A stretch of DNA of 64,000 nucleotides from Polyangiales bacterium (GCA_038231275.1 JBBRLQ010000005.1:160001-224000), one strand, 5' to 3'. Counted from the first letter of the stretch, positions 1 through 64,000 are shown. The notes: generated from the sequence alone by a model not told the origin. Made by a program: numbers and translations.

Positions 1-486
1 GATGGTCACGTCCTTGCCGCCGAGGCGGAGCGAGCGACCCGAGAGCTTCACGCGGGTGTCGGTCGTGAGGATCGCCTCGGCGGCGAGCTCGATCGCCGCG
101 CCGCGCGCCGAGACGAGCAGGGCAGCGCCATCCTCGAGCTTCTTGGTGGGCAGCCGCACGCCGATGACGCCCGTGGACGCGCACAAGACGCTGTCGCCGG
201 GGACGCCGAGCGCTTTGCCCGCGGCGTCGGCCACCGCGCGCACGTCGCGCTCGCCCTCCGGTCCGACGAGCGCGTTCGCGTTGCCGCTGTTCACGACGAT
301 GGCGCGGATGGTGGTGCTCGGCACGCGCGCGCGCGCGTCGACGATGGGGGCGGCGCACGCGGTGTTGACGGTGAAGCAGCCAGCGGTGGTGCACGGCGCC
401 TCGCTGAACACGAGCGCCATGTCCTTGCGCGCCGCCTTGATGCCGCAGTTGATGCCGGCGTACGCGAAACCGAGGGGCGTCTTCAT
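1..486 (-). CDS. argJ: Glutamate N-acetyltransferase/ornithine acetyltransferase ArgJ (5' part; runs off the window start)
   Basis: Manual translation from ATG 486: MKTPLGFAYAGINCGIKAARKDMALV...AIVVNSGNANA...ASTGVIG...AILTTDT. ATGA overlap with the argC stop. Not in the ORF track. Confidence 0.93.
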   Translation of the reverse strand, partial: MKTPLGFAYAGINCGIKAARKDMALVFSEAPCTTAGCFTVNTACAAPIVDARARVPSTTIRAIVVNSGNANALVGPEGERDVRAVADAAGKALGVPGDSVLCASTGVIGVRLPTKKLEDGAALLVSARGAAIELAAEAILTTDTRVKLSGRSLRLGGKDVTI

Positions 487-1508
487 GGCATGATCCGCAT
501 CAGGTGATCGAGGCCGAGGGTCTCGGGGAGATCGAAGAGGAGGTTCAGGTTCTGCACCGCCTGACCGGCGGCTCCCTTGAGCAGGTTGTCGATCGCCGCG
601 ACGCTGACGACGACGTCGGCGTTGGCGGTCGCGCCGACGCGCGCGTGGTTGGTGCCGGTGACGCTCTTCAGCGTGGCCTCGGCTGGCGCGCACGCGTGGA
701 CGAACGGCGTCTTCGCGTACGCGTCGGCCAGGCATTCGGCGACGCGCGCGGCCGTGGTGCCCGGCCGCGGGCGCGCGTAGCACGTCGTAAGGAGGCCGCG
801 CTTCAACGGAAGAAGGTGCGCCGTGAACGTCACCGCGTTCGGCCGCGCGCCGACGCGCCCGAGCGCGCGCGCGATCTCCGGCGTGTGCTGGTGCGTGAGG
901 ATCTTGTAAGCGCGCGCGTCCTCGTCGACCTCCGAGAACGAGTACTCCTCTTTTGCCTGCCGCCCAGCGCCGGTGACGCCGGACTTGCCGTCGACGACCA
1001 GCCCCGCCGGCTCCACGAGGCCCGCCTTCACGAGCGGCGCGAGCGCGAGGATCGCCGCCGTCGCGAAGCACCCGGGGTTGGCGACGAGCGCGCCCTTCGG
1101 CGGCGCACCGAAGATCTCCGGCAACCCGTAGTGCGCTTTCGCCAGCCATCCCGGCGCAGGGTGCTCGAGGCCGTACCAATGGGTGTAGTCTGCACCCGTC
1201 TCCAAGCGGAACGCGCCAGAGAGATCGACCACCGCGGTCCCTCGCTCGCCGAACGCCGGTCCGAGCACGGCGCTCACCTCGGCGCTCGTCGCCAGGAGCA
1301 CCGCGTCGCACGATTCACGCAGCTCGAGGGCCGCGCCGTTCGACGCGAACGCTCCGGCCACCGGGAGGAGCAGGTGATCGGCGATTGGCTTGCCGGCGAG
1401 CTTGTCGCTCGTCACCCACGCGAGCGAGAGCCCCGGGTGCGCAGCGACGAGGCGCGCCGCGACGCCCCCCGTGTACCCGGTCCCTCCGACGACTCCGACC
1501 CGCACCAT
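483..1508 (-). CDS. argC: N-acetyl-gamma-glutamyl-phosphate reductase
   Basis: GGTGYTG Rossmann motif, DLSGAFRL, ANPGCF catalytic Cys, SGVTGAG, IDNLLKGAAGQAVQN. Confidence 0.96.
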   Translation of the reverse strand: MVRVGVVGGTGYTGGVAARLVAAHPGLSLAWVTSDKLAGKPIADHLLLPVAGAFASNGAALELRESCDAVLLATSAEVSAVLGPAFGERGTAVVDLSGAFRLETGADYTHWYGLEHPAPGWLAKAHYGLPEIFGAPPKGALVANPGCFATAAILALAPLVKAGLVEPAGLVVDGKSGVTGAGRQAKEEYSFSEVDEDARAYKILTHQHTPEIARALGRVGARPNAVTFTAHLLPLKRGLLTTCYARPRPGTTAARVAECLADAYAKTPFVHACAPAEATLKSVTGTNHARVGATANADVVVSVAAIDNLLKGAAGQAVQNLNLLFDLPETLGLDHLMRIMP

Positions 1509-1550
1509 CGGCGGCGCTTATAGCCCAGGCGGAAGGGCGGGGAAGCGATA

Positions 1551-2075
1551 TTAGAAGACCACTTCGGGGCGATCGAAGACGCTCCGGAGTAGGCCTTCGA
1601 GCAGGTCCGCCTCGGCGCGCGAGAAGGCGGCGACGTGCGGCGAGTCCAGGTCGAGAACGGCGCGGAGGAGGCCGCCCGCCACGACCGGCACGACGAGCTC
1701 GGAGCGGCTCCGCGCATCGCAGGCGATGTGGTCGGCGACCGCGTGCACGTCATCGACGAGCTGCACCTCGCGGGTGCTCGCGGCCTTGCCGCAGACTCCT
1801 CGCGCGAAGTCGATGCGGAGGCACCCCATCGATCCCTGATACGGCCCCACCGCGAGCGTCGTCTCGGCGATGCGCCGGTAGAAGCCGCAGAAGTTGGCGT
1901 GGGCGAACGTCTCCCAAAGCAGGCACGCGAGCGTCGCTTCGATCGCGACCGCGTCGGTCTCTCCCTCCACGGCCGCCGCGATGTAGCCGATCGCCTCCGA
2001 GAGACGCGCCACGCGCGCCGCCTCCGGCAACAAGACTTCGCGCTCCAGAGGAGGGAGGGGAATACCTTCGGCCAT
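1551..2075 (-). CDS. msrC: GAF-domain protein, free methionine-R-sulfoxide reductase-like
   Basis: GPYQGSMGCLRIDFARGVCG...DVHAVADHIACDARSRSELVVP...LDLDS. Start taken at ATG 2075; the ORF extension to 3314 is antisense to a real gene. Confidence 0.8.
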   Translation of the reverse strand: MAEGIPLPPLEREVLLPEAARVARLSEAIGYIAAAVEGETDAVAIEATLACLLWETFAHANFCGFYRRIAETTLAVGPYQGSMGCLRIDFARGVCGKAASTREVQLVDDVHAVADHIACDARSRSELVVPVVAGGLLRAVLDLDSPHVAAFSRAEADLLEGLLRSVFDRPEVVF

Positions 2076-2258
2076 CGCGCCCACGCTGGCGCGAACAATG
2101 GTCGCTGTAAAGACCTCGGCCCCTCTCCGCTGGGTCATGCGATCCCGGGACGTGCTTTGCGTAGCGGGCGAAGTGCCGCGGCCATGGCCAAATTCGGCCG
2201 AAAACGCGCGATGTAAGGTCACGTCGCACGCTGGCCCGTCGGTTGCTCTACGGCGATC

Positions 2259-3341
2259 ATGCTCGAACGCATCTCTCTCGCCGTCGCCGCCGCGCTGGTG
2301 CTCTCTCCCATTCTCGCCTGCGGAGGCCGCGAGGTCACCGACGGGCCTCCGAGCCCGGGCGCGCCCGAGATCGCGCTCGTTCCCGCGGCGTGCGAAGGAG
2401 CGCTGGAGACCATCGCCGAGCTCGATGGCATGGCCCTCGGCGGGCTCGCCGCGGCGCCGGATGGAACCTTGTTCTACTCCATCGCCAAGCCGACGGATGC
2501 CGCCGGCATCTACACCGTCCGCGCCGGCGGCGCCCCTTCGCGGATCTCGACCGAGATAGCGATCCTCCAGATTTTCGTCGATGGGCCGAGCCTCTTTCTC
2601 GTTGGCCCTCACGGGATCCGGAAGCTTCCGATCTCCGGCGGCGAGTCGACTCCCATCGCTACCCCCGCGCCGTCGACGTTCGTCAGGGCGGCTCGACTCG
2701 ACGCGACCTCCGCGTTCTACGTCACTCAACCCCTCATCACCGGACCGAGCCTGGGAGTGCCGTTTACCGTGAACCGGGTCTTGCTTCAGGGAGGCGAGCC
2801 CTCTGTGGTCTTCGCCTCCGACGAAGGGAAGCTCCGACCCGGCTCGCTCGTCTTGAACGGCGATGAGATCTTGATCGGCGGCAACGACTCGGGGATCTAC
2901 CACGCGCCAAAATCCGGTGGCTCGCCGGTGCTCCTCCACGAGAACGCGACGATGTCGTTGCTCGTCGCGTCGGGCGGAACCATCTTCTCGGATCGGTGGG
3001 AATCCGGGCTCCTCATCAGCACGAGCGACCCAAGCGCTCCGCCGACGTCCATCGGTTGGCCGCTCGGCAGCGCGCTCTCGTCCGGAGGGCCAGCGCTGAA
3101 CGTGGTCGCCGACGACGCATGGGCGTACATCGGATTCCAAATTTTCCAAAACGGTACGGCGCGCACGGCGATCGCACGCCTTCCCCGTGGCCACGAGTCG
3201 GTGAACGTCGGCGGATGCACGGTGCCGGGCACACAGGACCTCGAGCTCGATGAAGGAATGGCGCTCGACGCGTCCTACGTCAACATCATGCTGACCGATC
3301 CCATTCGGCCGCACTCGCGCATCGTGCGGATGGTGCGCTGA
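2259..3341 (+). CDS. Hypothetical lipoprotein, possible beta-propeller
   Basis: Signal peptide with lipobox ILAC; repeated beta-rich units ending in GG. Confidence 0.7.
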   Translation: MLERISLAVAAALVLSPILACGGREVTDGPPSPGAPEIALVPAACEGALETIAELDGMALGGLAAAPDGTLFYSIAKPTDAAGIYTVRAGGAPSRISTEIAILQIFVDGPSLFLVGPHGIRKLPISGGESTPIATPAPSTFVRAARLDATSAFYVTQPLITGPSLGVPFTVNRVLLQGGEPSVVFASDEGKLRPGSLVLNGDEILIGGNDSGIYHAPKSGGSPVLLHENATMSLLVASGGTIFSDRWESGLLISTSDPSAPPTSIGWPLGSALSSGGPALNVVADDAWAYIGFQIFQNGTARTAIARLPRGHESVNVGGCTVPGTQDLELDEGMALDASYVNIMLTDPIRPHSRIVRMVR

Positions 3342-3365
3342 AACGGACCCTCGACGAAACCTCGC

Positions 3366-3569
3366 TTACTCGCCGGACTCGATCGGCGGCGGCGGGAAGC
3401 TCGATTGCAGCCGTGCGCGAAGGCGCTCGGTGGAGGCGCGCAGGCGCTGGACGCTCTGGCGCAGCTCGTTGGTTCGCCCGCTGAGCCGACGCCGTCGCCG
3501 CTCCAGCCGATCCGTCGTCGCCTGGAGCTCCGCCGTAAGCTCGGCGTTGTCCTTGTCGGCGGGGATCAT
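3366..3569 (-). CDS. Small coiled-coil hypothetical protein (67 aa)
   Basis: ATG 3569 preceded by GGGGGAG; heptad-like MIPADKDNAELTAELQATTDRLE...LRQSVQRLRAS. Confidence 0.55.
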   Translation of the reverse strand: MIPADKDNAELTAELQATTDRLERRRRRLSGRTNELRQSVQRLRASTERLRARLQSSFPPPPIESGE

Positions 3570-3727
3570 GGCTCCCCCCATAGTGCAACTGGCGCTCCAT
3601 CCGCCGGCCTCGCGTCCGCCAAGGGCAGAATCCTGTAGTTTCAACCTTCCCTCGCACCTTTGGCGCGCCCGAACTTGGCCTTGGTCCGGATCGCCGCTAG
3701 TCCATGGGGAGGGCTCCACGCCTCACC

Positions 3728-5170
3728 ATGTTGCTTCCCGACCCCCGCCTTTTCGTGGCCTCGACGTCGCACGAAGGGGGACCTTTCCTCGACGTTCACG
3801 ACCCTTGGTCAGGGGAGCGGCTCGCGCAGGTGACGATGGCCGATCGCGCCCGCGCCGAAGAGGCGACGAGCGCGGCAGTTCGTGCGTTCGAGCGGACGCG
3901 CGCGATGAGCAGCCACGCCCGTCGTGAGCTTCTTCGACGGGTCGCGCGCGGGCTCGAGGCGCGCAAGGACGGGCTCGCGGATCTCATCGCGCGGGAGGCG
4001 GGCAAGCCGCTGCCCCTCGCGCGTAGTGAGGTCGCGCGCGCGATCGCGACGTTCGAGCTCGGCGCGGAAGAAGCGACGCGCGTGGGCGGCGAGGTCATGC
4101 CGCTCGACGTGACCGCGCCTTCGCAGGGCTACCGCGGCGAGTGGACGCGCGTCCCCGCGGGGCCCGTCATCGCGCTGTCGCCGTTCAATTTTCCGCTCAA
4201 CCTCGTCGCGCACAAGATCGCGCCGGCGCTCGCGTGCGGTTGTTCGATCGTGCTGAAGCCCGCGCCGCAAGCGCCGCTGACCGCGCTCGCGCTCGGCGAG
4301 ATCTTGCGCGAGGCCGACATGCCGGACGACGCGGTGCAAATCGTGCCGTGCCCGGTCGACGTCGCCGAGGCGATGGTCAAAGACGATCGCTTCGCCACGC
4401 TGTCGTTCACGGGAAGCGCCAAGGTCGGCTGGTACCTCAAGTCGATCGCCGGCAAGAAGCGGGTGCTCCTCGAGCTCGGCGGCAACGCAGCGGCGATCGT
4501 GCACGAAGACGCTCCGGAGCGCGCCGCCGCCGCCGTCGTCGCCAGCGCGTTCGGCTACGCGGGGCAGGTGTGCATCAAGACGCAACGCCTCTACCTCCAT
4601 CGCCCGATCGCCGACGCGTTCTTGGCCGACCTCGTCCACCGCGCGCGCAGCCTCCATCCAGAGGAGCCGCGCCTCGCGAAGGGCATCCTCGGGCCGCTCA
4701 TCGACGAAGCAAACGCGCGGCGCGTCGAGTCGTGGGTGCAAGAGGCGCGCGACGCCGGCGCCGACGTCCTCATCGGCGGTACTCGCGACGGCGCGCGCCA
4801 CGCCGCGACGGTGATCGGGATCGAGGGCGACGGTCGCGGCCTCGACGTCGTCGACGAAGAGGTGTTCGGCCCGGTCCTCACCGTTCACGTCTACGACACC
4901 TGGGACGACGCGCTCGCGATGGCGGACGGCACGCGCTACGGCCTCCAAGCGGGCGTCTTCACCGACTCGCACGCGCGCATCCGCGAGGCCTTCGAGCGCC
5001 TGCACGTCGGTGGCCTCATCGTGAACGACACGGCGACGTTCCGCGTCGACGCGATGCCCTACGGCGGAACGCGCGACTCCGGTCTCGGCCGCGAGGGCGT
5101 GCGCTTCGCGATCGAGGAGATGACCGAGCGAAAGATGCTGGTCTCGTACGGCGCGCCGCGCGGCGGCTGA
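3728..5170 (+). CDS. Aldehyde dehydrogenase family protein
   Basis: SPFNFPLNL, LKPAPQAP, FTGSAKVG, LELGGN, GQVCI, EEVFGPV, PYGGTRDSGLGREG. Confidence 0.95.
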   Translation: MLLPDPRLFVASTSHEGGPFLDVHDPWSGERLAQVTMADRARAEEATSAAVRAFERTRAMSSHARRELLRRVARGLEARKDGLADLIAREAGKPLPLARSEVARAIATFELGAEEATRVGGEVMPLDVTAPSQGYRGEWTRVPAGPVIALSPFNFPLNLVAHKIAPALACGCSIVLKPAPQAPLTALALGEILREADMPDDAVQIVPCPVDVAEAMVKDDRFATLSFTGSAKVGWYLKSIAGKKRVLLELGGNAAAIVHEDAPERAAAAVVASAFGYAGQVCIKTQRLYLHRPIADAFLADLVHRARSLHPEEPRLAKGILGPLIDEANARRVESWVQEARDAGADVLIGGTRDGARHAATVIGIEGDGRGLDVVDEEVFGPVLTVHVYDTWDDALAMADGTRYGLQAGVFTDSHARIREAFERLHVGGLIVNDTATFRVDAMPYGGTRDSGLGREGVRFAIEEMTERKMLVSYGAPRGG

Positions 5171-5179
5171 TCGCGGCGA

Positions 5180-6439
5180 CTACGGGGTCGCGACCTCGAC
5201 GGCACGGCCCTCGACGACGTCGACGTTCGGGAGCTTCACGATGCGCGTCGTCTCGTCCACGCCGCTGGCGATCTCGATCTCCTTGCCGGTGTCGCGCTCG
5301 ATGGTGACCGAAACGAAGTGCACCGTCCCCTCCGCGGTGACGGTCGCGACGCGAAGGCCCTTGGCGTCGTCGATCAGCGCGGTGCCGGGGATCCCGTAGA
5401 CCTTGTGCGGGACCGAGAGGGACAGCGCGACTTGCGCGTACATGCCGGAGAGCAGCTCGCCCTTCGGGTTGGGGACGCGTACCTCCGTCGTCATCGTGCG
5501 AGTCGTGGCGTCGAGCGAGCCGGCGGAGCGCGTGACCTTGCCTTCGAAGTTGCGACCGCCGAACTCGCGGATCGTGACCTGTGCGGGAACGTCGAGCTTC
5601 ACGGCGTTCGCGACGTCCTGCGGGATCTGAACGTAGACGCGCACCGTGTCGGTGTTCGCGACCTTGAAGAGCGGGCTCGTGTTGCCAGCCGTGACGAGCG
5701 CGCCCCGCTCGACGCTGCGGAGGGTCACCCGACCGGAGAACGGCGCGACGACGTGCGCGAACGACTTGAGCCGCATGAGTCGCTGGATGTTCGCGCGCTG
5801 CGCGTCTGCGTTCGCTCGCGCGACGGCGATGTTCGCCTCGTCGACCTTCGCCTGCGCGCCCTTCTGCTCGAGGTCCTGTTCGCTGGCGAGGCCCGCCGGC
5901 GTGAGGCGCTTGTAGCGCTCGAGGTTCTGCTGCGAGAAGACGGCGTTCGCTTGCGCCTGCAGGATCATCGCTTCGGTCTGCGCGAGCTGCGCCTTGGCCT
6001 GGACGAGCTCCTGCTCGAGCTCGGGGGTGTCGATCTCGGCGAGGACGTCTCCCTCCTTCACCTTGTCGCCCAGGTCGAACGCCCAGCTGCGCACGTAGCC
6101 GCTCGCGCGCGGGTACAGCACCGTCTCCTCGAGCGGCTGCACGCTGCCGGGCAGGCTGATGGAGCGATCGCTCGTGCTCGCCTTGGGCTGCACGATGACG
6201 ACGCGCAGCTGCGCGCCCAGGCTGGACTGCGACTCGCTCTCCAGGGCCGCGCGCGCCTGACGCTTGGGGAGCCACCCGACGAAGAACGCGCCACCGATGA
6301 CCACCGCGGCCACCAGCATCAAGGCCATCGCGCGCGCGGGCGTGAACGTGGCGGGCGCGGGCAGCTCGAAGCCGAGGTCGTCGCCTCCACCGCCTCTGGC
6401 CGGTGCCTTCTCCTTGGGCTCGTTCGTTTCGCTCGTCAT
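5180..6439 (-). CDS. RND efflux periplasmic adaptor (MFP) subunit
   Basis: N-terminal TM, RASGYV...GDKVKEGDVLAEI lipoyl half-motif, coiled hairpin, APFSGRV. ATGA overlap with the permease stop. Confidence 0.92.
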   Translation of the reverse strand: MTSETNEPKEKAPARGGGGDDLGFELPAPATFTPARAMALMLVAAVVIGGAFFVGWLPKRQARAALESESQSSLGAQLRVVIVQPKASTSDRSISLPGSVQPLEETVLYPRASGYVRSWAFDLGDKVKEGDVLAEIDTPELEQELVQAKAQLAQTEAMILQAQANAVFSQQNLERYKRLTPAGLASEQDLEQKGAQAKVDEANIAVARANADAQRANIQRLMRLKSFAHVVAPFSGRVTLRSVERGALVTAGNTSPLFKVANTDTVRVYVQIPQDVANAVKLDVPAQVTIREFGGRNFEGKVTRSAGSLDATTRTMTTEVRVPNPKGELLSGMYAQVALSLSVPHKVYGIPGTALIDDAKGLRVATVTAEGTVHFVSVTIERDTGKEIEIASGVDETTRIVKLPNVDVVEGRAVEVATP

Positions 6440-9400
6440 GTCGCGATCGCCTCCAGCTCCGGGTCCTCTGCGGGCGCCTTGCGCCTGAGGATGCCGTACA
6501 TCACCGGCACGAAAAACAGGGTCATGAACGTCGCCAGCGCGAGGCCGCCGATGACGGCGCGGCCGAGCGGTGCATTTTGCTCGCCGCCCTCGCCGAGCCC
6601 GAGCGACATGGGCAGCATACCGATCATCATCGCGAGCGCGGTCATGATCACCGGGCGGAGGCGCGTCATGCCCGCGGCGAGCGCGGCCTCGCGCGCATCG
6701 CGGCCGTACGCGCGCTGCTCGTTGGCGAACGTGACGACGAGGATGCTGTTGCTGGTCGCGACGCCGACGCACATGATCGAGCCCATCAGCGCCGGCACGC
6801 TCAGGGTGGTCCCCGTGAGGAACAGCATCCACGCGATGCCGGCGATCGCGCCGGGCAGCGCCATCAGGATGATGAAGGGGTCGAGCCACGACTGGAAGTT
6901 CACGACCATGAGCAGGTAGACGAGGAGCACCGCGAAGAAGAGGCCGATGAGCAGGCCGCGGAACGACGACTCCATGCTCTCGACCTGCCCCTTCACGCGC
7001 AGGGTCGTGCCGCGCGGGAGCTCGGGCCCCATGGCGTCGACGATCTTGTGGACGGCGGTCGCCACGGAGCCGAGGTCCGTGCCGTCGACGTTGGCTTGCA
7101 CGTCGAAGGTACGCGCCGCGTTGTAGTGCGTGATGTTCACCGGCCCGGTGATGCGGGAGATCGTCGCGACGTTCGCCAAGAGCGCCGGAACGCCGAGCTC
7201 ACCGCGCGACAGCGGCGTGTTCTGCAGCGCCGCCATCGTGCCGTTGTCGTACTGCGGGGTCTGGATCGCGATCGGGTACTGCACGCCGAACTTGCCATCG
7301 AGCCAGTACGATGGCGACACCTGCGCGCTCGACGACAGCGAGGTGAGCAGATCGCTCGCGACGTCGCGCTGCGAGAGGCCCGCTTGCTGCGCCATCGTGC
7401 GGTCCACGTCGATGCGCAGCTCGGGCTGGGCGGAGACCTGGGCGAGGTGCACGTCGGCCGCGCCGGGGATGCGCTTAACCCGCGCCGCGATCGTGCGTGC
7501 GACTTCGAGCGTCTTGTCTTCGTTGCCGGGCGCGCCGGTGACCATCACGTCGATCGGCGCAGCGATTCCGAAGTTGAGCACCTGGGTCGAGATGTCCGGC
7601 GCGAGGAAGAAGAAGGTGGTGTCGGGGTATTTCGCGTTCAGCGTCTTTCGCAGCGCGCGCACGTAGTCGGCGGTCGGCGCGTGCTCGGGCTTGAGGGAGA
7701 TGAAGATCTGCCCGTCGGACGCCGAGATCTGCGCGCCTTCGCTGAGCGAGAGGTTGATGCCGCTGTAGGGGATGCCGATGTTGTCGAGCATCGTCCCGAT
7801 CTCGCCCTTGGGGATGACCGTGCGGATCGTCTTCTCGATGTCGGCGAAGCGCTTCTCGGTCTCCTCGATGCGGACGCCGGGGGCGCCGCGTACGTGCAGC
7901 TTGATGAGACCGGCATCGACCGTCGGGAAGAAGTCGCGCCCGAGCATCGGCCCGAGCCCGAGGGAGAGGACCGCAAAGCCGAACAACGTGCTCGCCGCGC
8001 GCCGCGGCCGCGACAGGGCCCACGCGAGGAGGCTGCCGTACGCGATGCGGAGCCCGTTGAAGCCGCGCTCAAACGCCGCGTTGAAACGCCCGAAGAAGCC
8101 CTTGGACGGCGCCGCCTGGCCGTCGTGCCCGTGCACCTCCTTCGCGAGCAGGAAGCGCACCATCGTCGGCACCAGCGTGCGCGACAGGAGGTACGACGTG
8201 ATCATCGCGAAGACGACTGCCAACGCGAGCGGGATGAAGAGGGACTTCGCCGCGCCGGTGATGAACGCGACCGGCACGAAGACGATGCAGATGCACAGCG
8301 TCGACACGAACGCCGGCACCGCGATCTGCTGTGCGCCGTCGAGGATGGCGTTCACCAGCGTCTTTTTCTGCGCGAGGTTGCGGTGGATGTTCTCGATCTC
8401 GACCGTCGCGTCGTCGACGAGGATGCCGACAGCCAGCGCCATGCCTCCGAGCGTCATGACGTTGAGCGTCTGCCCCAGCGCGTAGAGCACGACGATCGAG
8501 ACGAGGATCGACAGCGGGATCGACACGATCACTACGAGCGTCGCGCGCCAGCTGCGGAGGAAGAGGAGGATCATGAGCGCGGTGAGGCCGGCAGCGATGA
8601 GCGCCTCCTTCACGACGCCATCGATCGCGGCGCGCACGAAGAGCGATTGGTCGAAGAGCGTGCTGAGCTTGAGCTCCTTGGGAAGCCGGGCGGCCGTCGC
8701 CGAGAGCAGGGCCTTGATACCGGCGACGACGTCGAGCGTGCTCGCGCTGCCGTTCTTCATGACCGACAGGAGCACGCTGCGGCGGCCCTCGACGTGGACC
8801 ATGTTCGTTTGCGGCGCGTAGCCGTCGCGCACGCTGGCGACGTCGCGGATGTAGACCGTCGTGCCCTTTACGGTTTTTATCGGTAAATTCGCGAGATCCG
8901 CGAGGGCGGTGGGGCTCGAGTTCGTGAGCACCGGGTACTCGTTTACCCCCATCTTGGCGGTGCCGGTCGGCATGATCACGTTCTCGGCGAGGACCGCGGC
9001 GGTGACGTCGCGCGGCGACAGACCCCACGCGAAGAGGCGCGACGGGTCGATGTCGACCATGACCTGCCGCATCTTGCCGCCGTACGGCCACGGGATCTGC
9101 GTCCCCGAGACCGTCGCCGCGTCGGCGCGTACGTAGTTGGTCGCGTAGTCGAAGAGCTGCTGCTCGCTGAGCGAGTCGCTCTCCAGCGCCATCTGCAGGA
9201 TGGGCACGTTCGACGCGCTGTACCGGATGATGAACGGCGGCGTCGCGCCGGGGGGCATCAGCTTCACGACCGATTGGGAGATCGCGGTGACCTGCGCCGT
9301 GGCCGCCTCGATGCGCGCGCCGGGGTGGAAGTAGATCTTCACGATCGCCAGCCCGGTCAACGACTGACTGTCGATGTGCTCGATGTCGTTGACCGTCGTC

Positions 9401-9615
9401 GTGAGCGCGCGCTCGTAGTTCGTGATGAGCCGCTTCTCCATCTCTTCGGGCGGGAGGCCGCCGTAGAACCAGATCGCGGAGATGACGGGGATGTCGACGT
9501 CGGGAAAGATGTCCTTCGGCATGCGAAGGGTAGTCCCCACCCCCAAGATGACGATGAGCATCGCCATCACGACGAAGGTGTAGGGGCGCTTGAGCGCGAT
9601 GCGTACGAGCCACAT
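6436..9615 (-). CDS. RND efflux permease (AcrB/CusA family)
   Basis: [14 protein letters not shown] start, [32 protein letters not shown]; about 1060 aa. Confidence 0.95.
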
Positions 9616-9687
9616 GCCGACGGCTCCGATGCCGTGACCAAGAGTCCGGCTTCGCGCGGCGCCTGTCCAATAGCTCCAGCGACGGCT

Positions 9688-9708
9688 GTGATACCTTTTG
9701 GGTATCAC
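9688..9708. promoter_or_regulatory. LysR-type operator, inverted repeat GTGATACC-N5-GGTATCAC (contains ATAC-N7-GTAT)
   Basis: Perfect 8-bp dyad between the divergent RND and LysR genes, ending 1 nt before the LysR ATG; fits the T-N11-A rule. Confidence 0.75.
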
Positions 9709-9709
9709 C

Positions 9710-10627
9710 ATGGACGTCGAGCTGCGTCACCTGAGGTACTTCGTCGCGGTGGCCGAGGAGCGCCATTTCGGCCGCGCGGCGCGCCGGCTCGGGATCGCGC
9801 AGCCGCCGCTCAGCCGGCAAATCCAGGCGCTCGAGGGGGAGCTGGGGCTGCTCTTGTTCGAGCGCACGCGCCGAATGGTCGAGCTCACGCAGGCCGGCGA
9901 GGCCCTCCTCCAACGGGCACGAACGGTGTTCGAGGCCGTCGACGTCGCGATCCACGAGGCGCAGCGCGCCGCGCACGGCCAGGCGGGGCGCATCGCGATT
10001 GGGTACCCGTCGTCGGTCGCCTACAGCGGCCTCGTCGAGCTCCTCCGCGCGTTCCGGCAGCGCGCGCCCGACGTGCAGATCGCCCTGAGCGAGCTACCGC
10101 CCCAAGATCAGATCGACGCGCTCAAGGATCGCCGCCTCGACGTCGGGTTCGTCCGCAGCGCGCTCGACGATCCACAGATCGCCGTCGAGCACGTGCGGAG
10201 CGAGCCGTTCGTCGTTGCGCTGCCCGCCGATCATCCGCTCGCGTCGCGCCGTCGCATCCCCCTCGAGCTGCTCCGCGACGAGCCGTTCGTGTCGATCCAG
10301 CGCCACCGCGCGCCGGCGTTCTTCGATCACATCATGCGCCTCTGCCACGCCGCCGGCTTCGTCCCTCGGATCGCGCAGGAGGCGTCGCAGCTCGATCTGG
10401 TGAGCCTCGTCGCCGCGGGGTTCGGCGTTGCCATCGTCCCGAGCTCGCTGCGCGACGTCCGGCGCGGCGGCATCGTGATGCGCCCCATCCCCGGCGCCCC
10501 ACGCACCGAGCTGCTCCTCGCGTGGCGACCCGACAACTCGTCGCCGGCGCTTCGTGGTTTCCTGGAGTTGGTGCGCAACGTCGGCGTCCGCCGGGCGAAG
10601 CGCTCCCGCCGCGCCCGCGTTGCCTGA
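9710..10627 (+). CDS. LysR-family transcriptional regulator (BenM/CatM/AlsR-like)
   Basis: [42 protein letters not shown], followed by a substrate-binding domain. Confidence 0.95.
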
Positions 10628-10695
10628 CTCCGGGCCGCCGGCAATTTTGCCGTCTCCGCCGACCCACCTACGATGACTCGGGCTGGGAGGCGACC

Positions 10696-11385
10696 ATGAA
10701 GCAGCGAATCGCAGCTGAATTCTTCGGGACGATGTGGCTGGTCCTCGGCGGCTGCGGCAGCGCGGTCCTCGCCGCGGCGTTTCCGCAGCTCGGGATCGCC
10801 TTCCACGGCGTCGCGCTGGCCTTCGGCCTCACGGTCCTCTCGGGCGCCTACGCGTTCGGGACCATCTCGGGGGGTCACTTCAACCCCGCGGTCACGCTGG
10901 GCCTCACCGTCGCCGGCCGCTTCCAGTCGAAGGACCTCCCCGCGTACTGGGCGGCGCAGGTCGCGGGCGGCATCGCGGGGGCCGGCGTCCTCTTCTTCAT
11001 CGCGAGCGGCAAACCCGGGTTCGCGCCGGGCGGCTTCGCGTCGAACGGCTTCGGCGAGCACAGCCCGGGCGGCTACTCCATGACCTCCGCGCTCGTCTGC
11101 GAGGTCGTGATGACCTTCTTTTTCCTCCTCGTGATCCTGGGCGTCACCGCGAAGAAGGCGGCGCTCGACCTGGCGCCTGTCGCGATCGGCCTCTGCCTCA
11201 CGCTGATCCATCTCATCAGCATCCCGGTGACCAATACGTCGGTGAACCCCGCGCGCAGCACGGCGGTCGCGCTCTTCGCCGAGGGAGGGTGGGCGATGCC
11301 GCAGCTGTGGCTCTTCTGGGTCGCGCCGCTCATCGGCGCCGCGATCGCCGGCTTCGTCTTCCCGAAGGCCTTCAGCGCGGAGTAG
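10696..11385 (+). CDS. aqpZ: Aquaporin Z
   Basis: [46 protein letters not shown]. Confidence 0.96.
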
Positions 11386-12169
11386 TTGCCGTCGGCGGCG
11401 CCGGGTAGCAGCCCGCCTCGAGCAGCTCGGGGCGGTACTCGAAGTGCATCGTGTCGTAGTGGAACCACCGTCCGCCCCAGATGAAGCCCTCGGCCTCGAA
11501 GGCGTCGACGATGACCTGCGGCACGCGGTTTTTACACACGCGCTGCTTCTCGGGGACGTTGCGCCAGTAGTGGGCGACCGACGGATCGAGATCGATCGCA
11601 ATCCCCCACGAGTGCATGCTCAGCTCCTTCGTGCCGGCGATGACGCGCCAGTTGAAGGTGCCGCCGGGATTCACGAAGAAGCGATCCATCCCGCGCCCTT
11701 CTTTGGTTCGCGCGGCGGCGTCGAGGCGCGCGGCGACGCGACGAAACGGCTCGGCGATGCGCTTGTGCACGTGGAACGTCTGTCCGCGCATGCGCACGCC
11801 GACGAGCTGTGATTGCACGGCGGTCGCGGTCGCACCGAAGGCGGCGCGCATCACCGCGTCGATGCGCACGCGACCCGGATCGTAGTCGGGATCGGTGATC
11901 GGCGTGATCTCGCCGGTCTTGTAGACGAGCTCGTAGACGTCCTGGACCTCCGCCATCGAGACGCTCTCGCCGCTCGGCAGCTCGAGAGACCACTCCGCGG
12001 CTTGGAGCCGCGGAGTGCCGCCGTAGTGCTTCGCGATGCAGGCCATCGTCGTCGGAGTCGGAGTCGGAGTCGGAGTCGGAGTCGCGTTCGGAGTCGGAGT
12101 CGGAGTCGGAGTTTTCGGAGTCGGAGTCGCCGCCGTGGCCGCCGCAAAGAGCAGCACGAACGGCGTCAC
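11372..12169 (-). CDS. M15-family Zn metallopeptidase (peptidoglycan peptidase), secreted, with Thr-Pro linker
   Basis: [19 protein letters not shown] (SxHxxGxAxD), [21 protein letters not shown] 12169 overlaps the upstream TGA (GTGA). Confidence 0.88.
12051..12129. repeat. GTCGGA hexamer tandem repeat encoding a (TP)n linker
   Basis: About 11 GTCGGA-like units with two interruptions, inside the M15 gene. Confidence 0.9.
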
Positions 12170-12855
12170 GACGTTGCCCGCGGGTGCGCGAGGAGCCAAT
12201 TCATGATCGCCGCGCCGTGCGAGGGGAGGGCGGCCCACTCGCCGCCGTGATCCGCGCCGCGAACGAGATCCCACGTGAGGTCCGCCCCGCACGCGGCGTC
12301 GTGATCGCGCAAGCGAACGGACAGGTAGTGGAGCGGGTTCTTGTCGCCCACCAGGAAATACACGGGCGTCTTCGGCGCCTCGCATGCCGTGTCGGCAGGC
12401 GGAACGCCGCCCCCGTGAACGACCATGGCCGCGAAGTCGCGCGCGAACGTCTGCGCGTTCATCCCCATCCACGTCGCGCCGCCCGACCACCCGACGAGCC
12501 AGAGCCGATCGCGATCGACCGCGCGTGTCCCTTCCACCTTCGCGACCTGCGCCTTCACCCACGCCGGATCGCCCGCCCACTGCCAGTAGCTGCCTTTGCA
12601 GCCGAGGTCCTTCGGGCACGCGAGCGTGAGCACGCCGACGCCGCGCTTCGTCGCGAGGCGCGTCCACGCGTCGTGCGGCGTTTGCGTGGGTTGATGATCG
12701 CCGTGGAGGACGACGAGGAGCGGCGCGGGTGCGTCGCCCGCAGGAAGCGAGAGGCGGCACCCGGCGCACGGCGGCTCCGCGTGGGCTGCCGTCGCGAACG
12801 CGAACGACGCGGCGAACGACGCGAGCGCGGCGGCGATGGCGACGGCGCGCGTCAT
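12166..12855 (-). CDS. Secreted alpha/beta hydrolase (esterase/PHB depolymerase-like)
   Basis: Signal peptide, PLLVVLHG, VDRDRLWLVGWSGG nucleophile elbow, GDKNP, GADH. Confidence 0.8.
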   Translation of the reverse strand: MTRAVAIAAALASFAASFAFATAAHAEPPCAGCRLSLPAGDAPAPLLVVLHGDHQPTQTPHDAWTRLATKRGVGVLTLACPKDLGCKGSYWQWAGDPAWVKAQVAKVEGTRAVDRDRLWLVGWSGGATWMGMNAQTFARDFAAMVVHGGGVPPADTACEAPKTPVYFLVGDKNPLHYLSVRLRDHDAACGADLTWDLVRGADHGGEWAALPSHGAAIMNWLLAHPRATS

Positions 12856-13685
12856 GGCATACGCCGCAGCGTGCGCATCGGGAACGGGGCCCAGAACGGT
12901 GTCTTCACCTCGGTCGCGCCTGGCTCCACGACGAACCAGGTCGCGTCGCGCGCCGGGCGCAGCAGCTGGAAGCTCTGCGCGGGCATGTAGCTCTGGCCGA
13001 GCAGCAGCGCGGTCCTCCCGCTCACGTCCTTCGCGACGTCGAGGACGAGCACCGCGTGGCCGAACGGCGAGCCGGTCATGACGAAGAAATCGCCCGGCCG
13101 CACCTCGGCGAACGGGACCTGCGTCCCTTCCTTCGTGAGCGACGACGTGTTGGCCCACGTGAAGACCTCGTCGAGCCACGCACGGAATGCCGCGTGATCG
13201 TCGCGCCGCGGGCTCGCGACGTCGCGCAGCGAGGCTTTCCCGCCCTCGCCGGCGACCATGCGCGCGCCGCCGAGCCACCTCTTGTACGAGAGCAGCGTGC
13301 CCGACGCCGCGTGGTACGCCTGATCGCGATCGCCCCGGCCGTAGTGCCACTCCGCGTGCATACGAATCACCGCATCCGCGCACTGCTGGAGATCGCGCGC
13401 GCCGACGTCGATGTCGATCACGCCGGCGATGCCCGGGTGCCGCCCGTCCTCATAGAGAGGCGCGCCTCGGAAGTCTTTCACCTTCGCATCGGACTGCGCG
13501 ATCGGCACGGTGCGGAGGAACGCGCCGAAGCTCCCATCGTCCACCGAGGTTCGCGTGAAGCCTGCCAACGCGGGCACGCGCGTGTCGAGCGTCTCCGCCG
13601 AGGTGAACGACCACGGATGCGTCGTCGCGTCGGGGACGCTCAGGAAGGTGATCGTCATCCACAGAACGCCGGCCGCTCGGATCAT
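12852..13685 (-). CDS. DUF4846-like protein
   Basis: DLQQCADAVIRMHAEW, WANTSSL, PGDFFV...GHAVLVLD...LLGQSYMPAQ, motifs I recall for DUF4846. Confidence 0.75.
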   Translation of the reverse strand: MIRAAGVLWMTITFLSVPDATTHPWSFTSAETLDTRVPALAGFTRTSVDDGSFGAFLRTVPIAQSDAKVKDFRGAPLYEDGRHPGIAGVIDIDVGARDLQQCADAVIRMHAEWHYGRGDRDQAYHAASGTLLSYKRWLGGARMVAGEGGKASLRDVASPRRDDHAAFRAWLDEVFTWANTSSLTKEGTQVPFAEVRPGDFFVMTGSPFGHAVLVLDVAKDVSGRTALLLGQSYMPAQSFQLLRPARDATWFVVEPGATEVKTPFWAPFPMRTLRRMP

Positions 13686-13743
13686 CTCGCAAGGTTGGAC
13701 CCACGGGCCGGCTGGCTATTGGGTGAGCCGGCAGGACGTTATC

Positions 13744-15018
13744 TCATAGGCAGGTAGGCGTAACCACGTAGACCCCATGCTCGCCGACGATCACGAGCTC
13801 CGGAGCGGCATCGCCGAAGAGGTTCGCGGCGAGGACGAGCGTACCTCGGTCGGCGGCGACCGTGGCCGCCCGCGGAGCCTCGAAGCGCCGCCCGCCAAGT
13901 CCGCGCCAGGTCACGACGACGCCGGCGTCCGCGTCCGAACCGAGGATGTCGGGGGTGCCGTCACCATCGAGGTCCGCGACCACGAGCGCGCGTACCCGGA
14001 AAGCGGAAGTCGGGAGGTTCATGATGTCGGTCGCGCTCGGTCCGAACGCCACATGGACCGTCGGGGTCGACAGCGAATCAGACGGGCCGAGGTCCGAGAA
14101 GACGACGTCGTCCTTGCCGTCGCCGTCGACGTCGCCGAAGCGCGCGGTCGTCGCGCGTCGATGGCCGAAGATCGTCAAGGTGCCGCCTCCGGAGGAGACC
14201 ACGCGGGTCCCGTCGAGCACCTCGATCATGCCGTCTCCGTCGATATCGCCGACGCCTGCGCTAGCGCGCCGCGCGGTCACTTTCCACGGCGCGTCAACGC
14301 CCGCGGCGAAGCCGGTGGAGGTGGCCGTCCAGAGCTTCGGTTTCAAGCTGGCGTCGATCCCGATGACATCCAATCGGCCGTCTCCGTCGACGTCGACCGC
14401 GCCCGCCGCGTCGAACCTCCCGGTCGCTTGGGCGGCGACGGACGACAGCGAGCCGTCGCCGCCCCCCCGCAGTCGGTGAAGCGCAAGCCCGTCGGCGACG
14501 ACAACGTCTGCCTTGCCGTCGCCGTCGAAGTCTCCGGCGAAGAGGCGCGCGCTCGCCCAAGCCACCGCGGCCGACGTGGGAACGCCGGCCGCGCGCGTCT
14601 CGAAGGTGCCATCGCCTCGATTCGCCAGCACCACGACGTCCTCGCCGGCGAGGGTCACGACATCGAGCCGCCCGTCACCGTTCATGTCCGCGAGCGCCGC
14701 GGTCACGTGCACGTTGGGGTCGTCGAGGCTCTCGGTAATCGGCGCGGTCAAGAGTGGTGGCTGCGAGCTGCACGTCGCCGCCACCGCCGCGGGGCGGCAC
14801 ACGGCCGTGTCCGGCCGAAGCGAGGCGCACGAGGCGCACGCGTCGCGGACGATCTCGTTGTGCTCGGCGCCGTGGTAGCAGGAGAGTCGCGTCTGCCCCT
14901 CGCAGTGCTCGACGAAGTCGTTGCCACACTGATCGCTGCCGATGAACCCGCACGCGGCTTGAAACGCCAGGAGCGCGCCACCGAGGAGGAGCGCTGAGAA
15001 GAGCTTCGTGATCCTCAT
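13744..15018 (-). CDS. FG-GAP/VCBS-repeat lipoprotein with a Cys-rich N-terminus
   Basis: Lipobox QAAC; six DxDGDG-type repeats (ADMNGDGRLD, GDFDGDGKAD, VDVDGDGRLD, GDIDGDG, GDVDGDGKDD, ADLDGDGTPD). Confidence 0.85.
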   Translation of the reverse strand: MRITKLFSALLLGGALLAFQAACGFIGSDQCGNDFVEHCEGQTRLSCYHGAEHNEIVRDACASCASLRPDTAVCRPAAVAATCSSQPPLLTAPITESLDDPNVHVTAALADMNGDGRLDVVTLAGEDVVVLANRGDGTFETRAAGVPTSAAVAWASARLFAGDFDGDGKADVVVADGLALHRLRGGGDGSLSSVAAQATGRFDAAGAVDVDGDGRLDVIGIDASLKPKLWTATSTGFAAGVDAPWKVTARRASAGVGDIDGDGMIEVLDGTRVVSSGGGTLTIFGHRRATTARFGDVDGDGKDDVVFSDLGPSDSLSTPTVHVAFGPSATDIMNLPTSAFRVRALVVADLDGDGTPDILGSDADAGVVVTWRGLGGRRFEAPRAATVAADRGTLVLAANLFGDAAPELVIVGEHGVYVVTPTCL

Positions 15019-15030
15019 GGGGCGCGAAAC

Positions 15031-15046
15031 AGCAAGCGACATGCCA
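15031..15046 (-). promoter_or_regulatory. Putative sigma54 promoter TGGCAT-GTCGC-TTGCT
   Basis: GG-N10-GC spacing, close to the TGGCAC-N5-TTGCW consensus; lies just upstream of ATG 15018. Confidence 0.6.
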
Positions 15047-15271
15047 TGGTCGTGTGCGCGGAGAAGCCCTTCGCGCCTGGCCGGCGTGGAGAGACGTTGG
15101 TATGGGCCGCGACACTCATGTCGGCCGATACTTTCCGACACCGCGAATCGCCCAGCCCCGTTCCTCCTCGTCTCGAGGATGGCCCGCAACGAGAACATCT
15201 CGGTCGGCCTCGTCGTGCCATGCATTCACTTCCCGCTTGTTTTTCCCATCGATTGACGTAGTTCGGTGGGG

Positions 15272-16362
15272 ATGGATCTCACCAAAGACCTGGTCCTCGG
15301 AGCTCTCACCAAGGTCAAAGGCCCCGCCGCGCTGGGAGAAATCGCGATCGCCGGCGGCGCCGTCACCGTGACCGCGTCCCCCGAAGGCGGCTCCCGCGAG
15401 GAGCTCGGCCGTGCGATGCGCAAGGCGGTTACCGCGCTCGACGGCGTTTCGAGCGTCGAGGTGCGATGGACCGGCGAGATGCCCGGCCGCACCATCTCGG
15501 ACACCGATCCGATCCCCGGCGTGAAAAACATCGTCCTCGTGATGAGCGGCAAGGGCGGCGTCGGCAAGAGCACGTGCGCGACGAACCTCACGATGGCGCT
15601 CCACCGCGCCGGCTTCCGCGTCGGCCTGCTCGACGCCGACATCTACGGCCCGTCGATCCCGACGATGCTCGGCGTCACCGGCCGCCCGGTGTCGATGGAC
15701 GGAAAATCGATCGAGCCCCTCTCTCGCTTCGGCGTGAAGCTGATGAGCATCGGCTTCCTCCTCGAGGATCCGAAGGCCGCGGTCATCTGGCGCGGGCCGA
15801 TGCTTCACGGCGCGCTCCAGCAGTTCTTGAACGACGTCGCGTGGGGCGAGCTCGATTTCCTGGTCCTCGATCTGCCGCCCGGCACCGGCGACGTGGCGCT
15901 CACGCTCTCGCAGAAGGTGAAGGTCACCGGCGCGGTCGTCATCACGACGCCGCAGCCCGTCGCGACCGACGACGTCTTCAAGAGCGTGTCGATGTGCCAA
16001 AAAGTGAACATCCCCATCCTCGGCGTCGTCGAGAACATGAGCTTCTTCATCGATTCGGCCGGCGTGAAGCACGAGCTCTTCGGCAAGGGCGGCGGGCAAG
16101 CGGTCGCCGAGTTCGCGCACGCGCCGCTGCTCGGGCAGGTGCCGATCGATCAGACCGTCCGCGAATGGGGCGACAAGGGAACGCCCGTCGTCCAGGCCGC
16201 CCCGCCAGCTCCATCGCGCGCGCGTTCGTCGAGATCGGCGAGCGCCTCGTCGACGTCATCGCCGCGCGCCGCGACGCCGGCGAAGGCAACGTGGCTCCTC
16301 CGACGATCGATCGCAGCGGCGGCCAAGGCGGCCGAAGGCGCCTCCCCGTCACGAAGGGCTGA
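15272..16362 (+). CDS. mrp: Mrp/NBP35 (ApbC) ATPase with an apparent 1-nt frameshift at about 16200
   Basis: SGKGGVGKST, DADIYGPS, WRGPM, DLPPGTGD, GVVENMS. The natural C-terminus (PASSIARAFVEIGERL...TKG*) is in another frame ending at 16362. Confidence 0.85.
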
Positions 16363-16448
16363 TCGCGCTCCGCCGTGCGCGGGTACGCGAATTCTTCACC
16401 TTCCCGCGATTTTTCCGCTGGTCCGGAAACTGCTTCGTTCGAGCCTTC

Positions 16449-17492
16449 ATGCGGCTCTCCATCCTCTTGTTCGTCCTGTGCGTGGGAATCCTCGCGGCAT
16501 GCGGCGCGAACAACTCCAGCACGTTCGGGGATGGAAACCCCGACGGGAGCGTCGGAGGCGGAGACGACGCGAGCTTCGATCTCGACGCCGGTCCCGACGT
16601 GGATCCCTACAAAAATGATCCACCCCCCAAGTGGTGCGGCGCAGACGGTGGTCCTCCGGCGCCCCCCCCAGTCGGCGGCACGCCCGACTGCCCGAGCGAC
16701 AAGAACAAAGAGGGATGCGACTGCGCCTCCGCGGGCATCGGCGCGACGGCGCCGTGCTGGATGGGCCTCCGCGCGAACCGCAACCTCGGCATCTGCAAAG
16801 ACGGCACGACGACGTGCATCCACAAGAGCGAGACGACGAACCAGTGGGGTCCGTGCGTCGGCGAGGTGCTGCCGCAGCCTGGTGGCAAGGGCAAGGCCGC
16901 GTGCAAGTGCTTCAGCGCAGGGCAGTGGAAGCTCTCCAATTTGATCCCCTGCTTCTTCACGTACTCGCCGAGCAACGCGGTGTACGGGATCTCGACGGTG
17001 CTCGACACCGCGGGCACCGCGAAGTGCGAGGACCCAGTCCCCCCGGAGCCGCCGCCGGCGCCGCCGACGAAGTGGTCCGACGACACGCTCAACGTCGACT
17101 GCGCGGGTCACTTCCGTCTCTGCTACGAGCTCAAGGCCGGCGACTTCGCCAACCCGAAGGCGACCGACTGCGCCGTCACGCCGCGCGACGCGAGCGGCAA
17201 GCCCGCGCTCTGCGTCGAAGGCGACTACTTGAAGGAAGGCGTCGAGCAAGCCTTCCCGTCGATCGGCCCATGGGTGAGCGCGAACACCGCGTGCTCCGCG
17301 CAGTTCAAGAACAGCGGCGGTTACGGCGAGATGACGGTCATCGGCCTCAGCGTCCAATGCGACAAGGTCGACGACGGCGCCGGCAATCCCGAGGTCTTCC
17401 ACCGCATCCAGTATTGCCCCTTCTCGTGCGGCCAAAACCCCAACGGCCCCGGCTGCACGAACTGCCAACAGGGCGGGAGTGGTCAGTTCTGA
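16449..17492 (+). CDS. Cys-rich hypothetical lipoprotein
   Basis: Lipobox LAAC; many Cys; GICKDGTTTC...WGPCVGEVLP myxobacterial-type Cys motif. Confidence 0.8.
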   Translation: MRLSILLFVLCVGILAACGANNSSTFGDGNPDGSVGGGDDASFDLDAGPDVDPYKNDPPPKWCGADGGPPAPPPVGGTPDCPSDKNKEGCDCASAGIGATAPCWMGLRANRNLGICKDGTTTCIHKSETTNQWGPCVGEVLPQPGGKGKAACKCFSAGQWKLSNLIPCFFTYSPSNAVYGISTVLDTAGTAKCEDPVPPEPPPAPPTKWSDDTLNVDCAGHFRLCYELKAGDFANPKATDCAVTPRDASGKPALCVEGDYLKEGVEQAFPSIGPWVSANTACSAQFKNSGGYGEMTVIGLSVQCDKVDDGAGNPEVFHRIQYCPFSCGQNPNGPGCTNCQQGGSGQF

Positions 17493-17526
17493 AAACGCGC
17501 TACGCGGCGACACCCTCGCCGTGCGC

Positions 17527-18219
17527 TTACTTGACGAGGATCGCGCTGCCGCACGGAACGTCGACGTCGACGGTGTCCCCGTGGCTGCCGACTTTGATCG
17601 CGTGCTTGCCGCAGCGGACGTCGATCAGGCCGTCGGACTCGCCGAGGACGACGCCGTCGACGTAGACGCGATGGCCGTGCGCCTGCGTGGAGAAGGTGAG
17701 CGTGCCGCGCGTCGAGGGCACGATCGGCAGCGTGTCGACGCGGACGCTCGGTACGTCGCCCGATGCAGACTGCGGGGGCTTTGCGGGTGAGGCGGCAGCG
17801 GGGGTCGCCGTCGATGCGGAGCGGCCCGCGGCCTGAACGACGTCGACGTGCGTGCGCGGGTACGGCGTGCGCGTGTCGACGACGCGCGCGAGCACCGCGA
17901 CGGACAGGCTCACGAGCACGCCGATCGCGACGCCGCCGGCGATCCATGGCCCGATGCTCCGCGGCCGTGATGTCATCGGCGCTGACGAACCCATGGTGCG
18001 ACGCGGCGGCGTCACCGGCGGAGGGAGCACGCTCGCGACCGTCGGCGCCACCACCAGCTCCTCGAGGATGTCGTCGACGAGGATCTCCTCCGTCGCGTAC
18101 GGCACCGGAACCACGGGCACTTCCAGCGTGCGAATGGACTCCTGCTCGTCCACCGCACGAAATTCCCCGACCAACGTAGCCGCACGCGGCGCGTTCTTGG
18201 GGGGGAGCGGAATCCTCAT
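17527..18219 (-). CDS. Membrane-anchored protein with a C-terminal PEGA-like domain
   Basis: Pro-rich region, one TM (WIAGGVAIGVLVSLSVAVLA), HRVYVDG...CGKHAIKV. Confidence 0.65.
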   Translation of the reverse strand: MRIPLPPKNAPRAATLVGEFRAVDEQESIRTLEVPVVPVPYATEEILVDDILEELVVAPTVASVLPPPVTPPRRTMGSSAPMTSRPRSIGPWIAGGVAIGVLVSLSVAVLARVVDTRTPYPRTHVDVVQAAGRSASTATPAAASPAKPPQSASGDVPSVRVDTLPIVPSTRGTLTFSTQAHGHRVYVDGVVLGESDGLIDVRCGKHAIKVGSHGDTVDVDVPCGSAILVK

Positions 18220-18272
18220 ACGCGGCAGAAGCTATTTCTCGGCGGAGCCCCGGGCGCAAGTCGGACTCGACC

Positions 18273-19118
<846 letters not shown>

Positions 19119-19162
19119 GGACACCAGATGGTTAGCACACGAACTAGCTGCCGAAAAACGGC

Positions 19163-19894
19163 TTAGAGATCGAAAAAAGCCCCGACGCCGCCCAGCACCG
19201 CGAACTGGAAGATGCTCGCGTTGGCGGTGAACGTGGTGCCGTTGCGCGACAGCGAGTGCGACGCGCCGAGCGTCGTCGACAGCTCGGGGCCGAGGTGGAA
19301 AAAGACGGCCTCCACGGGGCGGTAGAGGAAGCCCACGTCTACGTCGAGCAAGAACCCGTACGTGGTGGTCTTCCCCTGCGCGGCGGGATCGGCGTCGGCG
19401 GTCAAGCTCTGGCGTGACGCGTACCCGATGCCCGCGCGCGGCCAGATCCCGAACTTGTCGCTGAGCGCGAACAGGTAGCCGACGCGCGGGATGAAGGCGA
19501 AGCCGGTGGTCGTGGGCAGCTCCACCGTCTGCGTCGCGTTCTGGTTGGTCGGGCGCTGGATGGACTGCGACTGCGTGGTCAGCTCGATGAGGCCGCCGAT
19601 CGACAGGTGATCGATGATGAAGAAATCCGCGGACGGCGCGAACCAGAACGTCGTCGTCTTCACCGTGGTGTCGCCGGCGTTGTTGAAGCCGGTCTCGGTG
19701 ACGCTCTGCGTCGCGAAGCCGATGGGACCCGCGTACGAGAGGCCTCCGCTGTTGACGCGGAAGCCGGCCACTTGATCGATCGAGAGCGTGTGCTTCGCGC
19801 CCATCGTATTGAGGAGCTCGCGCTGGGCGAGGGCCCCGCGGGCGGACGTGAAAACCAGGGCAAATGCCAGGAGGCGGACCATCGTTCGCAGCAT
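19163..19894 (-). CDS. Outer-membrane beta-barrel protein
   Basis: Signal peptide (ALA|Q), alternating amphipathic strands, aromatic C-terminus (GAFFDL). Confidence 0.7.
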   Translation of the reverse strand: MLRTMVRLLAFALVFTSARGALAQRELLNTMGAKHTLSIDQVAGFRVNSGGLSYAGPIGFATQSVTETGFNNAGDTTVKTTTFWFAPSADFFIIDHLSIGGLIELTTQSQSIQRPTNQNATQTVELPTTTGFAFIPRVGYLFALSDKFGIWPRAGIGYASRQSLTADADPAAQGKTTTYGFLLDVDVGFLYRPVEAVFFHLGPELSTTLGASHSLSRNGTTFTANASIFQFAVLGGVGAFFDL

Positions 19895-19914
19895 GGTGGT
19901 GCTACGGTATCACG

Positions 19915-21348
19915 GTGCTGATCGCTGCTTCCCCGGTGCCGCTTCCGTCCGCGAGCGCGGTCGAGCGCGTCAAGATCGCGCTGGACCGACGTCTGGGGAG
20001 CTCGAAGGTGGACGTGTCGGAGGCGCGGTGCCTCGCCTACGCGCGCGACGAGAGCGAGGCGATCGGCCGGCCGCCCGACGTCGTCGTGATCGCCGAGCGC
20101 GCGGAGGACGTCGCGCTCACCCTCGCCATCGCGGAGGAGCACGGCGTCCCGGTCACCCCGCGCGCCGGAGGCACCGGAAGAACCGGCGGCGCAGTGCCGG
20201 TCGCCGGCGGCATCGTCCTTCGAACGGATCTCCTCGCGCAGATCAAGGAGATCGATCGCAACGATCTCGTCGCCGTCGTGCAGCCGGGCGTCGTCACCGG
20301 AGATCTGCACGCGGCGTGCGAAAAGGAGGGGCTCTTTTATCCGCCCGATCCCAACTCCCTCAAGACATGCATGATCGGCGGCAACGTCGCCGAGAACGCG
20401 GGCGGACCGCGCGCGTTCAAGTACGGCGTCACGCGCGAGTACGTGCTCGGGCTCGAGGTGTGCCTCATGGGCGGGCGCGTGCTTCGGCCTGGGCGGCGCA
20501 CCGTGAAGGGCGTGACCGGCTACGACGTCACCGCGCTCCTCGTCGGGAGCGAAGGGACGCTCGGCGTCTTCACCGAAGCCACGCTGCGCCTCGTCCCCAA
20601 GCCGCCGGAGGTGGTGACGGTGCTGGCCCTCTTCGACGACGTGCAGGCGTGCGGTGACGCCGTGAGCGCGATCGTTGCCGCCGGTCTCGTTCCGCGATGC
20701 CTGGAGCTCCTCGATCGGGCGACGCTCGACGCGGTGCGCGCGAGCGGCGTGTCGGTCGACACGCGCGCCGGCGCGATGCTCCTCGTCGAGATGGACGGCG
20801 AAGCGGCCGCGCTCGAGCCGCAGATCGAGCGTCTCGGAGAGGTCGTGTCGAAGGGGCGCGGCGTCGTCGATCTCCTCGTCGCGCAGGATGCGGCGCAGCG
20901 CGGGCGACTGTGGGAGGCGCGGCGGCAGCTGTCCTCGGCGACGCGGAAGCTTGCAAAATACAAGCTCTCGGAGGACATCGTCGTGCCGCGCTCGCGCGTG
21001 TCGGAGCTGCTCGCTCGCGTCGACGCGATCGGCGTGGCGACCGGCGTCCGGCACCTCACCTACGGGCACGCCGGCGACGGGAACCTGCACGTGAACTTTC
21101 TCTGGAACGACGACGGCGAGAGGCCGGCGGTGGATCGCGCCATCGAGGCGCTGATGCGCACGACCGTGGAGCTGCGCGGCACCCTTACCGGCGAGCACGG
21201 CATTGGTGTCACGAAGGCGGCGTACTTGCCCCTCGAGCAGTCCGAGGACCTCATCGCCCTACAGCGCGACCTGAAGCGCGTCTTCGACCCGCGCGATCTC
21301 CTGAATCCTGGGAAAATCTTCCCCGCCGTCGGCCACGCCGCCTGCTGA
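19915..21348 (+). CDS. FAD-linked oxidase, GlcD/D-lactate dehydrogenase family
   Basis: PRAGGTGRTGG, YPPDPNS, GGNVAENAGG, GSEGTLG, GHAGDGNLH, GEHGIG, LLNPGK. Confidence 0.92.
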   Translation: MLIAASPVPLPSASAVERVKIALDRRLGSSKVDVSEARCLAYARDESEAIGRPPDVVVIAERAEDVALTLAIAEEHGVPVTPRAGGTGRTGGAVPVAGGIVLRTDLLAQIKEIDRNDLVAVVQPGVVTGDLHAACEKEGLFYPPDPNSLKTCMIGGNVAENAGGPRAFKYGVTREYVLGLEVCLMGGRVLRPGRRTVKGVTGYDVTALLVGSEGTLGVFTEATLRLVPKPPEVVTVLALFDDVQACGDAVSAIVAAGLVPRCLELLDRATLDAVRASGVSVDTRAGAMLLVEMDGEAAALEPQIERLGEVVSKGRGVVDLLVAQDAAQRGRLWEARRQLSSATRKLAKYKLSEDIVVPRSRVSELLARVDAIGVATGVRHLTYGHAGDGNLHVNFLWNDDGERPAVDRAIEALMRTTVELRGTLTGEHGIGVTKAAYLPLEQSEDLIALQRDLKRVFDPRDLLNPGKIFPAVGHAAC

Positions 21349-21467
21349 GCGGACGCATAGAAGATGTGGGGCGCGCGTAGCACGGCGTGGGATGGCCACC
21401 TCCGGCATTGACCGAGACGCGTTGACTTTCGTCCTGGTGAGCCGTTCTCTCACGATTGGAGAATCGT

Positions 21468-22616
21468 ATGCGCATCGCACAATCTCGCTGGACCGGCTCG
21501 GCATGGATAGACGACGGAGCTGTCCTCGTGGACGCGGATCTCGTCCTCGCGTTCGGTACGCGCGCGGTCCTCACGGCGGCGGTCGTCGAAGATCTTCGCG
21601 GTCGTCATCCGTCGGCGCGCGTGCTCGGCTGCTCGACCGCGGGCGAGATCGCCGGGACGCGCGTCCACGAAGGGCAGGTCGTGACCACCGCCGTGAAGTT
21701 CACGACGACGCGCGTCGAGGCCGCGCGCGAGCACATCGCGACGCGCGCAGACAGCCAGCGCACGGGAGCTCGCCTCGCTGCGGCCCTCGCAAAGGACGAT
21801 CTCGTCCACGTCTTCGTGCTCTCCGACGGGCTGCTCGTGAACGGGAGTGAGCTCACACGCGGGCTCGCCGAGGGTCTCCCGCGCGGCGTCGCGGTGACCG
21901 GTGGGCTCTCCGGCGACGGCGCGCGGTTCGAAACGACGGAGGTGTTTTTGGACGGCGCGCCGACGAGCCACGAGGTCGTCGCGCTCGGCTTCTATGGCAA
22001 GGAGCTCCGCGTCGGCTACGGCTCGCTGGGCGGTTGGGACCCGTTCGGTCCCGATCGCCTCGTGACGCGCTCGGAGGGCAGCGTCGTGTACGAGCTCGAC
22101 GGCCGCCCCGCGCTCGACCTCTACCGCGAATACCTCGGCGAGCACGCCGCCGGCCTCCCGGCCAGTGGCCTCCTCTTTCCGCTCTCGATCCGCAACGAGC
22201 ACGCGGGCCTCGTGAGGACGATCCTCGACGTCGATCTGGAGGCGCGGAGCCTGACCTTCGCCGGCGACGTGCCGCAAGGCGCGTACGCCCGCTTGATGCG
22301 CGCGAACTTCGATCGGCTCATCGACGGCGCGACCGGTGCCGCGAAGGACGGCGCGCTCGCGCTCGCGGGAGCGCGCACCGAGCTCGCGATCCTCATCAGC
22401 TGCGTGGGACGAAAGCTCGTGTTGAAGCAGCGCGTGGAGGAGGAGCTGGAGAGCGTTCGCGACGTCCTCGGCGAGGGCGCGGTCCTCACCGGCTTCTACT
22501 CCTACGGCGAGCTCTGTCCCGGCGCGACCGGTGCGTGCGCGGATTTGCACAACCAGACGATGACCGTCACGACGCTCTCGGAGGGCACTTGCACAAGCTC
22601 CTCGCCCGCCAGCTGA
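21468..22616 (+). CDS. FIST-N/FIST-C domain sensor protein (NosP-like)
   Basis: GCSTAGEI, TGGLSGDG, GWDPFG, ELDGRPAL, ISCVGR, GFYSYGE, HNQTMT. Confidence 0.92.
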   Translation: MRIAQSRWTGSAWIDDGAVLVDADLVLAFGTRAVLTAAVVEDLRGRHPSARVLGCSTAGEIAGTRVHEGQVVTTAVKFTTTRVEAAREHIATRADSQRTGARLAAALAKDDLVHVFVLSDGLLVNGSELTRGLAEGLPRGVAVTGGLSGDGARFETTEVFLDGAPTSHEVVALGFYGKELRVGYGSLGGWDPFGPDRLVTRSEGSVVYELDGRPALDLYREYLGEHAAGLPASGLLFPLSIRNEHAGLVRTILDVDLEARSLTFAGDVPQGAYARLMRANFDRLIDGATGAAKDGALALAGARTELAILISCVGRKLVLKQRVEEELESVRDVLGEGAVLTGFYSYGELCPGATGACADLHNQTMTVTTLSEGTCTSSSPAS

Positions 22617-24298
22617 AGCGCGCGGGTCTAAACGAGCCCGCGATCCCGGCGGAGGTTCGCGCGTTGCTCGATCTCGTCGACGCCGCATACCAAGAAGCGG
22701 ACGCCGAGCGCGGCCTGGTGGAGCGGTCGCTCGAGCTCATGTCCCACGAGCTGACGGAGCGGAACAAGACCCTGCGCGAGGAGCTCAACGCGCGGCGCCG
22801 CGGCGAGCAGGAGGTCTATCGAATCGTCGAGAACCTGCCGCAGGCGATCGTGGTGCGGCGCGGCGATACGATCGTGTACGTGAACGGGACGACCGTTCGC
22901 CTCCTCAGGTACGACAGCACCACCGAGCTGATCGGCCGTCCGGCGCTGGACATCGTCGCGCCCGACGATCGCGCCGTCGTGGCCGACGACATTGCGCGGA
23001 TGGACGCAGGTAAGGGCGTCCTGCGCCGCGAGCACCGCCTCCTGGCGAAGGACGGGACGACGGTGCTCGTCGAGCGCAGCACGGTCGAGCGCGTCGAGTT
23101 CGCGGGAGACGCCGCCGTGCTCGTGGCGTACACCAACGTATCGGAGCTCCGCGAGCTCCAGTCTCGAATGCAGATCGCCGACCGAATGGCCTCGCTCGGC
23201 ACGATGGCGGCTGGCGTCGCCCACGAGATCAACAACCCGCTCGCGTACGTGCTCGCGAACCTCGACTTCGCGTCAGAGCTCGTCGACACGGCGCGCGGCG
23301 GGGGCGCCGTCTCGTTCGAAGACTGCCTCTCCGCCCTCGCCGACGCCATGAACGGCGCTACGCGGGTCCAGCGGATCGTCGCGTCGCTGAAGACGTTCTC
23401 GCGGGTGGACGAGGAGGTGCGCGCGCCGGTCTCGTTGAACGACGTCCTCGAGACTGCGATTCAGCTCTCGATGAACCAGATCCGTCACAGCGCGCGGCTG
23501 GTGCGCCGCCTCGAGTCTTCGCCCACCGTCTACGCGAACGAGGGGCGGCTCGCGCAGGTCTTCGTGAACCTCCTCGTCAACGCCGCGCAGGCGATCCCTG
23601 AGAGCAAGCGCACGATGGCGACGATCACCGTTCGCACGCGCGTGAGCACGAAGGATCGCGCGATCGTCGAGATCTCGGACAACGGCGATGGCATCCCCGC
23701 CAACGTGCTCCCGCGCATCTTCGAGCCCTTCTTCACGACGAAGCCGCAGGGGATGGGCACCGGGCTCGGCCTCAGCATCTGCCACGGCATCGTGCAGGCG
23801 CTCGATGGCACCCTGGAGGTCGACAGCGTCGTGGGGCAGGGAACGACGTTTCGCGTCACCTTGCCGCGCCGGAACCGCAAGAGCCTGCCGCCCAGTGCGC
23901 CGCCCGTGGAGGCCACGCGCGCGACGCAAACGAGAGCGCGCATCTTGATCGTCGACGACGAGGAGGCCATTGGCATGGCGATCCGCCGCTTGCTCGTCGA
24001 TCACGAGGTGGTGCCCGTCGTCGACGCACGCGCCGCGCTCCGCGTCTTGCGGGAAGGAAAGCCGTTCGATGTGGTCCTATGCGATCTCATGATGCCCGAG
24101 GTGAGTGGCGCCGAGCTGTTCGAGGCGGTGAGCGTCACCGATCCGGCGCAAGCGTCGCGCTTCGTGTTCTTGACCGGCGGCGCCTTCACGGCCCAAACGC
24201 ACGATTTTCTCGAGAAGTGCGATCGCCCGAAGATCCTGAAGCCGTTTACCGCGGCGGACTTGCGCCGGGCGGTCGCCACCGTCCTCGCCGCGCGGTAG
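22589..24298 (+). CDS. PAS-containing hybrid sensor histidine kinase with a C-terminal receiver domain
   Basis: TTG start after GGAGGG (MHKLLARQLKR); AHEINNPL H-box, NLLVNAAQA, FFTTKPQGMGTGLGL, ILIVDDE...CDLMMP...KPF. Confidence 0.92.
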   Translation: MHKLLARQLKRAGLNEPAIPAEVRALLDLVDAAYQEADAERGLVERSLELMSHELTERNKTLREELNARRRGEQEVYRIVENLPQAIVVRRGDTIVYVNGTTVRLLRYDSTTELIGRPALDIVAPDDRAVVADDIARMDAGKGVLRREHRLLAKDGTTVLVERSTVERVEFAGDAAVLVAYTNVSELRELQSRMQIADRMASLGTMAAGVAHEINNPLAYVLANLDFASELVDTARGGGAVSFEDCLSALADAMNGATRVQRIVASLKTFSRVDEEVRAPVSLNDVLETAIQLSMNQIRHSARLVRRLESSPTVYANEGRLAQVFVNLLVNAAQAIPESKRTMATITVRTRVSTKDRAIVEISDNGDGIPANVLPRIFEPFFTTKPQGMGTGLGLSICHGIVQALDGTLEVDSVVGQGTTFRVTLPRRNRKSLPPSAPPVEATRATQTRARILIVDDEEAIGMAIRRLLVDHEVVPVVDARAALRVLREGKPFDVVLCDLMMPEVSGAELFEAVSVTDPAQASRFVFLTGGAFTAQTHDFLEKCDRPKILKPFTAADLRRAVATVLAAR

Positions 24299-24301
24299 CC
24301 G

Positions 24302-25336
24302 CTACTCGAGTGGCAACACCCACACTTCGTCGCCCGCCTTGACGCCGAGGTGCTCCGCCGCGTCCTCGCCCAGGCGCCCGACCCCGTCGTCCTCCGACCA
24401 CGCCGCGAGCGTCGCGCGGAAATACGGGGCCAGCGGGAGCGTGATCGCCACGACGGCGCGCTGATCGGCCATCTCGTCTTTTCCTAGCGCCGCGCCGAGC
24501 GTGACCTTGTGCGTGCGCTGAACGAGCGAGACCTCGTCGGTCATCGCCGTGAAATGCGGGCCGCCGTCGAACGGATCGACGCGCTCGGCGTACCGGAAGC
24601 CGACCCGCCGCAGCATCTTCTCGACGCCGCGCGTCTGGTGGCCGACCTTGCCGATCACGTCCTGCGCCTGCTTCGGCAGGAGCGACGCGTAAATCGGGTG
24701 CTCGGGAAAGAGCGCCTTGATGAACTCTTTGTTCTGCTTGCTCAGCCGATCGGCCTCCGCGTACGTCAGGCCGGTGAAGTGACGGCCGACCGCGTCCCAC
24801 AAATGCGACGTGCCGTCCGGCTCGAGCGGGGGCAAGAGCTCGGCGAGGATCTCGTCGCGGAACAGCTCGCGGTTCATCTTGATGAAGAGGAAGCGCACGT
24901 ACGACAAGAACTGCCCCAAGCGCTCGGGCACGCGGCGGTAGTCCGGCAGGAGGATGAGGCCGCCGATCTCCGTCGGGCCGTTGTACGAGTAGCCGATGTT
25001 GAGCGTGCGGTGGTTGAAGTGCCGATCGATCGTCGCCGAGTAGCGCTCCTCGTCGATGACGTCGACGTAGATGTACGGCGCGTCGCGGCGCCCGAGCTGC
25101 GCGATGATCATCGACGTGCCGATCAGCTGCTGCTTCTCGACGTCGACGAGGACGAAGACGTACTCGCGGCGCTTCGGATCTTTGATCGCGCCGGTCCAGC
25201 TCTTCAGCGCCTGCTCGAGGATCGTGTGGATCGCCTCGCGGTCCTCCGGCAGGTTGACGGTGTTCAGGTGATGCGCGACCCGGAGGAGCTGATCCTCGTC
25301 GCTGGGCAGCGCGCCTCTGATTTCGTAAGGGAGCAT
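24302..25336 (-). CDS. astA: Arginine N-succinyltransferase
   Basis: YVFVLVD, GPTEIGGLIL, LSYVRFLFI, ILAELLP, IGKVGHQT, VDPFDGGP. Confidence 0.85.
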   Translation of the reverse strand: MLPYEIRGALPSDEDQLLRVAHHLNTVNLPEDREAIHTILEQALKSWTGAIKDPKRREYVFVLVDVEKQQLIGTSMIIAQLGRRDAPYIYVDVIDEERYSATIDRHFNHRTLNIGYSYNGPTEIGGLILLPDYRRVPERLGQFLSYVRFLFIKMNRELFRDEILAELLPPLEPDGTSHLWDAVGRHFTGLTYAEADRLSKQNKEFIKALFPEHPIYASLLPKQAQDVIGKVGHQTRGVEKMLRRVGFRYAERVDPFDGGPHFTAMTDEVSLVQRTHKVTLGAALGKDEMADQRAVVAITLPLAPYFRATLAAWSEDDGVGRLGEDAAEHLGVKAGDEVWVLPLE

Positions 25337-25401
25337 GGAGAGGGAGGTCACACGCGCGACGAGCGGGCCGCCGCGAGGGGGAACCTTTCTACCACGAGCC
25401 G

Positions 25402-26013
25402 CTATTTGATGGGGATTCGGCGCAAGCTCGGGGCGTGCGCCTGGCAGAGGCCGCGCGCGCGTGTGTGCGGGTCGAACGTGATCTTCTCGCAGACCTTGCA
25501 GACCGTGAGGAGCGCGAGGTAGTCGCTTGGCCGCATCAGGTAGTCGACCGCCGCGAGCGACAGGACGCGATCGCTGAGGCGCATGCGTTCGTGATCGACG
25601 GGGGCGTACCCGGCGCGGCCGCTGGCGTCGCGCGTGCGGCGTACGTAACCGGCGTGGAGCGACGATCGCGCGAAGCTCCCGTTCTCGGGCGCGAGGCGGA
25701 GCGTCGTGAGCACCTCCTGGCGTGCGCCGGCGACGATGCCTTCGACGCTCTGCGAGGCGAGCTGCGTGCGTACGGACGCGGGGACGACGTCGCTCCTGCG
25801 CGGCGGTCCCTCGACACGGGGCGTGTGGCGCACGAGGAGGCGGTAGGGCCCGCCGAGCCACACCGCGAGCCCCGACTTGCCCCAGCTCGTCGCGCTACCG
25901 ACGACGAACGACACGATCGCGTCCCGACACGCGTCGGCGATCGAGATCGCGGTCACTCCGTCGGCGAGGGCGACGGGAGGGCGCGGATCGAGGAGGGGAG
26001 CCTGCATGGCCAT
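25402..26013 (-). CDS. Hypothetical protein with a C-terminal CxxC-x14-CxxH zinc-finger-like motif
   Basis: C-terminal CKVCEKITFDPHTRARGLCQAH; start uncertain (26013 or 26007). Confidence 0.65.
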   Translation of the reverse strand: MAMQAPLLDPRPPVALADGVTAISIADACRDAIVSFVVGSATSWGKSGLAVWLGGPYRLLVRHTPRVEGPPRRSDVVPASVRTQLASQSVEGIVAGARQEVLTTLRLAPENGSFARSSLHAGYVRRTRDASGRAGYAPVDHERMRLSDRVLSLAAVDYLMRPSDYLALLTVCKVCEKITFDPHTRARGLCQAHAPSLRRIPIK

Positions 26014-26108
26014 TCGAAGGAATCTTGAATGCACCGAAGGGGCCAACTCCCTCGGTGGATCATTGGTCCCCCGAATCGAGGGATTAGGGGGTGTCGGAAG
26101 GGGCGCGC

Positions 26109-26153
26109 GTGGATCGCTGGATCCACCGTGCGGTCCCGAGACCGCACGTTTTT
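26109..26153 (+). terminator. Tandem hairpins ending in a T5 tract, upstream of the metal SBP gene
   Basis: GTGGATC-GCTG-GATCCAC followed directly by CGTGCGGTC-CCGA-GACCGCACG-TTTTT. Confidence 0.5.
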
Positions 26154-26167
26154 GATAGCCTCGCGGC

Positions 26168-27124
26168 GTGCGCACATTCCCTTCTACGTTGGCGGCGGTC
26201 ACATTGCTCCTCCTGGCGGCGCCCCTGGTCGGCGTGTCCGGCTGCTCGAGCTGCAGAAAAGAGGAGAGCGGGCGCACCAAGGTCGTCGTCTCCATTTTCC
26301 CGATCTACGATCTCACCCGAACGGTTGCGGGGCCCGACGCCGACGTCGTCCTCCTGCTTCCCCCCGGCAAGAGCGAGCACCATTTCGACCCGACCCCCAA
26401 GCAGGTCGAGGACGTCGCGAGCGCCAAGCTCGGGATCATGGTCGGGTTGGGCCTCGATCCGTGGATGGAGAAGATCCTGAAAGACGCCGCCCCCAAGGCG
26501 CGCGCGCTCAAGGTCGGCGAGCGTGTCCCGACGCTCACGGTGAAGGACGACATGCTCGGCGACGAGGAGGCCCACGCCGGCGCGAAGGACGACGACGATC
26601 ACGATCACGAGAAGGGCGCGACCGATCCCCACTGCTGGCTCGATCCCAAGCGCGCGCAAAAGATGGTCGACGCGATCAAGGAGGAGCTCGCCGCCACCGA
26701 TCCTCCGCACGCTGCCGGGTACCGCGCGCGCGCTGCGGAGCTGACGACGAAGCTCGGCGAGCTGGACGCCGAGATTGAGAAACGCGCGGCCGCCTGGTCA
26801 CGCCGCGACTTCGTCACGTTCCACGGCAGCTTCGGGTACTTCGCCGATCGCTATCACCTCCAGATCGTCGCGGTGATCGAGCCGTTCCCGGGCTCGACGC
26901 CGACCGGCAAGTACATCGAGGCGGTGCGCGCGGTCGTCGAGAAGAAGAAGGTGCCGGGCCTCTTCAGCGAGCCGCAGCTCGATCCGAGGCCGGCGAAGAT
27001 CCTCGCCGACGAGCTCAAGGTCCCACTCGGCGTCCTTGATCCCGTCGGCGGCTCGCCGGCCACCGACTCGTACGCCAAGCTCCTTCGCTTCGACGCCGAC
27101 GCGCTCGAAAAGGTCCTCAAGTGA
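26168..27124 (+). CDS. Zn/Mn ABC transporter substrate-binding lipoprotein (ZnuA/TroA family)
   Basis: Lipobox VSGC; SEHHFDPTP, acidic/His loop DDDDHDHE, DPHCWLDP, TFHGSFGYF, FSEPQ, LDP. Confidence 0.92.
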   Translation: MRTFPSTLAAVTLLLLAAPLVGVSGCSSCRKEESGRTKVVVSIFPIYDLTRTVAGPDADVVLLLPPGKSEHHFDPTPKQVEDVASAKLGIMVGLGLDPWMEKILKDAAPKARALKVGERVPTLTVKDDMLGDEEAHAGAKDDDDHDHEKGATDPHCWLDPKRAQKMVDAIKEELAATDPPHAAGYRARAAELTTKLGELDAEIEKRAAAWSRRDFVTFHGSFGYFADRYHLQIVAVIEPFPGSTPTGKYIEAVRAVVEKKKVPGLFSEPQLDPRPAKILADELKVPLGVLDPVGGSPATDSYAKLLRFDADALEKVLK

Positions 27125-27900
27125 CGGGTCGGCGGACGCTGCCGCCCGACGACGCCGAGAAGGTGCTCGACGTGCGCGGCGTCACCGTCCGCTTCGGCGC
27201 GAAGGTCGCGCTCGAGGACGTGTCGTTTTTCGTGCCGCGCGGGGAATTCTTGTGTCTGTGCGGCCCGAATGGGGCGGGAAAGTCGACGCTCCTGAAGGCG
27301 ATCCTCGGCCTCGTGACCCCCTCGAGCGGCTCGCTCGAAATATGTGGGCTTTCGCCCGACAAAGCGCGGGCCAAGGTGGGCTATGTGCCCCAACGGAAGA
27401 GCTTCGATCGGGACTTTCCGGCGTCTCCGTTGGAGGTCGTCGCGGCCAACCTCCGAGGTCGCTGGCCGCTCCGCATCACCGCCGATGAGCGTGCCCGCGC
27501 GATGGAAATGCTCGAGCGGACCGGGGCCGCGACGCTGGCGAACGCGCAAATGCGTGATCTGTCGGGCGGCGAGACGCAGCGCGTGTTCCTGGCGCGCGCG
27601 CTCGTCACGAAGCCCGAGCTCCTCGTATTGGACGAGCCCACCGCGGGCGTCGACGTGACGGGGCGCGCGGCCATCATCGATTTGATGGCGGAAATCAGCG
27701 CGTCAGAGACGATCACGGCGGTGCTCGTGACCCACAACATGCAAGCGATCGCGCGCTGCGCCGAGCGCGTCGTCTACCTGGAACGCACGTTAAAAGCCTG
27801 GGGCCTGTGGAACGAGCTGTCCTCGGACCGCGAGCTCAGCGCCATCCAGATCACCGCCGGCGATCATCGAGCGTCTTCTGCCGAAATGGACGGCGATTAG
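27121..27900 (+). CDS. Metal ABC transporter ATP-binding protein (ZnuC-like)
   Basis: GPNGAGKST, GYVPQ, LSGGETQR, LDEPTAGVD, VTH; GTGA overlap with the SBP gene. Confidence 0.93.
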   Translation: MTGRRTLPPDDAEKVLDVRGVTVRFGAKVALEDVSFFVPRGEFLCLCGPNGAGKSTLLKAILGLVTPSSGSLEICGLSPDKARAKVGYVPQRKSFDRDFPASPLEVVAANLRGRWPLRITADERARAMEMLERTGAATLANAQMRDLSGGETQRVFLARALVTKPELLVLDEPTAGVDVTGRAAIIDLMAEISASETITAVLVTHNMQAIARCAERVVYLERTLKAWGLWNELSSDRELSAIQITAGDHRASSAEMDGD

Positions 27901-28088
27901 AGCGAACGTCGTTTAAACGGCGCGGGAGAACGAACGGCGGCGACCCACCAGAAGCGCCGCGCGCGTGATCGGTCGCGCTCGCTTTTGTCCACAGGGGAAG
28001 GCGCCAGCAGAATCGCTACGGGGCGGCGCGGCACTTGCGTCCAGGGACGCAGGCCGCACGTTGTTTTTGGCAGGGGCGCGCGTGTGGC

Positions 28089-28104
28089 GGGCACTGGGTT
28101 TGCG
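28089..28104 (+). promoter_or_regulatory. Putative sigma54 promoter GGGCAC-TGGGT-TTGCG
   Basis: GG-N10-GC spacing, about 48 nt upstream of ATG 28152. Confidence 0.5.
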
Positions 28105-28151
28105 ATGTAGCCTCTACAGGTCGGGTTTCCCGAAAGGTTTCAAATCGGTCG

Positions 28152-29876
28152 ATGGCGCGAGAGACAAATACGCCCCTGATCCTCTGGATCTGTGCGGCCG
28201 TTTGCACGCACTACGCCTTCGCCGACGTTGGTGGTGTCGTCGCGCAAATTCACGAGGACAAGAGCTTCATGGCCGTCCTCGGCCGCAACGTGCGTGAGCG
28301 CGTCCGCGCGAGCGAGCAGACATTCGAGCTCGCCCTGGGAGACACGCCGAACGCGGAGAAAGAAGCCGAGCCTCCGCCTCCTCCTCCTCCGCCCCCCAAG
28401 CCGACCGCCGCGCCGAAGCCCGAGAAGACGCCGCCTCCGCCCGAGAAGCCCAAGCCGAAGAAGGAAGAGCCGAAGAAACCCGAGCCGAAGACCATCGTCC
28501 TCAAGCACGAGGAGCCGAAGCCGCAGGACCTCGCGGCGCCGCTCGCCGACAAGCGCATCGCGGTGCGCCAGCACGCGAAGGCCAACCAGGCCGACAACCC
28601 CAACGCGCACTTCATCGGCGACGAGGGAAACCACGTCGAGAAGGAGACCGTCGCGACCCAGACGGTCCACGACAAGGACGACGAGAACCCCACGCCCGGC
28701 GGCAACCACGCCGGTCCGCCCGATCGCGTCGGCGACAGCGACCGCACCAAGATCGCCGACAGCGAAGAGCACGAAGGCGAGAAGAACAAAGGGCCTGGCG
28801 AGCGAGGGACCGAGTTCGACATCCAGAAGGATCCGACGCCGCTTAAGAACCCGCAGCAGGTCGCCATCCTCGCGCCCAAGGCGCCCGAGCCTCCGAAGGC
28901 GGGCGGCGACGGGCGGACCTCGCAGCAGCCGACGCCGTCGACCGCGCCGCAGCTCGCGCCCGGCGGAGCCGCACCCGCTGCGCCCGACGTGAATCAAGCG
29001 CCGAACGGCAACTGGACGTTCAATCCGATGCGCCCGTCCGGTGGAAGCGGCGCCGCGGCCGATCAAGGCGCGGGCGCGTCGACGAACAAGCCCGACGTGC
29101 AGAAGCAGGGGAACACGGCGTGGCTCGGCCTCGGAGGTCAGCCCGGCCCCGGCCAGGTGAACCTGAATTTGACCCACAACGGCGTCGTCGCGGTCGTCGG
29201 CGCGGACCAGCTCCGCAAAGAGCGCGAGGCCGACGGCGAGCGTCGCCGCAGCGAGCACCGCGGCGCGTGGACCGCGTCGAACTTCGAACGCTGGCGCAGC
29301 GCGATCGAGAACTACGTTTCCAGCGTGAAGCCCGGCAACCAGACCGCGCTCAACACCGCGGCGGTGCCGTTCGCGTCGTACCTGAACGGGATGCACAACC
29401 GCATCCACCCCATCTTCGCGGACAACTTCCTCGGGTCGCTCGACAGCCTGCCGAAGACGCACCCCATGAACGATCCGAAGGTGATGACGCGCCTCGAGAT
29501 CGTCATCACCAAGGACGGGCACCTCGTCAAGATGGGCATCATCAAGACGAGCGGCATCACCGCGTTCGACATCGCGGCGCTCGACTCGGTGAACCGCGCG
29601 CAGCCGTTCGGACCCGCGCCGGGCGCGATCGTGTCGCCGGACGGGAACGTGTACCTACACTGGGAGTTCCACCGCGACGAGGTCTTCGCGTGCTCGACGA
29701 TGAACGCGCGGCCGTACCTGCTGACGACGCCGCCGAAGAGCACCGATCCGCCGCCGCCCGCGCCGGGCACGCCCAAGACGCCATCGCACGAGCCGGGCGC
29801 GCCGCCGCCGGTGAACATCAACGAGACGCGCGAGGGGCTCTTGCCCGCGAAGCCCCGCGACTGGACGCCGACGTAA
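28152..29876 (+). CDS. TonB-family protein (N-terminal TM, long Pro/Lys/Glu linker, TonB_C-like domain)
   Basis: TM with His (AAVCTHYAF), PPPPPPPPPKP...EKPKPKKEEPK, TRLEIVITKDGHLVKMGIIKTSGITAFDIAALDSV. Confidence 0.8.
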   Translation: MARETNTPLILWICAAVCTHYAFADVGGVVAQIHEDKSFMAVLGRNVRERVRASEQTFELALGDTPNAEKEAEPPPPPPPPPKPTAAPKPEKTPPPPEKPKPKKEEPKKPEPKTIVLKHEEPKPQDLAAPLADKRIAVRQHAKANQADNPNAHFIGDEGNHVEKETVATQTVHDKDDENPTPGGNHAGPPDRVGDSDRTKIADSEEHEGEKNKGPGERGTEFDIQKDPTPLKNPQQVAILAPKAPEPPKAGGDGRTSQQPTPSTAPQLAPGGAAPAAPDVNQAPNGNWTFNPMRPSGGSGAAADQGAGASTNKPDVQKQGNTAWLGLGGQPGPGQVNLNLTHNGVVAVVGADQLRKEREADGERRRSEHRGAWTASNFERWRSAIENYVSSVKPGNQTALNTAAVPFASYLNGMHNRIHPIFADNFLGSLDSLPKTHPMNDPKVMTRLEIVITKDGHLVKMGIIKTSGITAFDIAALDSVNRAQPFGPAPGAIVSPDGNVYLHWEFHRDEVFACSTMNARPYLLTTPPKSTDPPPPAPGTPKTPSHEPGAPPPVNINETREGLLPAKPRDWTPT

Positions 29877-29917
29877 GCGCGTAAGCACGCCGCTCCGTGC
29901 TAGATTCGCCGCTCCCC

Positions 29918-31060
29918 ATGCAGGAGAGCTCGACCCCCGAGGGCGTGCCGGAGGACGCCGCCCCGAGCGCGCCGGCCGAAGCGCCGCGCGCGACCGACAG
30001 CGCGCCGGGTGATGACCGCGGGACGGCCGCGCCGATGTCGCCGACGCTGCGCGCCGCGTGGATCCTCCGGGCGACCACGATCGTCGCGGTCGTGGGGAGC
30101 GTCTTCGGAGTGCTCGTCGCGCCGGGGATTCCGGGCAACGCGACGGGGCGAATCGTCGAGGCGTGCCAGGACGTGTCGGACGTGTTCGCCTACGCGACGG
30201 CGGGGCTGCTGATGGTGCTCGTGTTCATGGGGTCGTACGAGCTGGCGCGCGCGCCGCGGATCGCCCTCGCGCCGCGCGTGCTCGCCGTGGGCGCGGCGGG
30301 GCTCGTCATCGCGCTCGCGGCGCCGGCGATGCGCGACAAGCTCCACCCGGTCGCGGCGATCTTCCTCGCGCTCGCGTCGAGCGTGGTGGCGTTGACGACC
30401 GCGTGGCAAGGCATGCGCGCCGCGCACACGCGCGCGGTGTCGGTCATCGTCCTCGCGATGACGGTGGCCTCGGTGTTCCGCGTGGGCGCGTGGGAGCTCG
30501 CGGGCGCCGCCGGCGAGCGTGTCAGCACGACCCTCTACGACGTGGCGTCTGGGCTCGCGACGGCGGGCGTCGTGCTCGAAGGCCTCGGTCAGCTCGCCGC
30601 CGCGGCGTGGCTGGGCACGCGCGGGGGCGTCGCCGGGCGCGTCATGTCGAACCTCGCGATCGCGGGCGCGTTCGTCGTCACGTGGGGCGCCGCGCGCGGA
30701 GTGCACCCGGGCGCGCCGACCTGGCAGGCCGTCCTGCACACCGCCCTCGCCGACGCTCCGGGTACGCCGCCGCCGTTCGGCCTCTCGGCGGTCGCGACGT
30801 TCCTCGCATGCTGCGCGATCTTCCTCGCGCTCGTGGCCATCAGCCTCCGCGGCCAGATGATCGCCGTCCTCGCCGCGCTGAGCCTCGCGCTGCTCTCACG
30901 CGGCACCTTCGACGTCCCGATCCGCGCGCTCGCGATCGTCGCGGCCGGGCACTGGCTGCTCCTCTGCACGGTCGACGATCGCTCGATGTGGCAAACGCTC
31001 GTCGCCTCCCGCGCGCCGCGGTCTCCCCCGCCGCGTCCGACCGACGCGACCCTCTCGTGA
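29918..31060 (+). CDS. Polytopic integral membrane hypothetical protein
   Basis: About 9-10 hydrophobic segments; start 29918 (ATG) or 29897 (GTG). Confidence 0.7.
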   Translation: MQESSTPEGVPEDAAPSAPAEAPRATDSAPGDDRGTAAPMSPTLRAAWILRATTIVAVVGSVFGVLVAPGIPGNATGRIVEACQDVSDVFAYATAGLLMVLVFMGSYELARAPRIALAPRVLAVGAAGLVIALAAPAMRDKLHPVAAIFLALASSVVALTTAWQGMRAAHTRAVSVIVLAMTVASVFRVGAWELAGAAGERVSTTLYDVASGLATAGVVLEGLGQLAAAAWLGTRGGVAGRVMSNLAIAGAFVVTWGAARGVHPGAPTWQAVLHTALADAPGTPPPFGLSAVATFLACCAIFLALVAISLRGQMIAVLAALSLALLSRGTFDVPIRALAIVAAGHWLLLCTVDDRSMWQTLVASRAPRSPPPRPTDATLS

Positions 31061-31084
31061 TCGACGCTTGGACGCTCGCCTCGC

Positions 31085-32161
31085 CTAACGCGGCTTGGTC
31101 CAGCAACCCGGGACGTAGTTCTTGTCGAGCAGCACCTGCCCGAAGCAGAAGTTGTTCGGGATGTTGGGCCACGAGTTCGCGCTGCCCCCCACGGGGTTGC
31201 CGTTCGAGTCGACCAGGCTGCAGGTGTTCTGCTTCCCGCTGAACGTGCAGCTCGTCTTCGATCCCGCGACCGGGTTCGTCGGGCACTTCGCGTTCAGCTT
31301 GCACGTGCCGGCGGAGTCCGCGTACGTGCACCCTCCGTCGCTCGGCGTCGTGCAGAAGTGCTCGGTGGAGTAGGAGCTCGATACGCAGGCGCCGCCGGTG
31401 CAATCGGCGTCCGAGCGGCACGGCGAGCAGAAGGAGCCGTCGCCTACGCACGCGCCGGCATTGGGCGTGCACACCTGGGCGCCCGCCTCCGCGCTGTCGG
31501 CGCACTTCGCCTCTTGGTTGCACTGCGAATCCGAGCCGCACTCCGGCGCGCAGTACTTGCCGCCCGCGGCGTCGCTCACGCAGTGCTGGCGCGCGCCGTC
31601 CACCGACACGCAGTCGACGTCGCTCGCGCACGGAGCGCAGTACGTCCGCGGCAAGCACGCCGTACGGGTCTGACCCACGGTGCGCGCGGCGGTCCGAACC
31701 TCCGGAGCCGCGTTGATGGTCGCGCAGTACCAACCTCCGCGGCACTCGGCGTCGGTCGCGCAGTCGTACTGCGTGCAGAAGGCTGCGCCGTCGGTAGGCG
31801 ACTGGCCGTAGCACCAGAAGTTCTGATCGGAGTCGCACGCGGGGTTCGCGTCGAATCCGCCGGTCGGCGAGCAGGGCGCGCCCCAAAGGCCCTTGCCGGT
31901 CTTGGTGTACTTCACCTGATCTGGCGCGCAGTAAGGGATCTTCCCTCCTGCGCAGTGGTAGTTGATCGGGCAGGTCTGCTGGCCCCCGGTCCCGTCCGCC
32001 TTGAGCGCGCAGACGAGACGGCACTCGGTGCCCTTCCCGTTGTCCACGCACTTGTTCCCCGTCGCGCACTGCGAGTCTTCGCAGCCGCTCGACGAGGAGC
32101 ACCCGTACGCCGCGAACAGCGCGACCGTGACCGAGGCAAGCGCGGCAAAATGAAGCTTCAT
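31085..32161 (-). CDS. Very Cys-rich lipoprotein
   Basis: MKLHFAALAS...AYGC lipobox; repeated CxxDxxC modules (CEDSQC, CATDAEC, CASDVDC, CGSDSQC, CRSDADC). Confidence 0.82.
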   Translation of the reverse strand: MKLHFAALASVTVALFAAYGCSSSSGCEDSQCATGNKCVDNGKGTECRLVCALKADGTGGQQTCPINYHCAGGKIPYCAPDQVKYTKTGKGLWGAPCSPTGGFDANPACDSDQNFWCYGQSPTDGAAFCTQYDCATDAECRGGWYCATINAAPEVRTAARTVGQTRTACLPRTYCAPCASDVDCVSVDGARQHCVSDAAGGKYCAPECGSDSQCNQEAKCADSAEAGAQVCTPNAGACVGDGSFCSPCRSDADCTGGACVSSSYSTEHFCTTPSDGGCTYADSAGTCKLNAKCPTNPVAGSKTSCTFSGKQNTCSLVDSNGNPVGGSANSWPNIPNNFCFGQVLLDKNYVPGCWTKPR

Positions 32162-32426
32162 TTCAAAAACCCTCGAAGCAGGCTGTCCGTGTCCGTATTT
32201 CTCCCACGGCCGCCGCCGGGGAAACAGCAAGATCGACGACAACCGTGACACGGGTCCGCTCGACAGGCCCGAGCGTACACTTCATCATAAGTTGTCTCCC
32301 GTTCCGGCGGGGTCGGGACCCGCTTGACCATTTCGAGCGCCCCGATACCCTCGCGTTAGGGTTTCCGCGTTCGTATCGTCTGCCTTCGTGCCTTCTGGTG
32401 TTCCGCAGTTTCGTGAGAGGTGTTCC

Positions 32427-33161
32427 ATGAGGTCTCCCCCCCGGTTTGCGGTGCGCTCGCTCGGTCTCGGTCTGGGCCTCGCTGGAGTGCTCGGCCTCGT
32501 GTCGTGCTCCAGCTCGAAGCCGTCGAACCAGGGCCTGGCCGCAGGTGACGGCGATCCGGTCGGCACGGAGGTGAACCCGTACGGCGTCGCCTATCCGACG
32601 AGCGGAATCGGCTTCAAAGCCCGCGGGGATGTCACCTCCGCCGCCCCTGGCGACAAGGTGAAGAACTTCAAGTTCCTCGGCTACGTCAACAGCGACAAGA
32701 ACTCCGGCCTCACCACCGTCTCCCTCGCTGACTTCTACGATCCGGAGATGCGGACCTTCAAGCTCCTGCACATCAGCGTCGCGGGCGTGTGGTGCTACTG
32801 GTGCAAAGAGGAGACGAAGGCGCTCGTCCCGCTCGTCCCCCAGCTCCGCGACAAGAAGGTCATCTACATCACGGCCCTCTCCGAGAACAACAACCACGGC
32901 CCGGCCGCCCAGTCCGATCTCGATTTCTGGGTCAACTCCTGGCACACGAACTACACGCAGGTGCTCGATCCGGGCAACCGCGACCTCGGGCCGTTCTTCA
33001 CGTCGGCCGGCATCCCGTGGAACGGCAACTTCGACGCGCGCACGATGGAGATCCTTAGCTCCACGACCAGCGCGCCCGCCGATCAGAGCGGGCAGATCGA
33101 CATTCTGGGGGACGTGAATCCGTGGCTCGATTGGATCGACAAAAACCCCATTCAGAAATGA
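32427..33161 (+). CDS. Thioredoxin-fold (redoxin) lipoprotein, WCYWC active site
   Basis: Lipobox LVSC; VSLADFY...LLHISVAGVWCYWCKEE; GIP cis-Pro-like loop; GAGAGG RBS. Confidence 0.82.
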   Translation: MRSPPRFAVRSLGLGLGLAGVLGLVSCSSSKPSNQGLAAGDGDPVGTEVNPYGVAYPTSGIGFKARGDVTSAAPGDKVKNFKFLGYVNSDKNSGLTTVSLADFYDPEMRTFKLLHISVAGVWCYWCKEETKALVPLVPQLRDKKVIYITALSENNNHGPAAQSDLDFWVNSWHTNYTQVLDPGNRDLGPFFTSAGIPWNGNFDARTMEILSSTTSAPADQSGQIDILGDVNPWLDWIDKNPIQK

Positions 33162-33721
33162 CGAAAAGACACCTCCTGCTCCTCCTCGTATCCGGGGCCA
33201 TCCTCCTTGCGGGATGCGCCGGCACGAACGGTACGGGCACCCCCACTCGGTCAGGACGCGGCGCGGTGAGCGCAGGCGCGATGGCGACCGATTTCGCCGC
33301 GCGCGATCTCGAGGGCAAGACGGTGAAGCTGACCGACTACCTCGGCAAGCAGGTCATCCTCATCGACTTCTGGGCGACGTACTGCGAGCCCTGCCTCGCG
33401 GAGATGCCGCACCTCCGGAGTCTGTACGAGAAGAACCGCACGAAGGGCTTCGTGGTCCTCGCGGTGTCGGTCGACGGGCCCGAGACGGTCGCCGACGTGC
33501 CGAGCTTCGTGAAGCGCAACGGCCTCGTGTTCCCCGTCCTCTTCGACGAGGACTCGCGCATCACGAGCGTCTACAACCCCAAAAAATCCGCTCCGCTCTC
33601 GATCTTGATCGACCGGAACGGAAAGGTGATGCGCGTCCACGAGGGGTTCAACCCCGGCGACGAGGCCGACACCGACATGGCCGTCGCGAACGTGCTCGAC
33701 CAGGCGACCGCCGCGAAATAG
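33158..33721 (+). CDS. TlpA/ResA-family disulfide reductase lipoprotein
   Basis: Lipobox LAGC; DFWATYCEPCLAEMPHL, FPVLFD, APLSILIDRNGKV; ATGA overlap with the upstream gene. Confidence 0.92.
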   Translation: MTKRHLLLLLVSGAILLAGCAGTNGTGTPTRSGRGAVSAGAMATDFAARDLEGKTVKLTDYLGKQVILIDFWATYCEPCLAEMPHLRSLYEKNRTKGFVVLAVSVDGPETVADVPSFVKRNGLVFPVLFDEDSRITSVYNPKKSAPLSILIDRNGKVMRVHEGFNPGDEADTDMAVANVLDQATAAK

Positions 33722-33737
33722 CATCGACGCACGCGCG

Positions 33738-35615
33738 ATGCGCTCTCGTGCGGCAAAGACCACGCTCCTCTTCGGCCTCGCCGCGACGATCGGCGCGTGG
33801 CCCCGGGACGCCTCCGCCGTGGACTTGCCGGACGTGGCGGGTCAGCCGCTCACCCTCGACGTCACCGAGACGAGCGTGGTCGCGCAGCATTTCGACGCGC
33901 GGACCGCCGAGGGCGAGAGGACGATCGATCAAGGGTACGGAGCGTGGGTGAACCGGCTCAACGTGGCGCTGAAGAGCGGGCGGTGGACGCTCGGCATGCG
34001 CCTCGACTCGTCGCTCTATTGGCGGCGCCCCGAGGATCGCGCCGATCTCGATCCGCGCGACGTGCCCACCGTGAAGGCCGACGGCGCGTCTCGATTCCGC
34101 GACGCGATCTACCCGGCCAAGATCTGGATCAACTACACCGCGCCGGGGCTCGAGGTGACGGCGGGCGACGCGTACGTGCAGTTCGGCCGCGGGCTCGTCC
34201 TCAGCATGCGCAAGATCGACGAGCTCGGCGTCGACACGACGCTCCGCGGCATCAAGGTCGCGTGGCAGCAAGATCCGTTCGCCGCCACCGTCGTCGCCGG
34301 CATCGCCAACCCCACGCGCGTCGACGAGGCGACCGGCCGCGCGCTCTTCCTGCCGAAGACCACCGCCACCGACACGCGCGGACCCCAGCCGCTGTTCGGC
34401 TCCGATCGCGTGATCGGCGCGTCGATCCAAGCAGGGCGCGGCCTGCCGATCGCGCTCATGACCCACGCGGTGCGCATCACCCGCTGCGCGCCGTACCACT
34501 ACAACGCGAACGGGAGCATCGACGACGGCACCTTCGCGACGCCGCTCGGCTCGTGTGACGCGCAAGACACGCGGACATGGCTCGCCACGTTGCCGACGAG
34601 CGACGGCACCACCACGGCGAGCGAGATCGAGATGGTGGGGCAGGGCGTCGAAATCCCGAACGTCTTCGGTCACGGCAAAATTTACATCGAGGGCGCCGTC
34701 CAGCACCGCTTCCACGACGCGCAGCCCGACGAGCCGCATGCCAACGGAAACGCGCTCTACGCCGCGATCAACGCCGACGTCGGCCCGCTCACGAACACGT
34801 TGGAGCTCAAGAGCTACCGAAACTTTTGGCCGGCCACCGGCTCGGTGCGCGCGACCGAGCTCGACAACACGCGCTACACGACGCCTCCGACCGCCGAGCT
34901 CGTCACGCAGGACGCGGAGTTCGGCAACTTCAACGTGTGCGTCAACGGCGGGCGCCTCCGCTCGAACGTGCGTTTGAACGACGGTCTCCTCGTGTACGGC
35001 GCGACCGGCTATTTCCGCTCGCAGAGCGAGGTCGCCGGCGGATCGTGCGATCGCGATGGCAAGACGCTCAGCTCCGGCAAGAGCGCGAACGAGGTGGTCA
35101 CGCACGTCTTCGACGGCCTCTCCGGCATCGAGTGGAGCTTCGAGCACGCGCGATCGCACCTCTACGCGTCCGGCGGTGTGCGCAACGACGTGCGCGCCGA
35201 CGACGCGTTCTACTACCGAGAGCTGCACGCCGAGTACGCGTTCACGAAGTCCCTATCGGGTCCGTTTTCGTTGGAGCTCACCGGCCGGCACCGCATGCGC
35301 AAGCAAGACTCCGAGAACGTGCGCGTGTCCGACGCGACGGGTCGCTACGCCGAGGCGCCGTGGCACGAGGGGGAGCACTACACGGCGATCAAGGTCGCGC
35401 CGAAGTGGGTCTTCAGCCAGGGGTTCGAGTACACGACGCTCGTCGGGTTCCCGACGTACTACTTCAACGGCAGCGTGCTCTACCGCCTGTCGATGGGCTC
35501 GAACGTGAAGCTGCTGGTCGGCCAGCAGCGCGGCGGGCTGAAGTGCGTGAGCGGCGTGTGCAAGGTCTTCCCCGCGTTCGAAGGCGTCCGCGCCGAGCTC
35601 ACCCTGAGGTTCTAA
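33738..35615 (+). CDS. Outer-membrane beta-barrel protein, DUF6029-like
   Basis: Signal peptide; AGDAYVQFGRGLVL...LGVDTTLRGI; C-terminal QQRGGLKCVSGVCKVFPAFEGVRAELTLRF. Confidence 0.72.
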   Translation: MRSRAAKTTLLFGLAATIGAWPRDASAVDLPDVAGQPLTLDVTETSVVAQHFDARTAEGERTIDQGYGAWVNRLNVALKSGRWTLGMRLDSSLYWRRPEDRADLDPRDVPTVKADGASRFRDAIYPAKIWINYTAPGLEVTAGDAYVQFGRGLVLSMRKIDELGVDTTLRGIKVAWQQDPFAATVVAGIANPTRVDEATGRALFLPKTTATDTRGPQPLFGSDRVIGASIQAGRGLPIALMTHAVRITRCAPYHYNANGSIDDGTFATPLGSCDAQDTRTWLATLPTSDGTTTASEIEMVGQGVEIPNVFGHGKIYIEGAVQHRFHDAQPDEPHANGNALYAAINADVGPLTNTLELKSYRNFWPATGSVRATELDNTRYTTPPTAELVTQDAEFGNFNVCVNGGRLRSNVRLNDGLLVYGATGYFRSQSEVAGGSCDRDGKTLSSGKSANEVVTHVFDGLSGIEWSFEHARSHLYASGGVRNDVRADDAFYYRELHAEYAFTKSLSGPFSLELTGRHRMRKQDSENVRVSDATGRYAEAPWHEGEHYTAIKVAPKWVFSQGFEYTTLVGFPTYYFNGSVLYRLSMGSNVKLLVGQQRGGLKCVSGVCKVFPAFEGVRAELTLRF

Positions 35616-35622
35616 CCTTTCG

Positions 35623-37455
35623 TCACGGATCGACGGCGCCGTCGAGGGCCATGAGAAACGGCAGGAGCGCGTCCTTCGCGTTGTGATCGAACGTGACGAG
35701 CCACGGCGGCGCGTTCCCGATCGCGCGCGGATCGCCGGGAGGCAAACCTCCTTGCGAGTAGAGCGTGACGACGGCGTCGAGCGTCGCCAGTTTGCCGCCG
35801 TGGCCGTACGGCGCGGTCCCGGCGACGCCGCGCAAGGTCGGCGTCTTGAACGCGCCGACGGCGAGCGGATCGATGTCGATGCGGAGCGAGTGCCCGGTGA
35901 AACGATCGTCGCTGAACGGGCCGACCGAGAGGAACGGGCTCTGGATGAGGAGCGCTTGCCCGTCTTGTCGCCCGACGTCGGCGAGCCCGTCGAGACGCCC
36001 GGTCGGAAAGCGCGTCGCGTGGAACGCATCATCGGTGAGGCGGGGCCCCCAGTGGCACTGCGCGCAGCCGAGCCGGAAGAAGACCGTGAGCCCGCCCTTC
36101 TCGGCAGGCGTGAGCGCGCCCGTGTCGCCTCCGATGTACGCGTCGAGCCGGTTCGGCTTCACGCGCAAGGTGCGCTCGTACGCGGCGATCGACTTGCCGA
36201 CGTTGACGAAGACGCGCGAGACGAGCGTCTGATCGGCGCCGACCATCTTGTCGTACGCGGCCACCCCCGGCTGTCCAGACGGCGGAAATCGCGCGGTGTC
36301 GCCAAGCGGAGGGAGCGTGCTCCACACCGCCTGGTAGTCGGCGGCGTACGCGTCGAACACGCGGTGCGCGACGAACAAGCGCGACGAGCCGAACTCCTTC
36401 GCGTTCTCGATCGGTTGGAGCGCCTGCATCCACAGCGTGTCGGCGCGCCCGTCCCAGAACTGCCAGCGCTGGTGCGCCGCGAGGCCGAGCGACGGCGCGT
36501 TGCGATCGGTGTGATCGAGCCCCTCGGAGACCCCCAGGCCGTCGGTGAAGAGCTTCGCGGGGACGTGGCACGTCGCGCACGAGACGGTGCCGCTCGGCGA
36601 CAGCGTCGAATCCGAGAAGAGGCGCTTGCCGAGCGCGGCGGCGGCGGCATCATCGGCCTTAGCGTTCGTCGTGTCGGGCGGCGGCACCGGCGCGAGCTTC
36701 ATGCCCTGGAGCTGGTCCCACTCGTTCGGGAAGAAGTGCCCGTCGACCTTGATTTCCTGCGGGATCGTCGGTGCGGGCGCGCCGTCGAGCGCGGCGAGCG
36801 TTTGGCGAATGCGCAGCTCGAGGTACGCCGGGTCGGGGTTCGTCGCGAGATCGACGGCGATCATCGTTCGCGTGTCGACGAAGACGTAGAGCGGCAGCGG
36901 CGCGGACGTCGGGTTGATCTTGCCGAGGCGAAACGTGGGGTCGGCGCCGACGCGATCGGGCGCGTCGATGAGCTTGGTGAGCTTGTTGACGTCGAACGGC
37001 CGCGGGGAAAAGCCGTCCTCGTTGGCGAGCTCGAGATCGAGGAAGCGAAGGCGCGCGCCGACGTCGAGTGCCTTGATCGCGCCGGTGTGCGCGTAGTGCC
37101 AGAGGCACGTCCCGCACCATGCGGCGCCGACGCGCAGGACGAGGAGCCGCGACTGCGGCGCGCACGGCTCGAAGTATTCGTGGAGCGAGACCTTCGCCGC
37201 GGCGCCTTCTGGCGTCACCACGTCGAAGACGAGGTCCGGCAGGGTTGCGTTCAAGGCCACCTGCGTCGGGCGATTCGGGTATGCGCCGTCGACGCTCCGT
37301 CCATCCTTGCAGAGCGAAGGGAGCGCCGCGTCGACGCCCGCGTCGAGAGGCGTGGCCACGGCGCTGGGGCTCGTGTAGACGCCGCTCCCCTCGCACGCGC
37401 CGAGGGCCGCGATACCGAGCAGGACGAAGGGGGCGGCCGCGCGGGCGACCTTCAT
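35623..37455 (-). CDS. Lipoprotein: thioredoxin-like domain fused to a di-heme cytochrome c peroxidase (CcP/MauG family)
   Basis: Lipobox LGAC; WCGTC; LGKRLFSD..LS...SCATCH, RNAPSL, QFWDGRA, CAQCH, FKTPTLR...APYGHGG. Confidence 0.9.
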   Translation of the reverse strand: MKVARAAAPFVLLGIAALGACEGSGVYTSPSAVATPLDAGVDAALPSLCKDGRSVDGAYPNRPTQVALNATLPDLVFDVVTPEGAAAKVSLHEYFEPCAPQSRLLVLRVGAAWCGTCLWHYAHTGAIKALDVGARLRFLDLELANEDGFSPRPFDVNKLTKLIDAPDRVGADPTFRLGKINPTSAPLPLYVFVDTRTMIAVDLATNPDPAYLELRIRQTLAALDGAPAPTIPQEIKVDGHFFPNEWDQLQGMKLAPVPPPDTTNAKADDAAAAALGKRLFSDSTLSPSGTVSCATCHVPAKLFTDGLGVSEGLDHTDRNAPSLGLAAHQRWQFWDGRADTLWMQALQPIENAKEFGSSRLFVAHRVFDAYAADYQAVWSTLPPLGDTARFPPSGQPGVAAYDKMVGADQTLVSRVFVNVGKSIAAYERTLRVKPNRLDAYIGGDTGALTPAEKGGLTVFFRLGCAQCHWGPRLTDDAFHATRFPTGRLDGLADVGRQDGQALLIQSPFLSVGPFSDDRFTGHSLRIDIDPLAVGAFKTPTLRGVAGTAPYGHGGKLATLDAVVTLYSQGGLPPGDPRAIGNAPPWLVTFDHNAKDALLPFLMALDGAVDP

Positions 37456-39473
37456 CGGGGAAACGCCGCGGCGTTGCCGCCGTCCACGGTCACGACGCAC
37501 CCGGTTGTCGCGCGCGCGCCGGCCAGCCACGCAAACGCGTCGGCCACGTCGGCGGCGAGGACCTCGCGCTCCAGCAAATTGGCGCGAAAATACGCGTCCA
37601 CGGGGAGCCCTCGCGCCTTCGCGCGCGACTCGAGCACGCCGCCGGCGAAGAGCTGCGTGCGCACGCGATCGGCGTTGACGGCATTGGCGCGAATGCCCGA
37701 CTTTCCGAGATCGATCGCGTACTGCTTCATCAGCGCGACCAGCGCGCTCTTCGCGACCGCGTACGGGCCGAAGCCAGGCCCCGGGTTGAACGCCGCCTTG
37801 CTCGCGTTGAAGAGGAGGCACCCGCCGCGCCCTTGCGCGAGCATGACGTCGCTCGCGAGGCGCGCCACCGTCGCGTGCGACAGGAGGTTCGCCTCCAGCG
37901 AGCCGCGCAGCGCGTCCTGGCCGCCCTTGGTGTGGAGCGCCCCTTCGGGCGCGTCGCCGGCGTTCGAGACGACGACGTCGAGCCCGCCGAACGCGCGAAC
38001 GCATTCACCGATCGCTGCCGCCACCTCCACCTCGCGCGTCACGTCGGCCTTGGCGAACACCACTTGGCTCCTCTTCTTCGGATCGACCACGATTTCCGTG
38101 CGATCGACGAGCATGACGTGCGCGCCGAGCTCGACGAGACGCGCCGCGGTGGCCTGTCCGATCCCGCTCGCCGCGCCGGTGACGAGCGCGATGGCGCGAC
38201 CGAGCGGCGCCTCGACGGTCTTTTTGATCTTCGCTTGCTCGAGGCCCCAGTACTCGACGTCGAAGAGATCCGCCCGATCGACGGGGGCGTATTTGCCGAC
38301 GTACGTGGCATCGAGGACGACGTCGATCGTGTGCTCGTAGACGTCGGCAGCGATGTCGGCCTCGGCGCGCGTCTTGCCGACGGTGACGATGCCGACCTTG
38401 GGGACCAAGAGCACGCGCGGCCACGGATCGAGCTTCGTCCGCGTCACTTCTTTCGCGCGCGTCATCTGATCGAAGTACGCGTCGTAGAGCGCGGCATAGT
38501 CGAGGATCTTGGCCTCGAGATCCTCGTCGTCGCGCACGAAGAGGGGCACGGGTTTGGTGCGGAGGACGTGGTCGGGCGTGACGCAGCCGATCTGCGAGAG
38601 CAGCTTGGCGTGCGGCAAATCGAGGAAGGAGAGCGCGCTGTCGGTGGCGCGGACGGTGAGGATCGGGCCGCGCTCGGGCGGCAATCCTGCGGCCTTCGCG
38701 AGCGCGCCGCGGAGGCGCGGGAGGAGGCGTGTTTCGCGTGCCGGATCGCGCGACACGCTTGGCATCACGACGGTCGCGCGCCGATCGGCGACGAACCGCT
38801 CGGCGCGCGTCACCGCCTCGATCATCCGCTCGTAGCTCTCCTTCGCGGTCTCTCCGTACGTGAAGACGCCGTGGCGCTCGAGCACGATGACGCCCGGCTT
38901 CGTGCGCGCGGCCACCGCGTCGAAGGCCTCGGCGCAGCGCTTCGCGAGCGTGAAACCTGGCATCACGTACGGGACCCACACGAGGCCGTCGCCGAAGAGC
39001 TCGCGGCAGAGATCGTGCGCGTTCGGCTGGTCGGCGACGCTGAGGACTGCGTCGGCGTGCGTGTGATCGATGAACCGCGCCGGCAAGAACGCGTGGAGCA
39101 GCGCCTCGACGCTTGGGGTGGGCGCGCCGGCGTCGAGAAGCGCGAGGCGCAGCGCGTTCACCATGTCTTCGTCGCGCAGCGCGCCGAGCTCGCGGAGAGC
39201 GCGGAGGGGCGCGAGGCGGACGGCAGGGTGCCCTGGCGGCTCGATCGTCGCGAGATCCCAGCCCGAGCCCTTGATCCACATCACCTCGACGTCCTCGCCG
39301 AGCAGCGTCGTCGCGCGCCCCTTCGCCGACGTGTTGCCGCCGCCGTGAAGGACGAGCGACGCGTCGGCGCCGAGGAGGCGCGCGGTGTAGGTCCTGAGGG
39401 CGACCGCCTCGGGGACGCCCGGGAAGGTCGTCGCGACGGCGGCGGCCTCGCGATCGTCGTAGCGGCTCTGCAT
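37452..39473 (-). CDS. Bifunctional class II aldolase/short-chain dehydrogenase (rhamnulose-1-P aldolase/SDR type)
   Basis: LVLHGGGNTS, KGSGWDL, PSVEALLH, DHTHAD, TPDHVLRTK, EYWGLEQAK, TGAASGIG, YAVAK. Confidence 0.92.
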   Translation of the reverse strand: MQSRYDDREAAAVATTFPGVPEAVALRTYTARLLGADASLVLHGGGNTSAKGRATTLLGEDVEVMWIKGSGWDLATIEPPGHPAVRLAPLRALRELGALRDEDMVNALRLALLDAGAPTPSVEALLHAFLPARFIDHTHADAVLSVADQPNAHDLCRELFGDGLVWVPYVMPGFTLAKRCAEAFDAVAARTKPGVIVLERHGVFTYGETAKESYERMIEAVTRAERFVADRRATVVMPSVSRDPARETRLLPRLRGALAKAAGLPPERGPILTVRATDSALSFLDLPHAKLLSQIGCVTPDHVLRTKPVPLFVRDDEDLEAKILDYAALYDAYFDQMTRAKEVTRTKLDPWPRVLLVPKVGIVTVGKTRAEADIAADVYEHTIDVVLDATYVGKYAPVDRADLFDVEYWGLEQAKIKKTVEAPLGRAIALVTGAASGIGQATAARLVELGAHVMLVDRTEIVVDPKKRSQVVFAKADVTREVEVAAAIGECVRAFGGLDVVVSNAGDAPEGALHTKGGQDALRGSLEANLLSHATVARLASDVMLAQGRGGCLLFNASKAAFNPGPGFGPYAVAKSALVALMKQYAIDLGKSGIRANAVNADRVRTQLFAGGVLESRAKARGLPVDAYFRANLLEREVLAADVADAFAWLAGARATTGCVVTVDGGNAAAFPR

Positions 39474-39498
39474 GAGCCGAAAGCTAGCGGGTTTTTGC

Positions 39499-40419
39499 CT
39501 ACTCCGCCGCGTGCGAAGCGACGCTCGCGTCCGAGGCGAGGCACCGGGCCAAAAAGGGCCGCGCGTGGGCCGCGAACGCTGCCGGGTATTCCTCGTGCGC
39601 GAAGAGCTTGGCGCCGGGAAGAACGACGAGCTCCGCGCCGCCCGCGAACTGCGGGAGCATCTCGCGCGCCTTGCCGACCGGGAAGAAGGGATCGTTCTCG
39701 CCCCAGACGCAGAGCGTCGGCGCGGTGATCTTGGCGTGCACGTCAACCATGCGATCGAGCAGCGCGAAGTCGAGCGCGCGCACGAGGCCCATCTGCCCTT
39801 CGACGACGGCCGGGCGCTCGAGCGGCGCGACGAAGAGATCGAAGAACTCGCCGTCGGCGAGCCGCGGATCCCGGAAGCAGGTCCCGAACGCGAGCGGCGA
39901 GCGTCGCAGCACGCCGACCTGGAGGCTCGCCCAGAAGGCGCGCGTGAGGGCGGGCGACTTGGCGGCGAGCACGTACATCTTGAGGAGGAGCGGGTGGTGC
40001 CCGGGGATCTCGGTGCCAGAGAGCACGAGCCCCTTCACGCGACGATCGCCGGCCGCGACGTGCCGCGCGATGGCCCCGCCGCTGTCGTGCGCGAGGAGCG
40101 CGTACTGCTCGAGGCCGATGGCGTCGATCGCCTCGCGCAGCGCCGCGGCGTTCTCCAGGAAGCCGATCGCCGCGTTCCAAAGCGTGTTGCCGGTTCCCGG
40201 CATGTCGAACAGGTGCACCGTGAAGGAGCGCGTGAGATACGGAAGCAGCCCGCGAAACGTCGCCGAGTGCAGTGGCCAGCCGTGCACGAGCACGAGATCG
40301 GGCCCGCTGCCGAAGCGGTAATACGCGAGCGCGCCGCCTGTCACGGCAACGAGCTGGCGCGGGGCGGCGAAGCGGGCAGAAAAGTCGGTCGTGTCGAAGA
40401 GGGAATCGTTGGTCGTCAT
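39499..40419 (-). CDS. Alpha/beta hydrolase (epoxide hydrolase/dehalogenase-like)
   Basis: LVHGWP, DMPGTG, AHDSGG, WGENDPF; AAGGAG RBS before ATG 40419. The usual catalytic His position reads AKLFAHEE. Confidence 0.85.
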   Translation of the reverse strand: MTTNDSLFDTTDFSARFAAPRQLVAVTGGALAYYRFGSGPDLVLVHGWPLHSATFRGLLPYLTRSFTVHLFDMPGTGNTLWNAAIGFLENAAALREAIDAIGLEQYALLAHDSGGAIARHVAAGDRRVKGLVLSGTEIPGHHPLLLKMYVLAAKSPALTRAFWASLQVGVLRRSPLAFGTCFRDPRLADGEFFDLFVAPLERPAVVEGQMGLVRALDFALLDRMVDVHAKITAPTLCVWGENDPFFPVGKAREMLPQFAGGAELVVLPGAKLFAHEEYPAAFAAHARPFLARCLASDASVASHAAE

Positions 40420-40473
40420 CGTGGGCTCCTTCATGGTGCCCGGAGGGTGGGCGCGCGCCGGCGATCCGGCAAT

Positions 40474-40487
40474 TACCTCCCCCGGTA
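40474..40487. promoter_or_regulatory. Possible operator TACC-N6-GGTA for the divergent XRE regulator
   Basis: Short dyad in the hydrolase/regulator intergenic region. Confidence 0.3.
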
Positions 40488-40522
40488 GGCGACAACGAAT
40501 CGCCGCGCGCTAGAGTCCGTTC

Positions 40523-41344
40523 ATGTCCGTGACCCGCGCCGACGCCGGCCTATTTCCAGCGCTTCTCCGTCACTGGCGCTCGCGCCGCGGCATGAGCCAG
40601 CTCGATCTCGCGGTCGCCGCCGACGTGTCGTCGCGCCACGTGAGCTTTCTCGAGACCGCGCGTGCCAAGCCGAGCCGCGAGATGGTCCTGCGCCTCGGCG
40701 CGACGATGGACGTGCCGCTCCGCGATCAGAACGAGATGCTGCGCGCCGCCGGCTTCGACGCCGAGTTCGCGGAGCCGAGCGTCGACGGCGAGCTCCCGGG
40801 CCCGATCGCGCAGGCCATCGATCGGATGCTCGCGCACCACGAGCCGTTTCCGCTCACGGTGCTCGATCGCGCGTACAACGTGCTCCGTACGAACACCGCC
40901 GCGATGCGTATCGTCGGCCACTTCATCGCCGAGCCCGCCCGGCTACCCGCGCGCCCCAACGCGTTCCATCTGCTCTTCGATCCACGCCTCTGCCGCCCGT
41001 TCATCCTCGACTGGGAACGCATCGCGCGGGCGATGGTCGCACGCCTTCATCGCGAGGTCCTCGCGAGCGCCGGCGACGCCGCGCTGGCCGGCCTCCTCCA
41101 CTCGCTCTTCGAGTACCCCGGCGTCACCGAGGCGTGGCGTCAGCCCGATTTTTCTCTTCCGAGCGAGCCCGTCGCCGCGTTTCGACTGAAGCGCGACGCC
41201 CTCGAGATGGCGTTCCTCACGACGATCACCGGCTTCAGCGCGCCCGGCAACGTCACGCTCGAGGAGCTGCGTTTCGAGAGCTACCTGCCGCTCGACGACG
41301 CGACCGAGCGCGCGTGCAGGCGCCTCGCGCAGGGCGACGCGTGA
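40523..41344 (+). CDS. XRE-family HTH regulator with an MmyB-like ligand-binding domain
   Basis: LLRHWRSRRGMSQLDLAVAADVSSRHVSFLETARAKPSREM; HEPFP...DRAYNV; TLEELRFESYLP. Confidence 0.92.
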   Translation: MSVTRADAGLFPALLRHWRSRRGMSQLDLAVAADVSSRHVSFLETARAKPSREMVLRLGATMDVPLRDQNEMLRAAGFDAEFAEPSVDGELPGPIAQAIDRMLAHHEPFPLTVLDRAYNVLRTNTAAMRIVGHFIAEPARLPARPNAFHLLFDPRLCRPFILDWERIARAMVARLHREVLASAGDAALAGLLHSLFEYPGVTEAWRQPDFSLPSEPVAAFRLKRDALEMAFLTTITGFSAPGNVTLEELRFESYLPLDDATERACRRLAQGDA

Positions 41345-41347
41345 CGG

Positions 41348-41722
41348 CTACTGCACGGCCTGCGCGGTGACCTCGGCCTCGATCGTCGCCACGGTGATGC
41401 CATCGGCGAGGAACATCACGGTCGTCTTGCCGACCTTCTGCCCGAGGAACGCGTAGTTCTTGTCGCCGTACGCGCGGAGCGCCACGAGCGTGTTCGGATC
41501 GCCCGACTGAACGTCGCCGACCATGGGCTTTTGATCGCTGTTGAACGGCGCGATGTGCGCCGTCACGATCGACCCTTGCGTGACGGCGATGTGAAGCGCG
41601 GTCACCGTCGACGGAAGATCGTTGGACGACACCGTGCTGATGTCGGTGTGCGAATAGCTGGCGGTGCACGCCGAGAGCGACGCCGCGAGGAAGAGGCCAG
41701 CGAGCGAGAGGATGTTCTTCAT
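41348..41722 (-). CDS. Small hypothetical lipoprotein (Ig-like beta-rich)
   Basis: MKNILSLAGLFLAASLSAC lipobox; TGATG coupling with the upstream gene. Confidence 0.75.
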   Translation of the reverse strand: MKNILSLAGLFLAASLSACTASYSHTDISTVSSNDLPSTVTALHIAVTQGSIVTAHIAPFNSDQKPMVGDVQSGDPNTLVALRAYGDKNYAFLGQKVGKTTVMFLADGITVATIEAEVTAQAVQ

Positions 41723-42492
41723 CACTGCACCGTCACGTCGAAGGACGCCTTGATGGTCTTGGTGTCGTCGGCATACGCGGAGATCGTCGCCTTGCCGACG
41801 GCCGCCGCGGTGATCTGGATCGACGCCGAGTGCGCATCGGTGGCAAGAGTTACGATCGTCGGATCGCTCGTCTCCCACAAAAACGAGTCGACCGCGCCCG
41901 CGAGCGATTGCCCGTTCTGATCTTGCGCGAGGAGCTTGTATTGCGCAGTCGCGAGCTTCGTCATCGTGACGGTCGCGCCGACGCCGCGCTTGCCGGTGAC
42001 GTCCTGGATTTGGACCTTCTTGATCGCACTGATTTTGAGGAGCGTGTAGTCGACGAGCGTGCTGTCGACGGTGCTCTGCGTGTAGATGCCCACGGTGCCG
42101 GGCCTGTTCGCACGGAATTGCCCGTCGCCGAGCCCGTTCATGAAGTCCTGCGACACGACCTTGAGCACCGGGTTGCCGACGTTGGTGTTCGTGTTCGGGG
42201 AGTACTGCAGCCGGAACCGCCCGCCCACCGCGACCTCCGACGGGAAGCACTGCGTTCCGGTCGGAATGCTCACCGGATTCACTTCGCAGCCGGGCAGCGT
42301 CTTGCTTCCCGCCGCGCATGCAGGATCTTGATCTGTGTCGCACTGGTAGAGGAAGACGCCGTGCCCGAGGTTGCCCTCGCGTCCGCTCGACGACGCGGAC
42401 GAGCACGCCGCGATCGCCCCGAGCACCAACGCCGCAGTCCCCGCGTGCGTCCATCCGAAGTTGTGCGCCGTCACACGCATCGAGCTCACCAT
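41722..42492 (-). CDS. Hypothetical lipoprotein with a C-terminal Ig-like (Big_2-type) domain
   Basis: Lipobox IAAC; Cys cluster; WETSDPTIVTL...ITAAAVGKATISA. Start 42492 or 42480. Confidence 0.75.
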   Translation of the reverse strand: MVSSMRVTAHNFGWTHAGTAALVLGAIAACSSASSSGREGNLGHGVFLYQCDTDQDPACAAGSKTLPGCEVNPVSIPTGTQCFPSEVAVGGRFRLQYSPNTNTNVGNPVLKVVSQDFMNGLGDGQFRANRPGTVGIYTQSTVDSTLVDYTLLKISAIKKVQIQDVTGKRGVGATVTMTKLATAQYKLLAQDQNGQSLAGAVDSFLWETSDPTIVTLATDAHSASIQITAAAVGKATISAYADDTKTIKASFDVTVQ

Positions 42493-42499
42493 GGGTTGG

Positions 42500-42706
42500 A
42501 GGTGGAAGAGAAGGTGATGCGAAGCTGTGAAGGAAGGGGAGGCGCGAGAGCTGCGCGAAGGAAGAAGAGGAGGAGGAAGAAGAAGGAAGAAGAGGAGGAG
42601 GAAGAAGAGGAGGAGGAAGAAGAGGAAGAAGAGGCTGCGAAGGAAGGAGAAGCGAAAGCTGCGCGAGAAGGAAGAGGAAGCGAGAGCTCCAAGCGAAGGA
42701 AGAAAG
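42500..42706 (+). repeat. Polypurine/low-complexity GA tract
   Basis: 42557-42634 is 78 nt of purines only (GGAAGAAGAGGAGGA-type units), flanked by degenerate GCTG...GAAGGAAG units. Confidence 0.9.
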
Positions 42707-42751
42707 CGCGGGTCCCTCGGGTTGAGCGACCCCGTTACGGGAGAGCTCTTG

Positions 42752-42767
42752 AGCAAGGCGCGTGCCC
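42752..42767 (-). promoter_or_regulatory. Putative sigma54 promoter GGGCAC-GCGCC-TTGCT
   Basis: GG-N10-GC spacing, oriented toward the lipoprotein pair at 42492-41348. Confidence 0.55.
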
Positions 42768-42896
42768 CGCGGATTTCAGCGGAAATTGCCGGGTTTCACG
42801 CGCAGCCGCCCGCTCGACCGTGTTCCTCCGGGGAGGGCGGCCCTGACACGCCTGCCAGGGTCGGGCGGCTGTCCGAATCCCCGCCCGCGCGATTGC

Positions 42897-42927
42897 TTGA
42901 CAGCGCGTGCCCACGAGCGGTATCCGT
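42897..42927 (+). promoter_or_regulatory. Putative sigma70 promoter for tRNA-Val
   Basis: Perfect TTGACA at 42897; weak -10 (TATCCGT at 42921). Confidence 0.5.
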
Positions 42928-42938
42928 CGCCTCCCCTT

Positions 42939-43010
<72 letters not shown>

Positions 43011-43023
43011 CAAGAAAACCTCG

Positions 43024-43065
43024 AAAAAAACGGCCATTCGCAGGCGCAATGCGGTGGCCGTTTTT
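43024..43065 (+). terminator. Intrinsic terminator (potentially bidirectional) downstream of tRNA-Val
   Basis: AAAAAAA-CGGCCA...TGGCCG-TTTTT. Confidence 0.7.
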
Positions 43066-43068
43066 GCG

Positions 43069-43509
43069 TTAAGGGCGATGCATACCCCGATGCATACCCC
43101 GACCGGCTTCGAGGGCTTCACGCACCCCCGCGAGGTCGATCACCTTGGCGATGGCGCGCTGCTTCTCGTCCGCCGCCACGGTTGAATAGTGGTGCTGCAT
43201 GGTCTCCGTCGCGTGACCTGAGATGGCTCGCGTCACGAGGTCCTTCACCTCGGCGGCGCGGGCAAGATCCTGAAACGTGCGCCGCATGGCCCGCGGGCTG
43301 ATGTGCTGCTTCAGCTCGAGGGCCTTCGCGACCGTTGCGAACGGCTTCTTCAGGGCCGACCGACTCCGGAAACGACCATCCTCCGCCGGGAAGAGCAACT
43401 CCGACGAGCGCATCTCGTCGGTCGAGAGCTGCGTCTCGACGTGCCATTGGAGGATCTCGACCAAGGTCGGCGGCAGCGTGATGCGCTGCCGGATCTTGGT
43501 CTTGGTGGT
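43069..43509 (-). pseudogene. Tyrosine recombinase/integrase C-terminal remnant
   Basis: TKTKIRQRITLP, LLFPAEDG, SPRAMRRTF, AISGH...MQHHY; N-terminal half and start missing. Confidence 0.85.
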
Positions 43510-43510
43510 T

Positions 43511-43642
43511 TCTCTCCCACCCCAAGGACTTGATCGCGTACCCCAACTCGATGAGCACGTTCGGGTTGGGCCAGGGCCGCTCGCCGTCGTCGCCCGCAAT
43601 GATGGAGATGTCGGCCACGAAAACATCGGCCGAATCGATCTT
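43511..43642 (-). pseudogene. Fragment of a TIR-like/nucleoside 2-deoxyribosyltransferase-fold protein
   Basis: KIDSADVFVADISII...PNPNVLIELGYAIKSLGWER, cut off and abutting the integrase remnant out of frame. Confidence 0.6.
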
Positions 43643-43888
43643 TCCGTGCGCCCGTCTTGGGGGCTTCCTCGTCACCTCCACGCTCGCCGCTTTCACTGCC
43701 CGTCTTGGTCGTGTTCTCGCAACGGCGATCGGTGCGCGAAGGTACTACTGCAGCGCGGTCGAAGTCGAACGCTTGTGCGTGCGCTTTTTCGCGGCGATCC
43801 GCTACTCGTCGCGCAGCTGCATACCCGCCTGGATCCCCTCGCTCAACGCGGGAGGATCGGCGTCGGAACGCGGCTAGTCTCACGGGCG

Positions 43889-44641
43889 GTGAAGAAGACC
43901 CCGAACCCCTACGTCCCGCCCAACGCACCGTCGGAGACACCGCCGATCACCGCGCCGCGCGCGAGCGGCGCGCTCTTGCTCGCCTTTGCGCTCGGGGTTC
44001 TTGGGGGTGGCGTTCTCGTCGCCCAGTTCTCGTTCGGGCTGCGCAGGTTTGGAGGTCTCGAGTACGTGCCGCGCGTCGTCGTGCTCGCCGCGACGCGCGC
44101 CCTGGCGGGCGGTCCCGCGGCGCTTGCCGCAGGACTCGTTGCCGTTCGTGCACTTCACCGCGCTGGGCCGCGAAACGAGCGCGCCCTGCCGGGGGCATGG
44201 GCATTCGTCGCGACGCTCACCGCAGCGATCCCCTCCTACGTTGGGCTCCTCACCGGCGCCATCGGCACGTCAGTCGCCTTCGGGATCGCCGTCGCGCTTT
44301 ACCCAGAGGCGATGCGGACGGGGGTGGAGCTCGGGGACGCGCTCGTCGGGGTTGCGCACGTGCTCGTCGACGCGTGCGTCGTCGCCGGCGTCGTCCACTT
44401 CGGCCGCCGCGCGTGGCGCTCCCCCGCCTGGAGCCTCACCGGCAAGTGGGTCGTGGCGTTCCTCGTCCTCCGAATCGCGTCCACTCTCGCCTCGACGCTC
44501 GCTTCGCTCGCGATACCAGGCGCCGACGCCGATCCGACGCCGACTCAACTACGGGACCCTACTGGCAACCGGTTGGGGTCTCGCGGACCGATTTTTGACC
44601 CTCGATGTCCGCGATGCATACCCCCCGACCGCATCGATTAA
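43889..44641 (+). CDS. Membrane protein, weak MlaE-permease-like similarity (island cargo)
   Basis: About 5 TM segments; AQFSFGLRRFGGLEYVPRVVVLAATRALAG resembles the MlaE helix region; start uncertain. Confidence 0.5.
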   Translation: MKKTPNPYVPPNAPSETPPITAPRASGALLLAFALGVLGGGVLVAQFSFGLRRFGGLEYVPRVVVLAATRALAGGPAALAAGLVAVRALHRAGPRNERALPGAWAFVATLTAAIPSYVGLLTGAIGTSVAFGIAVALYPEAMRTGVELGDALVGVAHVLVDACVVAGVVHFGRRAWRSPAWSLTGKWVVAFLVLRIASTLASTLASLAIPGADADPTPTQLRDPTGNRLGSRGPIFDPRCPRCIPPDRID

Positions 44642-44667
44642 CTGCGCGAAACCGCGTTGGCGTCGCG

Positions 44668-44712
44668 TTGACACGGTAGGGGTCGTTGGTTCAACCCCAA
44701 TCGCGCCTACAA
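44668..44712 (+). repeat. att site: duplicated 3' half of tRNA-Val
   Basis: TTGACACGGTAGGGGTCGTTGGTTCAACCCCAATCGCGCCTACAA, with one T>C change relative to the tRNA. Confidence 0.93.
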
Positions 44713-44732
44713 ATACGGCACTTTAGAACAAG

Positions 44733-44764
44733 CGGGTTGAGCGTTTCGGCGCTCAACCCGTTTT
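44733..44764 (+). terminator. Intrinsic terminator (likely the original, displaced tRNA terminator)
   Basis: CGGGTTGAGCG-TTTCGG-CGCTCAACCCG-TTTT, 20 nt after the att copy. Confidence 0.8.
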
Positions 44765-44996
44765 CGTTTCCTCTCCCGGCGGAGCACCGCCCTCCCCCCG
44801 ATACAGATTCCGCTCGCCGCGGGCGCGGACTCGTCAACGGCGATCTTCCTCAGAGGGTGGGACGTCCACGAGAACAAGTCCCCGGACACCGCCCGCATGC
44901 TCGTCTTCATGTACCCGATCGAAGGAACCCAACCTGTCGTGTGAACCGGAGCGACCTGAAGCGCGCGCCAGTTCTCGATGGCGACCGAGGCGGAGA

Positions 44997-47165
44997 CTAA
45001 GGCGCGCGCCGCTTGCCAAAGAAGGTCTCGAGCTCGTCGAGCTCGAAGCCGAGCTCCGGATCCGTCAGGGCCGTCGTGAAGCGCTCGGCGCTCGCCCGGA
45101 GGCGATCGCGCTCCGTCGTGTCGCCGAGGAGGCGCGCGACCTCGCGGCGATCGGAGAGGTCGCCGAGGAAGCTGGACGCTCCGCACGTCAAGCACGCCGC
45201 CGGGAACGAGTCGGATCGGAACCAGCGCTCGAGCGGGCCGCGATCGGGTCCGAGCTGCGGCAGCGCGCGCGGGAGCGTCGTCCGTCCCGTCGAGCGTTGT
45301 TCGGTGAGCACGCGCACGACCTCGGCCGCATCTCGGCTGCGTGCCGCGTCGAAGACCGCCTTGCTCTCGGGCCAGATTCGATCGACGACCGGCTCCTCCC
45401 ACGTTGCTCCCGGCAGGACCAGCCGGGCCATCTGCCGGGCCGCCTGCGAGGTGTACGGCTCGCCGATCGCCGTGTAGCGCTTCATTCGCGCGGGATCGTC
45501 CGCGTAGAGGGCCGCGGCGCCTGCGACCGCCAGGGTGATCGTGAGGAGGGCGCGTTCGTCCTCGACGGCCTTCGTCTCGAGCTCGCTCTTGGACGTGGAA
45601 TGGTGGAAGGTTCGCCCCTCTTCGACCATCGCCGCGACTCGATCGAGAAAGGGGCGGTACGGCGCCGCCCGCTCGGGAAAGCCGGCGTAGGCGTAGAAGA
45701 GCGTGAGCTCCGCGGCGAAGGTCGCAAGAAGCGGCTGGAGCTGGTCGACGTCGATGGTGAAGTACCGTTCGACGCCGTCGGCGACGACGAAGCGATCCAG
45801 GAGGTCGCGCTCGAGGGCGACGGGTCGCGACGCCAGGCGCGAGCGCGTCGCGACGACGGAGGTGAAGGTCTCGCCGACGGCGTCGTAGCGAGCGTCGCGG
45901 AGGAACGTCGGCCGCGGCCAGTCGTCTTCCCCGAGGTACTGGCCGTTCGAGTCGAGCTCGCGCGCCGCCTTGGCGAAGGGGCGCGTCGAGCAGACCTTCA
46001 CGAAGCGCGGACCGCCAGCGCGGGGCGTCCGCGCCCGCGTCTCGAGGATCTCCAGAATGCACTGGAGGTGCCGCTTCTCCGGTGTGCTCGGGCCGGGATA
46101 GAACTGGGCCTCCATCCGCCGGACGGTGCTTGCCGCGCGATCGAACGCGTGGGCGAGGAGGTGCGTCTCCACCTCGGCGAGCGAAGGGAGGGGCGCAGAG
46201 TCCATCGTCGCGACCGGCGCGGCCTCCGCGAACGCGGCGCTCGCAAGCGCGAATTCCCCCGCCGCGTAATGCGCCATCGCGCGCGCGTAGGCGTCGTCGC
46301 AGCCCAAGGGCGCGGGGATCTCGTAGCGCGAGAGCCTCTCGAGCACGGGGGCGCGACACGCCGGCTCGTTGGCGCTCGCATCGACGGTCCCCTGCGGGCC
46401 GCGCGCCCGCGCCGGACGGTCGACGCGGGCGGCTGCCCCCGCGAGGGCGGCTCCGACGACGACCGAGGCGACGGCCGCGGGCAAGACGACGCGCCTCGAC
46501 GATGCCCGCCGTCGCGAGGTCGTCGAGGCGACCGCGATCATCGCCTCACCGAGGCCGGCGGAGACGGGGCCGGGCTTCATGCTCAGCACCTTCGAGCGCC
46601 CGCGGTAGAGCGCATCGTCGTCCGGCGCGGGCTCGACCGAACCGCGCGCCCGAACGCGATCGCCGTCCTGCACGACGCGAAATTGCCCGACGCGCTTCTT
46701 CACCTTCGCGTGGGCGAGCGGCGCGGCCCCGAGCGCCGGCGCGCGGTCGAGCGACGCGGTGTGCTCGGTCTCGATCGCGCCGCGTAGCACCTGCGCCGGC
46801 CCGTCGAGGAGCGCGCGCCCGGCTCCGCCGTCGAGCTCGATCGCGAACCCCTGGGGTGCCGTCGAACAGCTCACCGCGTACGCGTTCACCTCATCGAGGA
46901 ACGACGTCCCGTACGGATGGAACGACGCGAGGTGCGCCGTGGCGGCAGCCCCTCCGTCGCCGAGCGAGACCAACTTCCCTTCGACGGTGATCACCTCGCT
47001 CCGCGCAGCCCCAAACGCATTCGCGGGCGAAGTTGGAGGTCCGAGCTCCGCCAGGATGTGCGCATGTCGCCTGCTTTCGCGCACCCGCTCCAGCCAGGTG
47101 ACGACGCCGCCAACGAGCGCCATGAGCGCCACCGGAGCGAGCCCAACGAAGACGATCAGCCACAC
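44997..47165 (-). CDS. Hypothetical membrane protein with a helical (TPR-like) C-terminal part
   Basis: Long ORF with two hydrophobic segments; start at GTG 47165 is a guess. Confidence 0.6.
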   Translation of the reverse strand: MWLIVFVGLAPVALMALVGGVVTWLERVRESRRHAHILAELGPPTSPANAFGAARSEVITVEGKLVSLGDGGAAATAHLASFHPYGTSFLDEVNAYAVSCSTAPQGFAIELDGGAGRALLDGPAQVLRGAIETEHTASLDRAPALGAAPLAHAKVKKRVGQFRVVQDGDRVRARGSVEPAPDDDALYRGRSKVLSMKPGPVSAGLGEAMIAVASTTSRRRASSRRVVLPAAVASVVVGAALAGAAARVDRPARARGPQGTVDASANEPACRAPVLERLSRYEIPAPLGCDDAYARAMAHYAAGEFALASAAFAEAAPVATMDSAPLPSLAEVETHLLAHAFDRAASTVRRMEAQFYPGPSTPEKRHLQCILEILETRARTPRAGGPRFVKVCSTRPFAKAARELDSNGQYLGEDDWPRPTFLRDARYDAVGETFTSVVATRSRLASRPVALERDLLDRFVVADGVERYFTIDVDQLQPLLATFAAELTLFYAYAGFPERAAPYRPFLDRVAAMVEEGRTFHHSTSKSELETKAVEDERALLTITLAVAGAAALYADDPARMKRYTAIGEPYTSQAARQMARLVLPGATWEEPVVDRIWPESKAVFDAARSRDAAEVVRVLTEQRSTGRTTLPRALPQLGPDRGPLERWFRSDSFPAACLTCGASSFLGDLSDRREVARLLGDTTERDRLRASAERFTTALTDPELGFELDELETFFGKRRAP

Positions 47166-47353
47166 CCAGCAGATCCTACGCGCGATCGGTGCGTGGCCTC
47201 CCCGGGCGCGGGCGAACGCGACGTCTTGGCGGATGGGTACGCGCCGACTCCATACGCATACCCCGGTGCCTAGGCCGGTCGCATAGCGCGTGCTAAATTT
47301 CCTCGGATGGACGGAGCGTACGGATTCGGCCATCGGGACAGAGGAGGCACTCA

Positions 47354-48556
47354 ATGCGCACGCGTCCATTGAAGCGGGTCGTGGGCATCGCGGGCGTCGT
47401 TGCCATCTCCATCGCCGCATGCGGCGGAGGCAGCAGCTCAACGTTCAACGACGGCCAGAGCAGCAGCAGCAGCGGGTCCTCGGGAGGGACCTCCGGCGAT
47501 ATCCTGGGCGGAGACGGCGGCAGCAGCAGTGGCAGCAGCGGGAGCAGCGGGAGCAGCGGGAGCAGCAGCGGCGGCCCCGGACCTGGGGTCGTGGCGACCT
47601 GCATCGTCGGCAGCCAGGGTTGCCTTTGCGATTCGCGCGGGCAGTGCGCGCCACCGTTGACGTGCGTGCCGCAGCCAGGTGGTGGGCCCCCCCTCTGCTG
47701 CAGCGGCTCGAACTGCGCGGGCACGGGTGGGGGTGGCGGCATCGGTACCGTCTGCCCGCCGGGCACGGGCGGTGGAGCGGCCTGCACGCCGGGCTCCGTC
47801 ACCATTCCGCCCGTGACCGCCGGCAACGACAGCTGCGGCTACTCCACCGGGACATTCAACGAGAACATCATCTTCTGTGGGATGACGGCCGCCGGCGGCG
47901 GCGCCGCACCGGCCACCATCAATGTCTTTTACAACGACGAACATGCCATACCGCTCGGTTGCGCAAATGCGACGAATCCGGTCTCGGCGTACCCCGGCAC
48001 CCCGACCGCGCTCTACTATCCACAGACGGGCGACCCGGCGTGCACAGATACCGTCAAGCGGCCCATGCGCCCGGTGCTCTACATCACCGACATCACGGCG
48101 GACCCAAACTGCACCACCGGCGATCAGCAAAAGGGCGGGACTCCGTACTATCCAGTTGCCATATTCGGCTCTTGGAAGACCGCTTCGGAGAACGGCACCA
48201 TTGGCCAGCCCACCGGAGGCGATCCCGCTTCGAACGGTTGGAACCTCGGAGCGGGCGCTGACCCGGTGCCCGCCGCCGTGAAGGCGGTCTGCAGCGGCAG
48301 CGGGTTCGGCACGGAAATACAGTTCGCGGCTGGCCTCATCCCGGGCCATTCGTACCGCCTTCAGACCATCCTCCACGATGGCGATCAGACGCGAGGCGCC
48401 GACTCCGGCGAAGGTTGCGCGGTTTTCTGCGCATCGGCAGGCGTAGCGTGCCAGCCCGCGTGCGGTGCATGCACCGGCAACGCTGGCTGCTGCTCGGGCC
48501 TGACGTGTAGCAACGGCGTGTGTGGGCCCTGTACCGACGGCGGCATCATAAGATGA
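47354..48556 (+). CDS. Gly/Ser- and Cys-rich lipoprotein
   Basis: GAGGAGG RBS, lipobox IAAC, SSG linker repeats, several Cys clusters. Confidence 0.8.
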   Translation: MRTRPLKRVVGIAGVVAISIAACGGGSSSTFNDGQSSSSSGSSGGTSGDILGGDGGSSSGSSGSSGSSGSSSGGPGPGVVATCIVGSQGCLCDSRGQCAPPLTCVPQPGGGPPLCCSGSNCAGTGGGGGIGTVCPPGTGGGAACTPGSVTIPPVTAGNDSCGYSTGTFNENIIFCGMTAAGGGAAPATINVFYNDEHAIPLGCANATNPVSAYPGTPTALYYPQTGDPACTDTVKRPMRPVLYITDITADPNCTTGDQQKGGTPYYPVAIFGSWKTASENGTIGQPTGGDPASNGWNLGAGADPVPAAVKAVCSGSGFGTEIQFAAGLIPGHSYRLQTILHDGDQTRGADSGEGCAVFCASAGVACQPACGACTGNAGCCSGLTCSNGVCGPCTDGGIIR

Positions 48557-48608
48557 TTCGCCAAAACCACCCGCACTTGCGCATGTAGTCCAGCCGTTCA
48601 GTTCCCCA

Positions 48609-49944
48609 GGCTGTGCCCTCCTCTTCCTCGCGCTCGGGCTCTACGGTTTCTTCTACCTCGTCCTCCACTTCACCGAGATCGTGACGCGTCGCTACCTCCA
48701 GATCGGCACGGCGGCGCTCGTGCTCTTTACGCCGCTCGCGATCACGTCGACCGACGCGATGATCTCGCGCCTCGGGCCGCGCCGGTGGAAGCGTCTGCAC
48801 CGGATCACGTACCTGGCGACCTCGCTGGGATGCATCCACTACATCCTCCTCGTCAAATCCGACGTCCGCCAGCCGGTCGCGTTCGCCGCCGTCGTCGGAG
48901 CGCTGCTGCTATTTCGCGTCGGCGATTACTATCTGACGCTGCGCCGGCACCAGGCGAGGCCGGTCGCCGTGAGCACGCCGGCGCGGATGAAGTTTTGGTC
49001 AGGCAAGCTCGTCGTCGCACGAACGTTCGACGAGACCCACGACGTCCGCACCTTTCGTCTCGCGCCGGTCGGCGGCGTCTTGCCTTTCTCCTAAGGCCGA
49101 GGACGGCTACGCGTCGCACCATTTGCACGACCACTTCAAGGATGGCTCCCTGCTCGAGGTGTCGGTGCCCGCAGGCCGCTTCGTCTTCGACGGACAAGGG
49201 CACGACAAGGTCCTCCTCATCGGCGGGGGCGTGGGGATCACGCCGGTGATGTCGATGCTGCGCGCGCTCACCGATCGCTCGTGGCCAGGGCGGATCGAAC
49301 TGGTCTTCGCCGCGCGGACTGCCGCGGACATCATCTTTCGCGAGGAGCTCGACTACCTCGTCAAGCGCTTCCCGAACTTGCGCGTCACCGTCACGCTGTC
49401 GCGCGAGCCGAAGGACAGCGCGTGGTCCGGCGAGCGCGGGCAGATCGGCCGTGAGCTGCTCGCGCGCGTCCTGCCGGAGCCAAGGGCGACGCCGGTGTAC
49501 CTCTGCGGCCCGGGCCCCCTGATGACCGCCGTGCGGGCGGTCCTCACGGAGGTGGGCGTCCCCGAGATGAACATCCATGTGGAGGCGTTCGTTTCTCCGC
49601 CGCGCGCTCCGGACATGGAAGACGGCGCCGCCGAGGAGCAGGCGCGCGACGACGCCGAGACGCCGGCGCGCGACGCGGGCACGATGGTCTCCGTGCGCTT
49701 CGCAAAGTCTGGCGTCAGCGCCGATCTCGGCGATGGGAAGACGCTGCTCGAGGCGGCAGAGGAGGTGGGCGTCGACATTCCCTTCGACTGCCGGTCGGGC
49801 ATCTGCGGCCAGTGCAAGACCCAGCTGCTCGACGGGCGCGTCGTCATGGCCGTGCAAGACGCGCTGACCGCAGGCGACCGCAAGCGAAGGCTCGTCCTCG
49901 CGTGCCAGGCGCGCGCCGTCAGCGACGTCGCCGTAGACGCGTGA
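48609..49944 (+). pseudogene. Disrupted MsrQ-like ferric reductase TM + FAD/NAD oxidoreductase + 2Fe-2S ferredoxin fusion
   Basis: LGLYGFFYLVLHF, LAITSTDAMISRLGPRRWKRLHRITY, ETHDVRTFRL; stop/frame switch at about 49091; then GGGVGITP, YLCGP, CRSGICGQC...LACQA. No start codon upstream of the 5' part. Confidence 0.82.
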
Positions 49945-50038
49945 CCCGCAACCACAGCGCGAGCCCAAAGCCCGAACGCCCGCTAACATGGACGTTCTCG
50001 TTACGCGGAGCTGGCCGCGTCGAAGGGGGAGATCATCC

Positions 50039-50911
50039 ATGTACCGCGATGCACTCGCCGACCAACTCGCGCACGCGCGCATGCGAAGCGAAGAGACGAC
50101 GACGCGCGGGCGCCGAGCGCTGGAGAAGGAGTTCGGCGCCCAGGCAAGAGAGGTGCTCGGGAGCGAGCTCGAGCGCGCACGGGAGCTCGATTTTTCGACC
50201 GCTTCGCTCGAAGCGATCGCAGCCATCGACGCGAGCTCCGCGGCCCTCGAGGGCGCCATCGCGCGCGTCGAAGACGAATCGGCCAAAGAGGCCACGCGCG
50301 CGGCGGCGTTCGCGCCGGTGGGGGCGCCGTCTCCCGAGGCGGTCGTCTACAGCCCCGAGTTCGAGGGGTTCACGTCTTCCTTCAAGGGGCTCTTCGGGGC
50401 CGTCAAGGCCGTCGAGGTTTGCGACGCGCTGCGGGCCGCCGCCCTTCACTGGGCCGCGCAGGCATCGGGCGTCGTCCTCGTGGAGGCGTCTCCCGACGCG
50501 GCGTCGCTCCACTTCATGCATCGCGAGCTCCCGTTCCGTCTCGGCCTGGTCGCGAAGTACCACACCGAGAACGCGTCGGTGAGCGCGGTCCTGACCTCTC
50601 AGGCAAGACCGACCACGTCGTGGATTTCGATCCGCGCGCAGCACATGGGTGACGATCTGGCGTCCCTCTTCGGCGCTCGCGAGTTCACGTTCGGGGACGA
50701 CGAGTTCGACGGGCTCTACTTCGTCTCCGGCGATCCGGCGGTGTTGCGCGCCGTCCTCGGAGTGCCCGCGCGGCGGTCGCTCGTGAGTTTCGCCCGCCGG
50801 CACGTCCCTACGGTGCGGGTGGGGGAGGGCAAGGCTTCGCTCCTCCTGCCGGCCGACGTCGACCTGGCCGGCGCCTGCGAGCTGCTCGCGTCGTGCTTCG
50901 CCGGGTTGTAG
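50039..50911 (+). CDS. Hypothetical protein
   Basis: ATG after GGGGGAG; coiled N-terminus; FTFGDDEFDGLYFVSGD motif. Confidence 0.6.
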   Translation: MYRDALADQLAHARMRSEETTTRGRRALEKEFGAQAREVLGSELERARELDFSTASLEAIAAIDASSAALEGAIARVEDESAKEATRAAAFAPVGAPSPEAVVYSPEFEGFTSSFKGLFGAVKAVEVCDALRAAALHWAAQASGVVLVEASPDAASLHFMHRELPFRLGLVAKYHTENASVSAVLTSQARPTTSWISIRAQHMGDDLASLFGAREFTFGDDEFDGLYFVSGDPAVLRAVLGVPARRSLVSFARRHVPTVRVGEGKASLLLPADVDLAGACELLASCFAGL

Positions 50912-51010
50912 GCGCTCGGCATGCCGATGGCGCTGCCGAACACGCGACGCGAGCTACGGGACGTCGACCTTGGCAGTGGCACCGTGTTCGTGGTTCGAGC
51001 AGGCGCACGC

Positions 51011-51105
51011 ATCCCCAAACTCTGACCCTCGTGGCGATCGCCTACCGCGGCAAGCTCGTTCTGGACGAGTACTTCTACGGCTTCGATCGCGACGGGACCC
51101 CGTAG
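51011..51105 (+). pseudogene. Serine hydrolase (beta-lactamase family) fragment
   Basis: LVAIAYRGKLVLDEYFYGFDRD followed by a stop; resembles the strand that precedes the SxxK motif. Confidence 0.4.
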
Positions 51106-51148
51106 GACCCGCCCGCCACGTCGCCGCGACCGCCCCGGCGGGTCGCGT

Positions 51149-52003
51149 CTAGTCTTGCGGCTCGAGAACCGCGCGCAACGAGACGCCGAACGAGCTCTGC
51201 TCTCGCGTCGCACCGATCGACGTTGGGAACGCCATCCCGAAGCGCACGCTCTTCCCGAAGACCGGCGTGACGACAAGCGCCTCGGGCGCGACGAGGAACG
51301 GTCTCGGCTGCGCCCAATCGGCGACGGCCTCGGAGCCGAGATGGACAACGAACGAACCGAGAGGAATGCCATAGAGGGCTGCCCAGCTCGCGCGGACGGG
51401 TGCATGCGAGCTCGCGCCCCCGCCTTCGAAGAACGCGGCAGCGCGCAACGTCAGGGAGTGAAAGAGTAGCGCGCCGCGTAGCCCTGCGGTGTACGGCAAC
51501 GCGGGCTCGGTGAGATCGAGCAGGGCGGACGAGGAGCTCGTCGGGTACTGCGCCGAGGTCTCCCCCTGGAGGAAGATCATCCGCGCGAAGTCTTGCGTGA
51601 AGACATACGACAGCGTGCCGCGGCTCGCGATCGCGGGGTCCTTCAATGAAGCACCCTCCATCGTTCCCCCGAGGCCGAGCTCCGCGCCGATCCCAGCTCG
51701 CGCGAACGGTCGCCACTCCGCCTCGATGGCGTCGCGCCATACGCCGTTGGGGTTGTGGCGCGCATGCACCACCGTGTGCGTCGTGTCCAGTTCGAGCGTG
51801 CCGGTCTCCATCGAGTCGACGTCCGTGATGTTCTCCTCGATCACCGGCTCGGCAAGCGGCGCCTCCGCACGCACGCGTCGCGCGGGCAGGGACACGGTAG
51901 AGACGAGCGCGACGACGGTGCCGACGCGCGCGCGGGCGAGCGCGAGGAAACGAGCCCGTCGTGGAGCGAGCCCATCGAGCACGCGCGCCGCGTCCACGGT
52001 CAT
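51149..52003 (-). CDS. Putative outer-membrane beta-barrel/transporter-like protein
   Basis: Signal-like N-terminus; alternating beta-strand pattern; start uncertain. Confidence 0.55.
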   Translation of the reverse strand: MTVDAARVLDGLAPRRARFLALARARVGTVVALVSTVSLPARRVRAEAPLAEPVIEENITDVDSMETGTLELDTTHTVVHARHNPNGVWRDAIEAEWRPFARAGIGAELGLGGTMEGASLKDPAIASRGTLSYVFTQDFARMIFLQGETSAQYPTSSSSALLDLTEPALPYTAGLRGALLFHSLTLRAAAFFEGGGASSHAPVRASWAALYGIPLGSFVVHLGSEAVADWAQPRPFLVAPEALVVTPVFGKSVRFGMAFPTSIGATREQSSFGVSLRAVLEPQD

Positions 52004-52172
52004 TGCCCGCTCACTTGCCTCGTCGCGCTGCGCAGCTGCGCGAGAACGGACAGGCGCAACTCGGACCGCAGGTGCAAGTCGGTCCACCGCCAAAACATTA
52101 CATTCCTCCTCCCGCGCCGTCGAACGACGACCTCACCATCCGAAGGCGAGCCGCGGGGCCGCGAGCGCGCTC

Positions 52173-52373
52173 TTACCGCAGCTTTTCTTCGCTCCCGGCG
52201 CGTTCCTCGCTCGCCGCTTCGATTCGCGGGGGCCGCGGGAGTGGGGGCGGCGGGGGGACAGGGCCCATGCACGCGAGGCCCATGAGCGCGACACGGGCAA
52301 CACGCCAGACGGCGCGCGCGAGTCGATTCGGCCATGAGCGCGCGCGCGTCGGGCCGCGCGTTGGCTTCGACAT
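52173..52373 (-). CDS. Small hypothetical protein with a poly-Pro tract (66 aa)
   Basis: AAGAAGGAG RBS before ATG 52373; ALMGLACMGPVPPPPPLPRPP. Confidence 0.5.
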   Translation of the reverse strand: MSKPTRGPTRARSWPNRLARAVWRVARVALMGLACMGPVPPPPPLPRPPRIEAASEERAGSEEKLR

Positions 52374-52418
52374 GAGAGCTCCTTCTTCGTGAGGTGAGCG
52401 CCTGGGGAAGGCGCGCGC

Positions 52419-52757
52419 TCAGCGAAGAAGGGCGCAGTCGAGGAGGAACAGCGGGGCGAGTCGTGGGATGGGTGCGTTGCGGCCGACCTTGGCGGTCGGT
52501 AGCGCGCGTGTGTTCGCTTTGGCGGGGAACGTGGGCTCGCCTGCCGCAGCGCGCTGCGCGGGACGCTGCGAAGGGGAGGGCACGTTGGGTCGTGCCGCGG
52601 TGGCGCGGAAGGAAGCGACGAGCTCGATCGCGTCGACGACGACTGCGTCGGAGGCGGCAGCCGGCGCCGGGACGAGCGCCAGACCCAGCGCGACCACAAT
52701 TCCACGAAGGACGCGGAGCCAGGTCGCGCAGCGCGTTATCCGCCGTGTCCCTTCCAT
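52419..52757 (-). CDS. Small signal-peptide-bearing protein ending LFLLDCALLR
   Basis: Hydrophobic segment + PAAA|S, low-complexity middle, hydrophobic Cys-containing C-terminus. Confidence 0.5.
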   Translation of the reverse strand: MEGTRRITRCATWLRVLRGIVVALGLALVPAPAAASDAVVVDAIELVASFRATAARPNVPSPSQRPAQRAAAGEPTFPAKANTRALPTAKVGRNAPIPRLAPLFLLDCALLR

Positions 52758-52867
52758 CGCATCAGGGTAGCCACCCGGCTCGGGCCTCGCAACCGACCGC
52801 GCGTCGGCCTCCGACCCTCGGCGGTGGGCCGAGCCGCCGGCCAGCGGATCTGGTAGAGACGCGAGGC

Positions 52868-55800
52868 GTGATCCCGCGCCTCACCGAGCTCCAGCCTGCG
52901 ACGGCGCAGACGCGCGCGTTCCTCGCCGAAATGAAGCGCGCGGGCTTCACCGGCGATCTCGCCGACGATCTTGCGACCCGCGTGGTCGGGGCGACGGACA
53001 ACTCGATCTACCAGATCCTGCCGCAGGCGATCCTCTACCCGAAGACGAAGGGCGACGTCGTCACGCTGATGCGCACCGCCGCGACCGCGCCGTTTCGCAC
53101 GCTCACGCTGACCGCGCGCGGCGGAGGGACCGGCACCAACGGGCAGTCGCTGACGTCGGGGCTGATCGTCGACGTCGGGCGTCACATGACGCGCATCCTG
53201 GGCCGCGACGGGGATCGCGTCGAGGTCGAGCCCGGCGTCGTCCTCGATCAGCTGAACGCTCATCTCGCGCCGGACGGCGTGTTCTTTGCGCCGAACCTCT
53301 CGCCGAGCTCACGCGCCACGCTCGGCGGGATGATCTCGACGGACGCGAGCGGTCAGGGATCGCGCGTCTACGGGAAGACCTCCCAGCACGTGGCGACGCT
53401 CGAGGTCGTGCTGATCGACGGCTCGGTCCTCGTGACGCGTCCGATGCGTCGCGACGAAGTCCTGGCGATGCCGGCGTGGGACACAGATGCGCCGCTCGCC
53501 GAGCGTTTGCCTCGCGCCGTCCTCGCGCTGGCCGAGAGGGTGCGGCCGGAGTTCGTCGCCAAGCTGCCGAGGCTCACGCGCTTCTTGACGGGCTACAACC
53601 TGGAGCGCGTGTGGGACCCGGAAGAAGGCACGCTCGATCTCAAGTGGCTCATCACCGGCGCCGAGGGCACGCTCGGCATCGTGACGAAAGCGTGGCTCGG
53701 CGTGGTGCCGATCCCCACCGCGCGACGTCTCGCCGTCCTCGAGTTCGGGAGCTTCGACGCGGCGCTCGCCTCGGCGGAAATCGTCCTCGCCCAGAACCCC
53801 TCGTCGATCGAGACCGTCGACGAGCGCGTCATGGATCTCGCGCGCGAGGACATCATCTTCCCCAGCGTCGCGGCTTATCTCCCGACGCGGCCGGCGCCTG
53901 CGCCGAAGACCGCGGCGATCAACCTGGTCGAGTTCGAGGGAATGGACACGGCCGACGTCGAGGGGAAGATGGCGTCGCTCGTTCGCGCATGCGACGCGCA
54001 CCGTGGCGAACCGGGCTGGCCCCTCGCCGTTTCGGTCGCCGCGAACGACGCGGATCGCAACGCGCTCTGGCAGCTTCGGGCGAAGGGCGTCGGGCTCTTG
54101 GGGAACACGAAGGGCCGGCGCAAACCGGTGCCTTTCGTCGAGGACACCGTCGTCCCTCCCGAGAAGCTCTCGAAGTACGTGGCGGAGTTCCGCGCCCTCC
54201 TCGACGCCGAGGGCTTGGTGTACGGGATGTTCGGTCACGTCGACGTCGGCTGCCTGCACGTGCGGCCCGCGCTCGATCTGCGCGATCCGGAAGACGAGGC
54301 GCGCGTGCGGCGGATCTCCGATCAGGTCGCGGCGCTGTGCACGAAGTACGGCGGCGTCATCTGGGGCGAGCACGGCAAGGGCTTTCGCTCCGAATACAGC
54401 CCACTCCACTTCGGCGATCTGTTCGTGCACATCGAGGCGACCAAGACGCTCTTCGATCCCGACCATCGGCTCAACCCCGGGAAGGTCGCGACGCCCACCG
54501 GCCAACGCCGGCACTTGGCGACGATCGAGCAGCCCACGCGTGGCCAACAGGATCGCCAGATCGAGCGGCGCGCCCAAGACACGTTCGCGCTCGCGATCGA
54601 CTGCAACGGCAACGGGCAGTGCTTCCACTGGGACCCCGACCACGTGATGTGCCCGTCGTCGAAGATCACGCGCGATCGGATCCACACCCCGAAGGGTCGC
54701 GCGGGCGTGATGCGCGAGTGGCTTCGCCAGCTCTCCAACGCGGGTGCTGGCCTCCCGCAGCGGCCGAGCGTGCTCGGGGCGCCGCTCCGGATCGTCCACA
54801 CGCTCGGCAAGGTTTTCGGCACGTTCGACTATTCGCACGAGGTCCACAGGGCGATGGAAGGGTGCCTGGCGTGCAAGGCGTGCGCGACGCAGTGCCCGGT
54901 GAAGGTCGACGTCCCTGCGTTCCGCAGCGAGTTCCTCGAGAGCTACCACTCGCGCTACCTCCGGCCTCTGCGCGATCACCTCGTGGCCGGCCTCGAAGGA
55001 GCCCTCGCCGCGATGTCACGCGCGCCGTGGTTCTTCAACTTTTTTCTCGGTTCGAAGATCTTCCAGCGCGTCTTCGGTGCGCTCACCGGCCTCGTCGACA
55101 CGCCGCTCCTCGCCCGTCGCGCCCTCACGAAAGAGCTCGAGGACCGGAAGATACCGATGCTCGGCCCCGCGTCACCACCGCCGTCGCCCGACAAACCGCG
55201 CGTCGTCCTCGTGCAAGACGCGTTCACGAGCTTCTACGAACCGGACCTCGTGCTCAAGGTGCGGGAGCTCCTCGATCGCCTCGGGTGCGACGTGCAGATC
55301 GCGCCCTACGTGCCGAACGGCAAAGGGCTCCACGTGAAAGGCTTCCTCCGCCGCTTCGAGAAGCAAGCGAGGCGCACCGCGGAGACCCTCAAGCAGCTCG
55401 CGGCCTCCGGCGCGACGCTCGTGTCGATCGAGCCGGCCGTCGGCCTGACGTACCGCGACGAGTACCGGCACGCGCTCGGCAAGGATCTCGGCTTCGAGGT
55501 CGTGCTCCTCCAAGAGCTCCTCGCGCGGATCGTCCCGAAGAAGGAGACGGCCGCGCCGACGGGCGAGCCATACCGTCTCTTCGGCCATTGCACCGAGAAG
55601 ACCCTGGCTCCGGCGTCGCAGCGACAGTGGGTCGAGGTCTTCGGTCGCGTTGGCCTACGCCTCGATCCGGTCGCGACGGGCTGCTGCGGAATGAGCGGTG
55701 CCTTCGGCCACGAGAGGATTCACCGCGAGGAGTCGAAGGGGATCTGGGATCTCTCGTGGGGGCGCTGGACCCGCGACGATCCCTCGCGCGTGCTCGCGAC

Positions 55801-55903
55801 AGGGTACTCGTGCCGCAGCCAAGCTCACCGCTTCGGCGCCTTCTCGCCGCGCCACCCGGCCGAGGTCCTCCTCGAGAGATTGGTCGAGATCCCGATCCCG
55901 TGA
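52868..55903 (+). CDS. ydiJ: FAD-binding and Fe-S-binding oxidoreductase (D-2-hydroxyglutarate dehydrogenase YdiJ-like)
   Basis: MIPRL...TDNSIYQILP, RGGGTGTNGQ, TDASGQGS, WGEHGKG, CNGNGQC, CLACKACATQCP, CCGMSG, TGYSCRSQ. Confidence 0.92.
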   Translation: MIPRLTELQPATAQTRAFLAEMKRAGFTGDLADDLATRVVGATDNSIYQILPQAILYPKTKGDVVTLMRTAATAPFRTLTLTARGGGTGTNGQSLTSGLIVDVGRHMTRILGRDGDRVEVEPGVVLDQLNAHLAPDGVFFAPNLSPSSRATLGGMISTDASGQGSRVYGKTSQHVATLEVVLIDGSVLVTRPMRRDEVLAMPAWDTDAPLAERLPRAVLALAERVRPEFVAKLPRLTRFLTGYNLERVWDPEEGTLDLKWLITGAEGTLGIVTKAWLGVVPIPTARRLAVLEFGSFDAALASAEIVLAQNPSSIETVDERVMDLAREDIIFPSVAAYLPTRPAPAPKTAAINLVEFEGMDTADVEGKMASLVRACDAHRGEPGWPLAVSVAANDADRNALWQLRAKGVGLLGNTKGRRKPVPFVEDTVVPPEKLSKYVAEFRALLDAEGLVYGMFGHVDVGCLHVRPALDLRDPEDEARVRRISDQVAALCTKYGGVIWGEHGKGFRSEYSPLHFGDLFVHIEATKTLFDPDHRLNPGKVATPTGQRRHLATIEQPTRGQQDRQIERRAQDTFALAIDCNGNGQCFHWDPDHVMCPSSKITRDRIHTPKGRAGVMREWLRQLSNAGAGLPQRPSVLGAPLRIVHTLGKVFGTFDYSHEVHRAMEGCLACKACATQCPVKVDVPAFRSEFLESYHSRYLRPLRDHLVAGLEGALAAMSRAPWFFNFFLGSKIFQRVFGALTGLVDTPLLARRALTKELEDRKIPMLGPASPPPSPDKPRVVLVQDAFTSFYEPDLVLKVRELLDRLGCDVQIAPYVPNGKGLHVKGFLRRFEKQARRTAETLKQLAASGATLVSIEPAVGLTYRDEYRHALGKDLGFEVVLLQELLARIVPKKETAAPTGEPYRLFGHCTEKTLAPASQRQWVEVFGRVGLRLDPVATGCCGMSGAFGHERIHREESKGIWDLSWGRWTRDDPSRVLATGYSCRSQAHRFGAFSPRHPAEVLLERLVEIPIP

Positions 55904-56067
55904 CTCGCGCTACGTCACGACGAGCGGGCTCCGCCGAGCACCGAGGCGCGTCGAATCGAGCAGCGAATCGAGCGTGTCCACGCGGTGAGGGTACCAGGTG
56001 ACGTGACGCCACGTGCCCTCACGCCGATGGCGGAGCAGCGACGACGCGGCTAGAATCGGCTCGATCG

Positions 56068-56973
56068 ATGGGGAAGCTGGAGGACGGTCTGCCCGAGCCC
56101 TTGCGCGCGCGCGTCGCGTCGGAGCCGGGGGCAGCGGAGAAGCTCGCCGCGGCGATCGAGCGGGCGAGCGCAGAGGTCCCGGAGATCCGCGTCGAGCCGG
56201 CAGCCCTCGCCGAGTACGTCCTCGCGCGCGCGCCGGAAGAGGGGTCGCTCGGCGCGCACCTCGACGGCGTTCGCGCGGGGGACCTCCTCCTCGCGGCGGC
56301 GTGCACGCGCGGCGATCCGGCGGCGTTCGCGCTGTTCGAGCAGCGCTACTTCGACGAGGTGCCGATCGCCTACTCGCGGTTTCGCACGACGACGACGCTC
56401 GATGAGCTCCGCCAGGCGCTACGCGACAAGCTGTTCGTGGCGGACGCGGGCGCGGCGCCCAAGATCGCGCTCTACACCGGCGCCGGCGAGCTGCGGCCGT
56501 GGTTCCGGGTCACCGTCGTTCGAATGCTCCTGAACCTCGTGACGCGCGCGCCGAAGGAGGTCGAGCTCAAGGACGCGATGGTCGAGGCCCTCCCCGGTAC
56601 CTTCGACGACGCGGAGCTCGCGCACACACGCGCGCTCTATGGAGGCGCGCTCACCGAGGCATTCGGTGAGGCGATCAAGAAGCTGGATCGGCGCGAGCGG
56701 TCGCTCCTTCGCTTTGCGGTATGCGACGGCCTGACGGTCGACGCGATCGGGAAGATCCACGGCGTTCATCGCGCGACCGCCGCCCGGTGGGTGCAGGCTG
56801 CCCGCGAGCGGCTCGAGCACGAGGTCCTGGACGCGGTGCGCGCGCGCATTCCCGCCGGCGACGACAGCCTCGCCAGCATCATGCGCCTGCTCGCCGGCGA
56901 GGTCGACGTCTCGCTCCGCGTTCACCTCGCCACGGGAAGCTCGAGCGCCGCCGGGACGCCGACCGGAGGCTGA
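56068..56973 (+). CDS. ECF-type sigma-70 factor, myxobacterial kinase-associated type with an N-terminal extension
   Basis: DLLLAAACTRGDPAAF, YTGAGELRPWFRVTVVR (region 2), LDRRERSLLR...GLTVDAIGKIHGVHRATAARW (region 4 HTH). Confidence 0.88.
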   Translation: MGKLEDGLPEPLRARVASEPGAAEKLAAAIERASAEVPEIRVEPAALAEYVLARAPEEGSLGAHLDGVRAGDLLLAAACTRGDPAAFALFEQRYFDEVPIAYSRFRTTTTLDELRQALRDKLFVADAGAAPKIALYTGAGELRPWFRVTVVRMLLNLVTRAPKEVELKDAMVEALPGTFDDAELAHTRALYGGALTEAFGEAIKKLDRRERSLLRFAVCDGLTVDAIGKIHGVHRATAARWVQAARERLEHEVLDAVRARIPAGDDSLASIMRLLAGEVDVSLRVHLATGSSSAAGTPTGG

Positions 56974-56988
56974 GCGTACGATTCCCAT

Positions 56989-57012
56989 GCGACGAAGGGA
57001 ATTTTGCGTGTC
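56989..57012 (+). promoter_or_regulatory. GCGACG-N12-CGTGTC motif, copy 1 (upstream of the kinase)
   Basis: GCGACG AAGGGAATTTTG CGTGTC, 18 nt before GTG 57031. Confidence 0.65.
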
Positions 57013-57030
57013 CGTCAGGAGAGGAGCCAC

Positions 57031-59940
57031 GTGAGCGCGTGTCCGAACGACGAGATCCTCTCGGCCTACGTCGAGCAGAAGGCGACCGATCGCGCCGCGA
57101 TCGAGGAGCACCTCGACGGGTGCAAGGCGTGCCGCGTCGTCGTCGGGCACCTCGCGGCCGTTGGCGTGATGGTGGACGAGCTGAAGGTCGATCCGGATCG
57201 CACGCACCAGACCGGGCCGACGGAGGACCTCGCCGCGACCGAGGCCGACGCGGCGCTGCTCTTCGGGCCGCCGCTTGCGCGTGGGACTCGCGTGGATCGC
57301 TACGTCGTCGATGGAGAGCTCGGTCGTGGCGGCATGGGCGTCGTCCTCCTCGCGCACGATCCTCAGCTCGCGCGGACGGTTGCGTTGAAGATCGTTCGCC
57401 CAGGGACCAGCGACGAGTCAGCGCGCGCGGGGCTACTGCGCGAGGCGCGGGCGATGGCGCGCTTGTCTCATCCCAACGTGGTGGCGATCCACGACGTCGG
57501 CGAGCTCGACGACGGGCGCGTCTTCCTCGCGATGGAGCACGTACGCGGGACGACGCTGCGACGCGCTCTCGCGGGCGAGGAGAGATCCAGCGCGCGGACG
57601 ATCGATCTCTTCCTCCAGGCGGGCAAGGGCCTCGCGGCCGCGCACGCGGTGGGGCTGATCCATCGAGATTTCAAGCCCGAAAACGTGCTCGTGGGCGACG
57701 ACGGGCGCGTGCGGGTGACGGACTTCGGCTTGGCCCGTGGCACGAGCGGGCCGGGTGTGCCGGCGTCGCTGCGCGGGGGCCACGACGCCGCCGTACCGCC
57801 GTCGGGCCTCACGCGCACGGGCGCGATTGTAGGGACACCGGCCTACATGGCGCCGGAGCAGACGCTCGGGCTCGCCGCCACACCCGCGACCGATCAGTTC
57901 GCGTTCGCCGTCGCGCTGTTCGAGGCGCTCACGGGCATGCGCCCCTTCGCGGGGACCACGTTCGAGGAGATCGCAAAGGCGAAGGTCGGCGGCGACCGGC
58001 GCGCGTGGCCGCCGAGTCCGATCGTCTCCCCGGAGCTCATGGCCATCGTCGACCGCGGTCTGGCGCGAGCGCCCGAGGAAAGGCACGCGTCGATGAACGC
58101 GCTCCTCGAGCTCCTCGAGCGCGCGCGTGAGAGCGCCCCGCGGTCAGGGCGGTCACGCGCCGTCGTCTCGCTCTTGGTCGTCGCCGTCGTCGCCGTCGTC
58201 GCCGTGATTGGCGCGGCGACGGTGCGCGCGCGCAGCGGTACGGCCGTCGTCGCTCCGAACGCGAGCGTCGCGTGCGTCGATGGTGCGCGCGCGATGACCG
58301 CGATCTGGGGTGACGTGAAGAGGAACGAGGTGCGCGCCGCGCTCTCGACGAAGACCGCCGCGCCGATCGCCGTCGACGAGACGCTCGCGACGCTCGATCG
58401 GCAAGCCCGCGAGTGGACGACGATGCACGACGCCTCGTGCGCCGCGACCCGTGACTCCACACAACCGGAGCCGGCCTTTCGTCTGCGCGCCGCGTGCCTC
58501 CGCCGCAGGTGGAACGAGCTGGTCGAGATGATCGACGTCCTCGCCCACGAGCCGCCCGATCCCGACGACGCGTTCGCGGGCGATCCGCTGGGCTCCGTGC
58601 GGGCATGCGCGGACCTACGAACGCTCGCCGCCACCGAGCCTCCGCCGCCAGACCCTGCCGAGCTCGCGCGCGTGGAGGACTTCTACGCGCGCATCGCACG
58701 GGCTCGGGCCATGTCGAAGGGAACGTGGGCGTCGATGAACGCGCTCGCCGCGGACGTCGCGCGCGTCAAGTGGTCGCCGGTGGTGGCCGAGCATGCCCTC
58801 CTCGGCGCCGAGCTCGCTGCGACGATCCCCATGGAGGAGGCGATCCGTTTGGCGGAGACGAGTCGCGACGACGAGCTGGTCGCGCGCGCGCGGCGGGCGT
58901 ACGCGCGGAAGCAAATCGTCGCCGGCACCGGGGCCTTCGTCGAGCTCTCCGGCGCGCTTGCTGCCGCGACGAAGCTGGAACGCCCCGATCTCCGCGCGGA
59001 CGTGCTGGAGCAGCGCGCCGTCGCCGAGAAGGATTTTGGACGCTTCGCCGCGGCGCTCGTGACGGCGACCGAAGCGCTCGCCCTTCGCGAAGGAGGCGCG
59101 GAGTCGCCGCGGAGGCCGCGTGCGCTCTGGATCGTCGACCTAACGCTCGTGCGAGCAGAGGCGGCGATCGAGCAGGGGGAGATCGGGACCGCGCGCGACG
59201 CGCTCCGCGTGCTCGAGCCGGTTCCGGACGACGCGGTGAAGGCGGCGCGGCTGGTCCTGGCAGGCCGTGTGGCCATCGCGGAGGGGCACGCCGACGCCGC
59301 GCGACCGCTGCTCGCCGAGGCGCGCACGCTCGCCGCGAACGTGGCGCACGCGGACCTCGTGAAGAGCAGCACCCGCGAGCGGCGCGCGTGGCGAATCGCC
59401 GAAGAGGCGCTCTTCGCGTCGATGTGGGCGATGGGGGTCGCGGAGCACGCGCTCGGCCGGCGCGACGAGGCGGAGCGGGCCCTTGTCGACACGCTCAACG
59501 CGCTCACGGAGCGGGGCTTCGGGCTGGCGCCGATCGTCCAGGCGCGCGCGGTGCTCCTCCTGAACCGGATCCAGCGCGGTAAGGTCCCCGCGCCGCGGGC
59601 GCTCGCGCGGGCGAAGCGCGCTTTCGAGCTCGTCGAGCCGTTGGAGCCCGCGCCGATCGCGGCGGAGGCGCTGATCGCGCTCGGCGAGGCGCTTGTCGGA
59701 ACCGGGGACGCGGCGGGCGCGATCGCGCGCCTCACGCACGCTGAGGTCCTCGCGCGCGACGCGCCGGTTTGGCTTCGTGTCGAGTGCGCCACCGCGTTGC
59801 TCGGCGCGTCGCGCGCGCGCGGCGCGGATCCGGCGGCGCTCCCGCGCGCGAACGAGATCGCGCGACGTGCGCTCGCCGACGCGAACGCCGATACGCCCGG
59901 CCGCGCCGCCCTCGAGGCTCTCCTCACGAGGCCGCCGTGA
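57031..59940 (+). CDS. Membrane Ser/Thr protein kinase with an N-terminal HxxxCxxC motif and a C-terminal TPR-like domain
   Basis: GAGGAG RBS; HLDGCKAC; GRGGMG, VALK, HRDFKPEN, DFG, GTPAYMAPE; TM AVVSLLVVAVVAVVAVIG. Confidence 0.93.
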   Translation: MSACPNDEILSAYVEQKATDRAAIEEHLDGCKACRVVVGHLAAVGVMVDELKVDPDRTHQTGPTEDLAATEADAALLFGPPLARGTRVDRYVVDGELGRGGMGVVLLAHDPQLARTVALKIVRPGTSDESARAGLLREARAMARLSHPNVVAIHDVGELDDGRVFLAMEHVRGTTLRRALAGEERSSARTIDLFLQAGKGLAAAHAVGLIHRDFKPENVLVGDDGRVRVTDFGLARGTSGPGVPASLRGGHDAAVPPSGLTRTGAIVGTPAYMAPEQTLGLAATPATDQFAFAVALFEALTGMRPFAGTTFEEIAKAKVGGDRRAWPPSPIVSPELMAIVDRGLARAPEERHASMNALLELLERARESAPRSGRSRAVVSLLVVAVVAVVAVIGAATVRARSGTAVVAPNASVACVDGARAMTAIWGDVKRNEVRAALSTKTAAPIAVDETLATLDRQAREWTTMHDASCAATRDSTQPEPAFRLRAACLRRRWNELVEMIDVLAHEPPDPDDAFAGDPLGSVRACADLRTLAATEPPPPDPAELARVEDFYARIARARAMSKGTWASMNALAADVARVKWSPVVAEHALLGAELAATIPMEEAIRLAETSRDDELVARARRAYARKQIVAGTGAFVELSGALAAATKLERPDLRADVLEQRAVAEKDFGRFAAALVTATEALALREGGAESPRRPRALWIVDLTLVRAEAAIEQGEIGTARDALRVLEPVPDDAVKAARLVLAGRVAIAEGHADAARPLLAEARTLAANVAHADLVKSSTRERRAWRIAEEALFASMWAMGVAEHALGRRDEAERALVDTLNALTERGFGLAPIVQARAVLLLNRIQRGKVPAPRALARAKRAFELVEPLEPAPIAAEALIALGEALVGTGDAAGAIARLTHAEVLARDAPVWLRVECATALLGASRARGADPAALPRANEIARRALADANADTPGRAALEALLTRPP

Positions 59941-60617
59941 GCGCGTGCGCTCGAGCGACGCTCGCCGTCGCGATCGCCCTCGTGCCGGCCGGATGCGCGC
60001 GAAGGACGCCCCTCGGAGCTGGCGCTGCCCTCGACGCGGGCGCAGATCCCGCGATCGGCCATTTTTCTCCCGTCGGACCCGCGAGCGCGTTCGCCCCGGC
60101 GCCTCCTCCGCCGTCGCTCGACGAGGAGGCGGCCTCACCGACGGCGGAAGAAGCCGCGCAGACACCGATGCCTCGCTTCGCGCCGATCGTCCCAAATCCG
60201 TCGATGCGGTCGAAGCTGCCATGCCCGCCGGGGACCACGCTCTCGGTCCTCGAGACGTCCATCGAGTGCCGGCTCATTCGCCCCAAAAACTTGTTCTTCG
60301 CGAGTGAGGGCCCCGCGCTCGCCTTTTACCCGAGCGGCAAGCTCGCCTCCCAGGGGCACCACTCCGCCGGCAAACCGGCGGGGCACTGGTGGTACTTCCG
60401 CGAGGACGGCACGCTCGACTACGAGGTGGACTTCGTGGACGGCGAATGGGACGGCGTCTACGTGCAGTACTGGCCGAGCGGCGCGCGTCACGAGGAGCAC
60501 CACGAGAAGGCCGGAGTCCACGAAGGGCCCGCCAAGATCTGGGACGAGCGCGGCCGGCTCCTCTCGTGGTCCCTGTACGCCGGCGATCACGTCGTGCGCA
60601 CGAAGTCGTTTCGGTGA
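59937..60617 (+). CDS. MORN-variant repeat (YwqK-like) lipoprotein
   Basis: GTGA overlap with the kinase stop; PAGC lipobox; FYPSGKL...YFREDGTL...YWPSGAR...WDERGRL repeats. Confidence 0.78.
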   Translation: MSACARATLAVAIALVPAGCARRTPLGAGAALDAGADPAIGHFSPVGPASAFAPAPPPPSLDEEAASPTAEEAAQTPMPRFAPIVPNPSMRSKLPCPPGTTLSVLETSIECRLIRPKNLFFASEGPALAFYPSGKLASQGHHSAGKPAGHWWYFREDGTLDYEVDFVDGEWDGVYVQYWPSGARHEEHHEKAGVHEGPAKIWDERGRLLSWSLYAGDHVVRTKSFR

Positions 60618-60669
60618 AGTGGAGCGAAGCGCAGCGGAGCAAAGCGCTCCTTGAGCGCGCGCGTCGAAA

Positions 60670-61404
60670 TCAGAAGCGCATGCCGCCGGTCGCGAACAGG
60701 CCGAAGGACGGATCGCCGCCCTTCGTCGCGATGACCAGCTTGGTGTCTCCGCCGACGTAGAAGCTCGATCGCGGGATCGCGTACGTGACGGTGCATCCCG
60801 GCCAGAACGCGAGCGACGTCGACGAGTCGCTCTGGCTCTGGTCGCCTTGGGAGAGCGTGATCATCGAGAGGATCAGCCCGACGCCCCCGTAGGGCCGGAT
60901 CACGACGGGCCCGAGCGGGAGCTCGTAGCCGACCTCGGCGCCGGTGTAGAGGAAGCGCGCGCTCGATCCGCTCTTGCCGCCGGGGCCGTCGCTCTCGTCG
61001 GACGTCCCGAGGTGGAAGACGAACGCCGCGCCGACGTAGAGGTGATTCTCGAACGTGTATCCGCCGCGCGCCCCCATGCCGAGCTTCAACGCGGCCGACG
61101 CGTAGCCGAGGACCGGCGCTACGCTGATCGGCTTCGGCGTCGCGTGCTCCGCGTCTTCGGTGGCGGGAGCGTCGGTCGCAGGGGCGCGCGCCGACGTCAC
61201 GCTCGTCGACGCGGCCTTCGTCTCCGGCTCGCGCTGCGCCTCTGCTTCACGCTCGGTCCGCGCGTCCGTGACGACGACGTCCGACTTCTTCGGCTTCGCC
61301 TCCGCCGCTGGCCGCTTCGAGCTCTTCTTCCCCGCGGCGTGCGCCGTCGGAGCCAAGAGCGCCAGGATCGCCACCACCAAGATGCCCGTCGTCGTGCTTT
61401 TCAT
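60670..61404 (-). CDS. Outer-membrane beta-barrel (8-strand OmpA/OmpW-like) with a low-complexity N-terminus
   Basis: GGAGG RBS, signal AHA|A, GARGGY, GAEVGYE, IRPYGGVG, C-terminal GGMRF. Confidence 0.8.
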   Translation of the reverse strand: MKSTTTGILVVAILALLAPTAHAAGKKSSKRPAAEAKPKKSDVVVTDARTEREAEAQREPETKAASTSVTSARAPATDAPATEDAEHATPKPISVAPVLGYASAALKLGMGARGGYTFENHLYVGAAFVFHLGTSDESDGPGGKSGSSARFLYTGAEVGYELPLGPVVIRPYGGVGLILSMITLSQGDQSQSDSSTSLAFWPGCTVTYAIPRSSFYVGGDTKLVIATKGGDPSFGLFATGGMRF

Positions 61405-61412
61405 GTCGTCCT

Positions 61413-61446
61413 CCGCCGACACGACACGGCGCCGCGCGTTCGTCGC
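61413..61446 (-). promoter_or_regulatory. GCGACG-N12-CGTGTC motif, copy 2 (upstream of the OM barrel gene)
   Basis: Minus strand reads GCGACG AACGCGCGGCGC CGTGTC GTGTCGGCGG. Confidence 0.65.
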
Positions 61447-61481
61447 GCGTCTGCGCGCCTCCGCGAGGTCGATTTATTTTT

Positions 61482-61515
61482 GCGACGCCCGGCGACGCCC
61501 GTGTCTTGTCGCCGG
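61482..61515 (+). promoter_or_regulatory. GCGACG-N12-CGTGTC motif, copy 3 (upstream of the lipoprotein gene)
   Basis: GCGACG CCCGGCGACGCC CGTGTC TTGTCGCCGG. Confidence 0.65.
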
Positions 61516-61552
61516 CCCCGCGAGAACCGCGAGCGGCCAGGAGGAGCTTCCC

Positions 61553-62479
61553 ATGAAAAAGTTTGGTCTTTTGGGCGTTGCGGTCGCGGGCGTGATGGCC
61601 GTGGGTGGGTGCAGCAGCACCAGCAGCAACGGCGGTGGCGTGGGCGGGACGAGCGTGCAGACGAGCGCGGCACGCGCGCGCTTCGCGGGAGGACCCACGG
61701 CGTCGTTCACCGCGGCGAACGGCTCACGCGCGCTCTCGGAGACGAAGCGGCAGCAGACGAGCGGCGCCGACGCGATGAAGAGCAACCCGATCGGCGGTGG
61801 GAGCGGCACCACGACGACCCGAGGCCTCGCGTTTCGTTCGCTCGGGATCCTCGACGTCGACGCCGGCGGCGGCGGCTCCAGCTCGCCGTCCTCGTGCGCG
61901 GACATCGCGGCAGGCAAAGACAAGGGCACCTGCGCGTGCACGGGCGGAGGCAGCCTCGCCTACGACGTCCCCAACCTGAAGGCGCTCACGTCGCAGGCGC
62001 AGGGCGGCGTGATGCCCGACGAGATCAGCATCTCGCTCACGTACCAGGCGTGCTCGATGGACGGGAAGGCGTACGGCGGCGCGATGTCGATGCTCATGAG
62101 CAAGAAGAGCGTCGTCAACGTCGGGACGCCCGTCCCGAGCGGCGTGCCGAGCGGCGCGGGCGGCGCGGGCGGGCTCAATATGCTCATCGTCGCCAACGAT
62201 CTCACCATCGACAGCCAGAAGCTCGACTTCGCCTTCGCGATGGAGGGCGGCGTCTTCTACTACGCGCCGAGCGTGGACGACAAAGGCGCCTTCGTCCTCA
62301 GCGAGCTCTCGTTCACCGGCGGCACGAAGATCCACGCGAAGAACGGCACGTTCGACTGCGCCACCGACGGCAGCGGCGCGCAGCAATGCACGAGCGACAC
62401 CGGCGAGACGATCCCCGTCGACCCCGGCACCGGCGGGGGCACCGTCCCCGCGGACGACGCCGGCCTCGGCGGAGACTGA
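61553..62479 (+). CDS. Hypothetical Gly-rich lipoprotein
   Basis: GGAGGAG RBS; MKKFGLLGVAVAGVMAVGGC lipobox; several Cys pairs. Confidence 0.82.
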   Translation: MKKFGLLGVAVAGVMAVGGCSSTSSNGGGVGGTSVQTSAARARFAGGPTASFTAANGSRALSETKRQQTSGADAMKSNPIGGGSGTTTTRGLAFRSLGILDVDAGGGGSSSPSSCADIAAGKDKGTCACTGGGSLAYDVPNLKALTSQAQGGVMPDEISISLTYQACSMDGKAYGGAMSMLMSKKSVVNVGTPVPSGVPSGAGGAGGLNMLIVANDLTIDSQKLDFAFAMEGGVFYYAPSVDDKGAFVLSELSFTGGTKIHAKNGTFDCATDGSGAQQCTSDTGETIPVDPGTGGGTVPADDAGLGGD

Positions 62480-62571
62480 CCGCAGAGGCGCCACCTCGCG
62501 CGCGCCGAAGAGAGAGCGAGAAACACGCCGACTGCGACGAGCCGTACCCACCCGCGAAGAGGAGTCGTTCC

Positions 62572-64000
62572 ATGCGCTTCATGATCCCCGTCCTCGCTGT
62601 CTTCCCGGTGTTCGCGCTGGCGGCGCCGGGTTGCAGCACCGGCATCGTCGACGATCCCACCGGCCAGGTCGCGGCCACCGTCGACGCGACCTCGCCGTTC
62701 GAACGCAAAGTCATGCTCCTCGTCGTCGATCCGGTCCTCTCGTCGCAGGGCGGACAGCGGCTCACCCAGTACAAGCGGTGGGACAGCCCCACGCCTGCCG
62801 CGCGCGCGCAGCAGCTCGTCGATTGGCTCCGCACGGCGAGCCGGGGGCGCGTCAATTACAAGGTCGTGGAGTCGAACACGAGCGACGCGCTCCCGCCGAA
62901 GGTCGGCGGCTTCATGTACGACGAGGCGACGTACCTCGCGGTGCTCGACGGTCGGGCGCAACACCACGAGCCGGACTGGGCCGACTACATGCCGCTCGTC
63001 ACCGCGTTCGACGTCTGCGGCAAAGCGAACCGCGGAGACATCGACGAGGTCTGGATGTTCGGTGGCCCGTGGATGGGGTTCTACGAGTCGCGCCTCGCGG
63101 GGCCGGGCGCCTTCGACATGAACGGCGCCGTTCTCCTCGGCACGACGTGCCGCCGCATCGTGCCCTTCATGGGGTTCTCGTACGAGGTCGGCCTCGCGAA
63201 CATGGTCCACGACTTCGGCCATCGCACCGAGAGGACGATGATGCACCTCTACGGCAGCTGGGACGAGGACAGCGTCGGCCACGCCTGGGACCGCTTCGGG
63301 CTCGACGTCGCGGAGTCACCGGGGATCGGCCTGAGCGGGTGCGGGCGGATCCATCGCCCCCCGAACTCCGGCGCGGCCGAGGGCATCTACGACAGCGCCG
63401 ACGTCGCGCGATCCTTCTGCGACGATTTTCTCCACTACCCGAACCTGCGCGCGCCCGCCGACGCGGCGGTCCCGATCACGTGCAGCGCATGGGGCTGCAG
63501 CGAGCTCGGCTACTACGCGTACTGGTTCGCGCACCTTCCGCACTTTTCGGGGATGGGGCCGGATGGAAAGGCGAACGATTGGTGGCCCTACATCGCAGAC
63601 TCCAGCACGGCGACCACCGCCGCGCCGCCCGCAGGCTGTCGAACCTTCGACGGCGACGAGCGCACGTGCAGCGCGCGCGCGGGGTGCGCGTTCTACCAAT
63701 GCTCACAGGCCTGCTACCCGCGCGGGACGTCGAACAACCTCGCGTGCGGCGCGCCGCCGCCCCCGTCGCCACCGAATCCTCAGCCCTCGCCGTCTCCAAC
63801 CCCTCCCGCTCCTCCATCGCCGCCGCCACCGCCGCCTCCGCCGGTGAGGTGCCGCGCTCACGACGGGAACGTGGGCGGCTGCGACGCGCAGTCCGGTTGC
63901 GCGTACTACGCGTGCTCGAGCCAGTGCTGGCCGACGGGCACACCGAACGCCACGGCGTGCCCCCCGGCCTGCCGCGCGAACGACGGCAACCTCGCCGCGT
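62572..64000 (+). CDS. Lipoprotein with a zincin-like domain (HDFGH), Pro linker and tandem Cys-rich modules; runs off the window end
   Basis: Manual translation from ATG 62572 (GAGGAG RBS), open to the end: MRFMIPVLAVFPVFALAAPGC...DEVWMFGGPWMGFYESRLAG...MVHDFGHRTE. Not in the ORF track. Confidence 0.82.
   Translation, partial: MRFMIPVLAVFPVFALAAPGCSTGIVDDPTGQVAATVDATSPFERKVMLLVVDPVLSSQGGQRLTQYKRWDSPTPAARAQQLVDWLRTASRGRVNYKVVESNTSDALPPKVGGFMYDEATYLAVLDGRAQHHEPDWADYMPLVTAFDVCGKANRGDIDEVWMFGGPWMGFYESRLAGPGAFDMNGAVLLGTTCRRIVPFMGFSYEVGLANMVHDFGHRTERTMMHLYGSWDEDSVGHAWDRFGLDVAESPGIGLSGCGRIHRPPNSGAAEGIYDSADVARSFCDDFLHYPNLRAPADAAVPITCSAWGCSELGYYAYWFAHLPHFSGMGPDGKANDWWPYIADSSTATTAAPPAGCRTFDGDERTCSARAGCAFYQCSQACYPRGTSNNLACGAPPPPSPPNPQPSPSPTPPAPPSPPPPPPPPVRCRAHDGNVGGCDAQSGCAYYACSSQCWPTGTPNATACPPACRANDGNLAA

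Follow-up and report, generated by a model that had tools for sequence, protein, structure and literature searches.

The window, by which we mean the whole 64-kb stretch of DNA that was analysed, carries a gene for an ECF-like sigma factor, which is followed by a Ser/Thr kinase, a predicted MORN-repeat lipoprotein, an outer-membrane (OM) β-barrel protein encoded on the opposite strand and two further predicted lipoproteins (Table 1). The gene identities proposed in an initial annotation were upheld by profile searches as TIGR03001 sigma, Ser/Thr kinase, MORN_2 (a weak match) and OMP_b-brl. Gene calls, lipoprotein calls and the counts of zinc anti-sigma-like (ZAS) domains and kinases were made with a hexamer model and regular expressions and are approximate. 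The gene for the MORN lipoprotein shares its first 4 nt with the end of the kinase gene and is therefore likely to be co-transcribed with it from the predicted promoter P1. An atlas search with the 61553 lipoprotein returned unnamed clusters at 0.89–0.90 with low recognition. No terminator-like site was found on the + strand between this gene and the 62572 lipoprotein gene, the latter being a possible read-through target of the promoter P3.

Table 1. Features of the locus, with positions counted from the first nucleotide of the window.
Feature	Position	Strand	Remarks
Fourth exact copy of GCGACG-N12-CGTGTC	55097..55120	-	antisense within a ydiJ-like CDS; without the -36 T and the -9 T/C
TAGAAT, housekeeping-type -10-like hexamer	56051..56056	+	11 nt ahead of sigma start; also at the orthologous locus L031
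ECF-like sigma, TIGR03001 Sig-70_gmx1	56068..56973	+	301 aa; profile score
Predicted promoter P1, TGCGAC-N16-GTC (TGTCC)	56988..57013	+	before kinase
Kinase-side motif GCGACG-N12-CGTGTC	56989-57012	+	exact, intergenic, 18 nt ahead of kinase start
ZAS-Ser/Thr kinase-TM-TPR-like receptor	57031..59940	+	969 aa; domain searches
CHCC zinc anti-sigma-like (zf-HC2/ZAS) domain at N-terminus of kinase	57031..57198	+	C4, H27, C31, C34
Predicted MORN-repeat lipoprotein	59937..60617	+	MORN_2 match weak; start overlaps kinase stop by 4 nt
OM β-barrel protein (OMP_b-brl)	60670..61404	-	Pfam
Predicted promoter P2, CGCGAC-N16-GTC (TGTCG)	61422..61447	-	before OM barrel; weakest of three
OM-barrel-side motif GCGACG-N12-CGTGTC	61446-61423	-	exact, intergenic, 18 nt ahead of gene start
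Predicted promoter P3, TGCGAC-N16-GTC (TGTCT)	61481..61506	+	before lipoprotein; strongest of three
Lipoprotein-side motif GCGACG-N12-CGTGTC	61482-61505	+	exact, intergenic, 47 nt ahead of gene start
Predicted lipoprotein	61553..62479	+	no Pfam/NCBIfam match
Further predicted lipoprotein	62572..64000	+	no Pfam hit; TGCGAC half-site alone upstream

The sigma factor scores 187.3 bits against TIGR03001 (curated cut-off 154.6) and matches Pfam sigma4 (PF08281) above cut-off, with no sigma3 (PF04539), as is usual for an ECF (group 4) sigma, and no sigma2 (PF04542). An alignment of the family profile with AlgU (E 5e-9) and RpoE nevertheless spans sigma2 to sigma4, and the top Foldseek matches of the sigma model are ECF sigmas with weak E-values; neither this model nor that of the ZAS domain gave a match at E<=0.001. 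The ECF classification of Casas-Pastor 2021 requires, by its own account, PF04542 for inclusion (PMC7826278), a match which the window's sigma lacks. Just 4 of 60 family members match PF04542, which likely explains the gap in the literature on this family. The genome itself encodes 12 TIGR03001 paralogues; the family model has 41 matches there, the majority being other ECF-like proteins. A homologue of 74% identity bears the source label Labilithrix sp., and a single-protein search of genome contigs found one locus.

Upstream of the sigma gene, the TAGAAT hexamer is a predicted short-leader promoter. Of 124 family sigma genes, 46 have a TANNVT pattern at most 20 nt ahead of their called start, versus 122 of 815 neighbours, with a peak at 6–7 nt; a sigma-70 promoter scan of 55800–62700 gave no match. 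The motif described below has no copy directly upstream of the sigma gene in the window.

The initial annotation had pointed out a bipartite motif, GCGACG-N12-CGTGTC, in three places around the sigma and kinase genes, and the sites, strands, intergenic setting and direction into genes are all confirmed. Its tally of three holds for the intergenic copies but not for exact matches, since a fourth sits antisense in a coding sequence; that copy is probably a chance occurrence and is otherwise unexplained. The four exact copies in the window compare with 0.16 expected, and none of 100 shuffles contained at least four. A one-mismatch scan of the window yielded 6 matches versus 4.5 expected and therefore no enrichment, and the short motif core likewise shows no excess (16 versus 17). 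The genome-wide scan suggested as a check revealed no excess either: the 9.28-Mb genome holds 10 exact copies, and a spacer of 12 is tied lowest among spacers of 4–24 (range 10–38). Since four of these ten copies fall within 6.4 kb, the signal is one of local clustering. Three of the ten are both intergenic and upstream of a gene, compared with 0–1 for spacers of 8–16 in the same genome. As the motif had been chosen after the fact, independent replication was sought.

For this purpose 157 loci were gathered, 154 of them with distinct sigma proteins. The motif recurs beside the closest TIGR03001 relatives, often as divergent pairs. At L031, the locus of an 85%-identical orthologue, both boxes are kept before the kinase with spacer and flanks diverged, and an additional divergent motif pair lies ahead of unrelated lipoprotein genes. 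The window's sigma belongs to a clade of eight (clade A, SH-aLRT 98), in which GCGAC-N13-CGTGTC is carried by six members and a near variant of it by one more, and all four members of a second sigma clade have GCTAC in place of GCGAC. Five other clade-A genomes contain 7–17 exact copies each. In four of them exact copies occur within ~5 kb of the clade-A sigma, making up 3/9, 2/17, 1/10 and 3/10 of the genome-wide copies; the fifth has no exact copy by the sigma and four near-variants there. In the genome with 3/10, one of the three near-sigma copies is inside a coding sequence. In several relatives the sigma gene is itself part of a same-strand run headed by the motif. The TGTCGnCGG extension is indeed shared by both divergent copies of the window, as had been noted, but it is not conserved: of the 14 non-coding sites that other genomes have at closely related loci, none carries it.

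Homologues of the putative target genes reappear behind motif copies as well. The 61553 lipoprotein has one immediately after the motif at L089 (36% identity) and another in the same place at L091 (29%), an OM barrel homologue of 54% identity belongs to a run of same-strand genes downstream of the L089 motif, and a homologue of the MORN protein (31% identity, E 9e-16) directly follows a motif copy at L088. The gene order at these clade-A loci differs from that of the window, and this recurrence of rearranged targets supports regulon membership, including that of the gene behind the weak P2.

To describe the motif in the wider family, gapped pairs were counted de novo in upstream regions at 138 loci that belong to neither of the two closest clades. 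TGCGA-N18-GTCT came out on top, at 16 loci versus 0.6 expected, and GCGAC-N17-GTC[CT] occurs at 27 of the 138 loci versus 0–4 at other spacers of 8–25, counts that overstate independence because the loci are related. Clade A uses N16 in seven of eight cases. The family form that emerges is TGCGAC-N16-18-(T/C)GTC(T/C), where the spacer length of 16, 17 or 18 follows the sigma clade. This form matches the -35/-10 geometry of the pan-ECF consensus, with -36 TGTAAC and -13 CGTCT as given in Table S1 of Todor 2020 and scored spacers of 16–18 nt (PMC7776599). From this alignment it follows that CGTGTC consists of the -10 box and, ahead of it, a CG specific to the clade. The 12-nt spacing of the initial annotation is off-register, and the correct reading is a -35 TGCGAC, 16 nt and GTC with CGT upstream. 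The sites have the 16–18 nt spacing and the orientation towards a gene of an ECF-type promoter, and transcription would start about 10 nt after GTC, near 57022 for P1, 61413 for P2 and 61515 for P3. Two of these predicted starts, 57022 and 61413, seem to fall where a purine-rich, ribosome-binding-like run begins.

The window's sites were scored with matrices built from other genomes. With the family matrix, P3 reaches 27.0 bits and is the top non-coding site at spacer 16 or 17, and with the clade matrix it is the top site at spacer 16 (24.4 bits), P1 ranks third in the genome at the same spacer (22.5 bits) and P2 about 29th (16.7 bits). When the genome was held out altogether, a site of at least 13 bits was present at 7 of its 12 paralogue loci versus 69 of 648 control windows (p 8e-5), and leaving aside the window's own locus the figure is 6 of 11 (p 4e-4); five of the 12 paralogue loci have no such site. 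Across the family, a site with GTC and no less than 13 bits is present at 61 of 154 loci, so that the majority are without a strong site, in part because many contigs are short. Another count, 42 of 154, is partly circular in that the matrix was trained on 37 sites of the same locus set.

Taken by direction, 45 of the 59 strong sites lead into a gene on their own strand, 10 run into a gene on the other strand, and 4 face no gene. Among the 45 same-strand targets 36 are predicted to be exported, and a crude classifier scores 26 as lipoprotein-like, compared with 105 of 783 other neighbours. No broad regulon emerged across the genome: strong non-coding sites are few and mostly within ~5 kb of a TIGR03001 sigma, and since few lie at a distance, the regulon appears to be local, in line with the initial proposal. 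A strong N17 orphan site is located at C1:685049. By these comparisons, this looks like a small local regulon of envelope proteins under a TIGR03001 sigma.

Does the motif follow the sigma factor's own DNA-reading residues? In a profile alignment, Asn156 of the window's sigma corresponds to Asn84 of RpoE and Ala236 to Gly168; according to Todor 2020 (PMC7776599) the Asn84 position is paired with the base at -13, as experimentally verified in other ECFs, and the Gly168 position with that at -33. With the -13 base excluded from site choice, the Asn84 equivalent turned out to be its best predictor among 222 columns (MI 0.69, next 0.33), Asn going with T in 25/29 cases, Asp with C in 13/16 and Arg with G in 5/6. 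The link persists when sequences are clustered at 50% identity (p 5e-4), and path-disjoint pairs on the best tree are mostly 8:0 (median p 0.008); clustering at 45% gives p 0.095, and an independent-pairs test on well-supported branches leaves 1–2 pairs, too few to reach significance. For the Gly168 equivalent, Ala goes with G at -33 in 48/55 cases and Thr, Ile or Val with T in 8/10. This link is suggestive: it has three origins (p 0.25), ranks seventh of 222 columns and weakens to 6/8 versus 4/51 with another site choice, and none of three new loci with a Thr/Ile helix, found by codon pattern in 401 genomes, has a site of at least 11 bits with which to try the rule.

Since the motif changes in step with these residues, it is likely to be the promoter of this sigma. 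Taken with its recurrence and the de novo family form, the comparisons make it very probably the target promoter of the 56068 sigma, as had been proposed. We therefore regard it as very likely that a real, replicated ECF-type promoter of an under-studied sigma family is at hand. The initial annotation named no described promoter for this sigma type, and in a full-text search of mostly open-access literature no published promoter for TIGR03001 was found; among the papers listed by broader searches, no title or opening of an abstract describes this module, and GCGAC, GCTAC and CGTGTC had no hits in the part of the PMC7826278 supplement covered.

The kinase encoded next to the sigma has a composite architecture. 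Its N-terminal domain, which the initial annotation had overlooked, has C4, H27, C31 and C34 at the ligand positions of the pattern C/H-xn-H-x3-C-x2-C (the rows having been selected by the same pattern), and zf-HC2 matches in 54 of 60 cases. The ZAS profile matches RslA, DdvA (E 1.1e-5) and ChrR. The structural model (pLDDT 86.6) has the three helices of a three-helix bundle at residues 7–14, 21–30 and 32–52, and its five best fold matches are all anti-sigma domains with modest Z of 5.0–6.5, among them RslA (Z 6.5, rmsd 3.4, 53 aligned), RsiW (Z 5.5, rmsd 2.1, 54 aligned) and ChrR (Z 5.2, rmsd 1.9, 56 aligned). A kinase domain at residues 91–357 with VALK, HRD and DFG, a hydrophobic helix at about 377–396 and a weak TPR_12 match complete the protein.

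This arrangement is common in the family. A kinase frame lies within ~3 kb of the sigma at 100 of 154 loci and one with a CHCC domain at 81, and at the 58 loci where each flank extends for 2.5 kb or more the numbers are 48 and 39. The window's genome has 12 ZAS-kinases out of ~181 kinases, 9 of which adjoin a TIGR03001 sigma; a tenth such sigma has a stand-alone 54-aa ZAS gene and no kinase, three ZAS-kinases are without a TIGR03001 neighbour and two TIGR03001 paralogues without a ZAS neighbour. As judged from sequence, the kinase is best modelled as a probable fused anti-sigma/kinase receptor. Its ZAS domain rather probably acts as an anti-sigma, and the presence of such a domain means that the link from sigma to kinase may be negative feedback.

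Several known systems share parts of this design. One is DdvS-DdvA of Myxococcus xanthus, which according to PMC11506125 and PMC6061681 likewise combines a CHCC ZASD with a single TM helix and an extensive TPR part in the periplasm, and has a promoter, GTAA-n16-CGT, whose several copies are confined to the neighbourhood, as here. DdvA is described as ZASD-TM-TPR-CHAT, whereas the window's kinase inserts a cytoplasmic kinase domain between ZAS and TM and has no CHAT match by Pfam; DdvS is reported to target CRISPR/CBASS, whereas the targets here would be lipoproteins and an OM barrel behind TGCGAC-N16-TGTC. In Mycobacterium tuberculosis, phosphorylation of the ZAS protein in the pairs SigH-RshA and SigE-RseA with PknB is described as releasing the sigma (PMC8999054). 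This provides a model for the proposed release step, although ZAS and kinase are separate there and one polypeptide here. Escherichia coli RpoE and Pseudomonas aeruginosa AlgU share the -10 TGTC, which goes with an Asn at position 84, and, as laid out in PMC7776599, have -33 read by the 168 position; in the window's recognition helix, HRATAARW, Arg171 is replaced by Ala and Ser172 by Arg, the -35 is TGCGAC, and the sigma has N- and C-terminal helical extensions. The groups ECF210, ECF216, ECF220 and ECF267 are likewise myxobacterial, some with nearby kinases or zinc-finger anti-sigmas. Compared by their descriptions in PMC7826278, they include no ZAS-kinase fusion, and their conserved promoter motif is listed as none.

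The other comparison is with ECF43, where EcfP-PknT and EcfK-PknS also place a sigma beside a single-pass membrane Hanks-type kinase, and where, as reported, phosphorylation of a Thr replacing the acidic residue of sigma2.2 activates the sigma (PMC8999054, PMC13147305). It raises the question whether the promoter assignment is right and the sigma is intrinsically inactive until phosphorylated directly, with the ZAS domain docking the substrate and P1 providing positive feedback. The kinases are catalytically intact at 67 of 72 loci; the window's sigma2.2 (T110-L-D112-E113) lacks the Asp that opens DxxDxxQE and the Glu that closes it, with TTTT at 107–110; the C-terminal extension conserves S270 in 132/154 and Ser/Thr at S282 in 149/154 family members; and EcfK is described as being phosphorylated, also in its linker, despite keeping one acidic residue (PMC13147305). 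The phospho-Thr itself, however, which ECF43 has in QTTA/STTA by these accounts, is Asp112 here, the window's sigma keeping Asp-Glu at sigma2.2 positions 3–4. The family has D/E at this position in 100/154 and Ser in 5/154, the following position is acidic in 153/154, and sigma2.2 contains no conserved S/T column. The family (TIGR03001) and the N-terminal ZAS domain of the kinase set the system apart from ECF43 as well, and kinase-linked ECF groups are typically without anti-sigmas as far as they are described in PMC7826278, whereas a ZAS domain is usual here and in one case occurs without a kinase. We consider such direct activation unlikely. Of the circuit originally drawn from kinase to sigma to targets, the step from sigma to local targets is retained, while ECF43-style phospho-activation is disfavoured by Asp112 and the zinc domain.

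Quite improbable is a second possibility, that a different ECF or a transcription factor binds the motif and the sigma is a mere neighbour. The many other ECF-like proteins among the family-model matches, the missing Pfam sigma2 match and the lack of a copy directly before the sigma gene would suit it, but the motif follows the sigma family across rearrangements, its -13 base co-varies best with the sigma's own Asn84 equivalent, and spacer and -33 base follow the sigma clades. That GC-rich DNA happened to yield the three copies and that they were singled out post hoc is scarcely credible and largely refuted, given that the flat spacer-12 count in the genome, the window scans at chance level and the copy inside a coding sequence stand against replication at other genomes' loci, de novo recovery and spacer controls, though P2 alone could still be chance.

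The best explanation, which we consider likely on sequence grounds, is a -35/-10 promoter TGCGAC-N16-TGTC read by the adjacent sigma; the ZAS domain of the kinase is predicted to keep this sigma inactive. It draws on comparisons of motif position, conservation, register, sigma co-variation, target-homologue recurrence and kinase architecture; sequestration by a fused ZAS domain with kinase-driven release is favoured because of Asp112, the prevalence and fold of the ZAS domain and the intact kinases. In such a scheme the housekeeping TAGAAT promoter would make the sigma, which the ZAS domain would sequester at the membrane. A signal at the periplasmic TPR-like region would switch on the intact kinase, and the sigma would be freed once either it or the ZAS linker is phosphorylated; that kinase activity is the release switch is a tentative part of the scheme. 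Free sigma would then fire P1 for the kinase and the MORN lipoprotein, closing a negative feedback loop, P2 for the OM barrel and P3 for the lipoprotein. Paralogues within one genome might be insulated from each other by the -33 base, the -13 base and the spacer length.

More broadly, one may put forward, with the odds slightly against the whole, that TIGR03001 represents an unclassified, expanded myxobacterial module: a fused anti-sigma, active kinase and periplasmic sensor with kinase-triggered sigma release, neighbouring lipoprotein cassettes, and a three-dial promoter code insulating up to a dozen paralogues. In this joint reading the dials would be -33, set by the helix residue, -13, set by the Asn84 position, and a spacer of 16, 17 or 18.

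For the biology of these bacteria the finding provides a consensus promoter that can be put to the test, for a sigma family which has 12 copies in this genome and which the Pfam filter of the ECF classification would for the most part leave out. It also ties many myxobacterial kinases with unknown target to a concrete output, namely nearby envelope lipoproteins. The paralogues with their varied combinations of -33, -13 and spacer are candidate orthogonal switches and at the same time a test of the ECF recognition code. If true, the fused anti-sigma/kinase receptor would join sequestration and phosphorylation, both known controls of ECF sigmas, in one protein.

A hexamer of the form TANNVT lies 6–7 nt upstream of many sigma starts across the TIGR03001 family (46/124), and sigma and kinase genes are frequently arranged divergently (50 of 83 loci). 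Taken together, these two features suggest that the sigma genes are transcribed leaderless from housekeeping promoters. In the window's sigma, helical extensions flank the core, one ahead of sigma2 and the other past sigma4; two highly conserved positions, Ser270 and Ser/Thr282, are candidates for phosphorylation or docking. At one locus of another genome (L092, G002:C219) a clade-A sigma is apparently split into two pieces by two inserted lipoprotein-like genes, which follow a motif copy, and the kinase downstream appears degenerate.

Features in the window and elsewhere in its genome (G000)
Feature	Position	Strand	Remark
FAD/Fe-S oxidoreductase gene	window 52868-55903	+	close to D-2-hydroxyglutarate dehydrogenase YdiJ
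Fourth exact motif copy	window 55097-55120	-	antisense inside ydiJ-like gene, ~1 kb 5' of sigma
TANNVT-type hexamer before sigma	window 56051-56056		family-wide tendency
Sigma extensions	C-terminus, window 56800-56970; N-terminal ~70 aa		conserved, helical
Strong N17 site, 26.2 bits	G000:C1:685049	+	100 nt 5' of kinase gene, chemosensory-like cluster
Intergenic GC[G/T]AC-N13-CGTGTC variants	G000:C3:501435, C4:220272, C47:14108, C52:29902		distant from sigmas
Stand-alone ZAS gene, 54 aa	G000:C8:79845-80009	+	divergent from TIGR03001 sigma; no fused kinase

The product of the oxidoreductase gene scores 1247 bits against YdiJ, under the cut-off of 1350, and the gene is absent from the sigma neighbourhood at the related loci examined. 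A short sequence, AGTGGAGCGAAGCGCAGCGGAGC..., is common to window 60617-60660 and to contig C6 of the same genome, there 3' of a sigma stop; as it comes after gene stops at both places, it is possibly a dispersed intergenic repeat. The stand-alone zinc anti-sigma-like (ZAS) gene may have arisen by a split or a truncation.

Away from the sigmas, the N17 site, on a contig without any TIGR03001 sigma, is a possible distal target, as are the four intergenic variants. TGCAA-type boxes occur near sigmas with other helix variants (L216, L218, L171, L181, L184), hinting at additional entries in the proposed promoter code. Paralogue promoters of the GCTAC type are found at C6:70816, C3:406797, C8 and C3:512314 of G000, with an N16 spacer beside sigmas carrying the HKTT recognition helix and N18 beside those with HRIT. 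This difference in spacer with helix type suggests that the paralogous sigmas of this genome are insulated from one another.
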